From contig NZ_CATNVC010000001.1 of assembly GCF_951230135.1 (NCBI RefSeq), positions 76,746 to 140,745 of the forward strand: a stretch of DNA of 64,000 nt, written 5' to 3'. Under the pieces are notes generated by a model that made no database searches, was not told the origin of the DNA, and saw nothing but the letters and a program-made list of their open reading frames with translations. This document shows, in pieces, positions 1-64,000 of this stretch. Origin of the DNA: Butyricicoccus sp. Marseille-Q5471 (lineage in GTDB: Bacteria; Bacillota; Clostridia; Oscillospirales; Butyricicoccaceae). The translations under genes and the position numbers were made by a program. Every line of letters begins with the position of its first letter. Within the stretch, counting starts at the first letter, position 1.

Positions 1-488
1 AGCTGAACGAGTGCCCCCGCCCGCCCCAACACATACAGCAGCATGCTGCATATCATCGCGGCAATGCCATCCCGCACCGAGCCGCCGAAAAACATGGCAA
101 ACGAACCTGCGACGAGCAGATAGGCCAGCACAGTTGTCCACGACTGTCCATTCGGCGCATCAGCGATTTGTTGGATACGCGCACGCAGCTGTTCCAGCGG
201 CAGCGGCGCAGCACAGACCGCGCGGGACAGGGCATTGACCTGATCAATCCGCCTCATGTCGGTTTCCCGACGAGTGACGCGCCGCGTCTGCGTCAGAATC
301 TCTCCGCTGCGGTGCCGCGCTGTGACGACCATGCTTGCTGTGATGGTCAGCACATCGGCACGCTCAAAGCCGTAGGAGCGTGCCATGCGCGCCATCGTAT
401 CCTCCACGCGGCCGACCTCTGCCCCCGCAGTGAGCAGCAGCTCGCCCGCATCTAAAATACAGCTTAAAATCTGCTCGTTTTGTTCCAT
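1..488 (-). CDS. Threonine/serine exporter (ThrE/DUF1212) family membrane protein, N-terminal part; 3' end lies beyond the left window edge
   Basis: Minus-strand frame is open from ATG at 488 (RBS GAGGGAAAGG upstream) to position 1 without a stop. Translation MEQNEQILSCILDAGELLLTAGAEVGRVEDTMARMARSYGFERADVL... resembles the DUF1212/ThrE N-terminal domain. Not in the ORF track because no stop falls in the window. Confidence 0.6.
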   Translation of the reverse strand, partial: MEQNEQILSCILDAGELLLTAGAEVGRVEDTMARMARSYGFERADVLTITASMVVTARHRSGEILTQTRRVTRRETDMRRIDQVNALSRAVCAAPLPLEQLRARIQQIADAPNGQSWTTVLAYLLVAGSFAMFFGGSVRDGIAAMICSMLLYVLGRAGALVQ

Positions 489-503
489 GTTTCCTTTCCC
501 TCG

Positions 504-2033
504 TTACAGCATCGGCGCGAACAAACGCAGCACGGAAGCCGCAACCGAGCGCACCCACGGTACGCGGTGCAGCCATGCGTCATCAATCAGGCGGCTTTTG
601 GCCATCACGTCCAGCGAATCCTGCTTCACTGCTTCGACCACCGGATCGTCATAAAAACAGGTCGCGCATTCAAAATGCAGGAAGAACGATCGAAAATCCA
701 TATTAATCGTACCGACAATACAGGTATCATCATCTGAAACAATGCTTTTCGCGTGAAGAAAACCGGGTTTATACTCATAAATCTTTACGCCTGCACGATG
801 CAGCTGCTGATAGTAGGAACGCGTAATCATATAAACCAGCTTTTTATCCGGAATACCGGGCGTCATGATGCGCACATCTACGCCCGACTGCGCCGCAATA
901 GTAAGCGCGGTAATCATTTCATTGTCAAGCACCAGATACGGCGTTGCAATATAAACATATTTGCGCGCCGTGTGCACGATTTGCAGATAAACCGCCTCGC
1001 CAACGTTCAAATCGTCCAGCGGTGAATCCGCAAAGGACTGCACATAGCCCCGTCCCGGCATTTTCACCGATGGCAGATAAAAATCCATCGGCGGCACAGG
1101 TTCTCCGGTTACATATTCCCACATCTGCAAAAAGAGTGAGGTCATGTTCGCCGTACCATCGCCGCGCAGCATGATGCCGGTATCCTTCCAGTGACCGAAG
1201 CGCTGCTTGACGTTGATGTATTCGTCGGCCAGATTGATGCCGCCCATATAGCCCACATTGCCGTCAATCACCATGATTTTGCGGTGATTGCGGTAATTGA
1301 GGTAGGTATTGAGTGTCGGAATAAAGCGATTAAAGCGCACCGCGCGAATGCCAAGTGAGCACAAATGCCGATCATAATTCATCGGGAGCGTTGCGATCGA
1401 GCCAACATCGTCATACAGCACGCGCACATCCACGCCCTCCCGCACCTTCTGACACAGGATATCCAGAATCGTATTCCACATTACGCCTTCTTCAATGATG
1501 AAATACTCAAGAAAAATAAATTTCTCGGCTTTGCGCAATTCTTCACACATTGAAGCGAACATATCCTCACCCACGCGGTAATAATGGGACTCTGTATTGC
1601 TCCAAACCGGCATACCGTCCAAGTTTTCAATATACCGAGCAGGTGCTGCATGCCGTGGTCGCTCCTCCGCCAACTGTTCTGTCATCGGCGTGCGCAGATA
1701 GGTGCGGAAATCAGGTGGATTCGGCTCATACTTATGCTGGGTGCGCGCCCGGTTAAAGGGCGTGTTGCCCCAGAGCAGATAGAAGAGTCCACCGAATAAC
1801 GGCAGTGTCAAAATCATGATAATCCATGTGATTTTATAGGTCGGGTTATCATATTTTCGCACCAACCAGATTACCATAATGATACTAAGCACCGTCAGCA
1901 TATTGTAAACCCAACGCCAGTTTACACTTGCACGCCCCACACTGTACATGACGATAACAAACTGCGCCAATACCAGCAGCGCCCCAACAAAGCGGCGATC
2001 ACTGAACAGGCGGCCAAAAGTTTTCCGCATCAT
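504..2033 (-). CDS. cls: Cardiolipin synthase (phospholipase D family, two HKD motifs)
   Basis: 509 aa with N-terminal TM helices and two HxK(x)4D motifs (HRKIMVIDG, HAKSIVSDD), typical of bacterial Cls. Confidence 0.9.
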   Translation of the reverse strand: MMRKTFGRLFSDRRFVGALLVLAQFVIVMYSVGRASVNWRWVYNMLTVLSIIMVIWLVRKYDNPTYKITWIIMILTLPLFGGLFYLLWGNTPFNRARTQHKYEPNPPDFRTYLRTPMTEQLAEERPRHAAPARYIENLDGMPVWSNTESHYYRVGEDMFASMCEELRKAEKFIFLEYFIIEEGVMWNTILDILCQKVREGVDVRVLYDDVGSIATLPMNYDRHLCSLGIRAVRFNRFIPTLNTYLNYRNHRKIMVIDGNVGYMGGINLADEYINVKQRFGHWKDTGIMLRGDGTANMTSLFLQMWEYVTGEPVPPMDFYLPSVKMPGRGYVQSFADSPLDDLNVGEAVYLQIVHTARKYVYIATPYLVLDNEMITALTIAAQSGVDVRIMTPGIPDKKLVYMITRSYYQQLHRAGVKIYEYKPGFLHAKSIVSDDDTCIVGTINMDFRSFFLHFECATCFYDDPVVEAVKQDSLDVMAKSRLIDDAWLHRVPWVRSVAASVLRLFAPML

Positions 2034-2178
2034 ACACCTCCTTCATATAAATACAATTTTTCTACAAATCTCATGATATCGCACATGACGACAAAAGTCA
2101 ACGCGGTGACATTGCCCACCAGTTAAATCTGTGATAGAATAAGTATTATATTTCGTCTTCACAGGAGGATTCCTTGAT

Positions 2179-3378
2179 ATGCCGCATACCGCAGTACCCG
2201 CAGCCGAGCTTTCGGCACGCCTGAGCCGTCTGCGTCAGGCGCTCTGCGCCCAGGCCCCTGACTGGTCCATGGTTATTCTCGACCATAAAATCAATTTATA
2301 TTACCTGACCGGCACAATGCAGGATGGCGCGCTCGTCATTACGCCGGATGAAGCTGTGTTTTTCGTGCGCCGCTCCTACGAATGCGCCAAGGCGGATTCA
2401 CTCTTCCCCGACCTGCGTCCGATGGGCAGTTTTCGCACCATTGCGGAAGCATTCCCGCACATACCCGAGACAGTCTATGTTGAAACCCGCACAATGACGC
2501 TGCAAAAGCTTTCCATGCTGCAAAAGTATCTGCCGTTTGCCCGCACCAAGTCGGTAGACAGCGTTCTTTCCGGTCTGCGCGCAACCAAGAGCGAATATGA
2601 GCTCACCTGTATGCGCACTGCCGGTCAAATGCATGCCGCGGTTTTGGAGCGGATTGTTCCCTCCCTCGTGCGCCGGGATGTGAGCGAAGCGCGGCTGTGC
2701 GGTGAAATCTGCACTGCCCTGCTTGAACACGGTGCGATGGGTATTTCGCGGTTTAATCAGCCGATGGCCGAGGATGTGCTCGGCGTCTGCTCCTTCGGCG
2801 CACACGGCCTGTGCAGCGCGGCACTCGACAGTCCTTCCGGCACAATCGGCACCTGTATCGCAATGAAGTCCATCGGCTCATGTGAGCGCCGCCTTGCGGT
2901 GGACGAGCTGATTCTGCTGGATATTCCAAGCGGTTTTCGTGGTTATCACACGGACAAAAGCATGACCTATTTCTATGGCGATTGGTCCCGCCATCCGCAG
3001 GGGGCGCTCATCCGCGCGGCACATGACCAGTGTGTGTTGGTCGAACGCTGTGCCGCGCAGCGCATGGTGCCCGGCGCTGTGCCTTCTGAAATCTACGCCG
3101 AGCTGACCGCCATGATTGACCCCGCCTTCCGGGAAGGCTTCATGAACGGCGCCAAGTTCTTGGGGCACTCCATCGGCCTGACCATGGACGAAACCCCTGT
3201 GTTGGCGCGCGGCTTTGATGCGCCTCTTGCTGCCGGCATGACCTTTGCGGTCGAGCCGAAAATCGCGCTGCCCGGCATCGGCCTGATCGGCACAGAAAAC
3301 ACTTATGAGATTTGCGTTTCCGGACCTGCCCAGTCGCTTACAGGCACGCCGGATGCGGACTGGGAAATCAACGACTGA
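2179..3378 (+). CDS. M24 family metallopeptidase (Xaa-Pro aminopeptidase/creatinase-like)
   Basis: 399 aa with a creatinase-like N-terminus and a C-terminal pita-bread domain (FAVEPKIALPGIGLIGTENTYEI). RBS AGGAGG precedes the ATG. Confidence 0.8.
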   Translation: MPHTAVPAAELSARLSRLRQALCAQAPDWSMVILDHKINLYYLTGTMQDGALVITPDEAVFFVRRSYECAKADSLFPDLRPMGSFRTIAEAFPHIPETVYVETRTMTLQKLSMLQKYLPFARTKSVDSVLSGLRATKSEYELTCMRTAGQMHAAVLERIVPSLVRRDVSEARLCGEICTALLEHGAMGISRFNQPMAEDVLGVCSFGAHGLCSAALDSPSGTIGTCIAMKSIGSCERRLAVDELILLDIPSGFRGYHTDKSMTYFYGDWSRHPQGALIRAAHDQCVLVERCAAQRMVPGAVPSEIYAELTAMIDPAFREGFMNGAKFLGHSIGLTMDETPVLARGFDAPLAAGMTFAVEPKIALPGIGLIGTENTYEICVSGPAQSLTGTPDADWEIND

Positions 3379-3384
3379 CGAGAA

Positions 3385-4269
3385 ATGAGGAAAATCATGC
3401 AAAATTTTGTACTGGTCACCGACTCTACCATTGACGAGTCCGCTGCCTATTTCGCACAGCACGATATCAAGTGCGCCCCCCTCTCCTTCACGATTGACGA
3501 CCGCACGACTGAAGAGGACAGCTTCCAGACCATTTCCTACAAGCAGTTTTACGACCTGCTGCGTGCCGGAAAAATGTCCTCCACCTCGCAGGCCAAGCTG
3601 GAAACTTTTCTAAAGCTTTTCCGTCAGGCGCTTGAAGGCGGTCAGGACGTGCTGTATGTCGGCTTTTCCGCAGGTTTGTCCGGCTCTTATGACGCAGGCT
3701 GCATGGCGCGGGACGAACTCGCCCCCGAATTCCCGGATCGCAAGATTATCTGCGTTAACACCCTGTCTGCCACCGGCGGCGAGCGCATCCTCGTAGATAA
3801 GGCGCGCGAGCTGCGCGACAGCGGCTGCTCAGCCGAGGTAACCGCCGAGGCCATCGAGCAAATTCGCCGCCACGTGATTCATTTAATCACCGTGAATGAT
3901 TTGGGGCACCTGCATCGCGGCGGCCGACTGAGCCGCACCTCGGCTGTTGTCGGCAGTCTGCTCGGTATCAAGCCGATTATCTGGGTCAACGACGAAGGCA
4001 AGCTTGGCGTCGGCCACAAGGTGCGCGGACGCCAGAAGGCCATTGAATATCTTGCCGACCGCACCATCCGTGAAATTGCGGACAAGAATCAGGTCGTGCG
4101 CATCTGCCACGGCGACTGCGAGGCTGATGCCGATTTGCTGGCTGCCCGCCTGCTTGAAAAGGGCGGCATCCACTCGGAGAAGCAGATTGTCGGCACGGTA
4201 ATCGGCTCGCACACCGGTCCCGGTGTTTTGGTCTGCAACTTTATCGGCGGTGACCGCACGCCGGATTAA
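3385..4269 (+). CDS. DegV family fatty-acid-binding protein
   Basis: 294 aa starting MQNFVLVTDSTIDES, with the canonical DegV N-terminus and length. Confidence 0.85.
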   Translation: MRKIMQNFVLVTDSTIDESAAYFAQHDIKCAPLSFTIDDRTTEEDSFQTISYKQFYDLLRAGKMSSTSQAKLETFLKLFRQALEGGQDVLYVGFSAGLSGSYDAGCMARDELAPEFPDRKIICVNTLSATGGERILVDKARELRDSGCSAEVTAEAIEQIRRHVIHLITVNDLGHLHRGGRLSRTSAVVGSLLGIKPIIWVNDEGKLGVGHKVRGRQKAIEYLADRTIREIADKNQVVRICHGDCEADADLLAARLLEKGGIHSEKQIVGTVIGSHTGPGVLVCNFIGGDRTPD

Positions 4270-4308
4270 AATAAAAAGGCTCCCGCCACACGGCGGGAGC
4301 TTTTTTAT
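4270..4308. terminator. Bidirectional rho-independent terminator between degV-like (+) and AraC (-)
   Basis: GCTCCCGCC...GGCGGGAGC stem flanked by an A-tract upstream and a T-tract downstream. Confidence 0.8.
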
Positions 4309-5225
4309 TGCGTCGTTTGTAAAAACTGCTTGCGGTAAATGCTCGGGGCATAGCCGGTGTGTTTGCTGAAAATCGTACTGAAATGATTTGGACTGTCAAA
4401 CCCAATTTGTCCGGCGATATCAGCAATGGGCAGCTTGGTCGTGAGCAACAGTGACTGTGCCTCGCCGATGCGCCGACGCATGACATACTGCATGGGTGAA
4501 TAGCCGCTGAATTCCTTAAAAAGATGCGATGCATAATACGGGCTGATGCCTGCCTGCGTCGCCACATGCTCCAGAGAAATATCCTCGGCATAGTGCGTGT
4601 CAATATACTCCCGCATCAGGTTCACCTGTGCCGATTCGGGCTGCTCACCCATCTGCTCCTCATATCCCAGCTGCGTAATCATGAGCAGCAGCGCAGGCAG
4701 CAAGTGTGCGATGATTTCTTCGCTGTGCGGACGCGGCTCGGTCGCATGAACATAAATCATGCGAAACATAGCCTCAAACTCGTCGAACCGTGAACCGGTA
4801 TGCAGCAGTGCCGACGCCCCGCGCGGCAGAAGGCAGTTTTCCGGCAGTCCGGTAATGCGCAGGTTCTCCACCCCGCAGCAGTATATGTGCTCCATACTGT
4901 CCGCTTGCGCCGCATCCTCATGCACAACGCCTGTATTATATACCAGTACGTCTCCGCGCTTGGTGTGCAGCGTCTCGCCGCCGACCATATGCAGGCCGTG
5001 TCCTTCCACTGTGAGCAGCACCTCGCACTGGTTATGATGCCGGTGCATCGTGCGGGCGACTTGATCATGTTCATATGTCCATAGACTGACGTGCGCCAGT
5101 CTCGGCTGATTATCCTCCGCCAGCTTTTTCGCCTTGGCAGACTTTGTTATAATTTGCGGCATTGTGTTTCCCCCTTGGCTCCTCTTTTTATTATCGCAGA
5201 GGAAGCATGCCAAGTCTAAGTGCAA
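4305..5225 (-). CDS. AraC family transcriptional regulator (cupin sensor + C-terminal HTH)
   Basis: The C-terminus carries the AraC HTH signature (GISPYYASHLFKEFSGYSPMQYVMRRRIGEAQSLL...IGFDSPNHFSTIFSKHTGYAPSIYRK). The N-terminus is a cupin. Confidence 0.85.
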   Translation of the reverse strand: MHLDLACFLCDNKKRSQGGNTMPQIITKSAKAKKLAEDNQPRLAHVSLWTYEHDQVARTMHRHHNQCEVLLTVEGHGLHMVGGETLHTKRGDVLVYNTGVVHEDAAQADSMEHIYCCGVENLRITGLPENCLLPRGASALLHTGSRFDEFEAMFRMIYVHATEPRPHSEEIIAHLLPALLLMITQLGYEEQMGEQPESAQVNLMREYIDTHYAEDISLEHVATQAGISPYYASHLFKEFSGYSPMQYVMRRRIGEAQSLLLTTKLPIADIAGQIGFDSPNHFSTIFSKHTGYAPSIYRKQFLQTTQ

Positions 5226-5255
5226 TTTGCCTAAAATTTTGCTTCGTTCTTTGTA

Positions 5256-5291
5256 TGAAAAAACCCGCCGTTTGTTTCGGCGGGTTTTTGT
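5256..5291. terminator. Bidirectional intrinsic terminator
   Basis: AACCCGCCG-tttgtttc-CGGCGGGTT hairpin with a flanking A-tract and T-tract. Confidence 0.75.
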
Positions 5292-5297
5292 ATTGCC

Positions 5298-5924
5298 TTA
5301 GGGTTGGAAACGCTCACGGGTTTCCAGATACTGCACGATGGCTTCGACCGTGCCGTCAAATCCGAGCACGGCGGAATTAATCGATAAATCGTAATTGAGC
5401 GCATCCTTCCATTCCTGGCCGGTATATCGCTTATAGTAGGCCGCGCGGTATGCGTCCACCTCGGCAATTTTCTTTTTCACCTCGCGCTCGGGCAGCGAAT
5501 CGACCTTCATTGCCTCCTGCAGGCAGAAGTCCTCCGGCGCATGGACGAACACGCGAGCCACGTCCTTACGCTCGCGCAGCACATAGTCCGCACAGCGGCC
5601 AATCATCACGCACGGGCCTTTGTCCGCCAGTTCGCGAATGATTTTAGCCTGATACTCAAACAGATTATTCTCATCGGTAAAGCCACCCTGTTCAGGGCTG
5701 ACCGGCTTGCCGCCCTTGCCGCTGTATCTGTTGCGCAGGCGGGTGAGCAAATCCGGCTTCAGGCGCTCATCGCTGAACAGCAGCGTGTTAATGCCGCTGT
5801 CCTCCGAAGCCATTGTGATGATTTCGCGGTTATAACACGGAATGCCCAGACGCGTGGCCAAACGCTGACCGATTGTCTTGCCGCCCGAACCGTATTGGCG
5901 GGCAATCGTTATGATATACGACAT
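5298..5924 (-). CDS. Cytidylate kinase-like family protein (AAA/P-loop NMP kinase fold)
   Basis: True start is MSYIITIARQYGSGGKTIG (ATG at 5924, RBS AAGGGGGAAAGGG). The ORF-track N-terminal extension to 6167 overlaps livF and is rejected. Confidence 0.65.
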   Translation of the reverse strand: MSYIITIARQYGSGGKTIGQRLATRLGIPCYNREIITMASEDSGINTLLFSDERLKPDLLTRLRNRYSGKGGKPVSPEQGGFTDENNLFEYQAKIIRELADKGPCVMIGRCADYVLRERKDVARVFVHAPEDFCLQEAMKVDSLPEREVKKKIAEVDAYRAAYYKRYTGQEWKDALNYDLSINSAVLGFDGTVEAIVQYLETRERFQP

Positions 5925-5937
5925 ATCCCTTTCCCCC

Positions 5938-6645
5938 TTATTCACCCAAGTACGCTTGCTTAATCGAGTCATCGTCAAGCAGAAGCTTTGCCTCGCCCGA
6001 TTTGACGACCTTGCCGGTCTCCAAAACATAGGCGCGGTCTGCAATGGAAAGCGCCTTCTTTGCGTTCTGCTCAACCAACAGCACGGTGGTGCCTGCCGCC
6101 GAAACCTCTTCAATAATCTTGAAGATTTCGCTGACAAACAGAGGCGACAGACCCATGGAGGGTTCATCCAGCAGCAGAATTTTGGGACGGCTCATCAGCG
6201 CGCGACCCATAGCAAGCATCTGCTGCTCGCCGCCGGACAGGGTGCCGGCGAACTGATTCTTGCGCTCCTCCAGTCTCGGGAAACGCTTGTAAACCCCCGC
6301 GAGCGACTCGGCGATTTCAGCCTTGGGACGGGTATATGCGCCCATTTTGAGGTTTTCATACACCGACAGCTCAGCAAACACGCGGCGGCCTTCCGGCACA
6401 TGGCTCATGCCCAGACGGACAATCTCATGTCCGGGTTTCTTTGTAATGTCATTTCCTTCAAAAATCACCTGACCACTTTTCGCAGGCAGCAGGCCGGTGA
6501 CCGTGTGCAGCGTAGTGGTTTTGCCCGCGCCGTTCGCGCCGATGAGCGCGACAACCTCGCCCTGTTCAACCTCGAAGGAAACGTCGCGGATTGCGTGAAT
6601 CAGGCCATAATAGACGTTTAGGTTTTTGACTTCCAACATTGCCAT
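5938..6645 (-). CDS. livF: Branched-chain amino acid ABC transporter ATP-binding protein LivF
   Basis: MAMLEVKNLNVYYG..., Walker A GANGAGKTT and the LSGGEQQ signature. ATG at 6645 has RBS AAGGAGGGG. The ORF-track start at 6744 is rejected. Confidence 0.9.
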   Translation of the reverse strand: MAMLEVKNLNVYYGLIHAIRDVSFEVEQGEVVALIGANGAGKTTTLHTVTGLLPAKSGQVIFEGNDITKKPGHEIVRLGMSHVPEGRRVFAELSVYENLKMGAYTRPKAEIAESLAGVYKRFPRLEERKNQFAGTLSGGEQQMLAMGRALMSRPKILLLDEPSMGLSPLFVSEIFKIIEEVSAAGTTVLLVEQNAKKALSIADRAYVLETGKVVKSGEAKLLLDDDSIKQAYLGE

Positions 6646-6664
6646 ATCGCTTTGTTCCCCTCCT

Positions 6665-7432
6665 TTATTCGCCCAGATAGGCCGTAACGACCTCGGGATT
6701 CGACAGCACCTCAGCCGGTGTGCCCTCTGCGAGCTCGCGGCCAAAGTTCAATACGTACAGGTATTCGCAGATGCCGGAAACGAGCTTCATATCATGCTCA
6801 ATCAGCAGAATGGTCACACCGAATTTGCTGCGCACCAGCTGAATGGTTTCCATCAACTCAGCCGTCTCATTCGGGTTCATGCCGGCAGCCGGCTCGTCGA
6901 GCAGCAGCAGCTTGGGCTCGGTCGCAAGTGCACGGGCAATCTCCAGCTTGCGCTGCTTGCCATAGGGCAGGTTGGCCGCTTTATAATCGGCCATGCCGTC
7001 CAAATCGAACACCTTGAGGATGTCCAACGCCTTTTCATTCATCTGCGTCTCTTTTTTGCGGTAAGAGCCGAGATGAAACAAGCTTTCCGCCAGCGTATAC
7101 GTAATCTTATTGTGCAGACCGGCCTTGACATTATCAAGCACGGTCAGCTTGGGAAACAGACGGATGTTCTGGAAGGTACGTGCCACACCCATTTGACAGA
7201 TTTCATGCGGCTTCTTACCGATGAGGTTTTCGCCATCCAGACGGATGCCGCCATCCGTCGGACGGTACACACCGGTCAGCATATTGAACACGGTCGTCTT
7301 GCCTGCGCCGTTCGGGCCGATCAGGCCGACCAGACCGCCTTCTTCGATTTTCATACTCAGTTCGTCGACGGCGCGCAGGCCGCCAAACGAAATGCCCAGT
7401 TCGGTCACTTCAAGCATTGCCATGTTACGCAC
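6665..7432 (-). CDS. livG: Branched-chain amino acid ABC transporter ATP-binding protein LivG
   Basis: Walker A GPNGAGKTT and a LivG-type C-terminus (TPAEVLSNPEVVTAYLG). Sits adjacent to livF and livM. Confidence 0.9.
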   Translation of the reverse strand: MRNMAMLEVTELGISFGGLRAVDELSMKIEEGGLVGLIGPNGAGKTTVFNMLTGVYRPTDGGIRLDGENLIGKKPHEICQMGVARTFQNIRLFPKLTVLDNVKAGLHNKITYTLAESLFHLGSYRKKETQMNEKALDILKVFDLDGMADYKAANLPYGKQRKLEIARALATEPKLLLLDEPAAGMNPNETAELMETIQLVRSKFGVTILLIEHDMKLVSGICEYLYVLNFGRELAEGTPAEVLSNPEVVTAYLGE

Positions 7433-8495
7433 CCCCCTTTTCGGACTTTTCGAGCTTCTCCATCTGCTTCATGCCGCGCTTGTCGAGCATACGCTGCTTG
7501 ATGCCGGAGTTGTTAAACAGCATCATAGCGATCAGCAAAATGGCATACAGCAGCATGCGGTAATCGCGCACCGGACGCAGCAGTTCAGGCAGCACGGTCA
7601 GCACTGCCGCACCGATCATCGAGCCCCAAATATTGCCCAGACCGCCGAGCACGACGAACACGAGCACCAGAATCGAGGTGTTGAAATCGAACTTAGAGGC
7701 AACAACCGTGGAGTAATTCATCGCGTACAGCGTGCCAGCCATACCGGCAAGCGCAGCCGAGACGACAAACGCCAGCAGCTTGTAGCGCGTGGTCGAAATG
7801 CCAATCGATTCAGCGGCAATCTTATTGTCGCGCACGGCCATGATGGCACGGCCCGCGCGGCTGTTAATCAGGTTCAGCACGAGGAACAGCGTAATCACCA
7901 CCAACACAATACCCGAGGTGAAGGTCGAAATTTTCTGGATGCCGGACACGCCCATCGGGCCGTTGATAATCATTTTGCCGCCCTCGCCCAGCTCAAAGCC
8001 CTGTTCGAGCAGGCTGAAATGCAATCCGGATGCATCGCGGCCAATATACAGCACGTTTACGATGTTCTTGATGATTTCGCCAAATGCCAAGGTCACAATA
8101 GCGAGGTAGTCGCCCTTCAGACGCAGCACAGGCACGCCGACGATGACACCCGCAACAGCAGCGCACACAGCGGCAACCAGCATCGCAATCGCCAGACGCA
8201 GCGGCGCGGACGGAATCACATCGGCCAGACTGCTTGTGACTACAATGCCGGCGAACGCGCCGACCGACATAAAGCCCGCATGGCCGAGCGACAGCTCGCC
8301 CAGTACGCCGACAGTCAGGTTCAGCGAAACCGCCATGATAATATAGGCGCAAATCGGCACAAGCTGACCCTTCAGCGAGTTGTTAATCAGGCCGCCCGCA
8401 ATCATCGCCTGTACGACGATGAAGAACACGGCAGCCAAGCCGTAGCAAATCACATTGTCACGTGTGCTGGGGGACAAATTTTTCAGTTTTTTCAT
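7425..8495 (-). CDS. livM: Branched-chain amino acid ABC transporter permease LivM
   Basis: Polytopic permease. Start is MKKLKNLSP at 8495 with RBS GAGGTGGG. Confidence 0.85.
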   Translation of the reverse strand: MKKLKNLSPSTRDNVICYGLAAVFFIVVQAMIAGGLINNSLKGQLVPICAYIIMAVSLNLTVGVLGELSLGHAGFMSVGAFAGIVVTSSLADVIPSAPLRLAIAMLVAAVCAAVAGVIVGVPVLRLKGDYLAIVTLAFGEIIKNIVNVLYIGRDASGLHFSLLEQGFELGEGGKMIINGPMGVSGIQKISTFTSGIVLVVITLFLVLNLINSRAGRAIMAVRDNKIAAESIGISTTRYKLLAFVVSAALAGMAGTLYAMNYSTVVASKFDFNTSILVLVFVVLGGLGNIWGSMIGAAVLTVLPELLRPVRDYRMLLYAILLIAMMLFNNSGIKQRMLDKRGMKQMEKLEKSEKGGA

Positions 8496-8505
8496 TTTGC
8501 CCACC

Positions 8506-9387
8506 TCACACTTTCTCGTTTCTATGCTTGCCAAGCAGTCCGTCCGGCTTGACCAGCAGCACGACGATCAGCATGGCGAACACAATCGCGTCCGACAACT
8601 GGGTCGATATGTACGCCTTGGAAAAAATCTCGATCACGCCGAGCAGAATACCGCCCAGCATTGCGCCGGGAATCGAACCGATGCCGCCGAATACCGCTGC
8701 GGTAAATGCCTTGATGCCGGGCATGGAGCCTGTGGTCGGCATCAGGGTCGGATAGGCCGAGCACAGCAGCACGCCCGCGATGGCGGCCAGACCCGAGCCG
8801 ATTGCAAAAGTGACCGAAATTGTCGTATTCACATTAATACCCATCAGCTGTGCTGCGCCCTTGTCCTCAGAAACGGCGCGCATTGCCGTGCCCATCTTGG
8901 TCTTGGTGGTGAACAGCGTCAGCGCAACCATGATGACTACGCAGGCCAACACCGTTACCAGTGTGACATGCGAAATGGACAGCTGACCGTCAAACAGCTT
9001 GACTGCGCCGCCGCCCACAACGGACGTAAAGCTTTTGGGGTTGGAGGTCCAGATGAGCAGCGCTGCATTCTGGAGGAAGTAGGACACGCCGATTGCCGTA
9101 ATCAGCACCGCCAGAGACGGCGCCATACGCAGCGGCTTATAAGCCAGGCGTTCAATCGTAACGCCGAGCACCGTACAAACAACGATTGCCAGAACAACGC
9201 TCATCAGCGGGGACCAACCCATATAGGAGGTCCCGCAGAACGACATATACGCGCCGATCATGATTACATCGCCGTGGGCGAAGTTGAGCATCTTGGCGAT
9301 GCCGTAAACCATGGTGTAGCCGAGCGCGATGATGGCGTAAACGCTTCCCAGACTGATACCGCTGATCAGATAGGATAAGAAGGTCAT
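8506..9387 (-). CDS. livH: Branched-chain amino acid ABC transporter permease LivH
   Basis: LivH-type permease (MTFLSYLISGISLGSVYAIIALGYTMVYG). ATG at 9387 is preceded by GAGGTG. Confidence 0.85.
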   Translation of the reverse strand: MTFLSYLISGISLGSVYAIIALGYTMVYGIAKMLNFAHGDVIMIGAYMSFCGTSYMGWSPLMSVVLAIVVCTVLGVTIERLAYKPLRMAPSLAVLITAIGVSYFLQNAALLIWTSNPKSFTSVVGGGAVKLFDGQLSISHVTLVTVLACVVIMVALTLFTTKTKMGTAMRAVSEDKGAAQLMGINVNTTISVTFAIGSGLAAIAGVLLCSAYPTLMPTTGSMPGIKAFTAAVFGGIGSIPGAMLGGILLGVIEIFSKAYISTQLSDAIVFAMLIVVLLVKPDGLLGKHRNEKV

Positions 9388-9510
9388 GCTATACACCTCA
9401 TTCAAATCTTTTAATTTCTCTTACATACATACCCGTTTCATATGGGGTGGGGCTGGGGCTTGTTTCTGCCCCGGGACAAGCCTCCGCCCCGCCCCATATT
9501 CGTGGTCGCG

Positions 9511-9557
9511 GAGCAAAAAAAGCAAAAGAGGGCCGTCGCTGTATATACGGCGCCCTC
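9511..9557 (-). terminator. Intrinsic (probably partial) terminator after livK
   Basis: Minus-strand RNA forms a GAGGGCGCCG...CGGCCCUC GC-rich hairpin followed by UUUUGCUUUUUUU, immediately 3' of the livK stop. This is the usual binding-protein/permease stoichiometry control seen in liv operons. Confidence 0.6.
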
Positions 9558-9586
9558 CTTTGCTCTTCTTTGAGTCTTCTTTTAAA

Positions 9587-10780
9587 TTACATACCGACGT
9601 ATGCGCCGTTGTTGATAATCATGCCCTTCGGGCTCTTGGAAACAGCACCGGTTGCATCCCAGGTCATGCCTTCGCCGGTCAGGCCGTCAAAGGAGATGGT
9701 CGGGAATGCTTCAACCAGCTTTTCGCAGATATCCTGCGCGGACATGTCAGCGGTGCAGCCGGCAGCTTCAATCGCTGCAACGTAAGCGTAAACGCAGTCG
9801 TACGCATCAGCCGCGAACTGGTTCGGGGTCTCGCCAAACTTTTCCTTGTATGTCTTAACGAAGTTTGCCGTCTTGTCGTCCGTTGCATCCGCGTTGAACG
9901 GAGTCAGCAGCATAACGCCTTCGGCAAGCGTGGTGTCAAAGCCTTCCAACGTCAGGATGCCGTCCATGCCGTCCACGCCGAAAATCTTGGGTGCATAGCC
10001 CATGGACTTCGCCTGGGTCAGAATCAGAGATGCCGGCTGGTAGTACATCGGCAGGAACAGCAGGTCAGCGCCGGCCTTCTGTGCTTCGCCCAACTGTACG
10101 GTAAAATCGTTTGCAGAAGCATCGGTAAAGGTGGTGGTGGACACGATCTCCAGACCCAGTTCAGCAGCCTTGGCCTTGAAGGTATCATAGATACCGGAGG
10201 AGTAAACGTCGTCATTCTTGTAAATGACAGCTACCTTAGTGCCCAGCTTCTGATCGAAAATGTACTGTGCGGATGCGGTGCCCTGGTTGGGGTCGGCAAA
10301 GCACATCTGATACATATTGTCCTTGCCATCAATAACGGCAACCGAAGAAGCCGACGGAGTCAGGGCAAAAATACGGTCGGAATAGGTCTCTGCAGCGGTG
10401 GCTTCACAGGGCTTGGAGGTAACCGAACCCAGCGAAATCTGCATGCCCCAGTCGAGCAGGGCGTTGTACGCGTTGACAGCCTTCTCCGCATCGTGCTCAT
10501 CATCCTCGTACTTCAGTTCAAACTGAACCGCGCCGCCTGCTGCGTTGATTTCGTCAACCGCAATCTGTGCGCCGTTCTTGGCTGCGTTGCCGTAAATCGC
10601 CGCGCCGCCGGTCAGCGGGCCGGTGCCGCCAAGCTTAAACACAGCCGCACTTGCAGACGCATCGCCTTCAGCGCTGTCCGCATTCGTACCGGCATCCTGC
10701 GAATTGCCGCCTGCACCGCAGCCGGTGAGCGCAGTAGCCAGCATCGTGCCGGCCAGAAGCATGCTCAGAATCTTCTTCAT
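9587..10780 (-). CDS. livK: Branched-chain amino acid ABC transporter substrate-binding lipoprotein (LivK/LivJ family)
   Basis: MKKILSMLLAGTMLATALTGCGAG with lipobox LTGC. Type I periplasmic binding fold (Leu/Ile/Val-binding family). Confidence 0.85.
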   Translation of the reverse strand: MKKILSMLLAGTMLATALTGCGAGGNSQDAGTNADSAEGDASASAAVFKLGGTGPLTGGAAIYGNAAKNGAQIAVDEINAAGGAVQFELKYEDDEHDAEKAVNAYNALLDWGMQISLGSVTSKPCEATAAETYSDRIFALTPSASSVAVIDGKDNMYQMCFADPNQGTASAQYIFDQKLGTKVAVIYKNDDVYSSGIYDTFKAKAAELGLEIVSTTTFTDASANDFTVQLGEAQKAGADLLFLPMYYQPASLILTQAKSMGYAPKIFGVDGMDGILTLEGFDTTLAEGVMLLTPFNADATDDKTANFVKTYKEKFGETPNQFAADAYDCVYAYVAAIEAAGCTADMSAQDICEKLVEAFPTISFDGLTGEGMTWDATGAVSKSPKGMIINNGAYVGM

Positions 10781-11053
10781 AGTGATCTTCTCCTTTTACA
10801 AGCTAATCTTCCCGCCCCGAAAACGTTTACTTTTGTTTGGGGAACCCGGATTATTGTTTTATTATACTACCATTTTAACGCTTTTGCAGGTCTTTTTTAA
10901 TATTCGGGGTATTTTCAGGCAATCTACCTATTATCTTTTCAGATAAAACACCTGTTTTGTGTGTTCTTACCGAAAACACTTGTCCGTCTTGCAGGGATTC
11001 ATGCATTATTTTTCGTCGCTTGCAGGAAAAGATTTATTTCTCGCATTGTCCAT

Positions 11054-11089
11054 TAAAAAGGGCTTCTCCAATGAGGAGAAGCCCTTTTA
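11054..11089. terminator. Bidirectional intrinsic terminator
   Basis: GGGCTTCTCC-aatgag-GGAGAAGCCC stem with a flanking A-tract and T-tract. Sits 3' of the ABC exporter gene. Confidence 0.8.
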
Positions 11090-11091
11090 AC

Positions 11092-13011
11092 TCATTCCAA
11101 TTCGAATGCGCCGGTGTATAACTGATAATACTTTCCATGCTCTGCAATCAGCTGCTCGTGATTGCCCCGTTCAATGATGCGGCCAAGCTCAAGCACCATA
11201 ATCACATCTGCGTTCTGCACGGTTGACAGGCGGTGCGCAATGACGAATACCGTGCGCCCGCACATCAAGCCATCCATGCCGCGCTGCACGATGGCTTCGG
11301 TTCGCGTATCGATGCTGCTGGTCGCCTCATCGAGAATCATAACCGGCGGATCGGCTACCGCCGCACGCGCAATCGAAAGCAGCTGACGCTGTCCCTGCGA
11401 CAGGCTGCCGCCATCTCCGTCAATCTCGGTGTCATAGCCATCGGGCAGGCGCTCAATAAAGTCATCCGCACCCGCAAGCTGTGCCGCAGCCTTAATTTCC
11501 TCGTCGGTTGCATGCAGGCTGCCATACCGGATATTATCACGAATGGTGCCAGTGAACAGATTCGTATCCTGCAGTACAATACCGAGCGAGCGGCGCAAAT
11601 CAGACTTCTTAATCTTGTTGATGTTGATACCGTCATACCGAATCTTGCCGTCGGCCAAATCATAAAAACGGTTAATCAAGTTGGTGATGGTCGTCTTACC
11701 CGCGCCCGTCGCGCCGACGAAGGCCACCTTCTGCCCCGGCTCAGCGTAGAGTGTGACATTGTGCAGTACGATTTTCTCGGGCGTGTAGCCGAAATCGACA
11801 TCAAAGAAGCGAACGTCGCCGCGCACCTGCTCATAGGTCAGCGTGCCGTCCTCATGCGGATGCTTCCATGCCCAGATATTCGTCTTTTCTTCGGTTTCGA
11901 CCAGCTTGCCCTGCGCGTCATACTTGGCGTTTACCAGCGTGACATAGCCGTCGTCCACCTCGGACGGTTCATCCATCAGCTCAAAGATTCGCTCCGCGCC
12001 CGCGAGCGCCATGACGATGGAGTTGACCTGTTGGGAAATCTGGCTGACCGGCTGCGTGAAGGTCTTGGTCAGCTGCAGGAAGCTCGCAATCACGCCTAGC
12101 GTGATGCCGCCGCTGACGCCCGTCAGCGCAAGCGTACCGCCGACGACCGCAACCAGTACATACAGTAGGTTGCCGATGTTCATCATAATCGGCATCAGGA
12201 TATTCGCAAAGGTATTGGCGCGGGTCGCATTGATACGCAGCTCTTCGTTGAGCCCGTCAAACTGCTCCTTGCACTTATCCTCGCGGCAGAATACCTTGAC
12301 GACCTTCTGTCCGCCGATCATTTCCTCAATATAACCGTTGACCTTACCGATTGACTTCTGCTGCTCCAAAAAGTACTTTGCGGAGTTGCCGCCGATTTTC
12401 GCAGTCACGCGCAGCATGACAAACACGCCGAGCAGCACAAACAGCGTCAGCCACACGTTGGTGAACAGCATCGCCACCAGAACCGCAACAATTGTGATGG
12501 CCGAAGAGAACATCTGCGGCACCGACTGGCTGAGCATCTGCTGCAGGGTGTCGGTATCGTTGGTGTAATGGCTCATCACATCACCGTGGGTGTTGGTGTC
12601 GAAATAACGAATGGGCAATGACTGCATGTGCGAGAACATTTGATCGCGCACGGTTTTCAGCACGCCTTGCGAGATGGAAACCATCAAGCGGTTATAAAGG
12701 AAGGTAGAAATTACGCCAACCAGATAAACAAACCCCATCATCACCAGTGCGCGCAGCAGGCCGCTGAACACAGGCGAAGACTCTAAAAGCAGGGGCGAAA
12801 TGTAGTCGTCAATCAACACGCGCAGGAACATCGAACCGGCGACGCTTGCCAACGCGCCGAGCACGATGCACACCAGCACAACGAAGAATTTTCCGCTGTA
12901 ATCTCTCTTAATATAAGAAAGCAGGCGTCCCAGGGTCTTTTTCGGGTTCTTGCCGCGCTTTCCTCCTGCGGGACGGCCGTGGCGGCCGCCTCCCATCATC
13001 GGTCCGGGCAT
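11092..13011 (-). CDS. ABC transporter ATP-binding/permease protein (ABCB-type exporter, heterodimer subunit)
   Basis: 639 aa with a six-TM domain, Walker A GATGAGKTT and signature LSQGQRQLLSIARA. Confidence 0.85.
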   Translation of the reverse strand: MPGPMMGGGRHGRPAGGKRGKNPKKTLGRLLSYIKRDYSGKFFVVLVCIVLGALASVAGSMFLRVLIDDYISPLLLESSPVFSGLLRALVMMGFVYLVGVISTFLYNRLMVSISQGVLKTVRDQMFSHMQSLPIRYFDTNTHGDVMSHYTNDTDTLQQMLSQSVPQMFSSAITIVAVLVAMLFTNVWLTLFVLLGVFVMLRVTAKIGGNSAKYFLEQQKSIGKVNGYIEEMIGGQKVVKVFCREDKCKEQFDGLNEELRINATRANTFANILMPIMMNIGNLLYVLVAVVGGTLALTGVSGGITLGVIASFLQLTKTFTQPVSQISQQVNSIVMALAGAERIFELMDEPSEVDDGYVTLVNAKYDAQGKLVETEEKTNIWAWKHPHEDGTLTYEQVRGDVRFFDVDFGYTPEKIVLHNVTLYAEPGQKVAFVGATGAGKTTITNLINRFYDLADGKIRYDGININKIKKSDLRRSLGIVLQDTNLFTGTIRDNIRYGSLHATDEEIKAAAQLAGADDFIERLPDGYDTEIDGDGGSLSQGQRQLLSIARAAVADPPVMILDEATSSIDTRTEAIVQRGMDGLMCGRTVFVIAHRLSTVQNADVIMVLELGRIIERGNHEQLIAEHGKYYQLYTGAFELE

Positions 13012-14738
13012 TATTCCTCGCCTCCCTTCTGCTGTGAACGATAAACTTCCTGATAAATCTCATTGCTGCGCAGCAGCTCGTCATGCGTGCCGACCGCATT
13101 GATGCAGCCGTTGTCCATGACGATGATTTGATCGGCATCCTGTACCGAGGACACGCGCTGCGCGATAATGAGCTTGGTGGTTTCCGGGATTTCCTCGACA
13201 AACGCACGGCGGATGAGTGCATCCGTCTTGGTGTCAACCGCGCTGGTTGAATCATCCAGAATCAGAATTTTCGGTTTTTTCAGCAGCGCGCGTGCAATGC
13301 AAAGACGCTGTTTCTGGCCGCCCGATACATTGGTGCCACCCTGCTCGATGTGGGTATCATAGCCGTCCGGCATCTGCGAAATGAACTCATCCGCCTGCGC
13401 CAGTTTGCACACGCGTTTCAGTTCTTCGTCCGTTGCTTTTTCGTTGCCCCAACGCAGATTTTCCTTAATCGTGCCCGAAAACAGCACATTTTTCTGGAGC
13501 ACCATCGCAACTTCGTCACGCAGGGTTTCCAAATGATAGGCGCGCACATCCACGCCGCCGACCTTGACCGAGCCTTCGGTCACATCATACAGGCGCGGAA
13601 TGAGCTGCACCAGAGACGACTTTGCCGAACCCGTGCCGCCCAGAATACCGACAGTCTGCCCCGGCTTGATATCAAGATTGACCCCATGCAGGGCAAACTT
13701 ATGATGATCTCCCTTGTAGCTGAAGCTGACGTTTTCAAAGCGAATCGAGCCATCCTTGACCGCAGTGACCGGATTTTCCGGGTCGTGCAGATCAGCCTGC
13801 TCGGTCAGCAGCTCGCTGATGCGCTGCGCTGACGCGCGGGACATGGTAATCATCACGAACACCATTGCCACCATCATCAGGCTGATCAGAATCTGCATAA
13901 CGTAGGAGAACAGACTGGTCAGCTCGCCCGTTGTCATACTGCCGCCAACAATCAGCCGCGCACCGAACCACGAAATGAGCAGGATGCACGCATACATGCA
14001 AATCTGCATGAGCGGCATCGCGCAGGCCATAGTCTTCTGCGCCTTGGAAAACTCACGGTACAGCCGTCCGGACACGCTTTGGAACTTCTCAGTCTCATGT
14101 TCCTCGCGCACATAGGCTTTAACCACGCGGATGCCGCGCAGGTTTTCCTGTACGACCGTGTTCATGCGGTCATAGGTCTTGAACACGCGGGCAAATACCG
14201 GCGCAACAATCTTCATCAGTATACCCAGACCGATTCCCAGAATTGGCAGTACGCCGACAAATACCCACGCCACCTGATTGTTGATGCGGAACGCCATAAT
14301 CAGCGAGAAAATCAGCATCACCGGACATCTGACCGCGATGCGTGTGCACATCTGAAATGCGTTCTGCACATTGGTTACATCGGTCGTCAGTCGGGTGACG
14401 ATAGACGCGGTTGAGAATTTATCGATGTTTGAAAACGAAAAATCCTGCACAGCATAATACATATCGTGCCTGAGATTTCGCGCAAAGCCCGCCGAAGCGC
14501 GCGAAGCAAACGTGCCCGCCAATGCGCCGAACACCAGTGCAAGCATTGCGCAAACAATTAGAATCAGGCCGTACTTCCAAATTGCGCCCAGATTTCCCGC
14601 ATCAATGCCGCGGTCAATCAAAAGCGCCATGACGGTCGGTATCACGACCTCCATCACGACCTCCAAGACCACAAAAAACGGCGTGAGCAACGCATCCTTC
14701 TTGTACTCGCGTACACGCCCTACCAGTTGTTTGATCAT
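13011..14738 (-). CDS. ABC transporter ATP-binding/permease protein (ABCB-type exporter, heterodimer partner)
   Basis: 575 aa with a TMD plus Walker A GGTGSAKSS and signature VSGGQKQRLCIARA. ATGA overlap with the downstream partner. Confidence 0.85.
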   Translation of the reverse strand: MIKQLVGRVREYKKDALLTPFFVVLEVVMEVVIPTVMALLIDRGIDAGNLGAIWKYGLILIVCAMLALVFGALAGTFASRASAGFARNLRHDMYYAVQDFSFSNIDKFSTASIVTRLTTDVTNVQNAFQMCTRIAVRCPVMLIFSLIMAFRINNQVAWVFVGVLPILGIGLGILMKIVAPVFARVFKTYDRMNTVVQENLRGIRVVKAYVREEHETEKFQSVSGRLYREFSKAQKTMACAMPLMQICMYACILLISWFGARLIVGGSMTTGELTSLFSYVMQILISLMMVAMVFVMITMSRASAQRISELLTEQADLHDPENPVTAVKDGSIRFENVSFSYKGDHHKFALHGVNLDIKPGQTVGILGGTGSAKSSLVQLIPRLYDVTEGSVKVGGVDVRAYHLETLRDEVAMVLQKNVLFSGTIKENLRWGNEKATDEELKRVCKLAQADEFISQMPDGYDTHIEQGGTNVSGGQKQRLCIARALLKKPKILILDDSTSAVDTKTDALIRRAFVEEIPETTKLIIAQRVSSVQDADQIIVMDNGCINAVGTHDELLRSNEIYQEVYRSQQKGGEE

Positions 14739-15202
14739 AGTGTCACCTCCGAAGATTTGCTTTGGTACTCCTCCAAATTGGCACGAATCTGTTCACACAC
14801 CGCAAACCAGACCTGCAGCTGCTGCTCGTCAATGTTTTGGCGCATCAGCGATTCCATCTGTTCTAACTCCAAACAGATAACCGAGTGGAAGGCACGTGCC
14901 TTTTCTGTCAATTTAAGCCGTTTCAGCCGTGCATCATGTTCGACCGGCTCGCGCCGCACCAAGCCGTGGCGCTCCATCAACTGAAGGATGCCGGTCGCAG
15001 TCGAACGGCGAATGTGGAACTGGGTTTCGATATCCTTTTGGAACCGATCCCCCTGCGCCTCTTCATGAATCAGGTAATGAATAATCATGCCCTGCATGCC
15101 TGTGACGTTCTCCATTTCACTTCCCGATGCTCTGATTGCCATTTGCCGTTTGATCAGATTGTTGAGCATTCCCAGCTCCGCTCCGATCCGATCCTCAAGC
15201 AT
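14735..15202 (-). CDS. MarR family transcriptional regulator (first gene of MarR-ABC-ABC operon)
   Basis: 155 aa winged-helix MarR signature (RRSTATGILQLMERHGLVRREP). 4-nt overlap with the ABC gene. Confidence 0.8.
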   Translation of the reverse strand: MLEDRIGAELGMLNNLIKRQMAIRASGSEMENVTGMQGMIIHYLIHEEAQGDRFQKDIETQFHIRRSTATGILQLMERHGLVRREPVEHDARLKRLKLTEKARAFHSVICLELEQMESLMRQNIDEQQLQVWFAVCEQIRANLEEYQSKSSEVTL

Positions 15203-15303
15203 ATTGTTAGCCTCCTTACAGTTAGGGTACTAGCATAGTATACGCCTATTTCAATCATTGTCAACAGACTTCACAAAAATTTAAAAAAATACCGCAGGCT
15301 GCA

Positions 15304-15337
15304 TAAAAAAGAGGGTGCAAAGGCACCCTCTTTTTTA
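15304..15337. terminator. Bidirectional intrinsic terminator
   Basis: AAAAAAGAGGGTGC-aaag-GCACCCTCTTTTTT. Confidence 0.8.
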
Positions 15338-15838
15338 TGCACGATATTTCTCTTTTAAATACATCTCTTGCAGAAACCGCCGGCCGGTTTCTGTACGAAA
15401 AATGCGTTTTGCCGCAATTTCACACGCCTCACGCGGCAGTTCGTCTTCATACGCGTTGACCAGAAAATCCGCTTCCAGCAAAATCCGAAAATCCAACGCC
15501 TCACCTGCGTCATAGGTGTGATGATGCGCAATCAGCCACAGCACGCGCTCCTGTTCCGCGCCGTTTGCACCCGCTTTCTGCAGCATGGGTGCGGCCACCG
15601 CAGGGCCCTCGCTCTCCTGCCACTTCCCCGCAGAAGAACCGTGGAGCCGCTCCGCCTCATGAATACCGATATCATGCAGCACCGCTGCAGCGTCGAGCAC
15701 CTTTTGGGTGTGCTCCTCCAGACCCTCTGCCTGCCCGATGGCATGGCTAAACGCGTATACCTTCATGAAATGCTGCACCCGACGCGGATCGCCCGCATCA
15801 TATGCAATCGCCTGCGCGATTAAGTCATCGATTTTCAT
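15335..15838 (-). CDS. HD domain phosphohydrolase
   Basis: Starts MKIDDLIAQAIAYDAGDPRRVQHFMKVYAFSHAIG with HD motifs (HD...LHDIG...HHH). ATG at 15838 has RBS GAGGGA. The ORF-track extension is rejected. Confidence 0.7.
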   Translation of the reverse strand: MKIDDLIAQAIAYDAGDPRRVQHFMKVYAFSHAIGQAEGLEEHTQKVLDAAAVLHDIGIHEAERLHGSSAGKWQESEGPAVAAPMLQKAGANGAEQERVLWLIAHHHTYDAGEALDFRILLEADFLVNAYEDELPREACEIAAKRIFRTETGRRFLQEMYLKEKYRA

Positions 15839-15898
15839 GCCGTGTCCCTCGTTTTTGTTTTTATTGTATGCAAACGACGATCGGCTGTCAAGCGCCAA

Positions 15899-16441
15899 TC
15901 AACCAAGCCACCATGCTGCCAGCAGTACGCGCAGCAATGCGCTGAGCGCTGCAAGCACAATGCAGATTACATACGGAATCCGGCAGCTTTGCAGCAGGGT
16001 CTTGCCGCCGCTCGGGTCGGTCACACACCAAACCATTGTGCAGGCTGCAAGCAGTGCAGGCACCGCAAGCACCGCCGGCAGGCCGGTGGCCAAGACCGAC
16101 AACAGCAGGCTTTCCTTCTGTCCGATGCCGACCGCAACGGTCAGCGCCAGGACAAATCCGCGTGCGGCACACAGTCCGGCCAAGAACAGCGGAACCGGCC
16201 GCAGCAGTGCGCATAATACGGGCAACGCGATCCACAGCACCGCGCCCAGCACGCACCGTCCCGCCTGCTCAGGCAGGGCGGACAGCAGCGCGGCCAAGTG
16301 GATCGCATCGTCCCCCTCGCCGGCGATTAGGCCTGTCATGCCGCCCGCCAGCGCCCCGCACAGAAACATCGCGCACAAAAACACAAACGCAGGTGTGCGC
16401 AAAAGCTCGTCAAAAAAGCCGAGAACATGCTTTTTCCTCAT
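15899..16441 (-). CDS. Polytopic membrane protein, possibly SpoIIM-like
   Basis: 180 aa with about five TM helices. The N-terminal pattern MRKKHVLGFFDELLR...F..C is reminiscent of stage II sporulation protein M. Weak assignment. Confidence 0.4.
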   Translation of the reverse strand: MRKKHVLGFFDELLRTPAFVFLCAMFLCGALAGGMTGLIAGEGDDAIHLAALLSALPEQAGRCVLGAVLWIALPVLCALLRPVPLFLAGLCAARGFVLALTVAVGIGQKESLLLSVLATGLPAVLAVPALLAACTMVWCVTDPSGGKTLLQSCRIPYVICIVLAALSALLRVLLAAWWLG

Positions 16442-16503
16442 ACTTCTCCCCCTTACGGAAGGTTCTGATAAAGCATATTCCCGGCTTGTTCGTTTTAGAC
16501 CAG

Positions 16504-16980
16504 TCAGTCCTCACACATTGCGTTTACCAAATCGCGGCAGGGCTGATGCAGGAACAGGCGCACATTTTTTCCGATTTCATACGACGCACTCAGCTTGCCG
16601 TCCTCGTCCTTGTGCAGCGTCGCGGCAATCAGCTCGGTACCTGAAACAACGCGCTCGCCAACGAATTCAACATTTACGCGCGCATCATCGCACACGGTAA
16701 CCAGAATGCGCTTTTGGATGCACTGCGACAGCGGCGCAAGCTCGGTGGCCATCTCCCGGCGGGAGGCACACAGGAGCACGATTTCACTTTTGAGCACTGC
16801 GGCGAAGGTGTCCTCGCACACCACAGCACCGCTGCCCTCAGCGGCTGCTTTTGCAGCCTCGCTTTTGGAGGAAATAAACAGATTTCTGGCGGGAATGACG
16901 TTTTTATCAAGAATCGCACGAATCATCCGGGGCAAATATTCTCCCCCGCCGATGACGGCTACCAATACGTTTTGCGGCAT
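16504..16980 (-). CDS. NAD(P)-binding Rossmann-fold protein (short ProC-like)
   Basis: VAVIGGGEYLPRMIRAIL dinucleotide-binding motif. At 158 aa it is shorter than true ProC. RBS AAAGGAG. Confidence 0.4.
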   Translation of the reverse strand: MPQNVLVAVIGGGEYLPRMIRAILDKNVIPARNLFISSKSEAAKAAAEGSGAVVCEDTFAAVLKSEIVLLCASRREMATELAPLSQCIQKRILVTVCDDARVNVEFVGERVVSGTELIAATLHKDEDGKLSASYEIGKNVRLFLHQPCRDLVNAMCED

Positions 16981-17102
16981 GGAATCAACTCCTTTATGGA
17001 TTGCTAAAAATACTCATCAAGAGATACGATATTCATTATACGGCAGAAAAAGCCCTATTGGCAATCCATTTTACACGGTTTTTCGCCTTTTTGTCGTTCC
17101 TG

Positions 17103-18473
17103 CTAGTTTGCACAAAAATGCTCAACCGCTTTTAGATATATTGCACACTCCAGGCGTTTTCGTTCCATTTCACAGCCCAGATCATAGGAATCGTTCATAT
17201 CACCGTTCATATTATAGTTTGCCGCAGAACATCCACCTGAACAATAAAACTTTGCCCAACAGATTTGGCATTTAGGGCGGGAATAAATATTCATGCCGGC
17301 AAATTTCTGCGCAATATCCAAATCGAGCGTATTATCCAGCACGCTGCCCTGCTTAAACTCTTCCTTGCCCACAAACTGGTGGCAGGGATAGACATCGCCA
17401 TCCGGCGTGACGGCAACATACTCATAGCCCGCTCCACAGCCGCGCAGACGCTTGATAACGCAGGGACCCTGATTGAGATCAACCATGAAGTGGAAGAACG
17501 AGAAGCAGTTTCCTTCGCGCTTTTTCTCCTCCATAATGTCGGTCAGGCGGTCGTACTCGGCACAAATTTTGTCCAAATCGGCTTCGGTCAGGTCGTAGCC
17601 GGAGTCCGGGTCGGCCGTTACCGGCTCGACGGACAGACGGTCGAAGCCCGCCTCCGCAATGTGCAGCACATCGTTTGCAAAATCCAGATTATGCGAGGTA
17701 AACGTGCCGCGTGCATAGTAATCCTTGCCCTTATCGCGCGCGTCAACCAACGCCTTAAACTTGGGCACGATCACATCATAGCTGCCGCCGCCGTTTACGG
17801 TCTTGCGGAACTCGTCATTGACCGAGGGGCGGCCGTCAAGCGACAGCACAACGTTATCCATGTTTTCATTGATGTACTTCTGCTTGTCCGCATCAAGAAG
17901 CAGACCGTTGGTCGTAATCGTGAAACGGAACTTTTTGCCGTGCTCCGCCTCGATAGAACGCGCGTAATCGACCGTCTGCGTCACGGTGTCCCATGCCATC
18001 AGCGGCTCACCGCCGAAGAAATCCACTTCGATATTGCGGCGCGCGCCCGAACGGGCAATGACAAAGTCAATCGCCTTCTTCGCAATTTCAGGTGGCATGA
18101 TTTTACGGCCCTGCCCAAAGTCGCCGGTCGATGCGAAGCAGTATTTGCATCTGAGATTGCAGTCGTGCGCCACGTGCAGGCAAAGTGCCTTGACCGGTGC
18201 GCCGACCGGCACGTACTTGGATACGTCGATGTAATCATCCTTGGCGAAGAGCTGTCCGTTTTCCTTCAAATCGTATAGCTCGGCATACGCCTCACGCACC
18301 GCCTGCGGATCGGTGTCCGGCAGCGCGTCAATCACGCTCTGCGGGCACTCGGCCGGCATGGCTTCATCAACCAGGCCCGATACCGCATAGCTCGTGTCAT
18401 CCAGTACATGAACCGCGCCCGAATTGACATCGAGCACGAAGTTTACGCCTTTTTTGGTAAAGCGATGGATCAT
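17103..18473 (-). CDS. SCIFF radical SAM maturase (rSAM with C-terminal SPASM domain)
   Basis: CX3CX2C (CNLRCKYC) and a C-terminal SPASM Cys cluster (CQICWAKFYCSGGCSAANY). ATG at 18473 has RBS GGAGG. It lies directly downstream of the SCIFF precursor. The ORF-track start at 18581 overlaps the precursor gene and is rejected. Confidence 0.85.
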   Translation of the reverse strand: MIHRFTKKGVNFVLDVNSGAVHVLDDTSYAVSGLVDEAMPAECPQSVIDALPDTDPQAVREAYAELYDLKENGQLFAKDDYIDVSKYVPVGAPVKALCLHVAHDCNLRCKYCFASTGDFGQGRKIMPPEIAKKAIDFVIARSGARRNIEVDFFGGEPLMAWDTVTQTVDYARSIEAEHGKKFRFTITTNGLLLDADKQKYINENMDNVVLSLDGRPSVNDEFRKTVNGGGSYDVIVPKFKALVDARDKGKDYYARGTFTSHNLDFANDVLHIAEAGFDRLSVEPVTADPDSGYDLTEADLDKICAEYDRLTDIMEEKKREGNCFSFFHFMVDLNQGPCVIKRLRGCGAGYEYVAVTPDGDVYPCHQFVGKEEFKQGSVLDNTLDLDIAQKFAGMNIYSRPKCQICWAKFYCSGGCSAANYNMNGDMNDSYDLGCEMERKRLECAIYLKAVEHFCAN

Positions 18474-18496
18474 TTTATTTATTCCTCCAACTGAAT

Positions 18497-18529
18497 AAGA
18501 AACAAGGCGCGCCAATCCGGCACGCCTTG
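18497..18529 (-). terminator. Intra-operon hairpin plus U-tract between SCIFF precursor and maturase (putative partial terminator)
   Basis: Minus-strand RNA forms CAAGGCG-ugccggauugg-CGCCUUG followed by UUUCUU, located between the precursor stop and the maturase RBS. Confidence 0.5.
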
Positions 18530-18549
18530 CAGTTTGACTTCTGTTAGCC

Positions 18550-18693
18550 TTACTTGGCCTGCTCGCAGGTCTGGTTCGCAACCGTGCAAGAGGTCTTGCA
18601 GGCGGACTGGCAGGAAGTCTGGCACTCGCCGCAGCCGCCCTTGGCAGCAGACTGCTTCAGCGTCGCCGAGGTCAACGTGGTAATATGCTTCAT
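18550..18693 (-). CDS. SCIFF (six cysteines in forty-five residues) ranthipeptide precursor peptide, 47 aa
   Basis: Not in the ORF track because it is under 60 aa. Translation is MKHITTLTSATLKQSAAKGGCGECQTSCQSACKTSCTVANQTCEQAK, showing the hallmark GGCGECQTSCQSACKTSCT core of SCIFF. RBS GGGAGGAA precedes the ATG. Confidence 0.85.
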   Translation of the reverse strand: MKHITTLTSATLKQSAAKGGCGECQTSCQSACKTSCTVANQTCEQAK

Positions 18694-18719
18694 GATAGGT
18701 TCCTCCCTTTCACAACGTC

Positions 18720-19133
18720 TTACTTTTTGATATGCTTATAGCGCTTTTTCTTGCGCATACCCGCACCGGCAAAACCGCCGAGCGCCGAGCCGACGAGCAT
18801 GCAAATCACACTCACCAGTACGCGCAGGATATGAACGGGCTGTCCCAGAGCGATTGCCCCGCCGACAAGCATCACCAGAAAAACCAGCGCCCCTGCGCCG
18901 ACCGCCCAGAGGAACTTGCCGCCGGGTGCGCGCTTGGCCGAAATCATCGCCGCCACGGCACAGCCAAACGCCAGAAAGACCAGCGCACAGGGTGTTACCG
19001 CGCCTTCCCCGAGTGTGCCGCGCTGCACAAGCAGAGCGCCCACAAACATCAGGAGCAGGGTCAGGATTAATCCGGTACCCGCCGCCGGCAGCAGAATGCT
19101 GACCGGTGACGTACCGCTATCGGTTTTTCTCAT
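18720..19133 (-). CDS. Small integral membrane protein (conserved SCIFF/yajC neighbourhood)
   Basis: 137 aa with three to four TM helices and a basic C-terminal tail (RKKKRYKHIKK). Its stop lies 27 nt from the SCIFF start. Confidence 0.5.
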   Translation of the reverse strand: MRKTDSGTSPVSILLPAAGTGLILTLLLMFVGALLVQRGTLGEGAVTPCALVFLAFGCAVAAMISAKRAPGGKFLWAVGAGALVFLVMLVGGAIALGQPVHILRVLVSVICMLVGSALGGFAGAGMRKKKRYKHIKK

Positions 19134-19191
19134 ATCACGCTACCTCCCGCCGAAACTGTTTGTACATGGTATTCGGCAAAGAGTTGGGTTA

Positions 19192-19521
19192 TTACTTCTT
19201 TTCGTTTGCTTCCTTGGGCGCTTCAACACCCTCGGTCGCCGGAGCTTCCTTACCGCGGATCGCCCAACGGTAAATGCGCAGCTTGGTGCGATCGGAAGAG
19301 GTTTCGATGGTCAGTACATCGTCCTTAATGTTGACGACCTTGCCGATGAAACCACCGATGGTCGAGACTTCGTCACCAATCGAAATCGAGCTTCTCATGT
19401 CACGCTCAGCCTTGTCGCGCTTACGCTGCGGACGAATGAGCATAAAGTAGAACACAACGACGAGCAATACGATCGGCGCGAACTGAACGATATAGTACAG
19501 GTAATCCTGTCCACTTGGCAT
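19192..19521 (-). CDS. yajC: Preprotein translocase subunit YajC
   Basis: Starts MPSGQDYLYYIVQFAPIVLLVVVFYFMLIRPQRKR. ATG at 19521 has RBS AAGGAGG. The ORF-track extension is rejected. Confidence 0.85.
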   Translation of the reverse strand: MPSGQDYLYYIVQFAPIVLLVVVFYFMLIRPQRKRDKAERDMRSSISIGDEVSTIGGFIGKVVNIKDDVLTIETSSDRTKLRIYRWAIRGKEAPATEGVEAPKEANEKK

Positions 19522-19668
19522 ATTTAACACCTCCTTGTGCTTTTTGCCGTTAATAAATTTATTATACTGGAAGGTTATCCAAATTACAAGCCTTTCTTTT
19601 GATTTCGCATAGGACAATCCGCCGCCAACATAAATTAAAACCACTATCTGGAAACGAGGTGCTAAGCT

Positions 19669-20367
19669 ATGCTGTTATCCGCCCTGCTGGCGCTGGGAGG
19701 CGCGTTTTTCTTTCTGGTGCTGCGAGTTCAAGGCAGCGGCGGTTCGTTCCCCAAGCCGCTGTCCCCCGAAGAGGAGCACGAGCTGCTTTGTAAAATGCAG
19801 GAGGGGGACGAGGCCGCGCGCGCCAAACTGATTGAACATAATCTGAGACTGGTTGCGCACATCGTCAAAAAATATTATGCAGACCGTGCCGAACAGGATG
19901 ATCTCATTTCAATCGGCACCATCGGACTAATCAAGGCGGTCAGCACGTTTAACGCGGATAAGAACATTAAACTTGCGACCTATGCCTCCAAATGCATTCA
20001 GAACGAACTGCTTATGCACTTCCGTCAAAAACGCAAATCAGCCGGGGAGCTGTCGCTCTCGGATTCGCTCGACACCGATGCGGACGGCAATGCGCTGAAT
20101 CTGATGGACGTCATCTGCTGCGAGGATCTAAATCTTCAGGCAGTAGAAGAGCACGACCGATACGACGCGATGCATCAGGCGCTCGCAGCCTGTCTGACCC
20201 CACGCGAACGTGAGATTATCCGCCTGCGCTACGGACTCGGCACACCTGCCCCACTCACCCAGCGCGAGGTCGCCCGACATCTCGACATTTCTCGTTCCTA
20301 CGTTTCACGCATTGAAAAGAAAGCGCTCGAAAAGCTGCGCGAATCATTGGAACACCAGAATGATTAA
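19669..20367 (+). CDS. sigK: Sporulation sigma factor of the SigE/SigK family with N-terminal pro-sequence (most likely pro-sigma-K)
   Basis: Has a hydrophobic 24-aa pro-peptide before SFPKPLS, then LIEHNLRLVAHIVKKYY, GTIGLIKAV and ISRSYVSRIEKKAL. No adjacent spoIIGA, which favours sigK over sigE. Classification between E and K is uncertain. Confidence 0.7.
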   Translation: MLLSALLALGGAFFFLVLRVQGSGGSFPKPLSPEEEHELLCKMQEGDEAARAKLIEHNLRLVAHIVKKYYADRAEQDDLISIGTIGLIKAVSTFNADKNIKLATYASKCIQNELLMHFRQKRKSAGELSLSDSLDTDADGNALNLMDVICCEDLNLQAVEEHDRYDAMHQALAACLTPREREIIRLRYGLGTPAPLTQREVARHLDISRSYVSRIEKKALEKLRESLEHQND

Positions 20368-20417
20368 AGCTGCTCCAGCGCTGCGGCACAACTGTGCCCG
20401 GCGCCTGCTCCACGAGA

Positions 20418-20450
20418 AAGGAGTCCTTATATAAGGGCTCCTTTTTCCCA
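20418..20450 (+). terminator. Intrinsic terminator after the sigma factor gene
   Basis: AGGAGTCCTTAT/ATAAGGGCTCCT hairpin followed by TTTTTCCC. A second weaker hairpin GAGCTGAGC/GCTCAGC follows. Confidence 0.6.
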
Positions 20451-20490
20451 TGCTTATATAAAGAGCTGAGCATGCTCAGCCGTTTTGGCT

Positions 20491-21381
20491 TCATCCAATG
20501 ACATTTGTCAGTATGCCGATGCCGTCAATCTCGCACTCGACCACATCGCCATTTTTCAAAAAGCACGGCGGCTGCATGCCCATGCCCACCCCCGCGGGCG
20601 TTCCGGTTGCGATGATTGTGCCCGCCTTTAGCGTCATACCCTGTGTCAGCTCGGCAATGATTTCCGCGATGCCTGTCATCAAATATTCGGTGTTGCTGTC
20701 CTGCCGCGTTTCGCCGTTGACCCGGCAGCGGATACCGAGCGCAGGCGGCGAGGCGACCTCATCCGCCGTCAGGATGCACGGCCCCATCGGCGTGTGTCCA
20801 TCCAGACTTTTGCCGAAATACCACTGTTTATGGCCGGTCTGCAAATTGCGCGCGGATACATCATTGAGAATGGTATAGCCAAATACATAATCAAAGGCAT
20901 CCTCTGCCCTGACCTGCCACGCGTCCCGACCGATGACCACGCCAAGCTCACATTCATAATCCAGACTGTCAACCAGGGTTTCATAGGCCGGAATCACGCC
21001 GCCGTTCCAATTGGCTTCGCTCACCCGCTTGGAAAAGTAAATTGTGCGCGGGCGGTCGCCAAACGCCGCTCGGTCAAAGCGCCCGGCCTCCGTCAGGTGA
21101 TCATAGTAATTGATGCCGAGGCACAGCACATCCTGCAGCGGGAACGGAATGGGCGCACGCGGCACAAGCGCATCAAGGCGCAGGGGCTCTTTCCCTTCCG
21201 GCGGCACGCGCAGCGCGGCAAGCTGCTCTGGTGACGCACTTCGAATCAGTGCGTTCATATCGGCAAACGCCATCCCCCAGCACGAAAGCGGCCAAATTTT
21301 GCCCGGCTGCTCCGTGTAGCCTACACCGATTTCATCCGGTGACTGCGCCGATGTTTGATATGTATATAGCTTCATATTCAT
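20491..21381 (-). CDS. Fumarylacetoacetate hydrolase (FAH) family protein
   Basis: 296 aa with FAH-fold motifs (VNGETRQDSNT...IATGTPAGVG). Confidence 0.8.
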   Translation of the reverse strand: MNMKLYTYQTSAQSPDEIGVGYTEQPGKIWPLSCWGMAFADMNALIRSASPEQLAALRVPPEGKEPLRLDALVPRAPIPFPLQDVLCLGINYYDHLTEAGRFDRAAFGDRPRTIYFSKRVSEANWNGGVIPAYETLVDSLDYECELGVVIGRDAWQVRAEDAFDYVFGYTILNDVSARNLQTGHKQWYFGKSLDGHTPMGPCILTADEVASPPALGIRCRVNGETRQDSNTEYLMTGIAEIIAELTQGMTLKAGTIIATGTPAGVGMGMQPPCFLKNGDVVECEIDGIGILTNVIG

Positions 21382-21557
21382 CCTCCCGAAATTCCCGGAT
21401 TTTCCGCTCTCATTTTATCATTTCATGCCATGTTTATCAATCTCATTTGATTGCAACGACCTGTTTTTGGGACATCTTTTCCTATTTGACCATTTTCCCG
21501 ACGCGCAAAATACCGTATGATAAAAGCATACAAGGCTATTCAGGGGAGGCTGTCCAT

Positions 21558-22589
21558 TTGAAACGTGAAATTTTGACCCGCATGATGGCGCAATCCGTCA
21601 TAGAGCAGGGACTGCGCGGCCTGCAAGACGATCCGCACCGCAGCCTGCGCCGACTGGTCGATTTCGGCAGTGAACTGGCCAACGGGCCGTACCAGAAGAA
21701 TTTCATCAACCTGTTTCGCAGGCTACTGAAACGGGAAGATTGCCCCTATTACAATTTGGCACAGAACGCCGTACGCGATGTCTCACACAGCCGGCTCAAA
21801 ACCTGCGCGCTCGGTCTCGGGTGGAACAGCCTGACTGTCGGCGCTGCCCGCATTCGCACACTGGAAGCGGAAAAGGGGCACAATATTCCGTGGTCGCTCA
21901 CACTGCACTTAGACGGCAGTGCGTGCGCCATGAACAGTGAACAGTACGAAGCCCTTGTGCATCAGGCGGTCGATCTGGGCATTTACTCCTATTTTCTCGT
22001 GCCGGATGAAAGCGCTGCCGCGCTGAGCATCGCGCTGGAACTTGTCAACCGCGCGCCCGACTGCGTCTTTTTCCTGCTGCTGCCGGAGCAGCGCGGCGAA
22101 ATGGAGCAGCTACCCGCGTCTTCCGTCCCCGACAACCTTATTCTCGGACTCTCGACCGACCGCACGCACTGGAGAAGCGACGCACAGTGCTTGCGAAACG
22201 CAGGCTGTCTTTATGCGCTTTATCGTGCCTATTCCACTCCGGAGGAGGTGCGCGAAATCACCTCTGGCAGCTGGGCCGCTGAAATCGCGCCTGATATGGG
22301 AATGGCAACGGTCTGTGTGGCGCGGCACGACTGCCCCCCCAACCTCGCCGAGCAGGTCTGCGGCTACACACTCCGCTCCCGCTTGTCACCGCAGTACCCT
22401 ACTTTTTTTGTTGATTTTTATACCGACAACCACTATGCCGATCGCTGTATTTCAGGAGACGCCTGCTTTATGGGTGTGCTGCCGGACGGCACAGTCACCG
22501 AATACTGCGACGGGCACGAAACTGCTGCCGCCTACTCGGTTTTCGATGCGCCGCTGTCCGAACTGCTCGCCCGCTATTTTCAAAAATAA
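21558..22589 (+). CDS. Hypothetical protein with Cys-rich C-terminal region
   Basis: Proposed TTG start at 21558 is preceded by GGGGAGG (the ORF-track start at 21231 has no RBS). 344 aa with no recognisable family. The last 90 aa hold six Cys (VCVARHDC...VCGY...RCISGDAC...EYCDGHE). Confidence 0.45.
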   Translation: MKREILTRMMAQSVIEQGLRGLQDDPHRSLRRLVDFGSELANGPYQKNFINLFRRLLKREDCPYYNLAQNAVRDVSHSRLKTCALGLGWNSLTVGAARIRTLEAEKGHNIPWSLTLHLDGSACAMNSEQYEALVHQAVDLGIYSYFLVPDESAAALSIALELVNRAPDCVFFLLLPEQRGEMEQLPASSVPDNLILGLSTDRTHWRSDAQCLRNAGCLYALYRAYSTPEEVREITSGSWAAEIAPDMGMATVCVARHDCPPNLAEQVCGYTLRSRLSPQYPTFFVDFYTDNHYADRCISGDACFMGVLPDGTVTEYCDGHETAAAYSVFDAPLSELLARYFQK

Positions 22590-22636
22590 AATCCCCCGTG
22601 CGGCAGCAACGCGGCACAGGGGATAACGCACTTTGG

Positions 22637-23257
22637 TCAATCGCCTTGCATAGGCGGTTCGAGATCGGAAAGACTATCAGCGTAAGCTGACAAATGTCTA
22701 AACACGCTTTTCAGCTGTCCTACGTACTGTTCCGGCGGCATATGCGCTCCTTCTGTCAGCCACCGCATGATGGAGACCAGCATTGCATCACTAAAAAAGG
22801 TCACGCAAAACCCGGATTCTTCGCTTGCCGCGAACGCGCCCTGCGTGGCGGAGAGCAGAAACGGCGCGACAACACTGCAAAGATAGTCCCGAAAATACTG
22901 CCGGAAGGAATTTTGGCCTGTCAATCGGAGCAATTTGCCGTAGAACACGCGTTCATCGTAAAAATACTTGCAGATTTGGGTCAGCAAATCCCATCCATCC
23001 TCCGAATGAGACTGATCCAAACACAAAATAAATTCCGAATAGAAAATCCATTCTACCAGATCGTATTTATCCTTAAAATGATAGTAAAAGCTCTTGCGAT
23101 TCATTTCACAGCGGGCGCAGATATCGCCCACGCTGATTTTTTCAAATGGCCTCTGCCGCATTAAGTCCTTCAGCGCCTGCGCAAGGGCTTTTTTTGTAAT
23201 GCTGGAGTCGGGCAAACCGTCCACCCCCTTTGCCTTGTCTTCATTATAGCAAGCCAT
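22637..23257 (-). CDS. TetR/AcrR family transcriptional regulator
   Basis: N-terminal TetR HTH (KKALAQALKDLMRQRPFEKISVGDICARCEMNRKSFYYHFKDKYDL). The start is uncertain. ATG at 23257 has a weak RBS, and a TTG at 23215 preceded by AAGGGGG is plausible. Confidence 0.7.
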   Translation of the reverse strand: MACYNEDKAKGVDGLPDSSITKKALAQALKDLMRQRPFEKISVGDICARCEMNRKSFYYHFKDKYDLVEWIFYSEFILCLDQSHSEDGWDLLTQICKYFYDERVFYGKLLRLTGQNSFRQYFRDYLCSVVAPFLLSATQGAFAASEESGFCVTFFSDAMLVSIMRWLTEGAHMPPEQYVGQLKSVFRHLSAYADSLSDLEPPMQGD

Positions 23258-23437
23258 TCGCCGTTTCACAAGCCGCTTTGTGCGTATCCTCTTTTGGACA
23301 GAATATCCAAAGTGTCCTAAAAATCGGCATTTGCCATGAAGTGTGCAAGTTTCGGACGATTCGCACTTTTGTCCCGTGCGGCACACGCCAAACTATGTTA
23401 CGCTTATTGATACCAAATCAAACAGGAGGTCGTTTTG

Positions 23438-26053
23438 ATGACACCACACCACACACCGCCGGACGAGCTTTTACGTTTTTATGCGCTTGACCCCGCCAAG
23501 GGTCTGTCCACCCAGCAGGTTGACGAAGCGCGTGCCAAATTCGGTGAAAACAAACTGCGCGAAAAGAAAAAGAAGAGCAATGCGCAGCGCTTTCTTGACC
23601 AGTTCAAGGATGTAATGATTCTGATTCTGATTGCCGCCGCCGTGGTTTCGTTCATCGTGGCACTGACGAGTGGCGGAGGGCACGACTTTTTCGAGCCGGT
23701 TCTCATTCTGCTGATTGTTGTCATCAACGCCATCATGGGCGTTTTGCAGGAAAGCAAGGCGGAAAAAGCGCTTGAGGCATTGCAGGGGCTGTCCGCACCC
23801 CATGCACGCGTGCTGCGAAACGGCAAAGAGGAAATCATTGACGCGGCCGCGCTCGTACCGGGCGATATCATCGTACTGGAGGCGGGCGATTTTGTGCCCG
23901 CGGACGCGAGACTGCTCCGTTCCTCCTCACTCAAAGCCGAGGAAGCTGCGCTGACCGGTGAATCCGTGCCCGCCGAAAAGGATGCGGCAGCCGACGTGCC
24001 GGAGAACGCACCGCTTGGCGACCGGCTCAACATGGTCTTTTCCGGCTGCTCGATTACCTACGGCCACGGCACGGCGCTCGTCACTTCAACCGGTATGAAC
24101 ACCGAAATGGGACGAATCGCCGGTTTGCTCAATAATGAGCAGGAAACGCAGACTCCCCTTCAGCAAAAGCTGGCAAAGCTGGGTCAATATCTCGGCATTG
24201 TCGCATTGATTGCCTGCGGCATCATTTTTGTTGTCGGCCTGCTTGACGGCATGCCCGTGATGGAAATTTTCATGACCTCGGTTTCACTTGCCGTCTCCGC
24301 CATCCCCGAAGGTCTGCCTGCCATTGTGACAATTGTGCTCTCGATTGGTGTGCAGCGCATGGTCAAGCGCAACGCAATCATCCGCCGACTGCCCGCGGTT
24401 GAAACACTGGGCAGTGCGTCCGTCATTTGCTCGGATAAGACCGGCACACTGACCCAGAACCGCATGACCCTGGTTCGCGCCTATGTCAGCGCAAACGCAG
24501 TAATCGAGGACATCACCGACCAAAACTCGCCCGAAGTGCGCCATCTGCTTGCGTACGGCACCCTTTGCTGCGACGGCTCGGTCATTTTTGACGGAGCACA
24601 GGAGCAGCACATCGGCGACCCGACCGAAACCTCCATTGTGCTGGCGGCGCATCGCAACGGCATGCCAAAGGACCAACTGAACGCGCGTTTCCCCCGTCTT
24701 GCCGAGCTGCCGTTTGACTCCGACCGCAAGCGCATGACCACCATTAACAAGGTTGACGGGCACAACATCGTCATCGTCAAGGGCGCGTTTGACGGCATTG
24801 CCGACCGCTGCGTCAAGGGCGATTTGGAGGCTGCATCCCGCATCAACGACGAGATGAGCGGGCAAGCGCTCCGCGTGCTCGCACTGGCGTGCAAGGAAAT
24901 TGATGAAGTGCCCGCCGTGCTCGACATGGAAGCACTTGAAAGCGGCCTGACCCTGCTTGGTCTGGTTGGCATGATTGACCCGCCCCGCCCGGAAGCGCGG
25001 GAAGCCGTTACCGTTTGCCGCCGCGCCGGCATCCGCCCGGTGATGATTACCGGCGACCATGTCGTGACCGCATCGGCGATTGCACGCGATTTGGGCATCC
25101 TGCGCGAGGGCGATCAGGCAGTCACCGGACAGCAGCTTTCCGCCATAAGCGAAGCCGAGCTTGACGCGCGCGTTGACCATATTTCGGTCTATGCCCGTGT
25201 GTCCCCTGAGGATAAAATCCGTATCGTCAAGGCATGGCAGAGCAAGGGGCAGGTCGTTTCAATGACCGGCGACGGCGTAAACGACGCGCCCGCGCTCAAG
25301 GCCGCCGACATCGGCTGCGCGATGGGCATTACAGGTACCGACGTTGCCAAGGGCGCCGCCGACATGACGCTGACCGATGATAACTTTGCCACCATCGTTG
25401 AGGCCGTGCGCGAGGGTCGCGGTATTTATGAAAATATCAAAAAAGTGGTCGGATTCCTACTGGGCACTAACATCGGCGAGGTATTAGCCGTATTCTTTGC
25501 AATGATTTTCTGGCGGCTGACACCGCTGCTGTCCATGCAACTGTTATGGATTAACCTTGTGACTGACAGCCTGCCCGCCATCGCACTGGGCATGGAAGCG
25601 GTCGAAGACGGCATCATGGATCAGCAGCCGAAGCCGAAGAACGAGGGCATCTTTGCGCACGGTCTGGGCGTGCGTGTCGTGCTGCAAGGCTGCATGTTCG
25701 CTATTCTGACACTAATCGGCTTCCATCTCGGCCGCACGGCCACCGGACAGCTTGCAGGAGGTCAGACAATGGCCTTCATCGTACTCGCCTTCTCTCAGAT
25801 TTTGCAGGCATTCAACATGCGCTCCACCCGCTCGCTCTTCAAAATAGGCTTCTTCACCAACTCCAAGCTCAATATTGCAACAGCAATCTCGCTCGGCCTG
25901 ATGCTACTGGTCGTGTTTACTCCCGCCGCAACAGCGTTCGGACTCATCTCGCTGCCTGCAGTTCAGTATCTGCAGGCGATTGGCCTGGCACTTGTGCCTC
26001 TGGTCATTATGGAGCTGTCCAAGGCGCTCGGCATGATACGGCACCACGGTTAA
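23438..26053 (+). CDS. Calcium-translocating P-type ATPase (PMCA/SERCA-like, P2A)
   Basis: 870 aa with DKTGTLT phosphorylation motif, TGDGVNDAPALK, TGES and ten TM segments. RBS AGGAGG sits 8 nt before the ATG. Confidence 0.9.
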   Translation: MTPHHTPPDELLRFYALDPAKGLSTQQVDEARAKFGENKLREKKKKSNAQRFLDQFKDVMILILIAAAVVSFIVALTSGGGHDFFEPVLILLIVVINAIMGVLQESKAEKALEALQGLSAPHARVLRNGKEEIIDAAALVPGDIIVLEAGDFVPADARLLRSSSLKAEEAALTGESVPAEKDAAADVPENAPLGDRLNMVFSGCSITYGHGTALVTSTGMNTEMGRIAGLLNNEQETQTPLQQKLAKLGQYLGIVALIACGIIFVVGLLDGMPVMEIFMTSVSLAVSAIPEGLPAIVTIVLSIGVQRMVKRNAIIRRLPAVETLGSASVICSDKTGTLTQNRMTLVRAYVSANAVIEDITDQNSPEVRHLLAYGTLCCDGSVIFDGAQEQHIGDPTETSIVLAAHRNGMPKDQLNARFPRLAELPFDSDRKRMTTINKVDGHNIVIVKGAFDGIADRCVKGDLEAASRINDEMSGQALRVLALACKEIDEVPAVLDMEALESGLTLLGLVGMIDPPRPEAREAVTVCRRAGIRPVMITGDHVVTASAIARDLGILREGDQAVTGQQLSAISEAELDARVDHISVYARVSPEDKIRIVKAWQSKGQVVSMTGDGVNDAPALKAADIGCAMGITGTDVAKGAADMTLTDDNFATIVEAVREGRGIYENIKKVVGFLLGTNIGEVLAVFFAMIFWRLTPLLSMQLLWINLVTDSLPAIALGMEAVEDGIMDQQPKPKNEGIFAHGLGVRVVLQGCMFAILTLIGFHLGRTATGQLAGGQTMAFIVLAFSQILQAFNMRSTRSLFKIGFFTNSKLNIATAISLGLMLLVVFTPAATAFGLISLPAVQYLQAIGLALVPLVIMELSKALGMIRHHG

Positions 26054-26065
26054 ACCGCTCTCCAA

Positions 26066-26099
26066 AGACCGCACCATGCAAACGTGGCGCGGTCTTTTT
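26066..26099 (+). terminator. Intrinsic terminator after the ATPase gene
   Basis: AGACCGCACC-atgcaaacgt-GGCGCGGTCT followed by TTTTT. Confidence 0.65.
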
Positions 26100-26128
26100 G
26101 CAGCATTGCCCGGCGGATTCTTTTGTGT

Positions 26129-26134
26129 TATAAT
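26129..26134 (+). promoter_or_regulatory. Extended -10 (TGTTATAAT) promoter element upstream of the aldo/keto reductase
   Basis: TGT-TATAAT about 35 nt upstream of the AAGGAG RBS of the AKR gene. Confidence 0.45.
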
Positions 26135-26169
26135 TTTTCATATTAAAGTAGTTTTAAGGAGCATTTTGC

Positions 26170-27015
26170 ATGAACCATATTCAAGACCGGATCCCGCTTG
26201 CATCAGGCACGGCGATTCCCTGCGTCGGCTTCGGCACATGGAAAACCCCGCCGGCAGAAACCACAGCATCCGTGGTCAATGCGATTGCCGCAGGTTATCG
26301 CCATATTGATACCGCGACCGCCTACGGGAACGAAGCCGCCGTCGGACAGGGCATCAAACAGTCAGGCGTGCCGCGCAGCGATATTTTTCTGACCACAAAG
26401 CTGTGGAATCCGGATCAAGGCTATCAGCAGACGCTGTCCGCCTGCGACAAATCCCTCGCTGCGCTGCAGACCGACTATGTTGACCTGTATCTCATTCACT
26501 GGCCGCATGACCGTAAGTATTTCGACAACTGGCAGGAGCGCAATGCCGAGACTTGGCGCGCGTTTGAGGAGCTGTACCGCGCCGGTAAGGTACGCGCGAT
26601 CGGACTTTCCAACTTCCGCCCGCATCACATCGAAAACATCCTGCAAAACAGCACCATCGCCCCTATGGTAGATCAAATCGAATTTCATCCGGGCATGGCG
26701 CAGCAGGAAACACTCGCATTTTGCCGGGCCCACGGTATGGCGGTGGAGGGTTGGAGCCCGCTCGGCTCGGGCCGTGTATTCAAGCTGGAAGAGATGCACC
26801 GCCTGACTGAAAAATACGGCAAATCCGTCGCACAGCTTTGTCTGCGCTGGGCCGTGCAGCATGGTGTCATTCCGCTCCCCAAGAGCGTCACACCGTCCCG
26901 CATTGCAGAAAATGCACAGATTTTTGATTTTGTACTGGATGAGGCAGATATGACCCTGCTGGACACGCTGGACTGCGGATGGTCAGGGCTCGACCCGGAC
27001 AATCTGGTCTACTGA
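26170..27015 (+). CDS. Aldo/keto reductase (2,5-diketo-D-gluconate reductase-like)
   Basis: 281 aa with the AKR signature (GYRHIDTATAYGNE, LYLIHWP, IGLSNF). Confidence 0.85.
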   Translation: MNHIQDRIPLASGTAIPCVGFGTWKTPPAETTASVVNAIAAGYRHIDTATAYGNEAAVGQGIKQSGVPRSDIFLTTKLWNPDQGYQQTLSACDKSLAALQTDYVDLYLIHWPHDRKYFDNWQERNAETWRAFEELYRAGKVRAIGLSNFRPHHIENILQNSTIAPMVDQIEFHPGMAQQETLAFCRAHGMAVEGWSPLGSGRVFKLEEMHRLTEKYGKSVAQLCLRWAVQHGVIPLPKSVTPSRIAENAQIFDFVLDEADMTLLDTLDCGWSGLDPDNLVY

Positions 27016-27035
27016 ACAGCCTCCACTTTGAATAT

Positions 27036-27078
27036 GAAAAACGGCATAGTCGGCAGAAAACCGACTATGCCGTTTTTG
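27036..27078. terminator. Bidirectional intrinsic terminator (convergent gene pair)
   Basis: AAAAACGGCATAGTCGG-cagaaaa-CCGACTATGCCGTTTTT, a perfect 17-bp stem. Confidence 0.8.
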
Positions 27079-27090
27079 TACGATGTTGCC

Positions 27091-27276
27091 TTAAAGTGCC
27101 GCGCTGGGAAGATTGTCCACAAAGGCCTTCATCTGATCCTCCAGCTGAATGGACTGTGCCTGATTTAAAATGGCCTGCTTTTGCTCGCTTGTACAACCCT
27201 GGTAAAACTCAATTGCTTTGATATTTTGACCAAGATACGCGCAAAAACTGGTCGGTACACCGCCGAGAGAGTACAT
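27091..27276 (-). CDS. Small hypothetical protein (61 aa)
   Basis: ORF with RBS AGAGGTGATATA upstream of the ATG. No recognisable family. Confidence 0.3.
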   Translation of the reverse strand: MYSLGGVPTSFCAYLGQNIKAIEFYQGCTSEQKQAILNQAQSIQLEDQMKAFVDNLPSAAL

Positions 27277-27344
27277 TATATCACCTCTTGCCTAGTATGC
27301 CACAAACACGGGCAAACTATCATAATCGATACAAACCGACGACT

Positions 27345-27479
27345 AATTACACATCGTTTCCCTTAATGGAATGTTTTTTTGCGTTTGCGTGCTGATTTTG
27401 ATTTTCGCGTGTGATTGGCGTTTGACCGTTGCATTTCTTCATACGTGCCTGCTTATTATCCGGCTGACTGTCTTTCGGC
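27345..27479 (-). CDS. Small hydrophilic hypothetical peptide (44 aa), unannotated
   Basis: MPKDSQPDNKQARMKKCNGQTPITRENQNQHANAKKHSIKGNDV, preceded by AAGAGGTGAATCGG. Under the track's 60-aa cutoff. Low-complexity and basic, possibly spore-associated. Speculative. Confidence 0.25.
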
Positions 27480-27810
27480 ATCCGATTCACCTCTTCTTTT
27501 TTGATTTGATCTGGTTTGCACAAACCTGAAGCTCTTCAAACGTGGCGATTTCACTGTTTTGCAGTTCGGTCTGAACGGACGGTGCAAGCGTTTGAAAATA
27601 CTCGAACGCTGTCAAATCCTGATCGAGAAGGTCGGACAAGCAAAGATGCACTTCATTCATAAAATCACCTCATGACATAGTTTGTCCAAAGGCACCGCCG
27701 AAATGAAGCGTAATTTTTTCTATCGAAGGGGCACTGTGACGCAAGCGCCGAGAGCAAAAGAAAAAAGTCCTCAAACCCGCATCGCAGCTAGGTTTCAGGA
27801 CTTTTCTCGT

Positions 27811-27884
27811 TGGCAGCCGAAGAAGGATTCGAACCCTCACAAACAGAGTCAGAGTCTGTCGTGCTACCTTTACACAATTCGGCT
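27811..27884 (-). tRNA. tRNA-Gln (anticodon CUG)
   Basis: 74-nt cloverleaf read on the minus strand: acceptor AGCCGAA/TTCGGCT, D-stem GTGT/GCAC, anticodon stem ACAGA/TCTGT with loop CTCTGAC (anticodon CTG), T-arm GAGGG-TTCGAAT-CCTTC, discriminator G and encoded CCA. Confidence 0.8.
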
Positions 27885-27927
27885 ATTTGTTCAGTTTTTG
27901 TGTCTTGCTCTTGAACTGACAAGTGTT

Positions 27928-27956
27928 ATTATACCCAGCGTCAGAGAAAAAGTCAA
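27928..27956 (-). promoter_or_regulatory. Consensus sigma-A promoter driving tRNA-Gln
   Basis: Minus-strand TTGACT, 17-nt spacer, TATAAT, about 40 nt upstream of the tRNA 5' end. Confidence 0.6.
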
Positions 27957-28001
27957 CACTTTTCTTTGAAAATTGAAAAAAAATTTGGAAGACCCGGTTC
28001 T

Positions 28002-28045
28002 AAAAAGAATTGGGTTGACGGTACTTATATCCGTCAACCCAATTC
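28002..28045 (-). terminator. Intrinsic terminator after the cupin gene
   Basis: GAATTGGGTTGACGG...CCGTCAACCCAATTC 15-bp stem followed by a minus-strand UUUUU. Confidence 0.8.
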
Positions 28046-28046
28046 C

Positions 28047-28568
28047 CTATTTTTGCTCCGCTGCTTCCGCTTCGGCTTTGGTATGGTGCACCGTACCCCA
28101 CGGATGCTGTGCCGGTGCATAAATTGAATACAGCTTCAGCGGTGTGTGGCCTGTATTGGTCACATTGTGCCACATGCCTGCCGGTACGAAAATTGCGTCG
28201 CCGTTGTGCACAACCTGCTCATACATCAGGTGCTCCTGCGTCGGCCCCATCTGTGTCAGTCCCTGCCCGGCTTCAATGCGCAAAAACTGATCATGATCCG
28301 CATGCAGCTCCAGACCAATAGACTCACCTGCCGGAATGCTCATTAGCGTTGCCTGCAGATTTTCTCCTGTCCAAATGGCGGTGCGGTAGTTCGGATTTCG
28401 CAGCGTTGCGACTTCTATATTCAGCACGTAGGGCTCCGGGCCGTGATCGGCAGAGGCAGGTCGAGCCGACTGCACGGCAGCCGGTACGGCCGATGCGGAC
28501 ATTTTCTGCTGCGCATTTCCCGTCGAACGGTATGAATTTCGGTTCATATTGTTATAATGACGATACAT
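28047..28568 (-). CDS. Cupin domain protein
   Basis: C-terminal double-stranded beta-helix motifs (G...H.H...E, then P.G..H...N). Long Asn/Ser-rich N-terminal tail. RBS AAAGGAG. Confidence 0.65.
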   Translation of the reverse strand: MYRHYNNMNRNSYRSTGNAQQKMSASAVPAAVQSARPASADHGPEPYVLNIEVATLRNPNYRTAIWTGENLQATLMSIPAGESIGLELHADHDQFLRIEAGQGLTQMGPTQEHLMYEQVVHNGDAIFVPAGMWHNVTNTGHTPLKLYSIYAPAQHPWGTVHHTKAEAEAAEQK

Positions 28569-28791
28569 GTCGTTAGTTCATCTCCTTTCTGCCATACTAT
28601 GCGCCTCATTGAAAGACCGTGCCCGCCGGCACTGCCTTGCACGGACATATTTGTCCCTTTTCCGCTCTTTTTTACAGTTTTAAGCGCATGTATAGCGTGA
28701 ATTTTGACGGCCAGACAGCTAGAAAATACGCGTCAAACGAAGTATAATAGTATACGCACGAAAATTACCGATTCTGGAGGTATAAATAGAT

Positions 28792-30612
28792 ATGACAAGA
28801 AAAGATTTGCGCAACATCGCGATTATCGCGCACGTTGACCATGGCAAGACCACGTTGGTGGACCAGATGCTCAAGCAGGCGGGCACGTTCCGCGAGAATC
28901 AGGTCGTCGAGGAGCGCGTCATGGACTCCAACGATATCGAGCGCGAGCGCGGCATCACCATTTTGGCCAAGAACACCTCGGTACACTACAAAGATGTGAA
29001 AATCAACATCGTTGATACGCCGGGTCACGCCGACTTTTCCGGCGAGGTAGAGCGTATCCTCAAGATGGTTGACGGTGTCGTCCTGTTGGTTGACGCTGCG
29101 GAGGGTCCGATGCCGCAGACGCGCTTTGTCCTCCAGAAGGCTCTGGAATTCGGCCATAAGATTATCATTGCCATCAATAAGATTGACCGTCCCGACGCAC
29201 GCCTGAACGAAATCGGCGACGAAGTGCTCGAGCTGCTGCTCAACCTTGACGCAACCAACGAGCAGCTTGACAGCCCAATCGTTTACTGCTCCGGCCGCGA
29301 CGGCACGGCTTCGATGTCACCCAACGTGCCCGGTCAGGATTTGATTCCGCTTTTTGAGCAGATTCTCGACCACATCCCGTCTCCCTCGGTTGACACCGAA
29401 GGCCCGATGCAGATGCTCGTTTCCTCGATCGACTACAACGAGTATGTCGGCCGTATCGGCATCGGCCGTATCGAGCGCGGTGAAATGAAGGTCGGCCAGC
29501 AGGTTACCATCTGCGACTACCACGGCCACATGAAGCCCTATAACAGCAAGCTCGTCACACTGATGACGATCGACGGCCTCGGCCGCGCAAACGTTGATTC
29601 GGCCAAGGCGGGCGATATCGTCTGCTTCTCCGGTGTGGAAAACATCACCATCGGTGAAACCGTGTGTGATCCTGCAAATGTGCAGCCGCTGCCCTTCGTC
29701 AAGATTTCCGAGCCGACGGTCGAGATGTATTTCTCGGTTAACGACTCCCCCTTTGCCGGCCGTGAGGGCAAGTTTGTCACCTCGCGTCACCTGCGTGAGC
29801 GTCTGTTCCGCGAGCTGCTCAAGGATGTTTCGCTGCGCGTTTCCGAAACGGATACGACCGATTCCTTCCGCGTTTCCGGTCGCGGTGAAATGCATTTGTC
29901 CATCCTGATTGAGAACCTGCGCCGCGAAGGCTATGAGTTCCAGGTTGGCGCGCCCAAGGCGCTGATGCACGAGGTGGACGGCGTAACAAACGAGCCGATC
30001 GAGCGTATGATTGCTGACGTACCGCTTGATTCGGTCGGCTCTGTCATGGAAAAGATGGGCTCCCGTAAGGGCGAGCTGGTTTCCATGAGCCCGAAGGGCG
30101 ACCGTATGCGCGTTGAATTCCTGATTCCGGCACGCGGCCTGTTCGGCTACCGCACCGAGTTCCTGACCGATACCAAGGGCGAAGGCGTGCTGAGCTCGGT
30201 TTTCCACAGCTACCAGCCGTATAAGGGCGAGATTCAGAAGCGCAGCCAGGGTTCGATGATTGCATTTGAAAGCGGCGAGGCCGTAGGTTACGGTCTGTTC
30301 AACGCACAGGAACGCGGCACGCTGTTCATCGGCGCAGGCACGCCTGTATACGAAGGCATGGTTATCGGCTGCACCCCGAAGAGCGAAGACATCGCCGTCA
30401 ACATCTGCAAGAAAAAGCAGTTGACCAACATGCGTGCATCCGGCTCGGACGACTCACTTCGCCTGATTCCGCCGCACATCATGTCGATCGAAGAAGCACT
30501 CGAATTCCTGGGTGATGATGAACTGCTCGAAATCACACCCGAGAGCGTGCGTATCCGCAAAAAGATTCTTTCCAATAACGATCGCATGAAGAAGATCAAG
30601 GGTAAAAAGTAA
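28792..30612 (+). CDS. typA: Translational GTPase TypA/BipA
   Basis: 606 aa starting MTRKDLRNIAIIAHVDHGKTTLVD, with G1-G5 motifs and a BipA-type C-terminus. Confidence 0.95.
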   Translation: MTRKDLRNIAIIAHVDHGKTTLVDQMLKQAGTFRENQVVEERVMDSNDIERERGITILAKNTSVHYKDVKINIVDTPGHADFSGEVERILKMVDGVVLLVDAAEGPMPQTRFVLQKALEFGHKIIIAINKIDRPDARLNEIGDEVLELLLNLDATNEQLDSPIVYCSGRDGTASMSPNVPGQDLIPLFEQILDHIPSPSVDTEGPMQMLVSSIDYNEYVGRIGIGRIERGEMKVGQQVTICDYHGHMKPYNSKLVTLMTIDGLGRANVDSAKAGDIVCFSGVENITIGETVCDPANVQPLPFVKISEPTVEMYFSVNDSPFAGREGKFVTSRHLRERLFRELLKDVSLRVSETDTTDSFRVSGRGEMHLSILIENLRREGYEFQVGAPKALMHEVDGVTNEPIERMIADVPLDSVGSVMEKMGSRKGELVSMSPKGDRMRVEFLIPARGLFGYRTEFLTDTKGEGVLSSVFHSYQPYKGEIQKRSQGSMIAFESGEAVGYGLFNAQERGTLFIGAGTPVYEGMVIGCTPKSEDIAVNICKKKQLTNMRASGSDDSLRLIPPHIMSIEEALEFLGDDELLEITPESVRIRKKILSNNDRMKKIKGKK

Positions 30613-30645
30613 TTTTATATACGATTTAAGGAGATTTGATGCATC

Positions 30646-31032
30646 ATGGCACTGAAAAATGTACTGCATTCTGATCTGGCACCGGCCGCAGTAGGCCCCT
30701 ACTCGCAGGCGATTGAGGCTAACGGCTTTGTATTTACCTCAGGTCAGGTTCCGATTAACCCCAATGCCGGCAAAATTGTTGCTGAAACCATTGAAGAGCA
30801 GACCGAGCAGGTCATGCAGAACCTCAAGATGGTGCTCGCACAGGCGGGTATCGGATTTGACCGTGTTGTCAAGTCCACCTGCTTCCTGGCCGATATGAAC
30901 GATTTTGCAGCATTCAACGCTGTCTATGCGCAGTATTTCCCCGAAGCCGCACCCGCACGCTCCTGCGTGCAGGTCGCCGCGCTGCCGCTCGGCGCCAAGG
31001 TGGAGGTTGAACTGGTGGCTGTCAAGGGATAA
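30646..31032 (+). CDS. ridA: RidA family reactive enamine/imine deaminase (YjgF/TdcF)
   Basis: 128 aa with APAAVGPYSQAI and a conserved C-terminus. An upstream out-of-frame ATG at 30639 ends after 11 codons. Confidence 0.85.
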   Translation: MALKNVLHSDLAPAAVGPYSQAIEANGFVFTSGQVPINPNAGKIVAETIEEQTEQVMQNLKMVLAQAGIGFDRVVKSTCFLADMNDFAAFNAVYAQYFPEAAPARSCVQVAALPLGAKVEVELVAVKG

Positions 31033-31035
31033 GCG

Positions 31036-31251
31036 ATGTTCACCATTTGTTTCGGAAAATACCGTCACTATAAAGGCGGAGAGTACGAGGTTATCGGCCT
31101 TGCCAAGCACTCGGAAACGCTGGAGGATATGGTAATCTACCGCGCGCTGTATGGCGAGCGTGGTGTCTGGGCACGTCCCGCGTCGATGTGGCATGAGCTG
31201 ATCGAGGTTGACGGAAAATCCGTGCCGCGTTTTCAGTATCTCGGAAATTAA
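31036..31251 (+). CDS. DUF1653 domain-containing protein
   Basis: 71 aa with the family-typical YRHYKGGEYEVIGLAKHSETLEDMVIYRALYG. Confidence 0.65.
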   Translation: MFTICFGKYRHYKGGEYEVIGLAKHSETLEDMVIYRALYGERGVWARPASMWHELIEVDGKSVPRFQYLGN

Positions 31252-31295
31252 AATAAAAAGAAGAGACGGTTTGCACCGTCTCTTCTTTTTATTTA
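31252..31295. terminator. Bidirectional intrinsic terminator
   Basis: AAGAAGAGACGGT-ttgc-ACCGTCTCTTCTT with a flanking A-tract and T-tract. Confidence 0.8.
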
Positions 31296-32708
31296 GTCCT
31301 GTTCTGCGTCTGCGGGTGCATCTGTTGCCGCAGCAATCATGTCCGGCTTAGACTCGGTGCCCAGATAGCTCGGCATATCCAGACCGGCCTGCTTGAAAAT
31401 CTCATGCAGCGGCGGGATGGATGCCATCATACCCGACAGGAAATTGGCGGTTGAAGATTTGCCGTCTGCATTGCCTGCGCCGGAATCCCAAACCGTGACC
31501 TTGTCGATTTTGAGGTTTTTGACCGCATCGACCTGAATCTTGACCAGCTCTTCCAGCTTGTCGGCAATCATCAGCTGTACTGCGGCCTGCGGGTCATCCC
31601 CTGCCGCTGCGACAAGCGCGCGGATACCCTCTGCCTGACGCTCCAAAATCTCCTTCGCGCCGCGTGCTTCGGCTTCCATCTTCGCAAAAATTGCATCTGC
31701 CTCGCCGCGCGCTCTGCGGCGCATGACCTCTGCCTCGGCTTCAGCCTGAATCTCCGCTTGTTCCTTTGAGATTTGTGCCTTAACGATAATATCCGCTTCC
31801 TGCGTTGCCTTTTCCAACTGCGCGCGGGTGGTTTCCGCCTCCTGCTGCGCTATGTAGGCTTCCTGCTTGGCCTTTGCCGCCTGAACAGCCTCTGCCGCTG
31901 TCGCCAAACGAAGCGCTTCCGCTTCCTTCTCACGGCGGTTTGCCTCGGACTGTGCCACTTCGATTTTCGCGTTGTTTTCGCCGTCGATTGCAGTGGCGTC
32001 TGCCGCAGCAACCTGCACACGCTGATCACGGTGCGCGTTGGCCTGACCGATTTCACCGTCACGATTCTTTTCCGCAACCGACTTCTTCGCGTCGTTGATT
32101 GCCTTGGCAGCCGCTTCCTTGCCGAGTGCGTCAATGTAGCCGGACTCATCGTTAATGTCGGTCACGTTGACGTTGATGAGGCGCAAACCAATCTTTTTCA
32201 GCTCAATTTCCACATTGCTTGCAACAGCAGAGAGGAACTTATCACGGTCGGTGTTAATCTCTTCGATGTCCATCGTTGCAACGACCAAACGGAGCTGACC
32301 GAAGATAATATCCTTGGCAAGCTCCTGAATCTCGTTGAGCTTAAGGCCGAGCAGACGCTCCGCAGCATTTTGCATGATGCCCGGTTCGGTCGAAATACCG
32401 ACCGTGAAGCGGCTGGGCACGTCGATGCGGATATTCTGCTTAGACAGCGCGTTCTTCAGGTCGGCGCTGATGGAGATAGGGGTCAAATCCAGGTACTGAA
32501 ACGACTGGATGACCGGCACGATGAACGCCGCGCCGCCGTGAATACATTTGGCCGAACGCGCCTGCCCGGATTTGTCCGAGCCGACCTTGCCGTAAATGAC
32601 CAGAATCTTATCGGACGGGCACTTTCGGTACCGCGAAAGAATGGCCAGCAGTGCTGCGAACAGCACCACCACGATGATACAGACGGTGATGAGCATTTGT
32701 AATGGCAT
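31293..32708 (-). CDS. Flotillin-like SPFH/band-7 protein (YuaG/FloT-type)
   Basis: N-terminal TM, SPFH domain and a long Ala/Glu-rich coiled-coil (EA repeats). ATG at 32708 has RBS GGAGG. Confidence 0.85.
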   Translation of the reverse strand: MPLQMLITVCIIVVVLFAALLAILSRYRKCPSDKILVIYGKVGSDKSGQARSAKCIHGGAAFIVPVIQSFQYLDLTPISISADLKNALSKQNIRIDVPSRFTVGISTEPGIMQNAAERLLGLKLNEIQELAKDIIFGQLRLVVATMDIEEINTDRDKFLSAVASNVEIELKKIGLRLINVNVTDINDESGYIDALGKEAAAKAINDAKKSVAEKNRDGEIGQANAHRDQRVQVAAADATAIDGENNAKIEVAQSEANRREKEAEALRLATAAEAVQAAKAKQEAYIAQQEAETTRAQLEKATQEADIIVKAQISKEQAEIQAEAEAEVMRRRARGEADAIFAKMEAEARGAKEILERQAEGIRALVAAAGDDPQAAVQLMIADKLEELVKIQVDAVKNLKIDKVTVWDSGAGNADGKSSTANFLSGMMASIPPLHEIFKQAGLDMPSYLGTESKPDMIAAATDAPADAEQD

Positions 32709-32768
32709 AGTCTTTTCCTCCACATGTTTTATTTTTACCTTTTATTGCAGCGGACGGCGTGCGTCCCA

Positions 32769-33434
32769 CTACTCTTTTTCTACGACCAGCAGTTCACCCC
32801 GCAGGTCAGTGACGCGGACGACCGCGCCGGTGGACAGCGGTTCGCTGCTCATTGTGATGGCCGAAAACTCGTTGAGTTGTCCCTGCACCTGCAGCATCAC
32901 CTTGCCCTCGCCCGCCCCCGCGGGCGGGATGGGCAAATAGACCCTGCCGCACTCCCCAATCGCGTTCCTGACATTCAGCGTGCCGTTTTCGGCCAGCTTC
33001 TGCGAAGCCTGCACCAATTTGGCCACTAAGAACATCGCAATCAGGCCAAGCACCAGACCGATGAGCATGCTCACCGTTTCATTCGAGCCTGTGCTGATGG
33101 CGACGATCGAAGACCATCCGAAGACGGTCAAAAACGCAACCACGCCCTGCAGCGTCAGCAACCGCAGCACCGAACCATCATGTACGCCGCTGCCGTCGTG
33201 ACGGGATAAATCGTCAAAATCGGCATCGCTCAATTCGCTGAGATCGGTGTCGGTATCGGTCTGTATATCCAAATCAAGACCCGAGGTATCACTCGGATTG
33301 ACGGCTGTTCCCCCGTCCGCCATGCCGCCTGCGACCGAAAGTACGGTCTGAATCAGCAGTATCAGTGTCGACGGGATTGCGATGCAGTACAGCACGCGCA
33401 GCACGTTGTCCAGTGCGTTCCACCATTCCGTCAT
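32769..33434 (-). CDS. NfeD-like membrane protein (YuaF-type flotillin partner)
   Basis: Membrane helices plus a C-terminal OB-fold beta-barrel (GKVMLQVQGQ...GAVVRVTDLRGELLVVE). Sits upstream of the flotillin gene, as in the yuaF-floT operon. Confidence 0.75.
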   Translation of the reverse strand: MTEWWNALDNVLRVLYCIAIPSTLILLIQTVLSVAGGMADGGTAVNPSDTSGLDLDIQTDTDTDLSELSDADFDDLSRHDGSGVHDGSVLRLLTLQGVVAFLTVFGWSSIVAISTGSNETVSMLIGLVLGLIAMFLVAKLVQASQKLAENGTLNVRNAIGECGRVYLPIPPAGAGEGKVMLQVQGQLNEFSAITMSSEPLSTGAVVRVTDLRGELLVVEKE

Positions 33435-33488
33435 TGCTGTCCCTCCTCAACTGTCGTTTTTTGTCATGTAAATTATATTTACATTTTC

Positions 33489-33517
33489 ATTATAATATCT
33501 GGCATACCGCTTGTCAA
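33489..33517 (-). promoter_or_regulatory. Consensus sigma-A promoter of the nfeD-flotillin operon
   Basis: Minus-strand TTGACA, 17-nt spacer, TATAAT. Confidence 0.6.
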
Positions 33518-33551
33518 TCATACTATAGGAAATATTTATATTCCTTTTGTC

Positions 33552-33580
33552 TTGTTATTTTGCACGAGGTTTGGTACAAT
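33552..33580 (+). promoter_or_regulatory. Promoter of the XRE regulator gene
   Basis: TTGTTA, 17-nt spacer, TACAAT. Confidence 0.5.
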
Positions 33581-33616
33581 GAAGTAAATTATACTTACGC
33601 GAAAGGAACGAGTGAT

Positions 33617-34150
33617 ATGACTGCATCCGAGCTTGGCAGAAAACTGAAAGAAGCGCGTCTGGCAAAAAGAATGACGCAGGCCGAGGTCGTGGGCGACTTC
33701 ATCACACGCAACATGCTCAGCCAGATTGAAAGCGGCGCGGCGATGCCGTCTGTCAGGACACTCAGTTATCTGGCGCGCGTGCTTGATCTGCCAACCGAGC
33801 AGCTGATTGCGGGCGATGGCGCGTCCGAGGACGCCTTTCGCATCCTGCTTGATGCCAAGGCTGCCTACCGCGCGGGGGATTTCGCTGCTGTCCCCTGCGA
33901 TGAAACCGCCTTTCCGGATGAGGTGTCGGATGAATTATATGCACTTGCCGCGCGCGCCTGTCTGATACGCGCCCGGTCGGAAGCCGGGGTACAAGCACCC
34001 AGTGATGTGACCACCCTGATTCGCCGTGCCATTGACTTTTCCGGCAAAGGATTATATACAAACGAAGCGCTCCGCAGTGAAGCCGTGCTGTTTTTAAACG
34101 AGCAGGTTGGCCGACTGCGCGATTATTACAAGGCACTTGCCGAGGAATAA
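33617..34150 (+). CDS. XRE family HTH transcriptional regulator with C-terminal domain
   Basis: N-terminal Cro/C1 HTH (LGRKLKEARLAKRMTQAEVVGDFITRNMLSQIESGAAMPSVRTLSYLARVLDL). ATG at 33617 has RBS AAAGGAACGAG. Confidence 0.75.
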   Translation: MTASELGRKLKEARLAKRMTQAEVVGDFITRNMLSQIESGAAMPSVRTLSYLARVLDLPTEQLIAGDGASEDAFRILLDAKAAYRAGDFAAVPCDETAFPDEVSDELYALAARACLIRARSEAGVQAPSDVTTLIRRAIDFSGKGLYTNEALRSEAVLFLNEQVGRLRDYYKALAEE

Positions 34151-34173
34151 GCGCGGCCCATTAAATCTCTAAA

Positions 34174-34211
34174 GAAAAACGCTGTATGCAACTGCATACA
34201 GCGTTTTTTGG
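34174..34211. terminator. Bidirectional intrinsic terminator (end of FAS/ACC operon)
   Basis: AACGCTGTATGCA-act-TGCATACAGCGTT with a flanking A-tract and T-tract. Confidence 0.85.
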
Positions 34212-34215
34212 GTTC

Positions 34216-34440
34216 TTACTGATTCGCCTCGATGTAGCTCACGATGTCACCGATGGTGCTCATCTTGGTTGCTTCTTCATCGGAAATGGTGATGCCGAAG
34301 TTCTCCTCCAGATCCATCATCAGTTCAACCACGTCGAGCGAGTCGGCGTTCAGGTCCTCTTTAATCTTGGTTTCCATGGTCATGGTGGAAGCGTCAGCGT
34401 CAAACTTATCGGCCAACAGCTCGCAAATCTTTTCAAACAT
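34216..34440 (-). CDS. acpP: Acyl carrier protein
   Basis: 74 aa with the DSLD phosphopantetheine attachment motif (LNADSLDVVELMMDLEENFG). Confidence 0.9.
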   Translation of the reverse strand: MFEKICELLADKFDADASTMTMETKIKEDLNADSLDVVELMMDLEENFGITISDEEATKMSTIGDIVSYIEANQ

Positions 34441-34445
34441 GGGTC

Positions 34446-35258
34446 TTACACTCCTTCAAATTCTTGATTATCTCTGAAAACTCCGATTTTACGGAATTTT
34501 TCATACCGTTTTTTTAGCATCGTGTCCATATCCGGCTCAGCATTAAGCTCAGCCAACGTGTCGGACAGCGCACGCTTAATGTTACGCATCATCTGCGCAT
34601 TGGTCACGCCCTCGGGCACGATGCCCTCAATCATGCCAAACTCCCGCAAATCCTCCGCCGTGATGCGCAGAGTGTCGGCGGCCTCAGCCTCGCGAGTCGG
34701 GTCTTTCCACAGGATGGACGCACAGCCGCGCGGCGAAATGACTGAATACAGTGCGTTTTCGAGCATAAGCACGCGGTCGGCCACTGCAAGTGCCAATGCG
34801 CCGCCCGAACCGCCTTCGCCTGTGACAATCGAAATCACCGGCGTACGAAGCTCAATAAACTCATACAGGCAGCGGGCAATCGCCTCGCCCTGTCCGCGTT
34901 CCTCTGCGCCAACGCCGCAGAACGCGCCCGGTGTATCGACAAAGCAGAACACCGGACGGCCGAATTTTTCAGCCTGATGCGCCAGCCGAAGCGCCTTGCG
35001 GTAGCCTTCAGGGTGCGCCATGCCGAAATTAGCAGCCAGATTTTCCTCGGTTGTTTTGCCCTTGCGGTGTCCGATTACCGTAACCGGCGTGCCGCAGAAC
35101 AAGCCTACGCCCGCGCAGATCGCATGATCCTCTGCAAACTCCCGGTCGCCGTGCAGCTCAATGAAATCATCGAACAGCTCGGTGATGTAATCATCAATCA
35201 CCGGACGCTTGGGGTCGTGGATGATGCGCATTTTTTCAGAAGCCGGTTTGCTCATCAT
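34446..35258 (-). CDS. accA: Acetyl-CoA carboxylase carboxyltransferase subunit alpha
   Basis: AccA carboxyltransferase fold (GVGAEERGQGEAIARCL..., GEGGSGGALA). Confidence 0.9.
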   Translation of the reverse strand: MMSKPASEKMRIIHDPKRPVIDDYITELFDDFIELHGDREFAEDHAICAGVGLFCGTPVTVIGHRKGKTTEENLAANFGMAHPEGYRKALRLAHQAEKFGRPVFCFVDTPGAFCGVGAEERGQGEAIARCLYEFIELRTPVISIVTGEGGSGGALALAVADRVLMLENALYSVISPRGCASILWKDPTREAEAADTLRITAEDLREFGMIEGIVPEGVTNAQMMRNIKRALSDTLAELNAEPDMDTMLKKRYEKFRKIGVFRDNQEFEGV

Positions 35259-36127
35259 GCCCTTCGCACCTGCCTTTTCTTCGGTTTGGGCTGGCGATGC
35301 ATTTTCAGCAGCTTTTCCAGCGTACTTTTCAGCTGATTGCGCGGAACTATTTTATCACAGAATCCATGCGATAGCAAGAACTCCGATGACTGAAAATCAT
35401 CCGGCAGGGTTTCGCCGATGGTGCCTTCAATCACGCGTCGGCCTGCAAAGCCGATTGTCGTGCGCGGCTCGGCAAGGATAATATCACCCAGCATGGCGAA
35501 GGACGCGGTTACGCCGCCCGTTGTGGGGTCGGTCAGCACCGTGATATACAGCAGTCCCGCATCCGAATGCCGCCGCGCTGCCGCGGAGACCTTGGCCATC
35601 TGCAGCAGAGAGAACATGCCCTCCTGCATGCGTGCGCCGCCCGAACAGGTAAACAGCACCACGGGAAGTGCCTTTTCGGTCGCATATTCAAACAGGCGGG
35701 TCAGCTTTTCACCGACAACGCTCCCCATCGAAGCCATCATAAAATGACTGTCCATAACACCGATACAAGCTTCCGTACCGCCGATTTTACACACGCCGGT
35801 CAATACCGCATCGGGCATACCGAGTTTTTCCGAAAGCTGTGCCGCCTTGTCCGCATAACCCGGAAAGTCAATCGGGTCTGCCGGAGCCAGCGATTCGTTC
35901 AGTGCCTGAAACGTATCCTTATCCGCAATTTGTCGGATGCGCGTACGCGCAAGCAAGCGACCGTAGCGGCCGCAATGCGGGCAGACGTACAGGTTTTTGC
36001 CGTAGGCGTAGGCTTTCAGCTCAGCGCCGCAGCCCTTGCAGGTCACGACCTTCACGCCCGCATCCTCCTGCGGCTTCATTTCCATCGAAGTCTCGCGCGT
36101 CTTTTGGAACAGGTCAATCAGTCCCAT
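35255..36127 (-). CDS. accD: Acetyl-CoA carboxylase carboxyltransferase subunit beta
   Basis: N-terminal C4 zinc ribbon (CKGCGAEL...CPHCG) plus CT domain. ATGA overlap with accA. Confidence 0.9.
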   Translation of the reverse strand: MGLIDLFQKTRETSMEMKPQEDAGVKVVTCKGCGAELKAYAYGKNLYVCPHCGRYGRLLARTRIRQIADKDTFQALNESLAPADPIDFPGYADKAAQLSEKLGMPDAVLTGVCKIGGTEACIGVMDSHFMMASMGSVVGEKLTRLFEYATEKALPVVLFTCSGGARMQEGMFSLLQMAKVSAAARRHSDAGLLYITVLTDPTTGGVTASFAMLGDIILAEPRTTIGFAGRRVIEGTIGETLPDDFQSSEFLLSHGFCDKIVPRNQLKSTLEKLLKMHRQPKPKKRQVRRA

Positions 36128-36142
36128 GCGTATCCTCCTTTC

Positions 36143-37489
36143 TTAGCGGTCAAAATCGCCGTTGGCAATGGAATTGACGTGGAAATCCGCGTGTTCAAAA
36201 GCCTCCGAGCGCAATATATGCATTTGATAGTCCGTTCCCGTGATGACACCCTCAAACAGAGTCTCAGCCAGTGCACGGCGCATACGGGCAATGGCCTGTG
36301 CACGGTCAGCGCCGTATGCAATCAGCTTGCCGATCATCGAATCGTAAAAGGGTGGGATTTTGTATCCCTGATAGGCGGCCGTATCCATGCGCACACCTGG
36401 ACCGCCCGGCAGATGCATTGAAACCAGGGTGCCCGGACAGGGCGCGAACTCCCGCGAGGGGTCTTCCGCATTGATGCGGCATTCGATTGCATGGCCGCGC
36501 AGCAGAAGATCGTCCTGCGTAAAAGCCAGCGGCTCACCCGCCGCGACCTTAATCTGCTCGCACACCAAATCAACGCCGGTGACCTGCTCGGTGACCGGAT
36601 GCTCGACCTGAATGCGGGTGTTCATCTCGCAGAAGTAGAAATTCCGATCGGAATCGACCAAGAACTCAATCGTACCCGCGTTCCGATAGCCGACGCGCTT
36701 TGCCAAATCAACCGCCGCGCTGCACATGCGGGCGCGCAGGTCTTCGTCTACAAAGGCGGAGGGCGCTTCCTCTATCAGCTTCTGGTGGCGGCGCTGTACC
36801 GAGCACTCACGCTCGAACAGGTGCACAATGTTGCCGTAGCTGTCACCCAGAATCTGCACCTCGATGTGGCGCGGATTGTGAATGTAGCGCTCCATGTAAA
36901 TGCGGCCGTCACCGAAGTTGGCCTGCGCCTCGGAGGAGGCGTTGTCATACGCCGTTTTCAGCTCAGACGCATCCTGCGCCACGCGAATGCCCTTGCCGCC
37001 GCCGCCCGATGCCGCCTTGAGCATAACGGGATAGCCGATGCGTTCTGCCTCTCGTTCCGCTTCAGCAAAGTCCGCGACCGCGCCGTCCGTGCCCAGTGCC
37101 ACAGGTACGCCTGCCGCAATGGCATTGCGCTTGGCTTCGGCCTTATCGCCCATCAGACGGATTGTCTGCGCAGTCGGTCCGATGAAGGCAAGTCCGGCTT
37201 CGGTCGTCAACTCGGCAAAGTCCGGATTCTCCGACAGAAAGCCGAAGCCCGGATGAATCGCCTGACAGCCCGATGCGACGGCAGCCGATATGATATTGTT
37301 CATGTTCAGATAGCTGTCCGCTGCGCGGGCGGGACCGATACACACCGCCTCATCCGCAATCTGCGCGTGCAGCGCTTCGCGGTCTGCCTCAGAATAAACA
37401 GCGACCGAAACGATGCCCATATCGCGGCAGGCCTGAATCACGCGCACCGCGATTTCGCCGCGGTTTGCGATTAATACCTTTTGAAACAT
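36143..37489 (-). CDS. accC: Acetyl-CoA carboxylase biotin carboxylase subunit
   Basis: Starts MFQKVLIANRGEIAVRVIQACRDMGI with ATP-grasp motifs. ATG at 37489 has RBS GGCAGGAGAG. The ORF-track extension overlapping fabZ is rejected. Confidence 0.95.
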   Translation of the reverse strand: MFQKVLIANRGEIAVRVIQACRDMGIVSVAVYSEADREALHAQIADEAVCIGPARAADSYLNMNNIISAAVASGCQAIHPGFGFLSENPDFAELTTEAGLAFIGPTAQTIRLMGDKAEAKRNAIAAGVPVALGTDGAVADFAEAEREAERIGYPVMLKAASGGGGKGIRVAQDASELKTAYDNASSEAQANFGDGRIYMERYIHNPRHIEVQILGDSYGNIVHLFERECSVQRRHQKLIEEAPSAFVDEDLRARMCSAAVDLAKRVGYRNAGTIEFLVDSDRNFYFCEMNTRIQVEHPVTEQVTGVDLVCEQIKVAAGEPLAFTQDDLLLRGHAIECRINAEDPSREFAPCPGTLVSMHLPGGPGVRMDTAAYQGYKIPPFYDSMIGKLIAYGADRAQAIARMRRALAETLFEGVITGTDYQMHILRSEAFEHADFHVNSIANGDFDR

Positions 37490-37502
37490 TGTCTCTCCTG
37501 CC

Positions 37503-37928
37503 TCAGTCCATGATGACCATGCACTTGATCTCGGCCTCGGCGGCCTTCTGGTCGCCCACCCAAGCGATGCCTTCCGCAACCGCCATCGGGCCGCGGCGCT
37601 TGGTAAAGGTAATCTCCATGCGCAGGGTGTCACCCGGCTTTGCCATCGCGCGGAATTTCGCCTTGTCAATGCCGGTGTAGACCGCCGTCTTGCCCTTATA
37701 TTCAGGGATGGACAGCAATGCAACCGCGCCGACCTGTGCCAGCGCTTCCAGACGGAACACGGCGGGCATGATTGGGTTTCCGGGAAAGTGTCCCTGGAAA
37801 AAGAACTCGTCGCCCGTCAGGTGCAGCGTGCCGACCGCGTGCGTCTCGTCCATTTCGATAATCTCATCGACCAGCAGCATCGGTGCACGGTGCGGGATGA
37901 TCTCCATGATCTGTTCCTTGTTCAGCAT
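37503..37928 (-). CDS. fabZ: 3-hydroxyacyl-ACP dehydratase FabZ
   Basis: 141 aa hot-dog fold (IPHRAPMLLVDEI...GHFPGNPIMPA). Confidence 0.9.
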   Translation of the reverse strand: MLNKEQIMEIIPHRAPMLLVDEIIEMDETHAVGTLHLTGDEFFFQGHFPGNPIMPAVFRLEALAQVGAVALLSIPEYKGKTAVYTGIDKAKFRAMAKPGDTLRMEITFTKRRGPMAVAEGIAWVGDQKAAEAEIKCMVIMD

Positions 37929-37943
37929 TTTGATCTTCCTTCC

Positions 37944-38396
37944 TTATTCCTCGATCACAACGACCGTCTGCTTATATTCCACCATATCGCCGGGCTGCGC
38001 AAGAATGCGCACGACTGTGCCGTCGCAGGGCGATTTGATTTCGTTCATTGTCTTCATAGCTTCGATGATGAACAGGGTATCGCCCTTTTTCACCTTCTGC
38101 CCGACCAGCACAAACGGAGGTGCATCCGGCGATGCAGACGAGTAAAACACACCGACCAGCGGCGCTTCCACCGCCCGACCCGCAGGCAGTTCCGCCGCCT
38201 GCGCGGCCGCGGTCTCGATATTCGGCACTGCTGTCGGTGCAGCGGACACAGTTGCCGCAGGAGCTACCGTGGCAGACTCGGCCGCGCGAACCTTAATCTT
38301 CACGTCCTCCGCCTCAATCACAACCTCGCCCAGTCCTCTGGCCTTCAGCGCGTCCATCAGCTCGATGGCGGCCTGCTTCAGTTCGTTGATATCCAT
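37944..38396 (-). CDS. accB: Biotin carboxyl carrier protein
   Basis: C-terminal biotinyl domain with the EAMKTMNEI biotinylation motif. Ala/Pro-rich linker. Confidence 0.9.
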   Translation of the reverse strand: MDINELKQAAIELMDALKARGLGEVVIEAEDVKIKVRAAESATVAPAATVSAAPTAVPNIETAAAQAAELPAGRAVEAPLVGVFYSSASPDAPPFVLVGQKVKKGDTLFIIEAMKTMNEIKSPCDGTVVRILAQPGDMVEYKQTVVVIEE

Positions 38397-38400
38397 GCCC

Positions 38401-39636
38401 TTACACCTTCTTAATCAGCACGGTCGCATTGTGACCGCCAAAACCCAGAGAGTTGGAGATCGCAACGCGAATCGGCATTTCGACCGCCTTGTTGGGCGTG
38501 ATGTCAAGGTCGCACTCAGGGTCTGCTTCCTTGTAGCCGATAGTCGGCGGGACAACGCCCTCTTCGATGGCCTTGACGCAGGCGATTGCTTCAATTGCAG
38601 CCGCGCCGCCGAGCAGATGGCCGGTCATCGACTTGGTCGAAGAGACCTTGACCTTATATGCATGGTCACCGAGCGCTTTTTTGAGAGCAATGGTCTCATA
38701 CTTCTCATTAAGCGGCGTCGACGTACCGTGAGCATTCACATAATCCACATCGGCAGGTGTAAGACCGGCATCGGTAATCGCGCCCAGAATGGCGCGGGAA
38801 GCCGCTTCGCCCGACGGGTCGGGGCTTGTAATGTGATACGCGTCGCCCGATGCGCCGTAGCCCGCGACCTCCGCCAGAATGGCAGCGCCGCGCGCCTGTG
38901 CGTGCGACAGGCTCTCGAGCACGAGACAACCCGCACCCTCACCCATGACAAATCCGGAGCGGCGTGCGTCAAACGGGATGGAGGCCGCTGCGGGATCGTC
39001 GCCCGTGTGCAGTGCCTTCATATTCTGGAAACCGGCGACCGCAATCGGGATGATGCCGTTTTCCGTGCCGCCGCAGACCACGATGTCCTGATAGCCGTGG
39101 CGAATGGCACGCATGGCCTCACCGATGGCGTGATTGCTCGACGCACAAGCCGAAACCGGGCAGAAATTTTCGCCCTTAAAGCCAAAGCGCATCGAAATGT
39201 GTGCCGCGGCCATGTTGACAATCATTTCAGGGATGCAGACCGGCGAAACACGACCCGGCCCTTTTTCATTGAGCTTTGCGCTCTCGATTTCCACAACATG
39301 CAGACCGCCCACACCCGCGCCAAAAATCACGCCGGTACGGTAGGGATCGAAGTTGCCCTCGGTCAGTCCTGCTTGCTCGACCGCCTGCTGCGCGGCGGCA
39401 AGCGCGAAGTGACAGTTTTGATCCATGCGGCGCGCTTCCCGCTTGTCCACATACTGCTCCACGTCAAAATCCTTGACCTCCGCGGCCAGTTTTACTTTAT
39501 AATCAGAAGGGTCAAACTTGGTGAGCGGCCCAATGCCGCACTTGCCCGCCTTGAGCGAGGCCCAAAAGCTGTCCACATCGTTGCCGACAGGCGTGATTGC
39601 GCCCATACCGGTGATAACTACTCGTTCCATAAGCAT
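38401..39636 (-). CDS. fabF: 3-oxoacyl-ACP synthase II
   Basis: KAS II motifs: active-site Cys (ACASSNHAIGEA), HGTSTPLNE and NSLGFGGHNATV. Start is 39636 or 39630. Confidence 0.9.
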   Translation of the reverse strand: MLMERVVITGMGAITPVGNDVDSFWASLKAGKCGIGPLTKFDPSDYKVKLAAEVKDFDVEQYVDKREARRMDQNCHFALAAAQQAVEQAGLTEGNFDPYRTGVIFGAGVGGLHVVEIESAKLNEKGPGRVSPVCIPEMIVNMAAAHISMRFGFKGENFCPVSACASSNHAIGEAMRAIRHGYQDIVVCGGTENGIIPIAVAGFQNMKALHTGDDPAAASIPFDARRSGFVMGEGAGCLVLESLSHAQARGAAILAEVAGYGASGDAYHITSPDPSGEAASRAILGAITDAGLTPADVDYVNAHGTSTPLNEKYETIALKKALGDHAYKVKVSSTKSMTGHLLGGAAAIEAIACVKAIEEGVVPPTIGYKEADPECDLDITPNKAVEMPIRVAISNSLGFGGHNATVLIKKV

Positions 39637-39674
39637 TTTTCCTTTCCTGTGTCGTTCCCTCTGCCGATTGCGTG

Positions 39675-40403
39675 TTAAATCATGCCGCCGTCCGCGACAA
39701 TCACCTGTCCGGTGATGTAGGACGCCGCGTCGGACGTGAGGAAGGACGCGATGCTCGCGATTTCCTCCGGCTTGCCGCAGCGCTTCATGGCAATTTGGCT
39801 CAGCATGGCATTTTTCACATCCTCGGGCAGCACATCGGTCATGTCGCTCTCGATGAAGCCCGGTGCAATCGCATTGACGCGCACGCCGCGCGCGCCAAGC
39901 TCCTTGGCGGCCGACTTGGTCAGACCGATTACACCTGCCTTGGAGGCCGAATAGTTGGCCTGTCCCGCGTTGCCCGAAATACCAACGACCGAGCTTAAAT
40001 TGACAATGCTGCCCGCCTTGGCGCGCATCATCATGGCGCCGACCAGCTGGAGCATGTTGAACGTGCCCTTGAGGTTGACCGACAGCACAGCGTCAAACTG
40101 GTCAGGCTTCATGCGGACGAGCAGACCGTCGCGCGTAATGCCGGCATTATTAATCAGGATGGTCGGCACGCCGAGCTCCTCCTTGATTTCCTTCACCGCC
40201 TTATCGCACGCGTCATAATCGGCAACGTCCCACTGCTTGGCAAGCACCCGAACGCCGTGCGCCCGGCACTGATCCGCGACCGCCGCGGCCTTTTCGACCG
40301 AGGACGCGCAGTTGATGACGATATCATGACCATCCGCGGCCAGTTTCTCGGCGATCGCCGCGCCAATGCCGCGCGAAGCGCCGGTTATAATTGCAATTCC
40401 CAT
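39675..40403 (-). CDS. fabG: 3-oxoacyl-ACP reductase
   Basis: SDR with TGASRGIG, NNAG and the YSASK catalytic triad region. ATG at 40403 has RBS AAGGAG. Confidence 0.9.
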   Translation of the reverse strand: MGIAIITGASRGIGAAIAEKLAADGHDIVINCASSVEKAAAVADQCRAHGVRVLAKQWDVADYDACDKAVKEIKEELGVPTILINNAGITRDGLLVRMKPDQFDAVLSVNLKGTFNMLQLVGAMMMRAKAGSIVNLSSVVGISGNAGQANYSASKAGVIGLTKSAAKELGARGVRVNAIAPGFIESDMTDVLPEDVKNAMLSQIAMKRCGKPEEIASIASFLTSDAASYITGQVIVADGGMI

Positions 40404-40415
40404 CAAACGATCTCC

Positions 40416-41363
40416 TTATTCAAAGCGTGCAAAGCCTGCGCGAAGCAGCGCTTCCGCATCCGCGGTCATAGATTTAAGCACGTCCTCGCACGAGCGCAGC
40501 TCCCGCAGCATGCCCGCAATCTGGCCGGACATAAAGGTGCCCTCTTCGTAGTTGCCATCCTGCACGGCCTTCCGCAGCGAACCCGCGGTTGCGGCTTCGA
40601 TCTCCTCGAGCGACTGATCGGTCACTTCCTTCTCAAGCTCCAGACACTTGCGCGTCAGCGGCGTCTTGAGTGCGCGCACCGGATGTCCCGACGGGCGGCC
40701 GGTCACAACGGTGGAAATATCGCTGGCTTTCAGCACCAGCTCCTTGTACTTTTCGGAAATTTGGCACTCGGGCGTGGCGAGAAACACCGTGCCGCACTGC
40801 ACGCCTTCTGCGCCCATAAGGAGCGCCGCCGCCATGCCGCGACCGTCTGCAATGCCGCCTGCGCCGATGACCGGAATATCCAACGCATCTACCACCTGCG
40901 GCAGAAGCGCCATAGTGGTCAGCTCGCCGATGTGTCCGCCGCCCTCCATGCCTTCCGCGATGACGGCATCCGCGCCCGCGCGCTCCATGCGCTTAGCAAG
41001 CGCGACAGAGGCGACTACCGGCATTACCTTAATACCCGCCTGTTTCCAGTTTTCCATATATTTTCCCGGATTACCCGCACCAGTGGTTAAAACCTCAATT
41101 TTTTCATCAATTGCGAGCTGTGCAAGGTCGTCCGCATTGGGAGAGAGCAGCATGATGTTCATACCAAGCGGCTTGTCCGTAATTTCGCGTGCACGGCGGA
41201 TTTCCTGACGAATCACATCGACCGGCGCTGCGCCGCCCGCGATGATGCCAAGACCGCCCGCTTTGGAGACCGCCGCCGCCAGATGGTGCTCTGCAATCCA
41301 AGCCATCGCGCCCTGTACAATCGGATATTCAATGCCCAGTAATTCGGTAATTTTCGTTTTCAT
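40416..41363 (-). CDS. fabK: Enoyl-ACP reductase II (FMN-dependent, NMO family)
   Basis: Starts MKTKITELLGIEYPIVQGAMAWIAEHHLAAAVSKAGGLGII, the FabK/nitronate monooxygenase fold. ATG at 41363 has RBS AAAGGAGC. Confidence 0.85.
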   Translation of the reverse strand: MKTKITELLGIEYPIVQGAMAWIAEHHLAAAVSKAGGLGIIAGGAAPVDVIRQEIRRAREITDKPLGMNIMLLSPNADDLAQLAIDEKIEVLTTGAGNPGKYMENWKQAGIKVMPVVASVALAKRMERAGADAVIAEGMEGGGHIGELTTMALLPQVVDALDIPVIGAGGIADGRGMAAALLMGAEGVQCGTVFLATPECQISEKYKELVLKASDISTVVTGRPSGHPVRALKTPLTRKCLELEKEVTDQSLEEIEAATAGSLRKAVQDGNYEEGTFMSGQIAGMLRELRSCEDVLKSMTADAEALLRAGFARFE

Positions 41364-41379
41364 ATCACTCATGCTCCTT

Positions 41380-42363
41380 TTACAGTCTGACCACAAAGGC
41401 ACCATAGGTCAGGCCGCCACCAAAACCGGTGCATACAACGGTCTGTCCCTCGTGCAGCAGACCCTTCTGCCGCATCTCGTCCATGCACAGCGGAATACTG
41501 GCCGACGAGGTGTTGCCGAAGCGATCCAGATTGACATAAATTTTTTCCTTGGGCAGGTTATACTTTTTTGCAATGACGTCCAAAATACGCAGGTTGGCCT
41601 GATGCGGCACTACCCAGTCGATGTCCGCCGCGGTAAGACCCGCACGGCTGAGCGCCTCATCAATCGCGCTGGGCACAGCCGTGGCGGTAAAGCGCACAAC
41701 CGGCGCACCCTGCATCTTGAGAAAACGCGCGGTGTGGTCGAAGGTGCGATCCGAATGCAGAGGATCTTCCTCCAACGGCAGCGCCTCCATATAAAGGTAC
41801 TCTGCACCCGAGCCGTCCGCTGCGATATAAGAGGACAAAATGCCCTTATCCGCCTCTTCGGTCGCGGTGTAAACCGCAGCACCTGCCGCGTCGCCAAACA
41901 GCACGCAGGTGCCGCGATCGGTATAATCGGTGATGCGGGACAGGGTTTCCGCCGATACAACCAGCACGGTCTTGGCCTTGCCACACTTAATATAGCTGTC
42001 CGCAATGTCGGAAGCGTTGATAAAGCCGGTGCAGCAGGTGTTCACGTCCATCGCCGCACACTTTGCGCCCAGCTTGTCCTGGATGACACTGGCTTCAATC
42101 GGCGAATACGTATCCGGCGTGCAGGTGCTGACGATAATCAGGTCGATCTCATCTACCGAAACGCCCGCATCCTCCAGCGCACGCTCGGCAGCCTTCAGTC
42201 CGAGTTCCCACGTGTGCATGCCCTTGGCAATGCGGCGCTCGCGTATGCCGGTGCGCTTGACGATCCATTCGTCGTTCGTATCGACCAGCTGCTCCAACAT
42301 TTCGTTGGTCAGCACGAAATCAGGCACATACGAACCTGTTCCGATCATCTTGCAGTTCATCAT
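41380..42363 (-). CDS. fabH: 3-oxoacyl-ACP synthase III
   Basis: KAS III with the CTGF active site, followed by H and N motifs. Start is ATG at 42363 with RBS AGGGAGTG (the ORF-track GTG is at 42369). Confidence 0.9.
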   Translation of the reverse strand: MMNCKMIGTGSYVPDFVLTNEMLEQLVDTNDEWIVKRTGIRERRIAKGMHTWELGLKAAERALEDAGVSVDEIDLIIVSTCTPDTYSPIEASVIQDKLGAKCAAMDVNTCCTGFINASDIADSYIKCGKAKTVLVVSAETLSRITDYTDRGTCVLFGDAAGAAVYTATEEADKGILSSYIAADGSGAEYLYMEALPLEEDPLHSDRTFDHTARFLKMQGAPVVRFTATAVPSAIDEALSRAGLTAADIDWVVPHQANLRILDVIAKKYNLPKEKIYVNLDRFGNTSSASIPLCMDEMRQKGLLHEGQTVVCTGFGGGLTYGAFVVRL

Positions 42364-42428
42364 ATCCACACTCCCTAAAGTTCAAATCGCTTCTCCCGTT
42401 GATTCGTGGAAAAGCGACAATAGTTTGA

Positions 42429-42478
42429 TTGACAAAGTAATACTTGTCTATTATAATGAATACCAATGGAATTGTCAA
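42429..42478. promoter_or_regulatory. Face-to-face divergent consensus sigma-A promoters (fabD on plus, fabH operon on minus) sharing an ATTATAAT -10 core
   Basis: Plus strand has TTGACA (42429-34), 17-nt spacer, TATAAT (42452-57). Minus strand has TTGACA (42478-73), 17-nt spacer, TATAAT (42455-50). The two -10 hexamers overlap by 4 bp. Confidence 0.6.
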
Positions 42479-42518
42479 CCTTTTCCCACGGCTGACGAAT
42501 TTGGGAGGCAAAAGAAGA

Positions 42519-43436
42519 ATGAATTACGGCTTTGCATTTTTCCCCGGTCAGGGCGCACAGGCACCCGGCATGGGCAAGGAACTATACGAAGGCAGCGCCG
42601 CGGCGCGTCTGATTTTTGAAGAAGCGAGCGACAGCGCTAACATGGATGTTGCACGGCTTTGCTTCGAGAGCGACAAGGACATGCTTTCCCGCACGGAAAA
42701 CAGCCAAATCGCTATTTTCACGCACTCAATGGCTGCTCTCGCTGCCCTAAAGGAAGCAGGCGTGACCTTTTCGGCATGTGCCGGTTTTTCTCTCGGCGAG
42801 TACACCGCTTTGGCTGCGGCAGGCGTGGTTTCGCTTGCGGATGGCGTTAAAATCGTCTCAATGCGCGGCAAGCTGATGCAGCAGGCGGCGGACAGCTCCG
42901 ACGGCGGCATGGCGGCCGTTCTTGGACTGGACGACGCACTGGTCGAAGAGGCCTGCGCCAAGGTGACGAGCGGCGTTGTGCTGCCCGTTAACTACAACTG
43001 TCCGGGACAGCTCGTCATTGCGGGCGAGCGCGCGGCGCTGAACGAGGCGATTGAAAACTGCAAGGCCGCAGGCGCGCGCCGTGCACTGCCGCTCGCGGTT
43101 TCGGGCGCATTTCATACGCCGCTGATGGCAAAGGCAGCCGCAGAACTGCGTGCCTTCCTGTCCGATTTCACATTCGCACAGCCATCTATGGCGCTTTACT
43201 CCAACCTCGACGGCAAGGTGCTCGAAACAGCTGATATGCCCGCGCATCTTGAGCAGCATATGATTTCTCCTGTACGCTGGAAGGCGCTTGTCGTAAACGG
43301 CATGTCCAATGGGCTCACCAGTGCGTGCGAGGTCGGCCCCGGCAAAACGCTGACCGGCTTTGCGGGAAAAATCAGCAAAGACCTTGTCTGTAAGCCTGTG
43401 TTTGACATGGCCGGCGTGCTGGCCGCAGCGGAGTAA
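42519..43436 (+). CDS. fabD: Malonyl-CoA:ACP transacylase
   Basis: Starts MNYGFAFFPGQGAQAPGMG with the GFSLGEY active-site Ser motif. ATG at 42519 has RBS GGGAGG. The ORF-track extension is rejected. Confidence 0.9.
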   Translation: MNYGFAFFPGQGAQAPGMGKELYEGSAAARLIFEEASDSANMDVARLCFESDKDMLSRTENSQIAIFTHSMAALAALKEAGVTFSACAGFSLGEYTALAAAGVVSLADGVKIVSMRGKLMQQAADSSDGGMAAVLGLDDALVEEACAKVTSGVVLPVNYNCPGQLVIAGERAALNEAIENCKAAGARRALPLAVSGAFHTPLMAKAAAELRAFLSDFTFAQPSMALYSNLDGKVLETADMPAHLEQHMISPVRWKALVVNGMSNGLTSACEVGPGKTLTGFAGKISKDLVCKPVFDMAGVLAAAE

Positions 43437-43449
43437 ATCAAATAAAGCA

Positions 43450-43480
43450 TAAAAAAGGAAGCCTTACGGCTTCCTTTTTT
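43450..43480. terminator. Bidirectional intrinsic terminator (fabD / metQ convergent)
   Basis: AAAAAAGGAAGCC-ttac-GGCTTCCTTTTTT. Confidence 0.85.
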
Positions 43481-43485
43481 CATTC

Positions 43486-44328
43486 TTAGAACGTGGGAAC
43501 AACAGCGCCCTGATAGGTGTCCTCAATAAACTTCTTGACCGTATCAGAGTGCAGCGCGTCGACCAGCGCCTTAATCTTCTCCGAGTTCTCCTCGCCCTCG
43601 CGCACGGCGATGACGTTGACGTAAACCGAACCGTACTGCTCGGACTCGGCGGCAACCGCATCATCGTTGACGTTCAGGTCAAACTGCAGCGCGTAGTTGC
43701 CGTTAATGACCGCCATGTCAACATCCTGCAGCGAACGCGGAATCTGCTCGGCAGCCAGCTCCTTGATGCTCAGGTTCTTCGGGTTCTCCACGATGTCGAG
43801 CACAGTGGCGGACTTGGTCGCGTCGATGCCGTCCTTGAGCTTAATCAGGCCCTGATCCTGCAGCAGCAGCAGTGCGCGGGTCTCGTTTGTGTCGTCGTTC
43901 GGCACAGCGATGGTGCCGCCTTCCGGAATGTCCGCAATCGCTGCGGTCTTTCCGGGATACAGGCCGTACGGCTCATAGTGCATCTCGGCCGCGCTGACCA
44001 GCTTATAGCCCTCCTCCTGGCACTTCTTCTCCAGATAGGGCAGGTGCTGGAAGTAGTTTGCGTCCAGTTCGCCGTCGTTCAGCGCCACGTTGGGCTGAAT
44101 GTAATCGGTGAACTCAACTACCTTGAGCTCGTAGCCCTGCTCGGCAAGGACGTCCTTCGCAGCGTTCAGGATTTCCGCGTGGGGTGTGGGCGAAGCGCCG
44201 ACCGTGATGGTCTTGTCCGCAGCGTCGCCGCCGTTTGCGGCCGTCTGCCCATCGTTCTTTGCGCCGCAGGCCGTCAGTGCGGTCAGGCACAGTGCACCGG
44301 CAAGCAGTGCTGCAATTTTCTTCTTCAT
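43486..44328 (-). CDS. metQ: Methionine ABC transporter substrate-binding lipoprotein (MetQ/NlpA family)
   Basis: Signal peptide with lipobox LTAC. NlpA-family periplasmic binding fold. Confidence 0.85.
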   Translation of the reverse strand: MKKKIAALLAGALCLTALTACGAKNDGQTAANGGDAADKTITVGASPTPHAEILNAAKDVLAEQGYELKVVEFTDYIQPNVALNDGELDANYFQHLPYLEKKCQEEGYKLVSAAEMHYEPYGLYPGKTAAIADIPEGGTIAVPNDDTNETRALLLLQDQGLIKLKDGIDATKSATVLDIVENPKNLSIKELAAEQIPRSLQDVDMAVINGNYALQFDLNVNDDAVAAESEQYGSVYVNVIAVREGEENSEKIKALVDALHSDTVKKFIEDTYQGAVVPTF

Positions 44329-44378
44329 GTCAATCTCTCCTTTTTGATATTTATCAATATAATATAATGATAACAGGG

Positions 44379-45041
44379 TTAACGGTTGCGCTTATCCAGC
44401 TTCTTGGCCAATCGCAGGCCGATGGTCTGGAAAATCTGCACAATGATGACGAGCAGCACAACGGTGACAATCATCGGTGGGGTTTGGTTTCGGTTATAGC
44501 CGTAGTTCTGTGCAATCGTGCCCAGACCGCCGCCACCGATAAAGCCGGCCATCGCCGAGTAACCGAGAATGGTGACGATCGAAATCGCCGCACCGACCAG
44601 AAGCGAGGGTTTCGCCTCCGGCACAAGCACCTTGGTCACAATCTGCCACGGCGATGCGCCCATCGACTGCGCCGCCTCAATCACGCCGAAGCCGACCTCC
44701 TTAATGGATGATTCGACCATGCGCGCCACATAGGGTGCAGCTGCAATAATCAGCGGTACGACCGTCGCGGTCGAACCGATTGTCGTACCGATAATAGCAC
44801 GTGTGACCGGCATGACCAGCACGGCCAGAATCAGGAACGGAATCGAGCGCAGAATGTTGACAATGACGCCGACAACGGCGTTGAGCGCGCGCATTGGCCG
44901 CACGCCGTCTTTATCCGTTGCCACGAGCAGCAGGCCGAGCGGCAGGCCGATCACATATGAGCCGACCGTCGACAGGATGACCATGTAAAGCGTTTCGAGG
45001 ATGCCCTGGCCAATCAGGCCCCATAATTCAGGTGAAATCAT
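44379..45041 (-). CDS. metI: Methionine ABC transporter permease
   Basis: 220 aa with five TM segments and an EAA-like loop (ESSIKEVGFGVIEAAQSMGASPWQI). Confidence 0.85.
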   Translation of the reverse strand: MISPELWGLIGQGILETLYMVILSTVGSYVIGLPLGLLLVATDKDGVRPMRALNAVVGVIVNILRSIPFLILAVLVMPVTRAIIGTTIGSTATVVPLIIAAAPYVARMVESSIKEVGFGVIEAAQSMGASPWQIVTKVLVPEAKPSLLVGAAISIVTILGYSAMAGFIGGGGLGTIAQNYGYNRNQTPPMIVTVVLLVIIVQIFQTIGLRLAKKLDKRNR

Positions 45042-46056
45042 CTGACAGCCCCTCCTCTACATGCACATTCTGGGTTTCAAGATACGCAAGCGCGCGGCTT
45101 GCGGCGCGTTCATCATCCGGCAGCTGCAAAATCATCTGGCCATAGGCCTTGCCGTCCATATCCTTGGTATCGGCAAACATGATGTTCACAGGCGCCTTGC
45201 ATTCGAGCACCATATTAGAAACCACCGGTTCGAAGGACGAATTGCCGTCAAACACGATGCGACAGTAGCGCTTGCCGGTCGCAAGACGCTCACGCTGCTT
45301 GCCATCCGGATAAATCAGCTGCTTTGCCATCGTGGACTGCGGGCGGGTAAACACCTGATCGACCGCGCCGATTTCGGCGATATGGCTCGCGTCAATGATG
45401 GCGACGCGCTGACAGATTTCTTCAATGACCGCCATTTCATGCGTAATCACGATAATCGTAATACCCAGTTTGCGGTTGATTTCCTTGAGCAGCGACAAAA
45501 TAGAGCGCGTGGTCGTCGGGTCGAGCGCACTGGTTGCTTCATCGCACAGCAGGATTTTCGGATTGGTAGCCAGTGCACGCGCGATTGCGACGCGCTGCTG
45601 CTGCCCGCCCGACATCTGGGACGGATAGGCGTTTGCGCGGTCGCTCAGACCGACAATGCCGAGCAGCTCCTCTGCCCGCTTTTCCGCCTCCGCCTTTGGC
45701 GTTCCCGCAATTTCAAGCGGAAAGCAGATGTTCTGCAGCGCGGTGCGCTGCTGCAGCAGGTTGAACTGCTGAAAAATCATGCCCATCGAACGGCGCGCAT
45801 CCAGCAAGTCGCGTTTGGAGAGCTTGCCGAGCTCCTCTCCATCGACCGTGACCGTGCCTGCGGTCGGCACTTCCAGAAAGTTGATGCAGCGCACCAGTGT
45901 GGACTTGCCTGCGCCCGACAAACCAATGATACCGAAAATCTCGCCGCGCATGATATCCAAACTAATATCATCCAGTGCAACCACCGTACCTGCGCGCCCG
46001 CGGAAGGTCTTATTCAGATTACGAATTTGTACAATAGCATCCTGTCCCAAAATCAT
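45028..46056 (-). CDS. metN: Methionine ABC transporter ATP-binding protein
   Basis: Walker A GLSGAGKST, signature LSGGQQQRVAIARA and a C-terminal NIL/ACT-like domain. Start is uncertain: ATG at 46056 (RBS very close) or TTG at 46050. The ORF-track GTG at 46095 lies inside the upstream terminator hairpin and is rejected. Confidence 0.85.
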   Translation of the reverse strand: MILGQDAIVQIRNLNKTFRGRAGTVVALDDISLDIMRGEIFGIIGLSGAGKSTLVRCINFLEVPTAGTVTVDGEELGKLSKRDLLDARRSMGMIFQQFNLLQQRTALQNICFPLEIAGTPKAEAEKRAEELLGIVGLSDRANAYPSQMSGGQQQRVAIARALATNPKILLCDEATSALDPTTTRSILSLLKEINRKLGITIIVITHEMAVIEEICQRVAIIDASHIAEIGAVDQVFTRPQSTMAKQLIYPDGKQRERLATGKRYCRIVFDGNSSFEPVVSNMVLECKAPVNIMFADTKDMDGKAYGQMILQLPDDERAASRALAYLETQNVHVEEGLSDDFT

Positions 46057-46071
46057 TCCCCCTAAAATTTC

Positions 46072-46104
46072 AAAATAAAAGCGGAAAGCATACACGCTTT
46101 CCGC
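46072..46104 (-). terminator. Intrinsic terminator inside the metNIQ leader (attenuator terminator)
   Basis: Minus-strand RNA forms GCGGAAAGC-guguau-GCUUUCCGC followed by UUUUAUUUUG, about 15 nt upstream of the metN start. Confidence 0.75.
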
Positions 46105-46164
46105 TCGTTTTCTGCAAATTTGCGCAAAACCGCATCACAAGCGGCCCGCGCTATGTGTTCAAGG

Positions 46165-46239
46165 TTACACCTGTCCCTGAACCGTAGCAAAACGAGCAAA
46201 ACCACACATCTCACACATGTACATTCGCATGATCATCAT
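46165..46239 (-). CDS. Met/Cys-rich leader peptide ORF (24 aa) of the metNIQ operon; putative attenuation leader
   Basis: Strong RBS AAAGGAGG sits 9 nt before the ATG. Translation is MMIMRMYMCEMCGFARFATVQGQV, with six Met and two Cys in the first 12 codons. It lies between a promoter and the terminator. Unannotated because it is under 60 aa. Confidence 0.5.
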   Translation of the reverse strand: MMIMRMYMCEMCGFARFATVQGQV

Positions 46240-46292
46240 GTCGGTCTTCCTCCTTTTCCTACAATTTCGATAGAATATCACTCAGTGGTTCT

Positions 46293-46321
46293 AGTTTAGA
46301 CCAGAGCGCACGGTTTGTCAA
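46293..46321 (-). promoter_or_regulatory. Promoter of the met leader/metNIQ transcript
   Basis: Minus-strand TTGACA, 17-nt spacer, TAAACT, immediately downstream of the nrdR stop. Confidence 0.45.
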
Positions 46322-46335
46322 GGTTTTTTTATCGG

Positions 46336-46791
46336 TTACTTTTCCCGAATCAATGTATTGAGCTCTTCCATGAAGGTATTGATGTCCTTAAACTGTCGGT
46401 ACACCGAGGCAAAACGCACATAGGCGACCTCATCCACCTTGCGGAGCTGATCCATGACCAATTCACCGATTACCTTGCTCGATACCTCGCTTTCCAGCGA
46501 GCCAAACACCTTTTGCTCTACGCGATCGACCATCTGCTCGAGCTGAAGCAGTGACACCGGGCGTTTTTCACAGGCCTTAATCAGGCCGCTCAGCAGCTTC
46601 TGACGATCATAAGCCTGACGGGTACCATCGCGCTTAATCAGCATCAGCGGCATACGCTCGACAGTTTCATAGGTGGTAAAACGCTTGAGACATTTGAGGC
46701 ATTCCCGACGGCGTCGGATGCTGGTTCCCTCGTCGGTAGGACGGGAGTCGACAACCTTACTGTCCTCAAAACCGCAAAACGGACATTTCAT
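46336..46791 (-). CDS. nrdR: Transcriptional repressor NrdR
   Basis: Starts [22 protein letters not shown] with a zinc ribbon plus ATP-cone. Confidence 0.9.
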
Positions 46792-46910
46792 CCGAACTTC
46801 ACCCTCACATTCATAGTTTTACAAGCCGAGGCAGTTTGATACAACGCCTCAATGGCATCATTATACCATGTCTTGTGGCTGGAAGTCAACGCCGCACCAT
46901 ATATTTTGCA

Positions 46911-47702
46911 TCAAATCGGTGCATATCTGCCGAGTACACGCAGGGCACGCGACATATCCTCCGGGGCACCGAAATTCGATCGGTAAACCTCAATCAGCGC
47001 CTGCCCCTGATAGCCGAGCGCATGCATACGATGAAAAAAGTCATCATAGTCCATATCACCCTCCCCCGGCAGCAGGCAGCTGTGCGCGGCGGAATAATCG
47101 TTAATATGCACATTCACGATGCGGTCGCCGACGACATCGACAAAATCGCGCCAATACCGTCCTGCGCGGCCCGCCTGTTTGATGTCCAGCGTATAGCGCA
47201 GCTCGGGCACATTGTCGTATAACCAGCGCAGGTAGGCCGGGTTTTCCGATTTGCACCATGCCACATTCTCCTGCGCAAGCGTCACGCCGCATGAGCCAGC
47301 CAGACTACACAGCCGGCGGTATGCCTTCAGCTTGCGCTCAGCACGCGCCGGATCATCAACACCGCCCAGATTGCGTTCTCCGTGAAAGGTGAAAAAGCGT
47401 GCCCCAACAGACGCTGTAAACTCAAAATACCGCTGATACTGCGCCATACCGTCTTCGGTGCGGCGGGGGTAATCCGAAAGCAGCATCATCCCCTCCATCA
47501 GCGAGGTGTACGGATGAACGGACACAATATCGACCCCGCAGCTGTTGGCAATGCTCGACAGCTGTCTGGCAAAAGCGGGCGAAAACTCACTTTCCGTGTT
47601 GACAAACACCTCGATCGCACGCACGCCGAGCCCCGCAAGGAGCGGCACGACCTCCTCAACCGGCTGCGGATAAAAGCAGGCGGTTGAAACACCGATGCGC
47701 AT
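46911..47702 (-). CDS. Sugar phosphate isomerase/epimerase (xylose isomerase-like TIM barrel)
   Basis: 263 aa, TIM-barrel AP endonuclease 2 / xylose isomerase-like family. Confidence 0.7.
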   Translation of the reverse strand: MRIGVSTACFYPQPVEEVVPLLAGLGVRAIEVFVNTESEFSPAFARQLSSIANSCGVDIVSVHPYTSLMEGMMLLSDYPRRTEDGMAQYQRYFEFTASVGARFFTFHGERNLGGVDDPARAERKLKAYRRLCSLAGSCGVTLAQENVAWCKSENPAYLRWLYDNVPELRYTLDIKQAGRAGRYWRDFVDVVGDRIVNVHINDYSAAHSCLLPGEGDMDYDDFFHRMHALGYQGQALIEVYRSNFGAPEDMSRALRVLGRYAPI

Positions 47703-47824
47703 AAAAACCCTCCTTCATTTGAAAACGAGGATGCCCGAAAGCATCCTCGTTTTATTCTGTGCAGATTTACGCAAATTTGTGCGTCAAACATTGGTTTTCT
47801 GTTTGCATCTGCGCGGTATCTCAC

Positions 47825-48733
47825 TTAAGCGTGCTTCTTGCGAAACACCTTGCGGAAGAAGTTCCACAGCGATGCCGACAGGAAGATAGACGAGTATGCG
47901 CCTGCCAGAATGCCGATAATCAGCGGCAGCGTGAACTCCTTGAGCGAGCTGACACCCAGAATGAAAATCATGCCGATGGTGAACAGCGTGGTCAGCGTGG
48001 TATTGATGGTACGACCCATGGTCTGCCAAACGCTGCGCTCTGCGATTTCTTCAAACGGTTCCTTGCGCGCAGCACGCAGGTTTTCACGAATGCGGTCGAA
48101 TACGATAATCGACGCATTGATGGAATAACCAAGAATGGTCAGCGCTGCGGCAATAAAGTTTGTGTTGAGCGGAAGCTGGAAAATGATATAGCACGACAGC
48201 ATAATCAGCAAATCGTGTACCAGGCAGCAGACTGCCGCCATGCCCGAGGTCAGCTCAAAGCGGAACGTGATATAAATCATCATCAGGATGATTGCAACAA
48301 TCGCGCAAATAAAGGCTGCTGCCTTCAGGTCGTTGCCGACAGATGCGGACACGTCCTCGTTGGCGTAAAGATCATCGTCAGTCAAGCTGTACTTGCTCTT
48401 CATCGCCTCAATGACCTTGGAACGGGTTTCGGAATCAATTGACTTGGAGCGAATCAGAACCTGCTGATTATTATCGCCCGCAGAGGTAACCGACGAAGCC
48501 GACTGGCCCGTCGTTTCTGCAAACAGTGCGCCGACTTCATTCTGAATGTCCTGCGTCACGGTCTGCTTCATGTTGAACTCCATCTCGGTGCCGCCTGCGA
48601 AATCGATGTCCAGATTGAACAGATTCACACCAAACGGCAGTGCCAGCAGGCCAACCAGGCCAACCGCACACAGCAGGACGGAGATAATGCCGAAAATTTT
48701 AAAATTCTTTAATACAGGAAACTTGGGATTCAT
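47825..48733 (-). CDS. secF: Protein-export membrane protein SecF
   Basis: 302 aa with the SecF topology and motifs. Confidence 0.9.
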   Translation of the reverse strand: MNPKFPVLKNFKIFGIISVLLCAVGLVGLLALPFGVNLFNLDIDFAGGTEMEFNMKQTVTQDIQNEVGALFAETTGQSASSVTSAGDNNQQVLIRSKSIDSETRSKVIEAMKSKYSLTDDDLYANEDVSASVGNDLKAAAFICAIVAIILMMIYITFRFELTSGMAAVCCLVHDLLIMLSCYIIFQLPLNTNFIAAALTILGYSINASIIVFDRIRENLRAARKEPFEEIAERSVWQTMGRTINTTLTTLFTIGMIFILGVSSLKEFTLPLIIGILAGAYSSIFLSASLWNFFRKVFRKKHA

Positions 48734-48751
48734 AATTTATCTCCTCCTTTC

Positions 48752-50077
48752 TTATGCGCCGTAAGCCTTGGGGTTGCGGATGTGGAAATCAACCATACGA
48801 TTGAGCAGGAAGTGCGTAATCGTCAGCGCGGTGAACATCGACACCAGAACGCCGATGCCGAGCGTGGTCGCAAAGCCGACAATCGTGCCGGTGCCCTTCC
48901 AGAGCAGCACAGCGGCAGCAATCAGCGTGGTCACGTTGGAGTCCAGAATTGCGGAGAACGCACGCTTGAAGCCGGAATCGATGGCGCTCTTAACCGTCTT
49001 GCCCGCGCGCAGCTCTTCCTTGATGCGCTCGAAGATGACGACGTTGGCGTCAACCGCCATACCGATTGACAATATGATGCCGGCGATGCCGGGCAGCGAC
49101 AGGTTGACGCGAACCCAGCTGAAAATGATGCATTCAATCACAATGTAGAAGCCGAGCGCCATGCAGGCAACCAGACCGGGAATGCGGTAAACGATCAGCA
49201 TGAACAGGCAGACCAGCATAATACCAATCAGGCCTGCAATCAGGCTGGTGCGCATTGCGTTTGCGCCCAGCTGCGGGCCGACCGAACGCAGCTCCGCCTG
49301 CTTGAGGTCGAACGGCATCTGACCGACATTAATCAGGTCTGCCAGTTCGTTGGCACTTTCATTGGTGAAGTTGCCGCCCTCAATGACACAGGTCTTTTCA
49401 TTGAGCTGGCTCGAAACCGTCGGCATCGAAATGACAGAGTTGTCCATGATGATGCCGAGAACATTCGTGCCGTCGGTACGTGCTGCGATAGAAGCCGTTG
49501 CCTCGGAGAATTTCTTGACGCCCTCGTCGGTGAACTCAATCTGTACATAGTACGAGCTGCCCAGCGAGGAGTTGGTCTTGCCATACATCGCGGTTGCGCG
49601 CTCGATGTCCTTGCCGGTCAGCCATTCCTTGCCGTCCGCGTCGACAAATGTCAGCTGAGCGGTCGTGCCGAGCGTCTGCACGGCTTCTTCGGGGTTCGTA
49701 ATTTCGGGGATTTCAACCGTGATGCGGTTTTCATCGCGCAGTGCGACGGTCGCTTCGGTAAAGCCCTTGTTGGTCAGTCGCTGACGAATCATCGACTGGG
49801 CGATCTTCATGTCGTCCGCAAGGTTGGCGTGGTCGTAGCCCTCAGGCAGTACGGCCTCATACGTGATAGACGAGCCGCCGACCAAATCAAGGCCAAGGCG
49901 GATACCGTTTTCCGAGTCGGTTACGGCCGGAATGAGTGCGCGCACCTGCGTGGTGTCGTCCTCAGCCAGCTCCGGCTTGCTAAAGCCCCCCGGAATATAC
50001 AGTCCCGTTATCGCTGTCACGCCCAGAAAGACGATCACGAGCATGACCGCGATAAAGGAAATCACACTCTTCTTCAA
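48752..50077 (-). CDS. secD: Protein-export membrane protein SecD
   Basis: SecD periplasmic domain plus a six-TM C-terminus. Proposed TTG start at 50077 is preceded by AAAGGAGG; the ORF-track start at 50146 has no RBS. Confidence 0.88.
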   Translation of the reverse strand: MKKSVISFIAVMLVIVFLGVTAITGLYIPGGFSKPELAEDDTTQVRALIPAVTDSENGIRLGLDLVGGSSITYEAVLPEGYDHANLADDMKIAQSMIRQRLTNKGFTEATVALRDENRITVEIPEITNPEEAVQTLGTTAQLTFVDADGKEWLTGKDIERATAMYGKTNSSLGSSYYVQIEFTDEGVKKFSEATASIAARTDGTNVLGIIMDNSVISMPTVSSQLNEKTCVIEGGNFTNESANELADLINVGQMPFDLKQAELRSVGPQLGANAMRTSLIAGLIGIMLVCLFMLIVYRIPGLVACMALGFYIVIECIIFSWVRVNLSLPGIAGIILSIGMAVDANVVIFERIKEELRAGKTVKSAIDSGFKRAFSAILDSNVTTLIAAAVLLWKGTGTIVGFATTLGIGVLVSMFTALTITHFLLNRMVDFHIRNPKAYGA

Positions 50078-50212
50078 TGTTTTACAGCCTCCTTTTTTTC
50101 TTACACAACTGCTAGTTAGTATAGTCTTTTCAAGTGACAAAGTCAATGCTAAAGCTCCTTAAAACAGACACACTTCGCCCCTTGCAGGAATGGAGTTCTC
50201 CTTCAAAGCACC

Positions 50213-51643
50213 TTACAAGTTGATTTCCACCGTAACATCCGTGCCATCGAGATACTTGTCGATTTTTGGGTGTACACACTCGGTCAGGAAATCGGTGACC
50301 TGCGCCGGGCTGCGGCCGATATAGGCCGACGGATCAAGGTGCTCCAGAATCTGCTCGCGGGTCATGCCGAACATCGGGTCGGCAGCGATCCGGTCAATCA
50401 AATCATTGTCAAGGCCGTCCTCCTTGATGCGCTTTCCGGCAGCCATCGAATGCTCGCGGATGCGCTCGTGCAGCTCCTGACGGTCGCCGCCGCGCTTGAC
50501 CGCGCTCATCATAATGTTTTCGGTCGCCATGAAGGGCAGCTCGTTCATCACGCGCTGACGGATGACCTTGGGGTAAACGACCAGTCCGGAAACCACATTA
50601 ATCATGATGTTCAGGATTGCGTCCACCGCGAGAAAGGCCTCGGGCACGGAAATTCGCTTGTTGGCCGAGTCGTCGAGCGTACGCTCGAACCACTGAGTCG
50701 CCGAAGTGAACGCCGGGTTCAGGCTGTCGCAGATCACATAGCGCGAAAGCGCACAGATGCGCTCCGAACGCATCGGATTGCGCTTATAGGGCATCGCGGA
50801 AGAACCGATCTGGTTCTTTTCAAACGGCTCTTCGACTTCCTTGAGGTGCTGGAGCAGACGCAAATCGGTGGCAAACTTGGAGGCCGACTGGGCAATGCCC
50901 GACAGCGTCGCAAGCGCCTGCGCGTCAATCTTGCGCGAATAGGTCTGGCCGGAAACCGGAACCACGCCCGCAAAGCCGAAATCATCCGCAATACGGCGTT
51001 CGAGCTCCTTCACCTTGCTGTCGTCGCCGTCAAACAGCTCGACAAAGGATGCCTGCGTGCCGGTTGTGCCCTTCGACCCGAGCATCTGGAGGTTGGCGAT
51101 GCGGTACTCGACCTCGTCCAAATCCATCAGCAGCTCGTTCATCCAAAGCGTCGCGCGCTTGCCGACCGTGGTAAGCTGCGCAGGCTGGAAATGGGTAAAG
51201 CCGAGCGTTGGCTGTGCCTTATGCTCGTCCGCAAACTTGCCCAGACGGTCGAGCACGGTGACCAGCTTCTGGCGAACGATCTTCAGACCTTCGCGCAGCT
51301 GGATGATATCGGTATTATCGCCCACGTAAGCGCTCGTCGCGCCGAGGTGGATGATACCGGCGGCTGACGGTGCAGCCTTGCCGTAAGTGTACACATGTGC
51401 CATGACGTCATGGCGGACTTCCTTCTCACGCTTGCGGGCGGTCTCATAGTCGATATCGTCGATATGAGCCTCCATTTCGGCGACCTGCTCCGGGGTAATC
51501 GGCAGACCAAGCGCCAGTTCGGCCTTGGCCAGCGAGACCCAAAGGCGGCGCCAGGTCGTAAATTTCATGTCGGGTGAGAAAACGTACAGCATCTCCTCCG
51601 AAGCGTAGCGCGCGGAGAACGGGCTTTCGTACACGTTGTTCAT
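50213..51643 (-). CDS. purB: Adenylosuccinate lyase
   Basis: 476 aa with the fumarate-lyase signature GSSAMPYKRNP. RBS AAAGGAAG. Confidence 0.9.
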   Translation of the reverse strand: MNNVYESPFSARYASEEMLYVFSPDMKFTTWRRLWVSLAKAELALGLPITPEQVAEMEAHIDDIDYETARKREKEVRHDVMAHVYTYGKAAPSAAGIIHLGATSAYVGDNTDIIQLREGLKIVRQKLVTVLDRLGKFADEHKAQPTLGFTHFQPAQLTTVGKRATLWMNELLMDLDEVEYRIANLQMLGSKGTTGTQASFVELFDGDDSKVKELERRIADDFGFAGVVPVSGQTYSRKIDAQALATLSGIAQSASKFATDLRLLQHLKEVEEPFEKNQIGSSAMPYKRNPMRSERICALSRYVICDSLNPAFTSATQWFERTLDDSANKRISVPEAFLAVDAILNIMINVVSGLVVYPKVIRQRVMNELPFMATENIMMSAVKRGGDRQELHERIREHSMAAGKRIKEDGLDNDLIDRIAADPMFGMTREQILEHLDPSAYIGRSPAQVTDFLTECVHPKIDKYLDGTDVTVEINL

Positions 51644-51682
51644 GCGGTTCTTCCTTTCGATGTTCTCTATTTTCCTCTTTCC

Positions 51683-51717
51683 AAAGACAAAAGAACGGAC
51701 CGTGACAGTCCGTTCTT
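51683..51717 (-). terminator. Intrinsic terminator after the aminotransferase gene
   Basis: AAGAACGGAC-cgtgaca-GTCCGTTCTT followed by a minus-strand U-tract. Confidence 0.75.
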
Positions 51718-51771
51718 AGTTTATCACTTTACGCTGTTTTTTTCAAGAAAATCCGGCGCATGAGGTCGTTT

Positions 51772-52971
51772 TTACGCGTTTTTTATGAACTGCTCCAAAC
51801 GGTCGAGTCCTTTGTCAATCTCCTGAAGCGAAGTTGCATAACTCCAACGCAGGAAACCCGGAGCAGCAAAGGCCGTGCAGGGCACGGTCGCAACCAAGCC
51901 CTTTTCGAGAAACAGCTGCGCAAACTCCTCAGCCGACTGAATCATCCGGCCGTACATGCTTTTTCCAATGAAGTTCTGCATATTCATCATGACATAGAAC
52001 GCACCCTGCGGCTTGATGCAGGAAACGCCGTCAATATGGTTCATTCGCTCTACCAAATGATCGCGTCGAGCCTCAAACGCGCGGCACATCTCATGAATAT
52101 CCTCCTGCGGGCCGACCAATGCGGTAATAGCCGCCTGCTGCGAAATGGTAGACGGCGCCGAGGTCGAGTGGCTCAAGTAGTTGGACATGACCTTGGCAAG
52201 CTCGCGGTTGGAGGCGGTGTAGCCAATGCGCCAACCGGTCATGGCATAGGACTTGGACACGCCGTTGACGACAATCGTGCGCTCCTTAATATCCGCACCG
52301 AGCGACGCGAAGGAGACGAATTCCAGATTGTCATACACCAGATTGCAGTAAATTTCGTCCGCAATTACGTAAACATTGCGGCGGCAGCAAACCTCTGCAA
52401 TGGACTCCAGCTCTGCACGGGTATAGACCATGCCGGTCGGGTTCGAGGGCGAGTTGAGCATGAACACCTTTGTGTTATCCGTAATCGCAGCATCCAGCTG
52501 TTCGGCGGTGATTTTAAAATCCTGCGCCTCGGTGGCCGAAACAATCACCGGAATCGCGCCCGCCTGCTTAACCATCTCGCTGTACGACACCCAATAGGGC
52601 GCGGCAATGACAACCTCGTCCCCCGGGTTGCACAGCGTCATCAGCGCAATATAAACAGAGTGCTTTGCGCCGGAAGCCACAACAATCTCCTCCGGCTCGT
52701 AATCCAAACCGCAGTCCGCTTTCAGACGGTAGCACGCGGCGCGGCGCAGCTCCATCAATCCGGCTGCCGGGGTGTAGCGGGTCAGGTTATTGTCAATCGC
52801 GTCAATACCCGCCTGCTTGATGTGCATCGGCGTGGGAAAATCAGGCTCGCCCGCGCCAAAGCCGACAACATCCAGTCCATCCGCCTTCATTTGCTTGAAC
52901 ATGGAATCAATTACGAGCGTGGTCGATGCCTGTACGCCCGCGGCAATCTTAGAAATCGGTTTCAGTGCCAC
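51772..52971 (-). CDS. Aspartate aminotransferase (class I PLP-dependent)
   Basis: 399 aa with PLP-lysine region SKSYAMTGWRIGY. GTG start with RBS AAGGAG. Confidence 0.85.
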   Translation of the reverse strand: MALKPISKIAAGVQASTTLVIDSMFKQMKADGLDVVGFGAGEPDFPTPMHIKQAGIDAIDNNLTRYTPAAGLMELRRAACYRLKADCGLDYEPEEIVVASGAKHSVYIALMTLCNPGDEVVIAAPYWVSYSEMVKQAGAIPVIVSATEAQDFKITAEQLDAAITDNTKVFMLNSPSNPTGMVYTRAELESIAEVCCRRNVYVIADEIYCNLVYDNLEFVSFASLGADIKERTIVVNGVSKSYAMTGWRIGYTASNRELAKVMSNYLSHSTSAPSTISQQAAITALVGPQEDIHEMCRAFEARRDHLVERMNHIDGVSCIKPQGAFYVMMNMQNFIGKSMYGRMIQSAEEFAQLFLEKGLVATVPCTAFAAPGFLRWSYATSLQEIDKGLDRLEQFIKNA

Positions 52972-53069
52972 CGGTTTTCACTCCTTACATCTCTCTTGCT
53001 ACCTTATTATATGCTCCCTTTGCCGACTTTGCAAGTCCGAGGTAGGAAAATTGCAAAATTCACAAGGTA

Positions 53070-53096
53070 GAAAAAAGCCGCCCCTCAGGGCGGCTC
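53070..53096 (-). terminator. Intrinsic terminator after thiN
   Basis: GCCGCCCCT-c-AGGGCGGC with an A-tract on the plus strand (a U-tract on the minus RNA). Confidence 0.7.
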
Positions 53097-53126
53097 TCGT
53101 GTCGAATTTTCACAAAAAGGAGGTGC

Positions 53127-53771
53127 TCAATCGTGTGTAAAGACGATGAGTGCACGTCCCTGCTCGATTTCCACCACAAACTCGGGTGCGGTTGCTTCAT
53201 TTGAGATCGTAATCATACCCGCGCGGGTTACCGTGACGGAATGCAGCGGATACTTGGCATTTTCTATCGTTACGCCTTTCAGTACCGAGTCAAGCGGCAC
53301 GATGGAGAAGTAATGATAGTTTTCCGTCATTTTGAATTTCTGATGACCGCCTTCATGCAAAACGATTTTATTCTGCCTGTCGAGCACGGTCAACTGTCCG
53401 CCCATGGCGTACGCTTCCTCCAAAAGGGAGAGGTTTGCAAGCATATGATCGATTCGTCCGCCCGTCGCGCAGACCAGCGTCACCTCGGTACACCCGCGGC
53501 GAAACACCTCGCGCAGACAGGACTGCGTGTCGGTATCGTCCTTCTCCGGCTTAAGCCGCAGCACCTCTGTCCCCTCGGTCTCACTCAGCGAATCGCAGTC
53601 GCTGACCATGAAATCCGGGTGCAAACCGAGCTTTCGCGCATGCCGCAGTCCGCCGTCGGCGCACACAATTATCGCATGCGGATGCTCACGCAGAAAATCC
53701 CTGATGTAGTCATATTCAGTTTCGGGTGCAGCCGCAAAAATCAGCGCGTGCCGCCCTTGGAAAGTTCCCAT
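53127..53771 (-). CDS. thiN: Thiamine diphosphokinase
   Basis: 214 aa TPK fold (IIVCADGG...VCATGGRIDH). Overlaps the rsgA 3' end, as in rsgA-thiN operons. Confidence 0.8.
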   Translation of the reverse strand: MGTFQGRHALIFAAAPETEYDYIRDFLREHPHAIIVCADGGLRHARKLGLHPDFMVSDCDSLSETEGTEVLRLKPEKDDTDTQSCLREVFRRGCTEVTLVCATGGRIDHMLANLSLLEEAYAMGGQLTVLDRQNKIVLHEGGHQKFKMTENYHYFSIVPLDSVLKGVTIENAKYPLHSVTVTRAGMITISNEATAPEFVVEIEQGRALIVFTHD

Positions 53772-54637
53772 TCTTTTAAATCCTTTACGCTTTCATAGAG
53801 CTTCACATAGCTGTCATGCCGGCTTTTCGCAATTTCACCCGCTTCGACTGCCGCAATGACGGCGCAGCCCTTTTCCTTGACATGTGCACAGCCGGTAAAC
53901 TTACACTGCCCGATATACGGCGCAAACTCACGGAACGCATATTGCAGCTCGTCCGCGAGCACCAAGTCCATCTGCTCGGTGTCAAACGAGGAAAAGCCGG
54001 GCGTGTCCGCAATGTAGCCGCCGCACGCCAGCTTCATCAGCTCGACGTGGCGGGTGGTGTGCCGTCCGCGGCCGATGCGGTCGGAAATTGTGCCGACCTC
54101 GGCCTCGAACCGATTGTCCAGACGGTTGAGTACGCTCGACTTCCCCACGCCCGAATTGCCTGCGAAAGCCGCGACCTTACCTGCGAGATGCGCCCGCAGC
54201 TCGTCGATACCCTCACCGGTCAGTGCGGAAACGCGCATGGTTTCAATACCGCTTTTGCAGTAGGTTTCGTACAGTTCATCGCCCGCATTCTCATCGGTCT
54301 TGTTGATGACGACCAATACGTCCATGCCCTTATGCTCCGCAATCGCCGTAACCTTGTCAATCAGGAACGGGTCGGTGACCGGCGGCGCAGCCGAAGCCAC
54401 AGCGACCAGCAAATCGATATTCGCAACCGCCGGACGCACTAGCGTATTGCGCCGCTCGGCGATTTCCTGCAGATAGCCCGTGCCTTCCGGCTGCAGGTCA
54501 AGCTCTACCCGATCGCCCACAATCGGCTTGCCGACTGTCTTGCGGAATTTGCCGCGCGCTTTACACTCGATTACACCCTGCGGCGTATCCACGTAGTAAA
54601 ATCCGCCGATGCCCTTTAAAATGATGCCCTGAATCAA
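53741..54637 (-). CDS. rsgA: Ribosome small subunit-dependent GTPase A
   Basis: OB domain, circularly permuted GTPase and a C-terminal zinc finger (CKFTGCAHVKEKGC). TTG start with RBS AAGGAG. Confidence 0.9.
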   Translation of the reverse strand: MIQGIILKGIGGFYYVDTPQGVIECKARGKFRKTVGKPIVGDRVELDLQPEGTGYLQEIAERRNTLVRPAVANIDLLVAVASAAPPVTDPFLIDKVTAIAEHKGMDVLVVINKTDENAGDELYETYCKSGIETMRVSALTGEGIDELRAHLAGKVAAFAGNSGVGKSSVLNRLDNRFEAEVGTISDRIGRGRHTTRHVELMKLACGGYIADTPGFSSFDTEQMDLVLADELQYAFREFAPYIGQCKFTGCAHVKEKGCAVIAAVEAGEIAKSRHDSYVKLYESVKDLKEWELSKGGTR

Positions 54638-54656
54638 AAAGCGTATCTCCTTTTCG

Positions 54657-56699
54657 TCAGTTGAACGTATACGTGCCGCCGCCGGCTGACTGGCCGTCGA
54701 CCGTAATCGTCACCTCGTGCGAACCGGCAGGGCCGGTAATGGGAATGGTGACCGTGCTGTTTGCCGTGGCGTGATCGCCCTCATACAGCGTCTGCCCGCC
54801 CGACGAGATGACAACGTGCGCCGTCTCAATATCAGTCGGCAGTACGACGGTCACACTGGCTGTGCCGGTTGTCGGTGTCGTCGGTTGCTCCTCCCCGCCG
54901 GACGGCTGCTCGCCATCCCCGCTGCCGGATCCCGGGGGTTCGGTCGTCGGCGGTGTGACCGTCGCCGGCCCCTTCGACACCTTCAAATCGATTGCGGTAC
55001 CCTTACTCACCTCGTCGCCGGTCTTGACCGACTGTTCGACAATCGTATCAATTGCCATATTGCTTTCAACCGGCTCGACCGTGCCCATCTTCAGGCCGTT
55101 GCTCTCCAGAATCTGTCGAGCTTCGTCCTGCGAGCGTCCGGTAAGGCCTGGCATTTTGATCTTTTCCTGTCCCTTGCTGACCCAGACGACCAGCGTTTGT
55201 CCCTCTGCAAGGCTTGCGCCCGCAGCAGGTTCGGTGCGGGTGACACTGCCGGATTCCACGTCCGCAGAGTCCTCCTGCTCCACGCGGAACAGAACTCCCT
55301 TTTGTCCCAGCACCGTGGTGACATAATCAATTTTTTCGCCCTTGAAATCCTGAATCGGATAGCTATTGTCCACATCAGGCCCGCCTGCGGACACCGTAAG
55401 GACAATATTTGTGCCCTTTTTCACCTGTTTGCCCGCGTCGACGCTCTGTTTAATGACCGTACCCTCAGGCTTGTCCGACTCTACCCGCTTATCGGCTTCA
55501 CTGACGTTGAAGTTGTCCTTCCACGAATCGTCCGCCATGACAGCGGAAATATCTTGAAACACAAAGTTCGGCACTTCGACCTTGTCATTGCCCGAACCGC
55601 CGGTCAGCACCAATGCCCCGACTACAATCAGCGCAATCACCGCAACGACAACAACCGAGATGATTGCCGCGACCGCCGGACGTTCACCGATGCGCTCGAG
55701 CAGCGTCTCCGGCTCATGAACAGCCACCGCTTTTCGCTCCTTGGGCGCCGTGGCACGGTCACGCTCGGGCGAAACAGGCGTCCGCCGTGCAGCCATCTGC
55801 ACCTCGCGGTCAAGCACCTGCGTTTCACCTTCGTCCTGCTGCATGGTGCATTCATAGCCAAACCGTACCTCGGGATTGGCCTTGATGCGCTCCAAATCGG
55901 TACAAAGCTGTTCTGCCGATGCATAGCGCTTATTAATGTTGGCGCACATTGCGTGCATGACGATGTCATCCATGCCGCGCGGCACGCCCGCCTGTATTTC
56001 GCTGGGCAGCAGCGGCACGGCGTTGAGGTGCTGCATGACGACCTGCAAAGCAGTTTCTCCCTCAAAGGGCAGCTTGCCGGTCAGCATTTCGTAAAGCACC
56101 ACGCCGAGCGAGTAAATATCGGTGCGGAAATCAATCGTCGAGCCCTTGGCCTGCTCCGGCGAAATATAGTGCACCGAGCCAATGGCCTCCTGCACCACCC
56201 GGGTTTCCTGCGTCGTCGCAAAGGAGGCGATGCCGAAGTCGGTCAGCTTGGCCGAACCGTCGCGCAGGATGATGACGTTCTGAGGCTTAATGTCCTGATG
56301 AATGACGCCGCGCGAATGCGCATGCATCAGCGCGCGGGAGATTTGCTGGGCAAAGAACAACGCCTCCTGCCACGACAGATTTCCCTTCTTCTGCATATAT
56401 TCCTTGAGCGTAATGCCCTCAATCAGCTCCATCACGATATAGTCCACGCCGTTATCATTGCCAACGTCGTACACCGACACGATATTGTGATGGCTCAGCT
56501 TGGCAACCGCCTGCGACTCAATCGAGAAGCGGCGGCGGATATCCGGATCCTTGGCAAATTCGTCCTTCAGGATCTTAACCGCGACAAAACGGTTGAGTAC
56601 ATGACAGCGCGCACGGTAGACCACAGCCATACCGCCAACGCCGACCACGTCGATAATCTCATACCGACCGCCGAGCAGCTTTCCTATGTATTTGTCCAT
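54657..56699 (-). CDS. prkC: Ser/Thr protein kinase with PASTA repeats (PrkC)
   Basis: Hanks kinase domain, TM segment, three PASTA repeats and a C-terminal Ig-like domain. Confidence 0.9.
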   Translation of the reverse strand: MDKYIGKLLGGRYEIIDVVGVGGMAVVYRARCHVLNRFVAVKILKDEFAKDPDIRRRFSIESQAVAKLSHHNIVSVYDVGNDNGVDYIVMELIEGITLKEYMQKKGNLSWQEALFFAQQISRALMHAHSRGVIHQDIKPQNVIILRDGSAKLTDFGIASFATTQETRVVQEAIGSVHYISPEQAKGSTIDFRTDIYSLGVVLYEMLTGKLPFEGETALQVVMQHLNAVPLLPSEIQAGVPRGMDDIVMHAMCANINKRYASAEQLCTDLERIKANPEVRFGYECTMQQDEGETQVLDREVQMAARRTPVSPERDRATAPKERKAVAVHEPETLLERIGERPAVAAIISVVVVAVIALIVVGALVLTGGSGNDKVEVPNFVFQDISAVMADDSWKDNFNVSEADKRVESDKPEGTVIKQSVDAGKQVKKGTNIVLTVSAGGPDVDNSYPIQDFKGEKIDYVTTVLGQKGVLFRVEQEDSADVESGSVTRTEPAAGASLAEGQTLVVWVSKGQEKIKMPGLTGRSQDEARQILESNGLKMGTVEPVESNMAIDTIVEQSVKTGDEVSKGTAIDLKVSKGPATVTPPTTEPPGSGSGDGEQPSGGEEQPTTPTTGTASVTVVLPTDIETAHVVISSGGQTLYEGDHATANSTVTIPITGPAGSHEVTITVDGQSAGGGTYTFN

Positions 56700-56705
56700 A
56701 TGGGG

Positions 56706-57467
56706 TTACGCCTCCTCTTCTGCCGTTGTCCCGCCGCGGCAAAACAGTGCGACTGTAATGTTATCCCGTCCACCCGCCTCCAGCGCCAGGTTCAGCAGTG
56801 CATCCCCAGCGATTGCGAGCGTTTTTGAAGTATGCAGTGTCTGTGCAATTTGATCGTCTTCCACCATACCGGTGAGGCCGTCTGTACATAGAAGCAGGAT
56901 TTCCTCTGGATTCAGATGCACCTCAAACAAATCTCCGTCCACCGTCGGATCGACGCCGACCGCACGGGTAATCAGGTTTTTCTGCGGATGCGTGCGCGCC
57001 GCGGCCTCGGTAATTCGGCCCTGCCGGCGCATTTCCTCCACATAGGAATGGTCCTCGGTCAACTGGTGCAGCGTTTCGCCGTCAAATAGATAGGCGCGGC
57101 TGTCGCCGACATTGATAATCGTGACCTCCTCGCCCTTGACGAGCGCGGCGACCAGTGTTGTACCCATGCCACGGAATTCCGGCTGACGCTTGGCCAGCAT
57201 AAATACTGTGTCATTGGCACCGGTAAGCGCTTCGCTGAGCAGCTGCCGGCGTTTTTCACTTGCCAACTCGTCCGCCAGCGCCTCGCGGATGATTGCAACA
57301 AACGAGTCGGCGGCAAAGCGACTGGCCACGTTTCCCGCGTTGGCTCCGCCCATGCCATCGCACACAATCAGCAGTGCGGCAGCGTTTTTCTCGTTCGTCT
57401 CGATACGGTAAATGTCCTGATTGGTCGGGCGCACACGGCCCTTATCGGTCATACCGAACCATTCCAT
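56706..57467 (-). CDS. stp: PP2C-family Ser/Thr phosphatase (Stp/PrpC)
   Basis: Starts MEWFGMTDKGRVRPTNQD with DGMGG metal-binding motifs. ATG at 57467 has RBS GAGGTGA. Confidence 0.85.
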   Translation of the reverse strand: MEWFGMTDKGRVRPTNQDIYRIETNEKNAAALLIVCDGMGGANAGNVASRFAADSFVAIIREALADELASEKRRQLLSEALTGANDTVFMLAKRQPEFRGMGTTLVAALVKGEEVTIINVGDSRAYLFDGETLHQLTEDHSYVEEMRRQGRITEAAARTHPQKNLITRAVGVDPTVDGDLFEVHLNPEEILLLCTDGLTGMVEDDQIAQTLHTSKTLAIAGDALLNLALEAGGRDNITVALFCRGGTTAEEEA

Positions 57468-57483
57468 CTTGTCTTTCACCTCA

Positions 57484-58515
57484 TTACGGCGTTTGATTTA
57501 ACTCTCTTCTTCGCAGCTGTCCACAGGCCGCATCAATATCCGGCCCGAGTTTGCGGCGCACAGTCGCGGTCACACCGCGTTTTTCGAGCGCCTGCTGAAA
57601 CCGCCGCACACTCTCCTTAGTCGATGGCTGCAGCGGACTTTCCGCCACTTCATTGAGCGGAATCAGGTTGACATGCGACGGACGTCCCCGCAGCAGCTTT
57701 GCCAGTTTTTCGGCCTGCCACGGTTGATCGGTTTTATCGCGCGCCATCATGTACTCATATGAAATGCGGCGGCCGGTGGTATCGAAATAGTAATTGCAGG
57801 CTCGCATCAGCCGCTCGACGGGATACGCATCGTTAACCGGCATGATTGAGGAGCGTGTCTCATCGTCTGGTGCGTGCAGGGAAACAGATAAGGTAATCTG
57901 CAATTTTTCGCCTGCTAACTTTTCTATTTTATCAGCAATTCCACTCGTTGACAAGGAAATATGGCGCTGACCAATACAGATACCTTCTGGGCGAGTTACC
58001 AGATTTAGGAATTTGAGAACATTATCATAGTTATCAAGCGGCTCACCTGTGCCCATGAGCACAATATTGTTGATTTTTTCACCGCTGTCGCGCTGCATAA
58101 ATAAAACTTCATCCAAAATTTCTCCGGCCGATAGATGGCGTTTAAGCCCGCCAAGTCCCGATGCGCAGAATTTACAGCCCATGCGGCAGCCTACCTGTGT
58201 GGAAACGCAGGCCGTGTTGCCGTGCTCATAGTGCATCAGCACCGACTCAACACAGTCTCCATCCCGCATTTTCCAGAGGTATTTGACTGTACCGTCAACC
58301 TGAGATACCTGCTTGCACGCCACCTCGGGCACGGTCAGTAAAAAGTGCTCCGCCAGCTTTGCACGCAGCTCCTTCGAAATATTGGACATCTCTTCAAAGG
58401 ACTGCACGCCCTCGTGCAGCCATTTGAAGATCTGTCCGGCGCGGAAGGGCTTTTCGCCCATATCCTTCAGCGCGCTTTTCAGTTCTTCCAGCGTCAGGGA
58501 TTTGATTTCTGTCAT
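57484..58515 (-). CDS. rlmN: 23S rRNA (adenine2503-C2)-methyltransferase RlmN (radical SAM)
   Basis: CX3CX2C (CRMGCKFC) and the typical N-terminus (FRAGQIFKWL). Confidence 0.9.
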   Translation of the reverse strand: MTEIKSLTLEELKSALKDMGEKPFRAGQIFKWLHEGVQSFEEMSNISKELRAKLAEHFLLTVPEVACKQVSQVDGTVKYLWKMRDGDCVESVLMHYEHGNTACVSTQVGCRMGCKFCASGLGGLKRHLSAGEILDEVLFMQRDSGEKINNIVLMGTGEPLDNYDNVLKFLNLVTRPEGICIGQRHISLSTSGIADKIEKLAGEKLQITLSVSLHAPDDETRSSIMPVNDAYPVERLMRACNYYFDTTGRRISYEYMMARDKTDQPWQAEKLAKLLRGRPSHVNLIPLNEVAESPLQPSTKESVRRFQQALEKRGVTATVRRKLGPDIDAACGQLRRRELNQTP

Positions 58516-59861
58516 GCCTTTTTCCTCATTTTTGCGATAAAAAATCCATCCGTGCCGTGCAGGTGCGGCAACAGCGTCACCATGCCGTTTTCACGCGTTC
58601 CGCAGACCGGATGCGACCACGAAACCGCTTCAAAATCATCGTGCTCCGCAAGGAAGGCACGGACAACATCCTCATTTTCGCGCGCCAGAATCGTGCAGGT
58701 CGAGTAGACCAGCGTGCCGCCTGCTTTGACGTACTGCGCGCAGTTTTGCAGGATGGCTGACTGGATTACGGGCAGTCCCTCGATCTCGTGTTCGTCTTTG
58801 AAACGGATCTCAGGCTTTTTGCGGATGATGCCAAGACCCGAGCACGGCACGTCGCACAGCATAAAGTCGGCCTTGCCCTGCCATTCGGCGTTTGGTTTGG
58901 ACGCATCAGCCAGTGTGGGCCGCACATTGGTCAGCCCCAGACGCTGTGCACCGTCCGCGATTTTTTGCAGCTTGTGCTCATAAATATCGCACGAAATCAC
59001 CGTGCCGGTGTTCCGCATCCGCTCCGCCATGGCAAAGCTCTTGCCGCCCGGCGCGGCGCAGCAGTCAAGCACGAAGCTGTTTTCCGTGGGATCAACGACC
59101 GCCGCCGCGAGTGCGCTCGCCGCGTCCTGCACAGTCACACGTCCCTCGATAAACGCGGGAAGCGCCGCCACATCGCCGCCCGAAACAAGCAGAATCTCCG
59201 CAAAGGACGGATGCACCTCGACAGTCAGACCTGCCTGCACCAGCTCTGCCTGCGCATCGGCAGGTGTGGTTTTCAGCAGATTGACCCGTACCGAGGTCGG
59301 CGCGTCGGCATTGTTCGCCTGACAAATGCGCTCCGTTTCCTTTTGGCCGTACTGCGCGGACAGCAGCCGCACCAGCCACTCCGGATGGCTGTATTTGAGG
59401 GAGTAATAGCTTTCCTTGTCCGGGCAGTCAAGCACAGGCAGCGTGCCCTGCTGTACGGCTGCCGCGGCGCTGCGCAGCACACCATTGGCGAAGGATACGG
59501 TGCGCTCGTTTGCATGGCACCGGCGGCGCACCAGCTCGACGGTTTCAGAAACCGCCGCGTGTGAAGGTATTTTATCCATCAGCACCAGCTGATAAACGCC
59601 AAGCCGCAGGCAGGCCAGCACGCGCGGTGCAATCTTTTTGAGCCGCACCGAGGAAAAGCGACGCAAATAATAATCGCACAGCAGCTCGTTTTGCACCGTG
59701 CCATACAGCATGCGTGTAGCAAGTGCCGCATCGCGCGAATCGAGCTTTGCGCGGTTCAAATAATAATGCAGCGCTCCGTCCGACCACGCGCCCTCTTCGG
59801 CCATGGAAAACAGAGAAAACGCCGCAACCTCGCGCGGGGTGCGCGGACGAACATCAATCAT
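58512..59861 (-). CDS. rsmB: 16S rRNA (cytosine967-C5)-methyltransferase RsmB
   Basis: NusB-like N-terminus plus a Fmu/NOL1 MTase (DxCAAPGGK, PCSG). ATG at 59861 (MIDV...). The ORF-track extension is rejected. Confidence 0.85.
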   Translation of the reverse strand: MIDVRPRTPREVAAFSLFSMAEEGAWSDGALHYYLNRAKLDSRDAALATRMLYGTVQNELLCDYYLRRFSSVRLKKIAPRVLACLRLGVYQLVLMDKIPSHAAVSETVELVRRRCHANERTVSFANGVLRSAAAAVQQGTLPVLDCPDKESYYSLKYSHPEWLVRLLSAQYGQKETERICQANNADAPTSVRVNLLKTTPADAQAELVQAGLTVEVHPSFAEILLVSGGDVAALPAFIEGRVTVQDAASALAAAVVDPTENSFVLDCCAAPGGKSFAMAERMRNTGTVISCDIYEHKLQKIADGAQRLGLTNVRPTLADASKPNAEWQGKADFMLCDVPCSGLGIIRKKPEIRFKDEHEIEGLPVIQSAILQNCAQYVKAGGTLVYSTCTILARENEDVVRAFLAEHDDFEAVSWSHPVCGTRENGMVTLLPHLHGTDGFFIAKMRKKA

Positions 59862-60561
59862 CGCGTCTCCGTCCTCCGAAAAGCAGCAGCAGACGCAGCA
59901 GCTGCGCGAGCGAGGTTGCCAATGCGGCAACATAGGTCATCGCGGCGGCGGACAGCGTCTTTTTCGCCATCGGGTACTCGTCCGCCGTGAGCAGGCCGCC
60001 CTGCTCGATTGCGGACAACGCCCGATTGGAAGCGTTCAGCTCCACCGGCAGTGTGACCAGCTGAAAGATGGTCGACAACGCAAACGCCCAAATGCCGAGC
60101 TGAATAAACAGGTCGTTCGACAGGAAAATGCCGAGCAGCAGCAGCGGCCACGAAGCGGTTGAGCCGAACTGCGTCAGCGGTACAATCGCCGAGCGGATAC
60201 GGATGGGCACATAGCCGACCGCGTACTGCACAGCGTGCCCTGCTTCATGCGCGGCAACGCCGATTGACGCGACCGAGGTCGAGTCATACACCGAGTCTGA
60301 TAAGCGGATCACATTGCTTCGCGGGTCAAAGTGGTCGGTCAGATTGCCATGTACACGCTCAATGCGCACGTCACTGACACCGTTCTGACGCAGCACGGCA
60401 GCGGCGGCCTGCGCCCCGGTCAGTCCGCGCATGCTTCGCACGCCCGAATACTGGCGGAACGTCGAGCCGACCTTCATCTGCGCCCATGCCGCCAGAATGA
60501 TGCAGGGCACAATCAGCACCAGATAGTACATGTCGATTCCGTAAAAACCATAATAAGGCAT
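59854..60561 (-). CDS. Membrane zinc metallopeptidase (YugP-like, HExxH)
   Basis: HEAGHAV motif with flanking TM helices. Confidence 0.7.
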   Translation of the reverse strand: MPYYGFYGIDMYYLVLIVPCIILAAWAQMKVGSTFRQYSGVRSMRGLTGAQAAAAVLRQNGVSDVRIERVHGNLTDHFDPRSNVIRLSDSVYDSTSVASIGVAAHEAGHAVQYAVGYVPIRIRSAIVPLTQFGSTASWPLLLLGIFLSNDLFIQLGIWAFALSTIFQLVTLPVELNASNRALSAIEQGGLLTADEYPMAKKTLSAAAMTYVAALATSLAQLLRLLLLFGGRRRDD

Positions 60562-60574
60562 AACTTATCTCCTT

Positions 60575-61498
60575 TTATTCTCCGAGAACCGTTCCGGCTG
60601 CGACCGCGTGACCGCGCAGGAAGGCCGCACTATCCATCCGCTTGCCGCCGACCAGCTGAATATCGTCCAGACGGAGCGCACCCTCGCCGCAGGCAACAAC
60701 CAGCCCGGACTTGGGATCGCTCTTCAGCACCTCGCCCGGTGTGCCGCGCCCCTCGCACGGGGTAGCGGAGTAGAGCTTGATGCGCTCGCCCGTGAGCATG
60801 CTCAGCGCCACCGGCCAGGGGTTCAGGCCTCGAATCAGGCAGTCAATCTCCCGCGCGGTTTTTGACCAATCGACCACGGCAAGCTCCTTATTGAGCATGC
60901 TCGCGTAACAGCTTTGGCTGTCGTCCTGCGGCTGCGGGGTAATGGTATCGAGTTTGACGATGGTATCGGTCAGAAGTTCCGCACCCGCCGCCGCCAGACG
61001 GTCGAACAGCTCGCCTGCCGTCTCCCGCGCGCCGATTTCGGTTTCAAACTTCAGCAGCATATCGCCCGTATCCAGTCCCTCGGTCATCTGCATCGTCGTC
61101 ACGCCGGCTGTTTTGTCGCCTGCAATGACCGCCCATTGGATGGGCGCCGCCCCGCGCCAGCGCGGCAGGAGCGAGCCGTGCACGTTGATGCAACCGCGCG
61201 GCGGAATTTCAAGCACCGCCTTCGGCAGCAGCTTTCCATAGGCCACAACGACGATTAGTTCCGGGGCGAGCGTGCGAAGCTGCGCCTGCTCGTCCTCGTT
61301 TTTCAGTGTATTCGGCTGAAATACCGGAATGCCCTGCGCAAGCGCCAACGCCTTGACGGGTGGCGCGGTCAGCACCTGCTTGCGTCCCTGCGGCTTGTCG
61401 GGCTGGGTGTAAACCGCGCAGACCTCGTGCCCTGCGTCAATCAGCGCCTGCAGGCTCGGCACGGCAAAATCCGGCGTGCCCATGAAAACGATTCTCAT
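60575..61498 (-). CDS. fmt: Methionyl-tRNA formyltransferase
   Basis: Starts MRIVFMGTPDFAVPSL, with HGSLLPRWRGAAPI. Confidence 0.9.
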   Translation of the reverse strand: MRIVFMGTPDFAVPSLQALIDAGHEVCAVYTQPDKPQGRKQVLTAPPVKALALAQGIPVFQPNTLKNEDEQAQLRTLAPELIVVVAYGKLLPKAVLEIPPRGCINVHGSLLPRWRGAAPIQWAVIAGDKTAGVTTMQMTEGLDTGDMLLKFETEIGARETAGELFDRLAAAGAELLTDTIVKLDTITPQPQDDSQSCYASMLNKELAVVDWSKTAREIDCLIRGLNPWPVALSMLTGERIKLYSATPCEGRGTPGEVLKSDPKSGLVVACGEGALRLDDIQLVGGKRMDSAAFLRGHAVAAGTVLGE

Positions 61499-61995
61499 TC
61501 GCCGTCCGCCTCGTCTTCTGCCTGCAAGGCATCCATGTCGACATATTCCTCCACCTTTTCGGTGAACAGGTGGCCGTCGAGATGCTCGGTCTCATGGCAG
61601 AAGCACTGTGCTACCATGCCCTCGCCCTCGCGCTCAAACCAGTTGCCGTCGCGATCCTGCGCGCGAATCTTTGCCCATGTTGGGCGCGTGACATAGCCGT
61701 AAACGCCGGGAACGGACAGGCAGCCTTCGATGACCCGCTCTTCATCGCGCTTTTCGATGACTTCAGGATTGACAAGCTCAATCAGCTCTTCCGGCTCGGT
61801 ATTGACGTCGAGCAGTACAACCACGCGGCGCAGCACACCGACCTGCGGCGCGGCCAGGCCAACACCGCCCGAATTTTCGAGTGTCTCGCGCATGTCGTCA
61901 ATCAGCTGGTGCAGGCGATCGTCAAACTTTTCTACCTTGCGGCTGCGCTTGAGCAGCTGCTCATCACCCTGCGTTAAAATCTTGCGAAGTGCCAT
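61495..61995 (-). CDS. def: Peptide deformylase
   Basis: Motifs GVGLAAPQ, EGCLS and HETEHLDG. Confidence 0.9.
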   Translation of the reverse strand: MALRKILTQGDEQLLKRSRKVEKFDDRLHQLIDDMRETLENSGGVGLAAPQVGVLRRVVVLLDVNTEPEELIELVNPEVIEKRDEERVIEGCLSVPGVYGYVTRPTWAKIRAQDRDGNWFEREGEGMVAQCFCHETEHLDGHLFTEKVEEYVDMDALQAEDEADGE

Positions 61996-62045
61996 AATCG
62001 TGTTCTCCTTTTATCTAAAAAATGCAGTGTTTTCCGGATGTATTC

Positions 62046-64000
62046 CTATAAATCGGGGTTGCAGTCAGCAAAAAGTGTCACGCCGCGGTTCTTGCTGTCG
62101 GTCATGAACTCGCGAATCACGCCCGCAATCAGCTGTCTGCGCCGTGCGTTCTCCACGCCGCGCAGAGTCAAATGATAGCGATACCGCCCCATCACGCGCA
62201 CGACCTGCGCCGCCGCCGGTCCCAACACCGGCGCCTTCACGTCGGCATACTGACCCGCCATCAGGCTTTGCAGCCTTGTTTTGAGCGCGAGCAGTGAGGA
62301 CAGCACCTGCTGCTCAACCTCGCCCACCGCGGTCAGCACGAGCAAATCGGCCACCGGCGGACAACATAGCGCCTGCCGTGTTTCCAGTTCGGTTTCAAAG
62401 AATTTTTCATAATCCTGCCGCGCCGCAGTCAAAATCACCGAATGAGTCGGGCTGTATGTCTGGATAATCGCACGGCCTTCGTCAAACCGCCGCCCCGCGC
62501 GGCCGACTACCTGTGTGATGAGCGAAAAGGTGCGCTCCCGCGCACGGTAATCCTGCGCATATAGGCTTTGATCCGCGTCCAGCACGCCGACCAGCGTGAC
62601 GTTTTCAAAATCCAGCCCCTTGGTTACCATCTGTGTGCCGAGCAGGATGTCTGCCCCGCCCCGCCCAAACTGGCTGAGCAGCTTTTCATGGGCGTTTTTG
62701 GTGTTCATCGTGTCTGCATCCATACGCAGCACGCGGGCGTGCGGGAACTTCTCATGCAGTTCCTCCTCCACCTTCTGCGTGCCCGGTGTTTCGGTGAACA
62801 GCTCGCTGCCGCCGCACTGGGGACACGCGCCCGTCACCTTGACCGAAGCGCCGCAATAGTGGCACATCGCGCGACCGGACGCCGAATGGTAGGTCATTGT
62901 CGTCGAGCAGGAGGGGCACTCTGGCACCCACCCGCAGATTGCGCAGCCGATGACCCGGCTGTTGCCGCGGCGGTTGAGAAAGAGGATGGTCTGCTTGTGC
63001 GCTTCTAAGGTCCGCTCAATCTCCTCGGCGAGCTGCGAGCCAATCATGCCGGAATAGCCTTCTCGAGTCAGACCGCGCATGTCCGAAATCACAACCTCGG
63101 GCAGTGACGCGCCCATGAAACGCTCGGTCAGACGAAAAACAGGATATTTGCCCTGCTGCGCACCGTAATAGGTTTCCACCGATGGAGTTGCCGAACCCAG
63201 AACGAGCAGTGCTCCGTGTTGAGCAACGCGGTATTTCGCTATGTCCCGCGCGTGATAGCGCGGAGACTGCTCAGATTTATATGCGCCATCCTGCTCCTCG
63301 TCCACGATGAGCACACCGAGATTCTGAACCGGCGCGAAAACAGCCGACCGCGTGCCGATCACGACACGGGCGCGACCTGATTTAATCTTTTTAAAGCTGT
63401 CATACCGCTCGCCCACCGAAAGTGCTGAGTGTAAGACCGCAACCTCATCCCCAAACAGGCCGACGAACTGGCGCAGCACCTGCGGGGTCAGACCTATTTC
63501 CGGCACGAGCACAATCGCGCTTTTGCCGTCTGCCAATGCCTTCTCAATGAGCTTCAGGTACACCTGCGTCTTTCCGCTGCCGGTCACGCCGAATAACAGG
63601 GCGGCGCGGGGCGCGTTTTCGTCCATCAGCGGGGCAATCCCGTCGAACACCTCCTGCTGCGCATTGGACAGCACAGACGACGCGGCACGCGGAATTTCCG
63701 AAAAGTCAGGTGCACGCAGCCGTTCCTCATACCGCACGCACAGAAATCCCTTTTTTATCATATCTCGCACGGTCGCGTCCGACGCGCCGGTCATATAGCA
63801 AAGTTCCTTCTGGCTCATCTGCCCGCCGTCGCCCAAAACGGATATAATATCTGCCCGCACCGCACTTCGACCCGCGGCAACCCGCGCCATCGCCTGCTCG
63901 TATTCCATGTCAAGAGCAAGCATTTTTTCGGTCGCATCATTAGATTTGCGCGTGGTGTTGCTGTGATACGACAATACTCCCTCGGCGGTCAGTTCATCGA
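62046..64000 (-). CDS. priA: Primosomal protein N' (PriA helicase); 5' end probably beyond the right window edge
   Basis: Walker A GVTGSGKTQVY, DEEQD box and a Cys-rich zinc-binding insert (CGWVPECPSCS...CHYCG...CPQCG). The reading frame stays open from the TTG at 63974 to position 64000, and only about 110 aa precede Walker A. The 3'-DNA-binding N-domain therefore probably starts off-window. Confidence 0.85.
   Translation of the reverse strand, partial: DELTAEGVLSYHSNTTRKSNDATEKMLALDMEYEQAMARVAAGRSAVRADIISVLGDGGQMSQKELCYMTGASDATVRDMIKKGFLCVRYEERLRAPDFSEIPRAASSVLSNAQQEVFDGIAPLMDENAPRAALLFGVTGSGKTQVYLKLIEKALADGKSAIVLVPEIGLTPQVLRQFVGLFGDEVAVLHSALSVGERYDSFKKIKSGRARVVIGTRSAVFAPVQNLGVLIVDEEQDGAYKSEQSPRYHARDIAKYRVAQHGALLVLGSATPSVETYYGAQQGKYPVFRLTERFMGASLPEVVISDMRGLTREGYSGMIGSQLAEEIERTLEAHKQTILFLNRRGNSRVIGCAICGWVPECPSCSTTMTYHSASGRAMCHYCGASVKVTGACPQCGGSELFTETPGTQKVEEELHEKFPHARVLRMDADTMNTKNAHEKLLSQFGRGGADILLGTQMVTKGLDFENVTLVGVLDADQSLYAQDYRARERTFSLITQVVGRAGRRFDEGRAIIQTYSPTHSVILTAARQDYEKFFETELETRQALCCPPVADLLVLTAVGEVEQQVLSSLLALKTRLQSLMAGQYADVKAPVLGPAAAQVVRVMGRYRYHLTLRGVENARRRQLIAGVIREFMTDSKNRGVTLFADCNPDL

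What the first reader, a model, noticed from the sequence alone, without database searches (positions are those of the whole stretch)
17103..19133. Unannotated SCIFF ranthipeptide precursor with its rSAM/SPASM maturase, embedded in the yajC neighbourhood
A 47-aa ORF at 18550..18693 (minus) was missed by the ≥60-aa ORF track. It encodes MKHITTLTSATLKQSAAKGGCGECQTSCQSACKTSCTVANQTCEQAK, the signature of the SCIFF family (six Cys in about 45 residues, core GGCGECQTSCQSACKTSCT). A radical SAM enzyme with a C-terminal SPASM domain (the SCIFF maturase) follows immediately. A small membrane protein and yajC sit upstream, and secDF is 30 kb away, matching the conserved clostridial context. This is a RiPP (ranthipeptide, Cys-S to carbon thioether crosslinks) locus whose physiological role is unknown. 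The corrected maturase start (18473) removes the ORF-track overlap with the precursor.
Basis: partly seen in the sequence, partly recalled or inferred. Interest (0 to 1): 0.85.

Follow-up and report, generated by a model that had tools for sequence, protein, structure and literature searches.

The report
Ordinary SCIFF peptide and its maturase
This is a textbook copy of the SCIFF cysteine-rich peptide gene and its radical-SAM cross-linking enzyme, found in nearly all Clostridia and already named as such in RefSeq for this very sequence, so it is real but ordinary.

Summary
A 47-aa ORF at 18550..18693 (-) encodes a SCIFF precursor: TIGR03973 79.5 bits (cut-off 50), PF13165 81.5 bits (cut-off 27). 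The gene 76 nt downstream (17103..18473, -) is the SCIFF maturase ScfB: TIGR03974 664 bits (cut-off 425). It is 53.5% identical end to end to crystallised CteB, with all Fe-S cysteines conserved. A TIGR04086 membrane protein and YajC lie upstream. The small ORF is present and in frame in all 15 related loci fetched. Its 18-residue core shows 115 synonymous and 0 non-synonymous codon differences. The corrected maturase start (18473) is supported.

Nothing here is new. The identical peptide, enzyme and membrane protein are RefSeq entries from Butyricicoccus sp. Marseille-Q5471, with exactly these names. secDF lies about 29 kb away, which departs from the canonical scfB-secD-secF adjacency rather than matching it. 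The one added detail is a strong hairpin with a T-tract between scfA and scfB. It is conserved in position but not in sequence across relatives, and is probably a leaky terminator or transcript stabiliser. Verdict: already known, low interest.

The parts
19561..19589 (-). Candidate sigma-70-type promoter (TTGTAA-17-TATAAT) upstream of yajC. It may drive a yajC-TIGR04086-scfA-scfB transcript.
   Evidence: Consensus scan only, 10/12 match. This is an inference, not shown to be functional.
19192..19524 (-). yajC (110 aa from ATG 19524), preprotein translocase accessory subunit
   Evidence: TIGR00739 80.8 bits (cut-off 44.2) and PF02699 94.4 bits. Conserved upstream of the locus in L002-L005.
18720..19133 (-). 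TIGR04086/DUF3792 small membrane protein (137 aa), the conserved upstream neighbour of SCIFF
   Evidence: TIGR04086 41.5 bits (cut-off 30) and PF12670 48.7 bits. The same family sits directly upstream of scfA in L005, L008, L009, L012, L014 and L015 and in L001-L004 by tblastn. Identical to RefSeq WP_283672923.1.
18701..18707 (-). Shine-Dalgarno GGGAGGA of scfA, 8 nt before the ATG
   Evidence: Read directly from the sequence.
18550..18693 (-). scfA: 47-aa SCIFF precursor. Leader is about residues 1-20 and the Cys-rich core about 21-47, with Cys at 21, 24, 28, 32, 36 and 43.
   Evidence: TIGR03973 79.5 bits and PF13165 81.5 bits. Identical to WP_283672922.1. Residues 1-21 align without gaps to CteA 1-21 of PDB 5WGG. 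115 synonymous and 0 non-synonymous codon differences in the core.
18492..18530 (-). Intergenic hairpin (12-13 bp, G+C-rich, 18530..18502) followed by a T-rich tail (TTCTTATT). Probably a leaky intrinsic terminator or 3' stabiliser of the scfA transcript.
   Evidence: Terminator-like call with 13 pairs. Hairpin dG -22.6 kcal/mol, matched by 0 of 30 shuffles. A hairpin at the same place but with unrelated stem sequence occurs in all related loci. 60/60 cells paired in five close relatives. The function is inferred.
18484..18488 (-). Shine-Dalgarno GGAGG of scfB, 10 nt before ATG 18473
   Evidence: Read directly from the sequence.
17103..18473 (-). scfB: 456-aa radical SAM/SPASM SCIFF maturase. 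It has an N-terminal leader-binding domain, CX3CX2C at C105/C109/C112, and SPASM cysteines at 338, 346, 364, 402, 405, 411, 415, 434 and 443.
   Evidence: TIGR03974 664.3 bits (cut-off 425). The NF040492 'not_ScfB' exception model scores 564.8, below its cut-off of 855. PF04055 and PF13186 hit. 53.5% identity over 447 aligned positions to CteB (PDB 5WGG/5WHY), E=1e-168, with all cluster Cys conserved. Identical to WP_283672921.1.

Best explanation
This is the canonical SCIFF ranthipeptide locus of a Butyricicoccus genome. scfA is translated into a 47-residue precursor. By homology with CteB, the N-terminal domain of ScfB binds the conserved leader (MKHIxTLxxxTLK). The radical SAM [4Fe-4S] cluster (C105/C109/C112) cleaves S-adenosylmethionine to a 5'-deoxyadenosyl radical. 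That radical abstracts a hydrogen from a Thr side chain of the core. A core cysteine, held at the open site of a SPASM auxiliary cluster, then forms a Cys-S to Thr-Cγ thioether. By analogy with CteA and Tte1186a the bond is Cys32 to Thr34 or Thr37, and both residues are conserved here at the same numbering. The hairpin and T-tract between scfA and scfB most likely end or stabilise most transcripts after scfA, so the precursor is made in excess over the enzyme. The product's role is most likely cell-physiology signalling (quorum-sensing or sporulation-linked) rather than antibiosis. Shown here: gene identities, conservation, purifying selection, conserved cluster ligands, conserved hairpin. Inferred: the cross-link chemistry and position, the role of the hairpin, and the physiological role.
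For: Equivalog-level HMM hits sit above curated cut-offs for the peptide, enzyme, membrane protein and YajC. The exact sequences are named in RefSeq. ScfB aligns end to end with crystallised CteB and keeps every Fe-S cysteine. The leader aligns with CteA 1-21. All 15 related loci have scfA directly upstream of scfB, with 0 non-synonymous and 115 synonymous differences in the core. TIGR04086 is the conserved upstream neighbour. The hairpin is conserved in position with different stems, and none of 30 shuffles matched it in 13 of 14 loci. The chemistry and knock-out phenotypes come from reviews PMC8326336, PMC8172795 and PMC8102284. The ubiquity of one SCIFF ranthipeptide cluster per clostridial species is reported in bioRxiv 10.1101/2025.02.12.637840.
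Against: No product has been observed for this organism. The literature disagrees on the acceptor residue (Thr37 in vitro, Thr34 in E. coli co-expression) and on whether the other five cysteines are modified. The window holds no leader peptidase or dedicated exporter next to the locus. The nearest ABC transporters (11092..14738) are generic MsbA-like proteins scoring below every peptide-export cut-off, so export of the peptide is not shown. Covariation support for the hairpin within close relatives is statistically weak. The promoter assignment is a consensus match only.
Confidence: 0.92

Rival explanations
1. The locus makes a sactipeptide-type (Cys-S to Cα) antimicrobial bacteriocin, as SCIFFs were first classified.
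For: ScfB shares the rSAM/SPASM architecture with sactisynthases and gives weak hits to sactipeptide maturase models, e.g. RumMC 108.8 bits. Early papers assigned Cα links.
Against: Isotope-labelling work reported in the reviews shows a Cγ link in CteA. The core is invariant across relatives whose enzymes are only 53% identical and occurs once per species across Clostridia, which is unlike a bacteriocin. No immunity, protease or dedicated export gene is adjacent. The RumMC score is far below its cut-off of 720.
Confidence: 0.03
2. The enzyme is a ScfB-related 'orphan' maturase that acts on another substrate, and the small ORF is incidental.
For: NCBIfam has an exception model for such orphans (NF040492), and the enzyme scores 564.8 bits on it.
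Against: That score is well below the model's cut-off of 855, while the true ScfB model is passed (664 against 425). A bona fide SCIFF gene is 76 nt upstream here and in all 15 relatives.
Confidence: 0.01
3. SCIFF is not a secreted signal. It is an intracellular or membrane-associated housekeeping peptide, for example a metal- or cluster-binding or translocon-associated factor, working with the TIGR04086 membrane protein and the YajC/SecDF neighbourhood.
For: The core is extremely invariant. There is no peptidase or exporter. TIGR04086 is persistently adjacent, as are yajC or secDF in different lineages. The locus is ubiquitous in Clostridia.
Against: There is no direct evidence. The only genetics point to quorum-sensing-type transcriptome effects. 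The Sec-gene linkage is broken in this window (secDF 29 kb away) and absent in L006-L009, so it is not obligatory.
Confidence: 0.04

Closest known systems
CteA/CteB (thermocellin) of Clostridium thermocellum, PDB 5WGG/5WHY
   Same: ScfB is 53.5% identical over 447 aligned positions, end to end, with the CX3CX2C motif and all SPASM cysteines conserved. The leader residues 1-21 align without gaps. Cys21/24/28/32/36 and Thr34/Thr37 fall at the same numbering.
   Different: The leader differs at 8 of 21 positions, and the C-terminal tail after Cys43 differs. There are no biochemical data for this orthologue.
Tte1186a/Tte1186 of Caldanaerobacter subterraneus, the first SCIFF characterised in vitro
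   Same: It belongs to the same equivalog families (TIGR03973/TIGR03974). The Cys32 and Thr37 reported as cross-linked are present here.
[quoted passage not shown] 2020)
   Same: The same precursor-plus-maturase pair. These are the only ones with knock-out phenotypes, affecting quorum-sensing and sporulation gene expression.
   Different: Different order of Clostridia. Whether the phenotype carries over to Butyricicoccus is unknown.
PapA/PapB (freyrasin) and QhpD
   Same: Related rSAM/SPASM thioether-forming enzymes. They give partial hits: PapB 265.5 bits and QhpD 230.5 bits.
   Different: Both scores are below the curated cut-offs (340 and 453). Those enzymes make Cys-Asp Cβ links or act on a protein substrate, and the CX3D repeats are absent from this peptide.

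Membership tests
SCIFF precursor (TIGR03973 / PF13165) | Whole-peptide HMM score above the curated cut-off | tested here: met
   TIGR03973 79.5 bits against 50. PF13165 81.5 bits against 27.
SCIFF precursor (TIGR03973 / PF13165) | Six Cys within about 45 residues, with the core GGCGECQTSCQSACKTSCT | tested here: met
   Read directly from the sequence: Cys21, 24, 28, 32, 36, 43 in 47 aa.
SCIFF precursor (TIGR03973 / PF13165) | Encoded immediately upstream of a ScfB-type maturase, on the same strand | tested here: met
   76-nt gap in the window, and the same arrangement in all 15 related loci.
SCIFF precursor (TIGR03973 / PF13165) | Really translated and under selection | tested here: met
   115 synonymous and 0 non-synonymous codon differences in the 18-aa core over 14 loci, plus a strong Shine-Dalgarno. 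Translation itself cannot be tested here.
Ranthipeptide (radical non-alpha thioether peptide) | Cys-S to Cβ/Cγ thioether present in the mature product | not testable with these tools
   This needs MS/MS or NMR of the modified peptide. It is inferred from CteA and Tte1186a.
ScfB SCIFF maturase (TIGR03974) | Equivalog HMM above its cut-off, and not captured by the 'not_ScfB' orphan exception model | tested here: met
   TIGR03974 664.3 bits against 425. NF040492 564.8 bits, below 855.
ScfB SCIFF maturase (TIGR03974) | Radical SAM CX3CX2C motif | tested here: met
   C105-x3-C109-x2-C112 aligns to CteB C107/C111/C114. PF04055 58.3 bits.
ScfB SCIFF maturase (TIGR03974) | C-terminal SPASM domain with the cysteines for two auxiliary [4Fe-4S] clusters | tested here: met
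   TIGR04085 67.2 bits and PF13186 27.2 bits. Cys338, 346, 364, 402, 405, 411, 415, 434 and 443 are all conserved with CteB.
ScfB SCIFF maturase (TIGR03974) | N-terminal leader-recognition (RRE-like) domain | tested here: met
   Residues 1-100 align contiguously with the N-terminal domain of CteB, whose crystal structure shows an RRE. No RRE-specific HMM was run.
ScfB SCIFF maturase (TIGR03974) | Catalyses thioether formation on ScfA | not testable with these tools
   Requires anaerobic reconstitution or co-expression.
Canonical clostridial SCIFF neighbourhood | TIGR04086 membrane protein directly upstream of scfA | tested here: met
   Window 18720..19133, 41.5 bits against 30. Also present in related loci.
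Canonical clostridial SCIFF neighbourhood | yajC upstream | tested here: met
   TIGR00739 80.8 bits. Conserved in L002-L005.
Canonical clostridial SCIFF neighbourhood | secD-secF immediately downstream of scfB | tested here: not met
   secD/secF are at 47825..50146, about 29 kb away and on the upstream side. They are adjacent in L012, L014 and L015 but not in the Butyricicoccaceae loci L001-L004, where two other small genes follow scfB. This feature is contextual and does not define the peptide or enzyme family.

The most novel reading that the evidence does not exclude
The evidence does not exclude that SCIFF is a housekeeping, cell-associated peptide rather than a secreted signal. In that reading it is functionally coupled to the TIGR04086 membrane protein and the Sec accessory genes. 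The conserved scfA-scfB hairpin would then be a regulated attenuator that tunes the precursor-to-enzyme ratio. This would bear on the long-open question of why nearly every Clostridium keeps one invariant SCIFF. It would be a statement about the whole family, not something special to this window.
Probability: 0.07. Interest if true: 0.55.

Novelty: already known. Interest (0 to 1): 0.1.

Why it matters
For this window it matters only as a correct annotation. The locus is a standard SCIFF ranthipeptide cluster that NCBI's pipeline already names, and one such cluster is present in most clostridial genomes. The general open question, what SCIFF peptides do, is real, but this copy offers no special handle on it. 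The only small additions are the structurally conserved hairpin between precursor and maturase, and the lineage-specific loss of secDF adjacency in Butyricicoccaceae.

Tried and rejected
(1) I looked for a known RNA family over 16000..21000. Rfam gave only a chance-level hit (E=0.81, 17 bits against a gathering score of 74), so the hairpin is not a catalogued element.

(2) I tested hairpin covariation in five close relatives. All cells paired, with one A-U to G-C double change, but the shuffle controls were not significant (124/500 and 154/500). The case for the hairpin therefore rests on its positional conservation with unrelated stems, not on covariation.

(3) I looked for a dedicated exporter, peptidase or regulator. 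The ABC transporters at 11092..14738 and the MarR at 14735..15202 hit only generic models, far below the RiPP-specific cut-offs, so I rejected them as part of the cluster.

(4) I looked for further Cys-rich precursors in the window. There are 19 small Cys-rich ORFs, and only the SCIFF ORF is credible. The others look like Arg/Cys-rich off-frame artefacts of 55.6% G+C DNA; this is my judgement from their sequences and was not tested.

(5) I tried to read Haft & Basu 2011, Grove et al. 2017 and Hudson et al. 2019 directly. None is held, so their content is cited through reviews.

(6) The two conserved genes downstream of scfB gave no confident family. PF03807 scored 21.0 bits, below its gathering score of 21.6, and the membrane protein hit nothing.

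(7) I deliberately did not spend the large protein-database searches or structure prediction, because the curated HMMs, the exact RefSeq matches and the CteB alignment already settle identity.
Full report
**Observation**

The minus strand of the window carries a 47-codon ORF at 18550..18693.
- A GGGAGGA ribosome-binding site lies 8 nt before its ATG.
- A long ORF starts 76 nt downstream. Its mechanical start (TTG 18581) overlaps the small ORF, but an ATG at 18473 has GGAGG 10 nt upstream.
- Upstream are a 137-aa ORF (18720..19133) and an ORF whose 110-aa version starts at ATG 19524.

**Identity of the four genes**

- **Peptide:** 79.5 bits on NCBIfam TIGR03973, "six-cysteine ranthipeptide SCIFF" (cut-off 50), and 81.5 bits on Pfam PF13165 (gathering score 27).
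- **Enzyme (456 aa):** 664.3 bits on TIGR03974, "thioether cross-link-forming SCIFF peptide maturase" (cut-off 425). It stays below the cut-off of NF040492, the exception model for ScfB-like orphans (564.8 against 855). It also carries Radical_SAM and SPASM domains.
- **Upstream genes:** a TIGR04086/DUF3792 membrane protein and YajC, both above their cut-offs.
- **Maturase start:** the TIGR03974 alignment begins at residue 2 = profile position 1, and the alignment to the crystallised SCIFF maturase CteB begins at residue 1. Both support the corrected start at 18473.

**Comparison with the solved reference**

ScfB aligns end to end with CteB of Clostridium thermocellum (PDB 5WGG/5WHY), at E=1e-168 and 53.5% identity over 447 aligned positions.
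- The CX3CX2C triad (C105/C109/C112) is conserved.
- Every cysteine of the SPASM region is conserved (338, 346, 364, 402, 405, 411, 415, 434, 443).
- The first 21 residues of the peptide align without gaps to the CteA 1-21 fragment of entry 5WGG.
- The numbering is therefore shared. Cys32, Thr34 and Thr37, the residues reported as cross-linked in CteA and Tte1186a, are all present here.

**Is the small ORF real and conserved?**

A scan of one genome per species with the maturase returned 15 loci, 84% down to 53% identical.
- In every one, an in-frame SCIFF ORF lies directly upstream of the maturase.
- Against 14 of them, the 18-residue core CGECQTSCQSACKTSCTV shows 115 synonymous codon differences and no amino-acid change. 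That is decisive evidence for translation under strong purifying selection.
- Only this one credible Cys-rich small ORF exists in the window.

**Already annotated**

The exact peptide, enzyme and membrane protein are in RefSeq, all from Butyricicoccus sp. Marseille-Q5471:
- WP_283672922.1, "six-cysteine ranthipeptide SCIFF"
- WP_283672921.1, "thioether cross-link-forming SCIFF peptide maturase"
- WP_283672923.1, "TIGR04086 family membrane protein"

The window therefore comes from that organism or a near-identical one.

**Context**

- In the Butyricicoccaceae-like relatives (L001-L005) the order is the same as in the window. sigK sits on the opposite strand, followed by yajC, TIGR04086, scfA, scfB, a 158-aa Rossmann-like protein and a 180-aa membrane protein.
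- In more distant Clostridia, TIGR04086 is still directly upstream of scfA (L008, L009, L012, L014, L015).
- In L012, L014 and L015, secD-secF follow scfB immediately.
- In the window, SecD (48752..50146) and SecF (47825..48733) lie about 29 kb away, on the upstream side of the operon.
- The conserved core is therefore TIGR04086-scfA-scfB. It is a lineage-specific break of that context.
- I found no leader peptidase, dedicated exporter or cluster-specific regulator. The nearby ABC transporters and MarR score far below all peptide-system cut-offs.

**One added detail: the intergenic hairpin**

The 76-nt spacer between scfA and scfB contains a G+C-rich 12-13-bp hairpin (18530..18502) followed by TTCTTATT.
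- It was the top terminator-like call in the region.
- It folds at -22.6 kcal/mol, and none of 30 shuffles matched that.
- Every related locus has a strong hairpin at the same place, 21-54 nt before the scfB start. The stems are unrelated in sequence between lineages. In 13 of 14 loci tested, no shuffle folded as well, and most are followed by a T-rich tail.
- Within the five close relatives all 60 pair cells are paired, with one A-U to G-C double change. With so few sequences the shuffle control is not significant.
- Rfam has no family for it.

I infer a leaky intrinsic terminator or 3' stabiliser that keeps the precursor transcript in excess over the enzyme transcript. This arrangement is familiar from other RiPP operons (my own knowledge, not tested here). 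The function is not shown.

**Mechanism**

Steps shown here are the gene identities, conserved ligands, conserved leader and core, and the conserved hairpin.

Steps inferred from the CteB, Tte1186 and CteA literature are:
1. The N-terminal RRE-like domain of ScfB binds the leader.
2. Reductive cleavage of SAM at the C105/C109/C112 cluster gives a 5'-deoxyadenosyl radical.
3. The radical abstracts a hydrogen from a Thr side chain.
4. A core Cys, ligated to the open site of an auxiliary SPASM cluster, forms a Cys-S to Thr-Cγ thioether (Cys32 to Thr34 or Thr37).

Whether the other five cysteines are modified, whether the leader is removed and whether the peptide leaves the cell are unresolved for the whole family. 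The only genetics comes from knock-outs in C. beijerinckii and C. ljungdahlii. These point to quorum-sensing-type regulation and, in C. beijerinckii, down-regulation of sporulation genes. A recent pangenome survey finds these ranthipeptide clusters conserved across clostridial orders, at most one per species.

**Rivals**

- **Sactipeptide bacteriocin:** contradicted by the Cγ chemistry reported for CteA, the invariance of the core and the lack of immunity or export genes.
- **Orphan ScfB-like enzyme:** excluded by the model scores and the adjacent precursor.
- **Non-secreted housekeeping role tied to TIGR04086 and the Sec neighbourhood:** cannot be excluded but has no direct support. The Sec linkage is not obligatory.

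**Verdict**

However, the locus is a standard, already-annotated member of a family described in 2011 and characterised structurally and biochemically since then. Novelty is "already known" and interest is low (0.1). The small residual value lies in the conserved scfA-scfB hairpin and in the Butyricicoccaceae-specific rearrangement of the neighbourhood.

Noticed in passing
window 18492..18530 (-); also the scfA-scfB spacers of L001-L015: A strong hairpin plus T-rich tail lies between the SCIFF stop and the maturase start. It is conserved in position in all relatives, with unrelated stem sequences. It is probably a leaky terminator or transcript stabiliser, and Rfam has no family for it.
   Followed up: yes
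window 15899..16980 (-); L001 1970..3056, L002 7484..8543, L003 3177..3871, L004 7484..8516: In Butyricicoccaceae-like genomes scfB is followed by a conserved pair instead of secDF. One is a 158-aa Rossmann-like protein (PF03807, 21.0 bits, just below its gathering score). The other is a 180-aa membrane protein with no family hit. A promoter-like site (11/12 match) at 17064..17035 suggests separate transcription.
   Followed up: partly
window 19669..20367 (+): An intact sporulation sigma factor SigK gene (NF004471, 275.7 bits) is divergently oriented next to yajC. This adjacency is conserved in L002-L005. It is mildly suggestive, because SCIFF knock-outs lower sporulation gene expression in C. 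beijerinckii.
   Followed up: partly
window 47825..50146 (-): secD and secF are separate genes about 29 kb from the SCIFF locus. In L012, L014 and L015 they directly follow scfB, so this lineage has undergone a rearrangement.
   Followed up: yes
window 21231..22589 (+) and 51760..53070 (+): Two long ORFs (452 aa and 436 aa) have no Pfam hit at E≤0.01. The second also has no NCBIfam hit at E≤1e-5. The first contains several Cys-x-x-Cys-like stretches. Whether they are real genes was not examined.
   Followed up: no
window 11092..15202 (-): A MarR-family regulator is followed by two MsbA-like ABC half-transporters (575 and 639 aa) without a peptidase domain. They are generic efflux-type genes, about 2 kb beyond the downstream neighbours of scfB, and were judged not to be part of the SCIFF cluster.
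   Followed up: partly
window 27811..27884 (-): A single tRNA-Gln (CTG) gene, the only tRNA in the window.
   Followed up: no
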